Assembly: GCF_003334385.1 (NCBI RefSeq)
Contig: NZ_QOWN01000163.1
Reading direction: 5' to 3' (one strand)
DNA length: 581 nucleotides
Source: Escherichia coli
GTDB taxonomy: Bacteria; Pseudomonadota; Gammaproteobacteria; Enterobacterales; Enterobacteriaceae
In this document: positions 1-581 of the stretch, in pieces
Layout of the letters: every line of letters starts with the position of its first letter
How positions within the stretch are numbered: the stretch's first letter is position 1
Program-made: the position numbers and the translations under genes
Notes under the pieces: model-generated
Databases searched by the model: none
Seen by the model: only the letters and a program-made list of their open reading frames with translations
What the model was told of the DNA's origin: nothing

Positions 1-581
1 CTGACTGTTGTCAATCTCTGCCCACAGCGCCTCTGCCAGATGCGTTTTTCCTATCTTTTCCCGGAAAAGTTCCAGATAGCCCGCAGCATCATTGCTCGCC
101 CGTCCACTGGCTTCCACAAAAGCAGATTTACCCACCAGGTTGACGCTGCGCACATAAAACCAGAAATCCTTTCCGGGCTTAATGTGCGGACCGGAGACAC
201 TCCACTGACTGCCGGTCCCCAGATAACGGGCAGAGGTTTCCACCTGTGCGGCGTCTGCAATTTTTGCCTCCGAAAACCAGAACTCAAACTGCACCGTCGG
301 GTCATAAATGGTCAGTTTCGGGACTGCCGTTATCTGAAAATACCCCGGCGTCAGTTCAATGCTGGCCGGTGCCGCCGGTGCGTTAATCCGGAACGTGGTG
401 GTGGCGGGTTCGCCCTGCTGGCCATAGCTGTTAATCGCCCTGACCGTCAGGGTGTATTCCCCGGGAGGCAGGCCACTGAAACGGTGCTCCGTATCGGCAG
501 TGATGGCGGTGGTCAGCAGGCGGCTGTTCTCACCGCTTCCACTGGTCAGGCGCAGACTGAAGCGCACGCCCTTCACCACCC
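1..581 (-). CDS. J: Internal fragment (both ends outside the window) of a lambdoid phage/prophage tail-tip host-specificity protein, lambda gpJ-like (tip attachment / central tail fibre protein). Codons run on the minus strand from 579 to 1.
   Basis: Seen in sequence: the minus-strand frame 579..1 has 193 codons with no stop, and uses Leu CTG and GC-ending codons typical of enterobacterial genes. From memory of lambda gpJ: the translation shares stretches such as [21 protein letters not shown] and GRAS-DDA-GYL. Two FN3-type signatures are present ([22 protein letters not shown] and [22 protein letters not shown]). The track missed this frame, presumably because it has no start or stop inside the window. 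Confidence 0.85.
109..360 (-). other. Second, complete FN3-like domain module (residues about 74-157 of the window translation)
   Basis: Starts after the APAAPAS linker with [12 protein letters not shown]. It has a Trp-containing segment (FEFWFSE) and ends with the FN3-type signature [21 protein letters not shown]. Boundaries are approximate. Confidence 0.5.
382..581 (-). other. FN3-like domain module, N-terminal part truncated by the window edge (residues 1-66 of the window translation)
   Basis: Shows the FN3 F-G strand signature, with conserved Tyr, Val, Ala, Asn, Gly and Pro spaced as in [22 protein letters not shown], followed by TTTFRI. It is followed by an Ala/Pro-rich linker, APAAPAS. 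Boundaries are approximate. Confidence 0.5.

Follow-up and report, generated by a model that had tools for sequence, protein, structure and literature searches.

One of the closest described systems to the DNA studied here is gpJ, the J protein of phage lambda. Cryo-EM of the lambda tail with LamB showed its domains to run from hub domains through FNIII-1 and FNIII-2 to the alpha-helical shaft (AHS, residues 809–861), followed by the beta-prism central straight fibre (CSF) and lastly by the receptor-binding domain (RBD) (PMC11101478). In cryo-EM work the rigid FNIII part ends at lambda residue 807–808 (PMC12617516, PMC11101478); residues 1–807 of gpJ were resolved as the rigid proximal part in Ur-lambda (PMC12617516), and FNIII-2 is where the construct gpJ713 starts (PMC11101478). 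The AHS three-helix bundle of lambda anchors the three FNIII-2 units from below. Binding of LamB twists the CSF, upon which the upper AHS helix (809–840) remodels and residues 841–861 become beta-strands, and through this remodelling the FNIII strings are freed and the tube is opened (PMC11101478). The specificity region of lambda J, residues 960–1132, holds 97% of the substitutions by which use of OmpF is gained, and in a set of 1207 natural homologues it has been described as a module that recombines independently (PMC6646904). For LamB binding, the last 249 residues of lambda J suffice (PMC3509688). Gifsy-1 J of Salmonella, which binds OmpC, OmpX and BtuB, is 79% identical to lambda J in its N-terminal part and 18% identical in its C-terminal part (PMC12312913). 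The protein, its domain layout and its recombining C-terminal specificity module have therefore already been published, and a gene fragment such as the one described below is ordinary and of a kind that is already annotated.

Identity and domain map of the window

The window, by which we mean the whole 581-nucleotide stretch of E. coli DNA that was analysed, carries on its minus strand a single open frame of 193 codons (bases 1–579, read from base 579) that is open at both ends. We found that its product aligned with lambda J 646–839 at 62% identity (E 1e-78), that the solved gpJ chains 8iyk, 8xcj and 9wca were its structural matches, and that its PHROG match was phrog_31, ‘central tail fiber J’. 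Against the NCBIfam model NF049904 (lambda_TipJ) the fragment covered profile positions 646–837 of 1163 (325 bits, E 6.7e-97); the cutoff of this model, 1950 bits, was set for whole proteins and is beyond the reach of a fragment, and a full-length relative with 99% identity (L001) passed it with 2121.5 bits. These matches bear out an earlier note on this DNA, made from the letters alone, in which the gene was taken to be gpJ-like. Two other open reading frames of at least 30 residues (84 and 46 aa) were both embedded in the J frame, had no support and were rejected, and an Rfam search of the window gave no match.

The relative L001 is the 1176-residue J protein of E. coli SCU-104 (WP_174147695.1, hereafter J1). 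The window corresponds to its residues 645–837, with 191 of 193 protein residues identical, and the gene sits in a standard lambdoid tail module. The same module (H-M-L-K-I-J, then lom and/or stf) surrounds J in the relatives L001, L002 and L022–L029; the closest relatives have intact J genes of 1157–1176 aa within complete tail modules, and hub domains, CSF (PF09327) and a C-terminal RBD are present in all complete relatives. At the DNA level 122 phage records matched the window. So did 2020 of the 5426 complete E. coli genomes, among which 1869 reached a coverage of ≥80%, and the best identity was 99.0%. Genomes that hold the sequence had a median of 2 and a maximum of 11 matching places, and the matched genes in E. 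coli genomes and phage records were annotated as ‘host specificity protein J’ or ‘phage attachment tail tip protein J’. Roughly one in three complete E. coli genomes carries this sequence family, and the fragment has little significance in itself.

Pfam domains were placed on J1, which is 99% identical to the window (191/193 residues). The map comprised Ig_J (PF24421) at J1 609–712 (E 1.3e-39), Ig_J_second (PF24489) at 714–816 (E 1.7e-37), no family at 817–870, Phage_Tail_Tip at 871–998 and no family after 998. Two consecutive FNIII/Ig-like domains are thus present, and the window spans residues 645–712 of the first and all of the second. On the minus strand of the window, the gpJ fragment (bases 1–579, equivalent to lambda J 646–839) is accordingly divided into the C-terminal two thirds of FNIII-1 (bases 376–579, window residues 1–68), the complete FNIII-2 (bases 94–372) and the first 31 residues of the AHS (bases 1–93), which align without gaps with the lambda upper AHS helix, residues 809–839. 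The first ~36 residues of FNIII-1 lie outside the window, and the part covered is 57% identical to lambda; for FNIII-2 the identity is 71%. The end of FNIII-2 depends on the definition used, since the Pfam envelope reaches window residue 172 (base 64) and the cryo-EM boundary falls at residue 161–162 (base ~94).

The last 36 residues of the frame (bases 1–108) had been singled out in the earlier note as following the second FN3 module. This placement was approximately right, but given the two domain ends, the first 5–15 of these residues still belong to FNIII-2. The accompanying claim that the window ends at the junction of the FN3 part with the distal part was borne out, as the edge falls shortly after FNIII-2, at the beginning of the distal fibre. 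That the window stops at the FNIII-2/shaft boundary is an accident of where it was cut. Taken together, the window is very probably an internal fragment of the gpJ gene of an E. coli lambdoid phage or prophage, made up of part of FNIII-1, the whole of FNIII-2 and the first 31 AHS residues, with receptor specificity residing in a separate module some 183 codons beyond it.

The helical shaft and the joint near GYL

Identity to lambda was 65% in the FN3 part of the window (103/158) and 75% from SGRAS to GYL (9/12), and it fell to 25% after GYL (6/24). None of the 24-column windows over J residues 1–800 was as low as 25% (minimum 29%, mean 73%), and the drop after GYL is therefore no chance fluctuation. 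The earlier observation of a conserved FN3 scaffold with divergence after GYL was thus numerically correct (65% vs 25%). What it had been taken to suggest, namely a receptor-binding module different from that of lambda just beyond position 1, was borne out only in part. Window residues 158–193 align without a gap to lambda 804–839, so the segment is homologous to gpJ and reads as the last few residues of FNIII-2 followed by the upper AHS helix (lambda 809–840), that is, apparently the same amphipathic bundle helix as in lambda with drifted surface residues. After GYL, 7 of 8 hydrophobic positions of lambda stay hydrophobic, and only 2 of the 16 other positions are identical. Proline is absent from J1 808–890, and an AF2 monomer model of J1 802–1176 had a helix over 809–886 followed by beta-strands. 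This model (mean pLDDT 50, and below 50 across the shaft) was too poor for a fold search, and only its secondary structure was used, as weak support. The alignment thus supports a shaft directly after FNIII-2, as in lambda, where it occupies 809–861, and the first 31 of its residues lie within the window.

By homology with lambda, the FNIII domains of this protein would wrap and close the tip of the tail tube, and a three-helix AHS bundle would clamp the three FNIII-2 domains from below. Engagement of an outer-membrane receptor by the distal RBD would send a twist up the beta-prism CSF, the AHS would flip and partly refold into beta-strands, the FNIII strings would part, and the tube would open. 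The RBD, starting ~183 codons past the window, would be swapped independently of these parts. The upper AHS helix would then be a structural and signal-transmitting element with no role in specificity, its mechanical function in this allele being assigned by analogy with lambda. The low identity of the segment to lambda probably has two sources: the surface positions of an amphipathic helix are free to drift, and a different, longer AHS module is joined to FNIII-2 near GYL.

The second of these sources is visible in the relatives. Their shaft has 81 residues versus 53 in lambda, and the difference of 28 equals four heptads. Apart from lambda, each E. coli allele sampled carried the long AHS, namely the L001 family, O157:H7 (L031), O55:H7 (L030), L032 and L034. 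In three of these alleles (L030, L032 and L034) a lambda-like end of FNIII-2 with ‘GYLDFFKG’ is followed by the long-shaft sequence ‘EIGKTHLAQELW’. The DNA of the O55:H7 allele was 96–100% identical to lambda at window coordinates 581–134 and 42–60% identical at 59–44, and it could not be aligned with lambda beyond; its identity to the L001 family rises where the alignment with lambda is lost. Because these three alleles join a lambda-like FNIII-2 to a long shaft, with a crossover at the DNA level in one of them, the comparison points to a recurrent mosaic joint between an FNIII-2 module and a shaft module, within or adjoining the segment after GYL (joint zone at bases 44–134). Two further joints are proposed at domain boundaries, one between AHS and CSF (about J1 868–886), where the relatives begin to diverge 31–49 residues past the window edge, and one between CSF and RBD at the motif GD[ILV]VK.

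With regard to shaft length, lambda appears to be a short outlier, as seen when lambda J 840–861 (L003) is set against L001 6582–6730 (J1 838–887). No discussion of this length difference was found in the literature searched. The unusual shortness of the shaft in lambda, the structural model phage, relative to the sampled E. coli prophage alleles is a mildly useful by-product of this analysis. In E. coli O127:H6 E2348/69 (L033, NZ_LT827011.1 1078256–1081970), ‘EYLNFFEGKI’ is followed by another helical sequence, different from both that of lambda and that of the long-shaft family, which may represent a third shaft module.

Receptor-binding modules downstream in relatives

The region beyond position 1 was followed in 27 relatives that were 91–99% identical to the window (24 with complete tail), drawn from 18 IMG/VR contigs sharing exact bases 1–189 and from E. 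coli and phage records. Along J1, identity to lambda was ~73% up to residue 808 and 33% at 809–838; a 28-residue insertion follows at 839–866 (7% over the column block 839–868). Identity was 30–50% at 869–958, 93% in the 30-residue block 959–988, and ~20% from about residue 1019 to the end. Over the whole central fibre the relatives were 64–70% identical to lambda. Homology to lambda is lost after the conserved GD[ILV]VK (J1 1021, lambda 995), 183 residues or 549 nt past the window edge, and the interval between the edge and the RBD is filled by the rest of the AHS and the beta-prism CSF (Phage_Tail_Tip, J1 871–998). The window itself ends at the equivalent of lambda 839, upstream of both the specificity region 960–1132 and the last 249 residues.

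When the relatives were grouped by module, the segment after GYL together with the next 52 residues formed a single group among all 27, and the 24 complete genes showed two versions of the CSF and six types of C-terminal domain. Identity of these domains to the lambda RBD was 41–44% for types 2, 4, 5 and 6, 25% for type 3 and 24% for type 1. A lambda-like, LamB-specific RBD was thus found in none of the complete relatives, and no part of this region falls within the window. The expectation of a receptor module different from that of lambda just past position 1 was therefore correct for its non-lambda character (24–44% in all complete relatives, none of which showed high identity to the lambda C-terminus) but not for its position, which is 549 nt further. 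Nor does the divergence after GYL signal which module follows. The relatives L001, L004 and L026 are tied at 98.97% identity to the window with the same six mismatches, yet the first two carry CSF1 with RBD1 and the third CSF2 with RBD5. Since an identical segment and shaft is joined to six RBD types, including those of tied genes, the divergence within the window says nothing about the RBD, and the window sequence as such does not predict the RBD type. The 21 closest E. coli matches (≥98.3%) comprise 5 with a type 1 domain adjoining the window sequence and 16 without one there. Type 1 DNA occurs in 29 of 5426 complete E. coli genomes, versus 1869 for the window; of 50,697 phage records, 5 have it, each from a PhiR12 phage. 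As a rough estimate from the relatives, type 1 would carry about half of the weight for the module past this window, type 5 about a quarter and the remaining types the last quarter. None of the six types could be assigned a receptor from the literature searched, and a search for PhiR12 phage literature returned no relevant paper.

The domain of the closest relative, type 1, was close to an orphan by sequence. Among 1.84 billion representatives, a remote-homology search returned nothing beyond the cluster of the domain itself, fragments of it and three Ig-like repeat adhesins that share a generic strand motif, and these matches were set aside as uninformative. Type 1 keeps the invariant framework of lambda-type RBDs (GDxVK, D..FDR and PAGxG). 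An AF2 model of the domain, built from an alignment that contained lambda-type sequences, reached pTM 0.65 with a core pLDDT of 76–87, and its top four Foldseek matches in the PDB were 8xck, 8xcj, 9wca and 9wcb (TMq 0.52–0.54, E 1.5e-5 to 1.3e-4), with generic beta-sandwiches at ~0.3. The comparison of a predicted C-terminal structure with known gpJ receptor-binding domains, which the earlier note had proposed, thus led back to gpJ fibre structures, and on the model type 1 would be a divergent variant of the known gpJ RBD fold, the Ig-like beta-sandwich of 8XCK and 8XCJ. The entries 9wca and 9wcb represent an evolved lambda variant, ‘A8 gpJ 713’, in a closed state and, with OmpC of E. coli EDL933 bound, in an open one, and would be useful templates for modelling the non-lambda RBD types.

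The gene that follows J also differed among the relatives. Type 1 J genes (1176 aa) are directly followed by a side-tail-fibre gene (L001 7601–7786, L028 4101–4286), and J genes with other RBD types by a gene for an Ail/Lom outer-membrane protein (L022–L027 and L029, ~4044–4740). Because the next gene differs between type 1 and the other types, the exchanged module may extend past the J stop codon.

Alternative readings and comparison with known systems

The sole differences between the window and its closest relatives are six clustered substitutions at bases 360–373 (minus strand), in the FNIII-1/FNIII-2 linker (GCGGCACCGGCCAGCATT vs GCAGCGCCTGCCGGTGTT). They affect a stretch of 10 linker residues that reads PAAPAGVELT in the relatives, and three of the substitutions are synonymous. 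The linker is naturally variable (PA[AKV]P[AS]x[VI]ELTPGY), and the patch is without counterpart in the alleles sampled. No exact match to it was found in genome_contigs (180-base pattern) or viral_contigs (67-base pattern, window 334–400), and none of the 18 IMG/VR contigs sharing the exact 189 bases matched the full window, the closest having 6 mismatches. Judged from sequence, the patch resembles a short tract of conversion whose donor was a J allele outside the sample. As the patch is unique and the collections searched held no exact match, the window might itself be an unsampled allele whose distal end bears an RBD beyond the six types; separately, the long shaft might alter the reach of the central fibre or its triggering in comparison with lambda. 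We consider these extensions unlikely.

The reading favoured in the earlier note, that the divergence after GYL is the start of a non-lambda receptor-binding module immediately beyond position 1, agrees with the sharp fall in identity and the mosaic joint at that point, and also with the non-lambda C-terminal domains of all relatives. It is nevertheless largely refuted and in our judgement extremely improbable, given that the segment corresponds to the lambda upper AHS helix with a conserved hydrophobic core (PMC11101478), that lambda homology returns downstream, in the central fibre and at 93% locally, that the RBD starts 183 residues further with six types on the same segment, and that host-range substitutions of lambda lie in residues 960–1132 (PMC6646904). 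The opposite view, in which no module was exchanged at the window edge and the low identity reflects ordinary drift of solvent-exposed helix positions under vertical inheritance, fits the pattern of a kept core with differing surface positions, and coiled-coil-like segments do accept many substitutions. We regard it as very unlikely, however, as the O55:H7 allele, in which close agreement with lambda DNA ends at the joint and no alignment is possible past it, bears the signature of a crossover, and a length difference of 28 residues comes directly after.

It is also conceivable that the fragment derives from a decayed, non-functional prophage J pseudogene, in which case the segment would have no current function. 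J pseudogenes are common among the relatives (PhiR12_2, E2348/69 and L015), and genomes often hold more than one matching place (median 2, up to 11). We consider decay unlikely, since all 193 codons of the window are open, half of the nucleotide changes in the sole divergent patch (3/6) are synonymous, and the closest relatives have intact J genes within complete tail modules. A pseudogene origin would in any case be compatible with the main explanation of what the sequence encodes, namely an internal gpJ fragment that ends in the upper AHS helix.

Several disrupted or altered J genes were observed among the relatives. Compared with L001, the J gene of PhiR12_2 (L002 ~6905, PV340550.1) is broken in two by a deletion of 1 bp; the annotation shows a J of 954 aa and, apart from it, a ‘tail fiber protein’ containing the RBD. 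In the related record PhiR12_2_star the RBD lies inside an intact J annotation, and the split may reflect either an error in sequencing or a real defect that has reverted there. The J gene of E. coli E2348/69 is annotated as frameshifted. Among the IMG/VR contigs, the J frame of L015 stops 175 residues past the window-equivalent start and is probably disrupted, and in L017 the C-terminus is extended by 21 residues past ‘VVMKNPQQ’, probably through a frameshift close to where the RBD ends.

The main lesson for J fragments of this kind is that divergence at the FNIII-2/shaft boundary is uninformative on receptor specificity. Prediction of host range from partial J fragments is unsafe, because the RBD is a separate module ~550 nt further that is shuffled among near-identical genes.

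In comparison with known systems, the window is like lambda gpJ (PDB 8IYK, 8XCG, 8XCI, 8XCJ and 8XCK; NF049904) in belonging to the same family, with the same domain order and with recognisable FNIII-1, FNIII-2 and upper AHS helix. It differs from lambda in its 25% identity after GYL, and its relatives differ further in the AHS (81 vs 53 aa) and in the RBD (24–44% identical); since the RBDs of the relatives are so far from that of lambda, use of LamB by the phage of this window would not be expected. The gpJ proteins of E. coli prophages and PhiR12 phages (WP_174147695.1 of SCU-104; PV340549–PV340554) are much closer, with 98–99% nucleotide identity and an identical segment and shaft, but they do not have the six-substitution patch, and they vary among themselves in CSF version and RBD type, so that, judged from close relatives, more than one module may follow the window. 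Gifsy-1 J and the J specificity region (PMC12312913, PMC6646904) offer the same overall picture of a conserved N-terminal body with an exchangeable, divergent C-terminal receptor module, although that work deals with the ~170 C-terminal residues, which are not part of the window.

Follow-up and report, generated by a model that had tools for sequence, protein, structure and literature searches.

Reading frames in the window

The window, that is, the whole 581-nt stretch of DNA analysed here, contains a minus-strand frame with codons 579..1 that, in six-frame translation, runs for 193 codons without a stop and includes neither a start codon nor a stop codon. Stops interrupt the remaining two minus-strand frames (8 and 10) and two plus-strand frames (8 in each); the plus-strand frame 1..579 likewise consists of 193 open codons with no stop, an observation that the first-pass annotation, which had pointed out the window-wide minus-strand frame, overlooked. 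As that annotation also stated, the long minus-strand frame is missing from the list of open reading frames supplied with the sequence, in which the longest entry is an 84-aa ORF located in a different frame. The omission is mechanical: the frame 579..1 is absent because the list skips ORFs that run off either end of the source sequence.

Of 20,000 sequences simulated with a first-order Markov model built from the window's own dinucleotide transitions, 742 (3.7%) contained one or more frames that were open throughout, and full openness is, by itself, only moderately unlikely. Moreover, because the plus-strand frame 1..579 is open as well, an open frame alone does not fix the coding strand; the proof of coding for the frame 579..1 comes from homology, codon usage and the substitution pattern. 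The features discussed below and the properties of the principal frames are collected in Table 1.

Table 1. Reading frames, predicted domains and other features of the 581-nt window
Feature	Position	Strand	Remarks
gpJ coding fragment, 193 codons	1..579	minus	matches codons 645-837 in gpJ of E. coli SCU-104 (1176 codons in all)
gpJ frame	codons 579..1	minus	dN/dS 0.06-0.23; 0 stops
FNIII-1 / Ig_J, C-terminal two-thirds	376..576	minus	residues 2-68; aligned from lambda gpJ residue 647
Pro/Ala-rich inter-domain linker, APAAPASI	358..375	minus	small hypervariable patch
FNIII-2 / Ig_J_second, complete second Ig-like domain	64..372	minus	residues 70-172; Pfam and solved-structure alignment
Predicted start of the alpha-helical shaft	1..93	minus	alignment to lambda gpJ; boundary approximate, overlaps the end of Ig_J_second
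84-aa ORF of the ORF list	51..305	minus	ATG at 305..303; out of frame inside gpJ
Frame of the 84-aa ORF	contains 51..305	minus	dN/dS 1.07-4.2; 8 stops in the window
Antisense frame in codon register with gpJ	1..579	plus	open as a by-product of gpJ codon usage; dN/dS 1.1-1.9; 0 stops
Plus frame 2	starts at base 2	plus	dN/dS 0.12-0.49; 8 stops

Identification of the phage tail tip protein J

Searches of the translated frame 579..1 against protein databases, in line with a proposal in the first-pass annotation, returned strong matches to the phage tail tip protein J. The NCBIfam profile lambda_TipJ (NF049904) was matched with an E-value of 6.7e-97 and a score of 325 bits, with residues 2-192 of the window translation aligned to profile positions 646-837 of 1163. 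This score is far below the whole-protein cutoff of 1950 bits for lambda_TipJ because the window encodes a 193-aa fragment, that is, only 193 of approximately 1176 residues. The same translation matched the PHROGs tail fibre and 'central tail fiber J' families with E-values between 8.8e-116 and 1.7e-64. At the level of individual domains, two consecutive Pfam matches were obtained, namely, PF24421 (Ig_J; E-value of 3.5e-23, model positions 38-104 of 104) and PF24489 (Ig_J_second; 2e-39, model positions 2-104 of 105), so the J-specific pair of Ig-like/FNIII domains is found in the expected order, Ig_J followed by Ig_J_second, in agreement with the earlier description of a domain-structured protein in this frame. 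Finally, query residues 2-190 align with residues 647-836 of the solved structure of lambda gpJ (8IYK, chain J; E-value of 4.3e-72), with one single-residue gap, and further matches to solved gpJ structures were 8K35, 8XCG and 8XCI. We found nothing that contradicts the identification of the fragment as gpJ.

Under the nomenclature adopted for lambda gpJ (PMC11101478, PMC10721106), the Ig_J piece belongs to the first Ig-like domain after the hub domains, that is, FNIII-1, and the next domain is FNIII-2. The placement of the shaft in the window is approximate and derives from the upper helix of the lambda gpJ shaft, which spans residues 809-840 (PMC11101478). In the relatives of 1176 aa, the N-terminal hub and the C-terminal central fibre and receptor-binding regions are indicated by annotation and length only; the receptor-binding domain lies beyond the window, from which nothing can be inferred on receptor specificity.

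Taken together with the coding tests and comparisons presented below, these matches make us nearly certain that the window lies inside the gene for the lambda-type tail tip attachment (host-specificity) protein J, encoded on the minus strand in the frame 579..1, and that neither the 84-aa ORF nor the open plus-strand frame is coding, both being by-products of the gpJ sequence. The encoded piece comprises the greater part of FNIII-1, FNIII-2 in full and the beginning of the shaft. The most likely source is a lambdoid phage, or a prophage, with Escherichia coli or a close relative as its host.

Codon usage and selection in the six frames

A codon-usage log-odds score, trained on 941 codons from tail genes next to gpJ in E. 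coli SCU-104, the closest relative, assigned +70 bits to the frame 579..1 and between -29 and -67 bits to the other five frames. For the minus strand, where a comparison of the three frames had been suggested at the outset, the values are +70 bits for 579..1 versus -52 and -67 bits. Substitutions were compared across 11 relatives that range from 99% to 76% nucleotide identity, and they are concentrated at the third codon position of the frame 579..1, with counts at codon positions 1, 2 and 3 of, for example, 3, 2 and 21; 14, 9 and 47; and, in one of the most distant relatives (L011), 37, 23 and 80.

When dN/dS was estimated by the Nei-Gojobori method against seven of the 11 relatives, the values exceeded unity in four frames other than 579..1, the sole exception being plus frame 2. 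The low dN/dS of this frame is artefactual: its third positions coincide with the wobble positions of gpJ, and it carries 8 stops; more generally, a low dN/dS in an antisense frame is, on its own, no evidence of coding. Thus, 579..1 is the only stop-free frame that evolves under purifying selection and the only one with coding-like codon usage.

Relatives, gene neighbourhood and mosaic structure

Sequences that match the window are common in E. coli: 2020 of the 5426 complete genomes contain at least one, and the number of matching places in these genomes has a median of 2 and a maximum of 11. The top genome matches show 99.0% nucleotide identity over all 581 bases and fall within coding sequences annotated 'gpJ: phage attachment tail tip protein J'. 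In addition, the window is matched by 122 phage records, for the most part from lambdoid E. coli phages, Stx-converting ones included; the closest of them is Escherichia phage PhiR12_2 (98.1% over 581 bases), in a coding sequence annotated 'tail tip host specificity protein J'. The gpJ of SCU-104 (WP_174147695.1), one of the 99.0% matches and so named in RefSeq, and the J protein of PhiR12_2 (XSB41726.1) are encoded in the same frame as the one identified here and carry equivalent annotations. A 100% identical copy was not found in the phage and E. coli genome collections searched, where 99.0% was the highest value, and an exact 135-nt pattern (window positions 325-459) had no match in viral contigs.

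In SCU-104, the gpJ gene is intact, with 3531 nt encoding 1176 aa; the claim that the gene extends far beyond the window is thereby upheld, the nearest relatives being 3531 nt long and the window accounting for less than 200 of their codons (Table 1). The order of genes in both SCU-104 and PhiR12_2, namely, tape measure (H), M, L, K, I and J, is the canonical lambda tail-tip order; it was read in these relatives, as the window itself comes without flanks.

The window differs from the SCU-104 gene at only 6 bases (positions 360, 361, 363, 367, 370 and 373), two of the differences changing an amino acid, and all of them are confined to the 14-nt stretch 360-373, where SCU-104 encodes AGV and the window encodes ASI; the other 567 bases are identical. 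This stretch lies in the linker between the two Ig-like domains, which, in an alignment of 11 sequences, differs in nearly every relative (PATI, PSRI, AVPATI and AKPATI, as well as PAGV in SCU-104 versus PASI in the window). The linker patch resembles either a micro-hypervariable spot or the trace of a short conversion event. Similarity to some of the relatives is unevenly distributed around the same region. Over positions 1-342, the Stx1a-converting phage Stx1_111698 (L004) shows 100% identity with the window, but over 343-581 it is 9-17% divergent, and the opposite gradient is seen in two other relatives (L010 and L011), with 67-74% identity over 1-342 and 83-89% over 343-581. As judged from these alignments, the gradients look like the mosaic recombination for which lambdoid tail genes are known, and the breakpoint would lie in or close to the inter-domain linker, around position 343.

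In PhiR12_2, J is annotated with only 2865 nt (954 aa; positions 4071-6935), compared with 3531 nt in PhiR12_2_star and SCU-104, and the next gene encodes a 'tail fiber protein' of 163 aa; further along, at 9541-11822, a transposase and an ATP-binding helper gene, which make up an insertion sequence, are located amid the downstream tail-fibre genes. Judging from this annotation, the C-terminus of the PhiR12_2 J protein may have been truncated or replaced. In SCU-104, the tail-fibre genes downstream of gpJ (6786-7970) are annotated as partial pseudogenes, so that this prophage may be defective despite its intact gpJ.

Intact gene or pseudogene

These observations bear on whether the gene sampled by the window is functional. 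Many lambdoid prophages in E. coli are defective, and the copy examined here could come from such a defective or cryptic prophage, in which case it would be a pseudogene, cut short or interrupted at some point beyond the window. Compatible with this scenario are the number of matching places per E. coli genome, the pseudogenes downstream of gpJ in SCU-104 and the short J annotated in PhiR12_2 with insertion-sequence genes nearby. Against this scenario, the 579 coding bases of the window are free of stops, the window is separated by only six substitutions, two of them amino-acid changing, from a gpJ gene that is intact at 1176 aa, and dN/dS in the gpJ frame is low across the relatives. On balance, we regard the pseudogene scenario as rather improbable, although it is by far the most serious of the alternatives considered here.

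The open antisense frame and the 84-aa ORF

In principle, a protein could be encoded by the plus-strand frame 1..579, whose codons are in register with those of gpJ; such a protein could take the place of gpJ or be the product of a gene that overlaps it in antisense. The frame has no stops in 193 codons and is open in 9 of the 11 relatives, down to 76% identity; furthermore, for the gpJ protein encoded in the window (14 Leu and 17 Ser residues) and the local codon usage, an antisense frame free of stops has a probability of only 0.03-0.08, a value that is low yet unremarkable for a single window. However, the frame is broken by a stop in the two remaining relatives (L005 and L009), its dN/dS gives no indication of purifying selection, its codon-usage score is -29 bits, and it has no match among the NCBIfam families. 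At a nucleotide identity of 0.76, the amino-acid identity in this frame is 0.55, compared with 0.76 for gpJ, and promoter-like sites were found on neither strand of the window. The synonymous sites of gpJ, which an overlapping gene would restrain, change freely, with dS up to 0.89.

An explanation that does not involve selection on the antisense strand is provided by the codon usage of gpJ as a whole. In the SCU-104 gene, TTA, CTA and TCA together account for 11 of the 1176 codons (0 TTA, 1 CTA and 10 TCA), and, because these codons are nearly absent, the antisense strand contains open runs of 361 and 283 codons; the window falls inside the 283-codon run, and the 361-codon run is elsewhere in the gene. 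Gene-wide avoidance of these three codons thus yields long antisense runs without any selection for translation. An antisense gene in this frame was therefore rejected: that the frame encodes a protein in either of the two forms appears to be an extremely improbable proposition, and we give next to no credence to the notion that translation as an overlapping antisense gene within the tail-tip gene keeps it open.

The same virtually negligible standing is assigned to the 84-aa ORF as a real small gene: it starts with an ATG and stays uninterrupted in relatives as distant as 84% nucleotide identity, but it is wholly contained, in another frame, within a strongly supported gene, matches no PHROGs or NCBIfam family, has a codon-usage score of -67 bits and a dN/dS above unity, contains two internal stops in each of two relatives of 76-78% identity (L010 and L011), the second of which has also lost the stop codon of the ORF itself, and retains an amino-acid identity of only 0.38-0.42 where nucleotide identity is 0.76-0.78 and gpJ amino-acid identity is likewise 0.76-0.78. 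The first-pass annotation had dismissed this ORF as an out-of-frame artefact, which agrees with the lack of a family match, the dN/dS and the stops in distant relatives, and had described its product as rich in Arg, Trp and Ser. Arg and Trp are indeed clearly enriched (12% and 7%, compared with 5% and 2% in the frame 579..1), and Ser is only slightly so (11% versus 9%). We conclude that the gpJ frame is the one that carries the coding function in the window.

Other sequence elements

A search of both strands against Rfam, at E-values up to 1, yielded no match in the window, and no inverted repeats were detected in it. The sole repeat is a 13-nt direct repeat, AAAACCAGAA(A/C)TC, with two copies at 156-168 and 273-285, which on the coding strand gives rise to (E/D)-F-W-F motifs within FNIII-2 (FEFWFSE and KDFWFYV); it is treated here as a coincidence of coding sequence. 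Two terminator-like hairpins were detected, compared with 0.5 +/- 0.8 expected, and both are within coding sequence and are judged to have arisen by chance. Together with the promoter scan already mentioned (zero sites on both strands), these RNA, repeat and terminator checks suggest no additional features in the window.

Implications for ORF annotation

The gpJ segment comes from a gene that is already known, in a family whose structure has been solved and which is common among E. coli prophages, and it offers nothing new biologically. Its importance is one of quality control only, the FNIII 'gate' region of J being well characterised and widespread in E. coli prophages. An ORF list that drops end-truncated ORFs hides the real gene in short windows and displays a spurious ORF instead. 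Furthermore, an open frame is insufficient as evidence of coding, given that the sense frame and the in-register antisense frame are both open here; only homology, codon usage and dN/dS separate the gpJ frame from its antisense counterpart.

Proposed function and comparison with known systems

In terms of the lambda structure, the window would comprise the 'gate' segment of gpJ. [quoted passage not shown] By homology with lambda gpJ, given an alignment that extends over 189 residues, a similar gating mechanism can be proposed for the protein described here. In such a mechanism, the three-helix bundle below FNIII-2 would keep the cone shut; binding of an outer-membrane receptor by the C-terminal receptor-binding domain would cause the helix bundle to flip; and this flip would, in turn, allow the FNIII strings to separate and the tube to open for DNA ejection.

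The similarity to lambda gpJ extends over the entire window, which aligns end to end with a single segment of the lambda protein and shows the same domain order, and the neighbourhood of J in the nearest relatives is the same as in lambda. There are also differences. The phages of the lambda group have only about 69-71% nucleotide identity to the window, which thus represents a diverged allele; lambda gpJ consists of 1132 aa, compared with 1176 aa in the closest relatives of the window; and the C-terminal receptor-binding domain, which sets the receptor, may differ between lambda gpJ and the gene sampled here. A more distant parallel, drawn from published descriptions, is the baseplate hub protein pb3 of phage T5, in which the same four hub domains are followed by two FNIII domains (PMC10721106); unlike the arrangement proposed here, the FNIII strings of pb3 stand apart instead of closing into a cone, and T5 has a distinct protein for its central fibre (PMC10721106).

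Follow-up and report, generated by a model that had tools for sequence, protein, structure and literature searches.

The gpJ protein of phage lambda begins with hub domains, which are followed by two FNIIIs, an alpha-helical shaft, a beta-prism central fibre, and a receptor-binding domain, and the authors of the lambda tail structure named the two consecutive domains FNIII-1 and FNIII-2 (PMC11101478). The mechanism in which these domains take part is known from cryo-EM of both closed and LamB-bound open lambda tails (PMC11101478, PMC10721106). In the closed state, three FNIII-1/FNIII-2 strings form a closed distal cone that seals the tail tube, and a three-helix bundle below clamps these strings together (PMC11101478, PMC10721106). 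Once LamB is bound, twisting of the fibre is accompanied by a flip of the helix bundle, part of which changes to beta structure. The three FNIII strings come apart, take up positions at right angles to the hub, and leave the tube open (PMC11101478).

Lambda gpJ and T5 pb3 were the only tail tip proteins in a published comparison to carry two consecutive FNIIIs after four hub domains (PMC10721106). The FNIII pair of pb3, a baseplate hub protein that we set beside J by its published description, moves sideways on opening as does that of lambda (PMC11101478). In contrast, the three FNIII strings of pb3 are reported to be splayed apart without forming a closed cone (PMC10721106), and T5 has its fibre and receptor-binding functions on proteins of their own. 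Thus, a sealing role is not universal among relatives.

We analysed a stretch of E. coli DNA of 581 bases, hereafter called the window, whose minus-strand translation is collinear with residues 646-836 of lambda gpJ (8IYK, 8K35, 8XCG, 8XCI, 8XCJ, 9E7M). The two share the same Pfam families, an AP-rich linker at lambda residue 713, and the predicted fold. Identity to lambda gpJ is about 62% overall, with values of 55% for FNIII-1 (34/62 residues), 59% for the C-terminal half of FNIII-2, and 43% for the helix. The nearest relatives of the window also keep the lambda gene neighbourhood. Taken as a whole, the window is very probably an internal fragment of the gene for a lambdoid tail tip attachment (host specificity) protein J, in which FN3 strings would seal the tail tube until the receptor is engaged.

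Gene identity and domain content

Six-frame translation of the window revealed a stop-free reading frame of 193 codons in frame 3 of the minus strand, which is open at both ends and includes neither a start nor a stop codon. When all PDB chains were searched with phmmer, residues 1-190 of the translation matched lambda gpJ (8iyk_J, residues 646-836) with an E-value of 2.5e-72 and one single-residue gap. The NCBIfam model lambda_TipJ (NF049904) matched at profile positions 645-837 with an E-value of 2.5e-97, and its curated whole-protein cut-off of 1950 bits is beyond the reach of any fragment. Matches to PHROG families for the central tail fiber protein J had E-values from 1e-64 to 1e-116 and include PHROG 31 ('central tail fiber J') as well as PHROGs 10903 and 2148. 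Both J-specific Ig-like Pfam domains are present in the correct order, Ig_J and then Ig_J_second. The gpJ match runs collinearly across FNIII-1, FNIII-2, and the shaft, as expected of a J protein.

The gene and its domain content can be read directly from these matches. The fragment encodes the last two thirds of FNIII-1, a Pro/Ala linker, a whole FNIII-2 domain, and ~30 residues from the beginning of the shaft (Table 1). For annotation, it can be named a segment of a lambdoid J gene that carries FNIII-1, FNIII-2, and the shaft start.

Frame 1 of the plus strand (1..579) is also free of stops over 193 codons. With typical E. coli codon usage, such an open frame has a probability of roughly 0.008, which might be taken to mean that the plus frame is a real gene and that the J-like frame is coincidental. 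However, the plus frame lies antisense to the J frame and in register with it, and is stop-free merely because the sense strand here contains no TTA, CTA, or TCA codons. The same stop-poor antisense frame extends for 705 codons in lambda J and is interrupted within the equivalent region of a close relative, the J gene of E. coli SW070917 (L004). Moreover, the minus-strand homology found with phmmer against the PDB, with Pfam, and with NF049904 is overwhelming, whereas an Rfam scan of the window (E <= 1) returned no match and a promoter scan of the window returned none. A plus-strand gene is vanishingly unlikely, and we rejected this candidate as a by-product of codon usage.

Few other features of the DNA stand out. 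The ORF contains two weak terminator-like hairpins, versus 0.5 expected. The only repeat found in a search of the window is a 13-nt direct repeat (156..168 and 273..285; 12/13 identical), which encodes DFWF in strand F and EFWF in strand C of FNIII-2. This repeat most likely reflects similar hydrophobic strand sequences and not a DNA element.

Table 1. Features mapped on the 581-base window. Positions are those of the window, and residues (aa) are numbered along the minus-strand translation.
Feature	Position	Strand	Residues (aa)	Basis or counterpart
Open reading frame	3..579	-		lambda gpJ 646-~839; E. coli SCU-104 J (1176 aa), residues 645-837
FNIII-1, C-terminal two thirds, strands C to G	382..579	-	1-66	Pfam and AF2 model
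FNIII-1 F strand, FG loop, and G strand start (18 residues)	403..456	-	42-59	model strands 40-49 and 59-65
Inter-domain linker APAAPAS	361..381	-	67-73	lambda 713-719, APAAPSR
FNIII-2, complete, seven strands and one short helix	94..360	-	about 74-162	Pfam and AF2
FNIII-2 F strand, FG loop, and G strand (19 residues)	109..165	-	139-157	alignment and profile
Alpha-helical shaft start	3..93	-	about 163-193	aligned to lambda 809-836; predicted helical
Recombination junction interval relative to the J genes of SW070917 (L004) and SCU-104 (L002)	323..359	-		exact two-allele join; first FNIII-2 strands
Junction at the end of FNIII-1 strand G			62-66	P0013 type
Junction in the first FNIII-2 strands			74-87	P0010, P0071/P0074
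Junction inside FNIII-2, conserved 13-residue stretch			92-105	P0081
Junction at the FNIII-2/helix border			~158-175	several

The Pfam matches define the extent of each domain. Ig_J (PF24421) aligns with aa 1-68 at model positions 37-104 of 104 (E 1.6e-23). Because this model is matched only from position 37, FNIII-1 is cut by the edge of the window. Its strands A and B fall past position 581, outside the window, and the whole domain corresponds to residues 609-712 of the SCU-104 protein. Ig_J_second (PF24489) aligns with aa 70-172 at model positions 2-104 of 105 (E 2e-39) and is complete. The linker coincides with the beginning of gpJ713, a construct used for crystallisation or cryo-EM, such that residue 1 of the 8xcj chain equals aa 67 of our translation. 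The shaft start aligns with the upper AHS helix of lambda, which comprises residues 809-840 (PMC11101478). It is this part of lambda gpJ that makes up the three-helix bundle beneath FNIII-2.

The sequence-only reading had described two tandem FN3-like modules at 109-581, each ending in an F-G strand signature and separated by an APAAPAS linker. Both signatures were recovered, and the linker lies exactly where it had been placed. These features are real and well positioned, but that layout gave plus-strand coordinates with no mention of minus-strand coding, module 1 is incomplete, and the ORF runs on to position 3. Positions 3..108, below its lower bound of 109, code for the last residues of FNIII-2 and the beginning of a helix. 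The beginning of the alpha-helical shaft had thus been absent from that description.

FN3 fold of the two modules

Conservation and profile analyses were based on an alignment of 32 J-family fragments that extends down to 27% identity. Across these homologues, Y42, V46, and G53 of the FNIII-1 F-G region are invariant or nearly so, as are the FNIII-2 F-G residues R144, G150, and S152 (invariant) and N147 and F154 (nearly invariant). Linker residues P68 and P71 are likewise invariant in the alignment. The conservation of the linker prolines and of the F-G cores of both domains is consistent with a conserved structural role.

When compared with the PDB, the profile built from the 32 fragments matched titin (E 1.7e-14), gp130 (E 2.2e-4), and the FN3-domain protein 7jgt (E 5.4e-4). 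It also reached the FN3 domains of Robo2/3 over the full length of module 2 and the designed protein FN3con, as well as fibronectin with weaker E-values. The F-G region of solved FN3 domains is matched by the profile in 7jgt_A, titin 3lpw, and Dscam. The J modules are therefore related at the level of sequence profiles to bona fide FN3 domains.

In contrast, the canonical Pfam fn3 model (PF00041) did not reach significance, with an E-value of 0.093 on the window, where it covered aa 21-59 only, and of 0.065 on a full-length homologue. Among the 32 family members, PF00041 gave E <= 0.001 in 1 and E <= 0.1 in 12, and the J modules do not qualify as members of PF00041. Pfam places them in separate families of their own and not in fn3. 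The weak Pfam fn3 and Y_Y_Y matches fall on the F-G segment of FNIII-1. Canonical FN3 domains, such as those of fibronectin, titin, neogenin, and NCAM, share with the J modules the seven-strand beta-sandwich and the F-G signature Y-x-[LV]-x-V-x-[AS]-x-N-x-x-G, but differ in that sequence identity is 10-18% and their PF00041 model stays below significance on the window.

When the alignment was shallow, with 20 close homologues, AlphaFold2 (AF2) produced no usable structure (pLDDT 52.6), whereas the prediction from the diverse 32-sequence alignment was confident, with a mean pLDDT of 89.9 and a pTM of 0.70. The resulting model contains four strands in the partial module 1 (residues 6-13, 20-27, 40-49, and 59-65) and seven strands (73-79, 82-88, 97-103, 118-123, 126-129, 138-146, and 155-161; pLDDT 91-96) plus a short helix in module 2. 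A long helix starts at residue 165, and DSSP assigns shaft-start helices to residues 165-177 and 180-192 of the model.

A Foldseek search of the PDB with this model ranked lambda tail-tip structures at the top (E 1.7e-23), with 8xcj_F superposing at an rmsd of 1.6 A over 119 columns in the FNIII-2/helix part. Next were tandem FN3 pairs from fibronectin (5n47, 2gee), neogenin, NCAM, contactins, and L1CAM, with E-values of about 1e-6 and a probability of 1.00. These alignments cover 170-190 columns and include both modules, at sequence identities of 10-18%. The model thus has the superposable A-B-E / C-C'-F-G arrangement of an FN3 beta-sandwich, with module 1 lacking its first strands at the end of the window.

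On the basis of gpJ homology, the family profile, and the AF2 model, both modules are FN3-type beta-sandwiches, and the fold proposed by the sequence-only reading is borne out. An Ig-like match and a beta-sandwich were both clearly found.

Module 1 and module 2 showed no similarity to each other by BLASTP, and so the pair is not the product of a recent internal duplication. Separately, giant metagenome proteins of 1,500-6,600 aa contain 10-50 tandem repeats that match, at 30-37% identity, the segment at aa ~25-85, which includes the FNIII-1 F-G region, the linker, and the first part of FNIII-2. Examples include P0163, which has 50 repeats, P0167, P0171, P0172, and similar proteins. Thus, the FNIII-1 type found in J is part of a widespread repeat family that extends beyond phage tails.

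The FN3 pair and its probable role in tail-tube closure

The role established for lambda is a structural and mechanical one, and homology suggests how this part of J might seal and open the tail in the source phage. In the closed state, a three-helix bundle beneath the cone would hold the three FN3 strings together. Once the receptor-binding domain engages an outer-membrane receptor, the central fibre would twist and the helix bundle would unfold or flip. The FN3 strings would then part and swing sideways, leaving the tube open for the exit of DNA. If the analogy holds, the function of the domain pair would be better described as that of a tail-tube closing cone and opening element of J than as that of an accessory adhesin.

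A different role, as accessory surface-binding or spacer domains, had been proposed from the sequence. In its strongest form, this explanation holds that the FN3 modules are decoration that serves for weak carbohydrate binding or spacing and is dispensable for the core tail mechanism. A carbohydrate-adhesion hypothesis for phage Ig-like domains was reportedly put forward by Fraser et al. in 2006. Such domains are ubiquitous in phage tails and may help adhesion via weak carbohydrate binding (PMC10721106), and the J family profile also matches repetitive, adhesin-like giant proteins such as P0163. However, the FNIII domains of lambda sit on the tail axis as a closed cone and move in the opening transition (PMC11101478, PMC10721106), and adhesion is discussed for them as just a possibility (PMC10721106). 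In addition, the FN3 pair is present in 32/32 aligned homologues, even those at 27% identity, with the linker prolines kept, and is therefore more constrained than typical decoration domains. We consider it unlikely that the modules are dispensable decoration and favour the closing cone, although a closing-cone role and an adhesion role are compatible with each other.

Relatives and mosaic structure of the J gene

Close relatives of the window are common. The best match, at 99.0% DNA identity, is to gpJ genes of prophages within complete genomes of E. coli, followed by the J gene of Escherichia phage PhiR12_2 (98.1%) and those of many Stx2a-converting phages (96.7%). These prophage, Stx-converting, and PhiR12-type sequences represent the same gene, and their 96.7-99.0% identity extends across the whole window. 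Of 5,426 complete E. coli genomes, 2,020 contain related sequence, and the median copy number is two per genome. The order tape measure, M, L, K, I, J is found both in PhiR12_2 and in the SCU-104 prophage, which are relatives at 98-99% DNA identity. The SCU-104 J protein has the Pfam architecture FNIII-A, Phage-tail_3, Ig_J (609-712), Ig_J_second (714-816), and Phage_Tail_Tip. The alleles of the FNIII-1, C-terminal FNIII-2, and helix blocks carried by the window are of a non-lambda type that is common among Stx-converting phages and E. coli prophages.

Two database records of these relatives deserve comment. The PhiR12_2 J protein (L001) is annotated as 954 aa long and is followed by a separate 'tail fiber protein' ORF (about 6900..7600). 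Its gene differs from that of the 1176-aa SCU-104 protein by one 1-nt indel close to codon 946, after which the receptor-binding C-terminus resumes in a different frame. This split is a frameshift or a sequencing error in the record. The second record (P0009), from E. coli O145:NM, is a 172-aa fragment that is 99% identical to the window and carries the name 'homoserine acetyltransferase, partial'. It is evidently a mis-annotated J fragment.

In a set of 120 homologues from the database, two clearly separate alleles, one of the window type and one of the lambda type, were seen both for FNIII-1 and for the C-terminal half of FNIII-2, and all four combinations exist. We mapped the junctions between these alleles site by site along the window residues (Table 1). 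The sequence-only reading had suggested that the modules are natural breakpoints for domain shuffling between phages. The junctions support this in part. Several do lie at the linker or first FNIII-2 strand, but others fall inside FNIII-2 and at the border between FNIII-2 and the helix. Junctions thus recur in the linker region without being confined to it, and the exchanged blocks differ from whole FN3 domains. The junctions are located in conserved stretches, a pattern that ordinary homologous recombination would give. A literature search on mosaicism of J genes yielded no work specific to J of E. coli.

The window itself has the form of a mosaic. Nucleotides 1-259 of its reverse complement, on the FNIII-1/linker side, are 100% identical to J of SW070917, and nucleotides 223-581, from the first FNIII-2 strand onward, are 100% identical to J of SCU-104. 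From its best match among complete genomes it differs only by one patch of 14 nt inside the linker, in which all six differences cluster (plus-strand positions 360..373), and it is thus a further mosaic of known blocks. The junction interval and this patch together span 323..373, or minus-strand codons 69-86.

This composition raises the question of whether the fragment is decayed or chimeric, either as a remnant of a defective prophage or as an assembly chimera of two co-resident J genes, and was non-functional in its source. Neither complete E. coli genomes nor phage records contain a 100% match to the window, and an exact search of IMG/VR for the 76-nt mosaic junction found it absent. The window is also an exact join of two database alleles that reside together in both NZ_CM129862.1 and NZ_LR134079.1, and many public J fragments sit on contigs of ~1 kb at assembly breaks. 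However, the reading frame is unbroken over 193/193 codons, and the differences between the window and its relatives are all in frame and are synonymous or conservative. Natural mosaics of the same J blocks are abundant in independent records. We therefore think it quite improbable that the fragment was non-functional in its source. The junction in the window may have arisen by natural gene conversion or as an assembly chimera, and we favour neither origin. A chimera would encode the same two domains, and identification of the fragment as part of J is unaffected.

A more speculative proposal is that the linker and first FNIII-2 strand form a favoured, selected joint at which hub-proximal FNIII-1 alleles are re-paired with the fibre-proximal FNIII-2, shaft, and receptor-binding alleles of lambdoid prophages. 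We regard this as unlikely. If it were true, the two FNIII-1 alleles, which share 55% identity, would be functionally different closing and triggering cones and not neutral variants, and the window would record one exchange between co-resident prophages.

The FN3 pair in J is an already known feature of lambda gpJ and of its very common homologues in E. coli prophages, and its domain structure and role have been published for lambda. The main value of the present analysis is the correct annotation of the fragment. Of some slight further use is the clear case that it provides of J alleles being exchanged in mosaic fashion at an inter-domain linker, which is relevant to engineering or tracing host-range modules in lambdoid and Stx phages.

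Follow-up and report, generated by a model that had tools for sequence, protein, structure and literature searches.

[quoted passage not shown]

Does a step in GC content inside a phage gene tell of a join between segments of different origin? The question was raised by a stretch of 581 nucleotides of Escherichia coli DNA, referred to here as the window. The initial annotation, made from the letters alone, placed a compositional step roughly at the linker between two FN3 modules and considered it compatible with a mosaic join, while allowing for noise or an effect of amino-acid composition. We identified the gene, measured the step in the window, in the whole gene and in homologues, and compared the two halves with their nearest relatives.

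Identity of the window

The window is a 581-nt internal piece of the gpJ gene of a lambdoid prophage on the minus strand, open at both ends. Six frames were checked and the sole frame open over the full length was this minus-strand frame. The remaining listed ORFs run out of frame or antisense inside gpJ and were not regarded as genes. One of them, an out-of-frame minus-strand ORF at 51-305, is entered by a frameshifted J protein of one genome (P0084), which after ...GPHIKPG follows that ORF and ends with ...NFSGKR; this J copy looks like a pseudogene.

A phmmer search of the PDB with the 193-aa product of the window yielded lambda gpJ (8iyk_J) with E = 4.3e-72, query residues 2-190 corresponding to residues 647-836. 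The window shares with lambda gpJ (PDB 8IYK, 8XCG and others) the succession of FNIII-1, linker, FNIII-2 and shaft start as well as a GC step at the matching place. It differs from lambda gpJ in sequence, the identity being about 61-62% for amino acids and about 65% for nucleotides, and belongs to the J group of Stx phages and E. coli prophages (96.7-99%). J genes of E. coli phages, Stx-converting ones among them, were 96.7-98.1% identical to the window at the nucleotide level. The best match in a complete genome was the annotated gpJ of E. coli SCU-104 (locus L001) with 99.0% identity; the gene has 3,531 nt and the window equals its nt 1931-2511. In the closest relatives J stands at the end of the tail-tip operon H-M-L-K-I-J, followed by lom/stf. 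Of 5,426 complete E. coli genomes, 2,020 had the gene; the number of places per genome was 2 in the median and reached 11.

Pfam analysis of the L001 protein showed FNIII-A (residues 86-207), Phage-tail_3 (331-492), Ig_J (609-712), Ig_J_second (714-816) and Phage_Tail_Tip (871-998). The tandem of Ig_J (PF24421, E = 1e-39) and Ig_J_second (PF24489, E = 2e-37) in this full-length relative, 99% identical to the window, recurred in the precomputed Pfam assignments of fragment homologues. According to cryo-EM, the domain order of lambda gpJ is HDs (hub domains), FNIII-1, FNIII-2, AHS (alpha-helical shaft), CSF (central straight fibre) and RBD (PMC11101478). The features of the window are compiled in Table 1. 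A scan for RNA families yielded none in the window (Rfam, both strands, E <= 1), and a search for repeats nothing beyond one 13-nt direct repeat in two copies at 156-168 and 273-285 (AAAACCAGAAATC / AAAACCAGAACTC). The repeat arises because each of the two stretches is the reverse complement of codons for an xFWF motif of FNIII-2 (KDFWFY and FEFWFS). A 172-aa gpJ fragment 99% identical to the window (P0009, from a 519-nt contig, 201 member sequences) bears the source name 'homoserine acetyltransferase, partial', which is evidently a mis-annotation.

Table 1. Features of the window; positions are those of the 581-nt stretch
Feature	Position	Strand	Basis and remarks
gpJ internal fragment (tip attachment / host specificity protein J)	1..581	-	residues ~645-837 of a 1176-aa relative
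FNIII-1, C-terminal two thirds (Ig_J, PF24421)	376..581	-	GC-rich part, ~65% GC, GC3 ~0.78-0.80; Pfam on relative, names from PMC11101478
Inter-domain linker APAAPAS, Ala/Pro with GC-rich codons	361..381	-	translation and Pfam domain ends
FNIII-2 (Ig_J_second, PF24489)	64..372	-	lower-GC part, ~53-55% GC, GC3 ~0.57; Pfam, per-domain composition
Alpha-helical shaft start, first 21 residues	1..63	-	alignment to lambda gpJ residues ~816-836; domain order from PMC11101478
GC change-point, best split after 342	338..371	.	change-point scan; equals gene nt ~2169
Crossover interval, 37 nt identical in both parental types	323..359	-	last B-like site 322, first A-like site 360
14-nt patch, A-type version in the window	360..373	-	all 6 differences from the best full-length matches

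Composition of the window, the gene and its homologues

The GC content of the window was 57.8% overall, 53.1% for positions 1-360 and 65.6% for 361-581, exactly as counted in the initial annotation, and the coincidence with the linker described there was borne out by the ends of the Ig_J and Ig_J_second domains. Since the gene lies on the minus strand, GC falls from 66% to 53% in the reading direction. By codon position the difference amounted to +1.4 points (position 1), +14.7 points (position 2) and +20.6 points (position 3). A free change-point scan of the window put the best split after plus-strand position 342, with all splits from 338 to 371 nearly equal (z = 3.04). With the boundary fixed at 360 the step had P = 0.003 in a shuffle test. 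With a free boundary P was 0.045 upon shuffling of bases and 0.08 upon shuffling of codons, and for a change-point in GC1+2 alone it was 0.66. Thus the earlier warning that such a step could be noise was apt for 581 nt taken alone, and these values would suit a chance fluctuation in a short window.

In the full-length gene of L001 a 221|360-nt difference as large as that of the window was reached at only 3% of the offsets, which speaks against chance. Drops of at least 10 points occurred in L001 at two places only, at gene nt ~2113-2175, i.e. the step of the window, and at ~2930-3130. The best single change-point within nt 1-3000 of J was nt 2169 in L001, 2169 in L003 and 2172 in L007. In lambda J it was nt 2175, both for the whole gene and for the first 2,900 nt; the change-points of all four alleles correspond to window position ~342. 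At a resolution of 150 nt the GC content of J was ~0.55-0.66 over the first 2.1 kb, then at most 0.58, and ~0.45-0.50 in the last 500 nt. On this scale other parts of J also swing by 8-10 points, as a fluctuating gene would.

Divided at the change-point, J of nt 1-2169 had a GC content of 0.608 (GC3 0.74), nt 2170-2970 one of 0.551 (GC3 0.64) and the 3' end one of 0.453. FNIII-1 is the GC maximum of J (0.641, GC3 0.79), while FNIII-2 had 0.547 (GC3 0.57). The tail genes H-I beside J ranged from 0.56 to 0.59. In some prophages a moron, sodC (Cu/Zn superoxide dismutase), is located between I and J on the opposite strand (L007 1185-1712, L096 405-932); in place of sodC, the I-J gap of L001 (5822-6070) holds an AT-rich spacer of 249 nt with a GC content of 43%.

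Conservation of the step was examined in 80 related loci from viral contigs together with the E. coli and lambda loci. The step was present in 88/88 homologous 581-nt segments (73 distinct), lambda included, although these are kin and do not represent 88 independent tests. The high part had 60.6-65.8% GC and the low part 51.4-56.1%, with differences of 4.5-14.4 points. In lambda J, at ~65% nucleotide identity to the window, the values were 65.8 vs 51.4% and the step 14.4-14.8 points. We then included five distant J-like genes (ES18, the rV5-like FV3, PMBT28, CAjan and Pseudomonas phage psageK9) with 30-37% amino-acid identity and gene GC contents of 45-60%. Each of these genes had a higher GC content in the FNIII-1 part than in the FNIII-2 part, by 3.6-10.3 points, with no difference in GC3. 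On the other hand, lambda, Stx2-1717, Stx2_EH1846 and L001 displayed a step of 10.8-15.6 points accompanied by a GC3 drop of 0.10-0.20 (from ~0.75-0.79 to 0.54-0.61). Among the nine genes compared, the GC3 component was confined to the lambda-like clade, a limit that is backed by only the five distant homologues. The same position and sign of the step in lambda J and in distant phage families make a chance fluctuation highly improbable.

The FNIII-1/FNIII-2 pair was encountered at 30-37% amino-acid identity in tail proteins of otherwise unrelated phages, namely rV5-like myophages, Seuratvirus, and Salmonella and Pseudomonas siphophages (phage records H131-H149, e.g. L089 ES18, L090 FV3, L092 CAjan and L093 psageK9). 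The pair appears to travel as a unit.

The share of the protein in the step was determined by recoding the amino-acid sequence of the window with the synonymous codon preferences of the whole J gene. The observed in-frame GC was 65.3 vs 53.1%, and 62.0 vs 55.6% was expected from the amino acids, so amino-acid composition accounts for 6.4 of 12.2 points. The amino-acid effect considered in the initial annotation hence explains about half of the step, and the remainder appears to be synonymous. The upstream part (end of FNIII-1 plus linker) is richer in Thr, Arg, Pro and Gly, the downstream part (FNIII-2) in Lys, Trp, Asp, Phe and Glu. GC3 was 0.78 vs 0.575 observed and 0.68 vs 0.66 expected (Fisher P = 0.005); at four-fold sites GC was 84 vs 71%, a difference that was not significant (P = 0.16). 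A tandem duplication giving rise to both FN3 domains was discarded as an explanation of the pattern: BLASTP gave no alignment between FNIII-1 and FNIII-2 even at E <= 100, and because they are not detectably alike a recent duplication has no role.

The step is probably composed of two layers. A protein layer results from the amino-acid usage of the FNIII-1 end and the Ala/Pro linker as against that of FNIII-2, and holds even in the J-like proteins of unrelated phages. A synonymous layer consists of the GC3 drop of ~0.10-0.20. As this drop is common to the lambda-like J genes examined, it was presumably inherited from before their divergence.

A join of two allelic types at the linker

The two halves of the window were searched separately. 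For the GC-rich half, a gpJ with 100% identity turned up in only four genomes of E. coli. The lower-GC half reached 100% identity in many other genomes, and 71 records had at least 99%. Accordingly, we distinguished a type A, comprising the loci L003-L006, and a type B, comprising L007 and 70 other E. coli records. Compared with type A the window had 0/259 mismatches in 323-581 and 40-42/322 in 1-322. Compared with type B (L007) it had 0/359 mismatches in 1-359 and 18-19/222 in 360-581. In a triplet test 42 consecutive B-like informative sites were followed by 19 A-like ones with zero exceptions (P ~7e-16, exact combinatorial). The nearest relatives of the halves do differ, as a mosaic would have them, with type A for 323-581 and type B for 1-359, and identity to one homologue was not uniform over both.

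The interval of the switch, 323-359, codes for a conserved ten-residue motif at the start of FNIII-2 and is near-invariant across alleles including lambda. This conserved stretch of 37 nt is a natural spot for a homologous crossover to resolve. Just beyond it the window mismatched L001, L097 and L007 at 360, 361, 363, 367, 370 and 373, and had zero mismatches there with L003-L006. L001 and L097 differ from the window by just these six changes, all in the 14-nt patch. Both genes are themselves A-like and bear type-B sequence at nt 2139-2509 (2049-2570 at the widest), a segment that roughly matches the FNIII-2 domain. The junction of L001 and L097 thus differs from that of the window, which means that there are at least two slightly different left junctions near the linker.

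Is the step a product of this join? The crossover interval overlaps the range of the GC change-point, and the upstream half of type A is the most GC-rich version seen, with 65.6% as compared to 62.4% in B. Both facts would suit a step made by joining donors of different base composition, and the mosaic reading of the initial annotation was right in so far as a join is present at the step (switch 322/360). Yet, the parental types proved to have the step unaided: type A had 65.6/53.3% GC and type B 62.4/53.3%, i.e. steps of 12.3 and 9.1 points, and lambda J likewise has its own. An island of foreign GC should be missing from the unrecombined parents, and it was found in A, B and lambda alike. 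In addition, the position of the step was the same in four diverged alleles. Because A, B and lambda each carry the step, it is older than the crossover and not caused by the join, so the differing origins of the halves do not account for it. The join adds at most ~3 points to the upstream half relative to a pure B allele. We concluded that the crossover coincides with the GC step rather than causing it, and we give the formation of the step from compositionally different donors hardly any credence. Instead, the crossover would have joined two alleles each already bearing the step.

Whether the junction itself is natural is a separate matter. The full-length window had no 100% match in the 5,426 complete E. 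coli genomes or in phage records. A junction-spanning 90-mer had no exact match in viral contigs, species-representative genomes or JGI metagenome contigs, and an exact-protein look-up returned no identical protein for the 193-aa product, a word-indexed search giving mostly short partial J fragments. Recurrence of the exact junction in independent sequence was not observed in these searches. Since the junction was found nowhere else, an assembly chimera has to be considered; this would touch the junction alone, the GC step itself being seen in every allele.

Such a chimera would have formed where the J copies of two co-resident prophages have the 37-nt stretch in common. The window indeed equals a base-for-base join of two gpJ copies from different prophages of one genome, E. 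coli SW070917 (NZ_CM129862.1): copy 1 (L004, gene nt 1931-2189) gives window 323-581 and copy 2 (L097, nt 2190-2511) gives window 1-322. An L001/B-like copy also resides in 3 of the 4 genomes with the A-type half. Yet, an exchange between co-resident prophages in nature yields the identical sequence. J occurs in several copies (median 2, at most 11 per genome) and draft assemblies very often split it into contigs of 440-1000 nt. The start of the window directly follows a polymorphic site at gene nt 1930, in favour of a chimera, but the other end is not directly beside a known variant. Furthermore, L001 and L097 are real genomes with a near-identical mosaic, their junction being merely 14-50 nt off, so such recombinants do exist. 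On balance we consider an assembly chimera a real but lesser possibility for the A/B junction.

Genealogical blocks of J and their bearing on the step

The linker was further characterised in 65 distinct full-length J alleles by correlating the pairwise-distance matrices of adjacent 200-nt windows. The correlation was ~0.95 over nt 1-1000, 0.0-0.6 between nt 1050 and 2650, and 0.84-0.91 past nt 2700, with local minima at nt 1100-1300, 1800-1900, 2100 and 2550-2600. The signal of the FNIII-1 core had r = 0.54-0.84 over nt 1851-2100 and 0.14-0.28 past nt 2150. For the FNIII-2 core the signal was 0.13-0.19 upstream, climbed over nt 2101-2200, stayed at 0.55-0.76 until nt 2550 and then fell to 0.13. 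With the two signals changing over at nt 2100-2200, the linker marks a boundary between blocks. In a tract-endpoint histogram, on the other hand, the endpoints of long identical tracts were not enriched at nt 2100-2200 but spread evenly along the gene, which leaves a crossover hotspot at the linker unsupported.

With a diversity of 0.209, compared to 0.08-0.10 in the flanking domains, the linker (gene nt 2137-2160) is the most polymorphic short patch in its part of the gene. Its alleles include APAAPAS, APAAPAG, APAVPAT, APAKPAT, APVAPAT and APAAPDS, among others. Elsewhere in the 65 alleles, internal linkage was tight, with block correlations of 0.82 in the hub (nt 1-1400) and 0.86 in the fibre/RBD region (nt 2611-3531). 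Hub and fibre (CSF block) were only weakly correlated with each other (r = 0.38), and the intervening 1.2 kb are heavily reshuffled.

The blocks bear on one more explanation of the step. A lambda-like ancestor may have taken FNIII-2, or everything from FNIII-2 on, from a lineage of lower GC3, and all present alleles would have inherited the junction. This would agree with the GC3 drop in the lambda-like genes and its absence from the five distant homologues, but the trough spans only ~100 codons, with a sampling error of GC3 of ~0.045. According to allele and span, the GC content is 0.59-0.61 before nt 2169-2175 and 0.51-0.55 thereafter; yet GC3 returns to 0.73-0.76 at nt 2476-2625 and 2776-3000, so a uniform block of low GC3 does not follow the linker. 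FNIII-2 does act as a genealogical block of its own, and the FNIII pair in unrelated phage types demonstrates that such domains move, although no donor lineage was identified. We regard an ancient join of this kind as conceivable and rather doubtful.

Taken together, we favor reading the step as a compositional boundary, conserved in lambdoid J genes, that separates the coding segments of FNIII-1 and FNIII-2 and with which the crossover in the window coincides, and we consider this quite likely. The linker probably bounds at the same time blocks that are semi-independent in recombination, the A/B crossover of the window having been resolved in the conserved 37-nt stretch there. More tentatively, FNIII-2 together with the shaft start (nt ~2150-2550) could be a discrete exchangeable cassette, shuffled apart from FNIII-1 and from the C-terminal specificity module. 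Its lower GC3 might then be left over from a separate origin in the ancestor of lambda-like phages, a proposal that we put forward with clear reservation.

Mosaic tail-fibre genes and promiscuous Ig-like/FN3 domains have reportedly been described for tailed phages. Exchange boundaries in the tail genes of these phages tend toward domain boundaries, and in classic tail-gene mosaics the joined segments are unrelated or very divergent. The exchange in the window is different from these mosaics in that it is homologous, joins alleles 8-13% apart and leaves the composition unchanged.

The gene and its behaviour are already known, J being a common and well-annotated prophage gene with documented intragenic recombination. 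The specificity region of J (lambda residues 960-1132) has been described as a module that evolves independently (Maddamsetti et al. 2018, PMC6646904). As in that study, where intragenic recombination gives parts of J differing genealogies, the same type of signal was obtained here. In contrast to it, the boundary in the window, which separates FNIII-1 from FNIII-2, lies ~240 residues upstream, in the portion of J that the study left aside as structural.

For the reading of mosaic genes it follows that a GC step coinciding with a genuine crossover need not stem from the crossover; the parental alleles settle the question. In short contigs of multi-copy prophage genes, junctions may in turn be indistinguishable from assembly chimeras. 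For the J family, the block structure of hub, FNIII-1, FNIII-2 with shaft start, and fibre/RBD is a small refinement of the known modularity. It could guide the choice of junctions in the engineering of J chimeras, the conserved stretch of 10 residues being a crossover site in natural alleles.

Follow-up and report, generated by a model that had tools for sequence, protein, structure and literature searches.

The window, that is, the whole stretch of 581 nucleotides of DNA that was analysed, carries an internal coding segment of the gene for the tip attachment protein J, the central tail fibre (positions 1 to 579, minus strand). In an open-frame scan of the 581-base window, the minus-strand frame running from base 579 to base 1 was free of stop codons over 193 codons; neither the start nor the stop codon of J is present and both ends of the gene lie outside the 581 bases. 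The translation matched the Pfam models Ig_J and Ig_J_second, adjacent and in the order expected for gpJ. The first model (PF24421) was matched by amino acids 2-68 over model positions 38-104 of 104 (E 3.5e-23) and corresponds to the C-terminal two-thirds of the first Ig/FNIII-like domain of J, FNIII-1, at 376-576 (minus strand), while the second (PF24489) was matched by amino acids 70-172 over model positions 2-104 of 105 (E 2e-39) and corresponds to the complete second Ig/FNIII-like domain, FNIII-2, at 64-372 (minus strand). The naming of the two domains follows the structural description of the lambda tail tip (PMC11101478). A search of solved structures returned lambda gpJ (8iyk_J residues 647-836, E 4e-72), and the alignment with lambda gpJ, which covers about residues 646-836 of 1132, was colinear with 61% identity and a single gap. 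The order of the two domains is thus shared with lambda gpJ (PDB 8IYK, 8K35 and 8XCI), from which 39% of the residues differ. The remaining stretch, at 1-63 (minus strand), comprises amino acids 173-193 and aligns with lambda residues of about 816-836; from this alignment, which also places the domain boundary, it would be the start of the alpha-helical shaft.

The strength of these matches is far beyond chance, and the identification of the window as an internal piece of a J gene is confirmed. An earlier sequence-only reading had proposed a gpJ-like gene here, with the genes upstream of J to the right, and had held that any novel content was more likely in the flanks than in the window itself. 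The gene and its orientation were borne out, the N-terminal side of J facing the right end of the window, and the window itself, a J fragment of an already known kind, holds nothing novel. No Rfam family was found at E ≤ 1 across the window, and inverted repeats were absent from the 581 bases. The sole direct repeat was one 13-nt pair, for which a chance origin is probable, and the composition profile displayed nothing but a gradual climb in G+C content from 54% to 64%. Siphoviridae, the label that the same reading had attached to the tail cluster, is a former taxon that has lost its formal status, and the long non-contractile tail morphology implied by it fits.

The plus strand was also inspected, as its frame 0 is free of stop codons across the entire window (1-581). 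A stop codon on this strand requires TTA, CTA or TCA in J, because plus frame 0 is in register with the J codons. These three triplets make up 0.9% of the codons of the closest J gene, so that none is found in 193 codons with a probability of 0.16, and lambda J contains an opposite-strand open run of the same kind with 705 codons. An antisense gene in plus frame 0 was therefore rejected as an effect of codon usage. The strand opposite J is likewise open in the closest relative (locus L001, 19836-20684, 283 codons).

The lambda tail tip provides a model for the role of this part of J. In lambda, gpJ is built from hub domains, two FNIII domains, an alpha-helical shaft, a beta-prism fibre and a receptor-binding domain, the shaft following FNIII-2 with helices that end at residues 841-861 (PMC11101478). 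In the closed state the tube is sealed by the FNIII trimer of J at the distal end of the tail, and after binding of LamB the shaft is partly refolded, the three FNIII strings dissociate and the hub can open (PMC11101478). By comparison, the window would code for most of FNIII-1, the whole of FNIII-2 and about 20 residues of the start of the shaft, and the parts of the J trimer encoded here would keep the tail tube shut at its distal end until receptor binding led to refolding of the shaft and dissociation of the FNIII strings, opening of the tube and exit of the DNA. Homology at 61% identity is the basis on which we infer such a lambda-like mechanism for this J variant.

The best DNA matches among complete genomes were 99.0% identical to the window and represent gpJ genes of Escherichia coli chromosomal prophages, and matches sampled across the range of identities all lay under features annotated as J. 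Prophages integrated at ompW or ydfJ (SCU-104, WP_174147695.1; DETEC-S792, WP_271290554.1) and Escherichia phage PhiR12_2 matched over the whole window with 98.1-99.0% DNA identity. Of 5426 complete E. coli genomes, 2020 contained J segments of this type; the carriers had a median of 2 and a maximum of 11 matching places, and 5781 of the 5796 places were chromosomal. Only 21 matches, all at 89% identity or less, were obtained from plasmid records. An exact copy of the window was found in none of the phage, E. coli complete-genome, plasmid, viral-contig, species-representative-genome and metagenome collections. A search with the 193-aa translation yielded mostly short partial J proteins and missed the full-length J proteins of the 99% relatives, so that frequencies are not derivable from it, and it contained no match covering the whole segment at full identity. 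Because of the lack of an exact match in the collections, the flanks of the window were inferred from relatives.

The source would most likely be a chromosomal prophage of E. coli or a very close relative. A free, replicating phage genome, in which the window would represent virion DNA rather than an integrated prophage, is unlikely. It draws on 122 matching records in the phage collection, headed by PhiR12_2 (98.1%) and including Stx2a-converting phages (96.7%), and on the intact reading frame of the window. Against it, the top matches at 99.0% are chromosomal prophages and the viral contig collection contains no exact match, and a real prior is not obtainable from collections so unlike in size and composition.

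A comparison at the level of single sites revealed that the window is composed of two sequence types. The three relatives at 99.0% identity (L001, L005 and L006) have zero differences from the window over 1-359 and differ from it at the same six sites. All six fall within 360-373, and their only effect at the protein level is in the linker between the Ig domains, which reads GV in these relatives and SI in the window. Two contigs from human gut metagenomes (L003 and L004), each 93% identical overall, have zero differences over 323-581 and 42 differing sites in 1-322; a 65-base pattern was found exactly in both of them, whereas a 160-base pattern spanning the distinguishing patch had no match in viral_contigs or genome_contigs. 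The SI linker variant is also present in these two contigs and in protein P0085. One crossover within the interval 323-359, with the L001/L005/L006 type on the left and the L003/L004 type on the right, or alternatively a conversion tract of 14 nt, would explain the pattern. The junction is ordinary lambdoid mosaicism, for which an assembly chimera could be the alternative. It is very unlikely that the junction, together with the adjacent 14-nt linker variant, goes back to a recent conversion event among the J genes of prophages sharing one host, or that the window comes from an atypical carrier of J such as a plasmid-borne or satellite-like element; if true, either would be a small addition to the well-known mosaicism of lambdoid phages.

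The junction also bears on the origin of the window as a sequence record. Short-read assemblies break in this part of J because several near-identical copies are present per genome, and the window might be a whole short contig or a chimera in which the J copies of co-resident lambdoid prophages were collapsed, so that it would have no single genomic context and could represent more than one prophage simultaneously. We consider this possible, yet less likely than not, and it is compatible with the identity of the window as a J fragment. In its favour are the copy numbers per carrier genome given above (median 2, up to 11), the many partial J proteins of this segment on draft E. coli contigs of 450-1000 nt, among them P0009, found on contigs with a full length of 519 and 517 nt, and the joining of two sequence types at one junction (323-359) within 581 bases. 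On the other hand, the size of 581 bases may be a mere artefact of how the sequence was cut, the junction is equally well explained by genuine recombination, a common event in lambdoid phages, and the bias of the protein search towards short proteins makes frequencies unobtainable. The contigs of 519 and 517 nt (L014 and L015) belong to draft O145:NM assemblies and carry a J fragment that covers most of the window segment; one of these sources calls it 'homoserine acetyltransferase, partial', apparently a mis-annotation.

The gene neighbourhood was derived from nine annotated relatives, whose identities range from 99.0% to 77.8%, from one further fragmentary match and from the two metagenome contigs. 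To the right, the sequence-only reading had predicted homologues of the tail-tip assembly genes M, L, K and I, and in the loci that serve here as a proxy this arrangement was recovered. The genes for I (tail assembly protein), K (C40 peptidase) and L lie right of J in 10 of 10 loci with that flank (the nine annotated relatives and L004, which was annotated with PHROGs), and M and the tape-measure gene are intact in nine of them. Beyond L, intact M, tape measure, T, G and major tail protein genes are present in 8/9 annotated loci, the degraded prophage L011 having a truncated M and lacking H, T, G and V; in L004, I-, K-, L- and M-like open reading frames are followed by the end of a tape-measure gene. 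This order corresponds to H-M-L-K-I-J of lambda, and the complete lambda neighbourhood, H-M-L-K-I-J-lom-stf-tfa, is that of the relatives of the window. By synteny, the window would be followed to the right by about 1.9 kb more of J and then by I, K, L, M and the tape-measure gene.

The spacer between I and J was found to be longer than in lambda (60 nt): in the close relatives it measures 249-344 nt and is devoid of annotated genes (L001, 22512-22760; L005, 17512-17761; L006, 17512-17855; a spacer of L009 is located at 14512-14854 and one of L008 at 14512-15362). In prophages of the O157 type it contains sodC in opposite orientation. Because of its extended length compared to lambda and the presence of sodC in O157-type prophages, the I-J spacer looks like an insertion site for extra genes, and cargo is thus not confined to the region downstream of J.

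To the left, where the same reading had expected side-tail-fibre genes and accessory cargo, stf-like tail-fibre genes or their remnants were present in all ten loci with that flank (nine annotated plus the metagenome contig L003), lom follows J directly in three of them (L006, L008 and L009), and the remaining cargo varies from locus to locus, so that this expectation also held in the proxy loci. The cargo comprises Eib-like adhesins, a SPATE protease, DinI-like genes, IS elements, a methyltransferase, hok and ogr, and pseudogenes of the type III secretion (T3SS) effectors EspF, EspV and NleG7 were found among the downstream genes of relatives. Eib, Lom, Bor and T3SS effectors are documented as prophage-borne genes (PMC8065619). 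In the window's own source, synteny would place a further stretch of J of about 1.0 kb to the left, then side tail-fibre genes, possibly preceded by lom, and variable cargo, and if it is a prophage, the junction with the host would lie beyond the left-side cargo.

Genes for YadA-like trimeric autotransporters related to EibD (E 1.5e-31) are located on the minus strand of L001 (14838-15998), L005 (9750-11303), L006 (9182-10504) and L007 (9811-11322). EibD is an immunoglobulin-binding protein, and Eib proteins are a known type of prophage cargo (PMC8065619). Each of the YadA-like genes is located downstream of a DUF4376 gene and adjoins a small hypothetical gene. The SPATE gene codes for an S6 peptidase of 1341 aa, a serine protease autotransporter of the SPATE class, combining a Pic/Hbp-like passenger with an EspP-like barrel; it lies on the minus strand between the tail-fibre/Eib-like genes and the att remnant of the ompW prophage (L001, 9980-14005; L006, 4343-8350), and a search of the literature library yielded no paper specifically on a SPATE in a lambdoid prophage at ompW. 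In L005, the gene at 12279-13796 (minus strand) codes for an stf-like side tail-fibre protein with collagen-like repeats matching the Scl and Lcl adhesin models. These repeats fit the collagen-like proteins that have been reported from E. coli prophages (PMC3368898).

The integration status of the relatives was examined for the closest of them, SCU-104 (L001), a lambdoid prophage of about 53 kb at ompW. The order of genes is intact ompW, int/xis, exonuclease, LexA-family repressor, cro, P, Q, tRNAs and lysis genes, followed by terminase, head and tail genes, J, tail-fibre remnants, the Eib-like gene, the SPATE gene and an ompW remnant. This remnant of 126 nt forms the boundary at the J end, with 122 nt that are 80% identical to the 3′ end of the intact ompW, and the duplication would fit an integration into ompW with a replacement end supplied by the phage. 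Other relatives at 99% are integrated at ydfJ. Since the portal gene of the SCU-104 prophage is annotated as frameshifted and its side tail-fibre genes are pseudogenes, it may not be viable.

The degraded state of some relatives raises a further alternative, namely that the window stems from a J remnant that stands alone or is badly decayed and has no functional tail module around it. Both L010 and L011 carry J as a pseudogene, L011 having also lost H, T, G and V, and the capsid gene of L008 is truncated. Even in degraded loci, however, I, K and L are kept beside J, and the window has an unbroken run of 193 codons and shares 99% identity with full-length J genes. The earlier reading had named an isolated J-like fragment, with no phage structural genes in its flanks, as the outcome that would speak against a tail module, and every surveyed J locus had neighbouring tail genes. 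A remnant is accordingly most improbable.

Two of the relatives depart from the usual arrangement in other respects. In L011, a tyrosine integrase (6464-7561, plus strand) is located on the J side beside dusA instead of at the far end, which suggests a rearrangement or a second element. In phage PhiR12_2 (L002), the J open reading frame at 8811-11675 (minus strand) comprises about 955-989 codons, the C-terminal stretch of about 190 residues of other J proteins being missing, and is followed by a separate open reading frame for a 163-aa 'tail fiber protein' at 8146-8637 (minus strand), with an IS element further downstream; possible readings are a J gene broken in two, an error in the sequence or a tip of another architecture.

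Among the relatives of the window, identity in the J segment does not extend to all other modules. The head genes of the 99% relatives are of the HK97 type in L001 and L006 and of the lambda type in L005 and L007, with homologues of the lambda E, D, C and B head genes in L005. The full J proteins of these relatives comprise 1157-1176 aa, compared to 1132 aa in lambda, with at least 94% agreement over the first approximately 900 residues, whereas over the last approximately 270 residues J of L001 and J of L006 are only 19-57% identical. The C-terminus of J in the close relatives is unrelated or weakly related to the LamB-binding domain of lambda (7-54% identity in the last bins). More distantly, J of Stx2a-converting phages (96.7% identity) and of the O157:H7 strain 2-6-2 (88.5%) represents the same gene and module, and loci of the O157 type carry sodC between I and J and remnants of T3SS effectors downstream, both of which are absent from the 99% relatives. 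Head type and receptor specificity are not fixed by the window because the 99% relatives differ in their head genes and in the receptor-binding end of J, and the window is a marker of the tail-tip module only, not of head type, receptor-binding end, cargo or intactness of a prophage.

With the rivals weighed, we hold with high confidence that the window is a piece of a lambda-type J gene from a lambdoid tail-tip module with a lambda-like mechanism and synteny, likely from an E. coli prophage. Many E. coli genomes carry this part of J as a repeat in several copies, which tends to fall on tiny draft contigs, and the source record may offer no flanks, so that the annotation of 10 kb on each side, as suggested by the sequence-only reading, is possibly impossible. 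The practical lesson is that a 581-base J fragment, while silent on head type, receptor specificity, cargo and intactness, is a reliable marker of a lambda-type tail-tip module.
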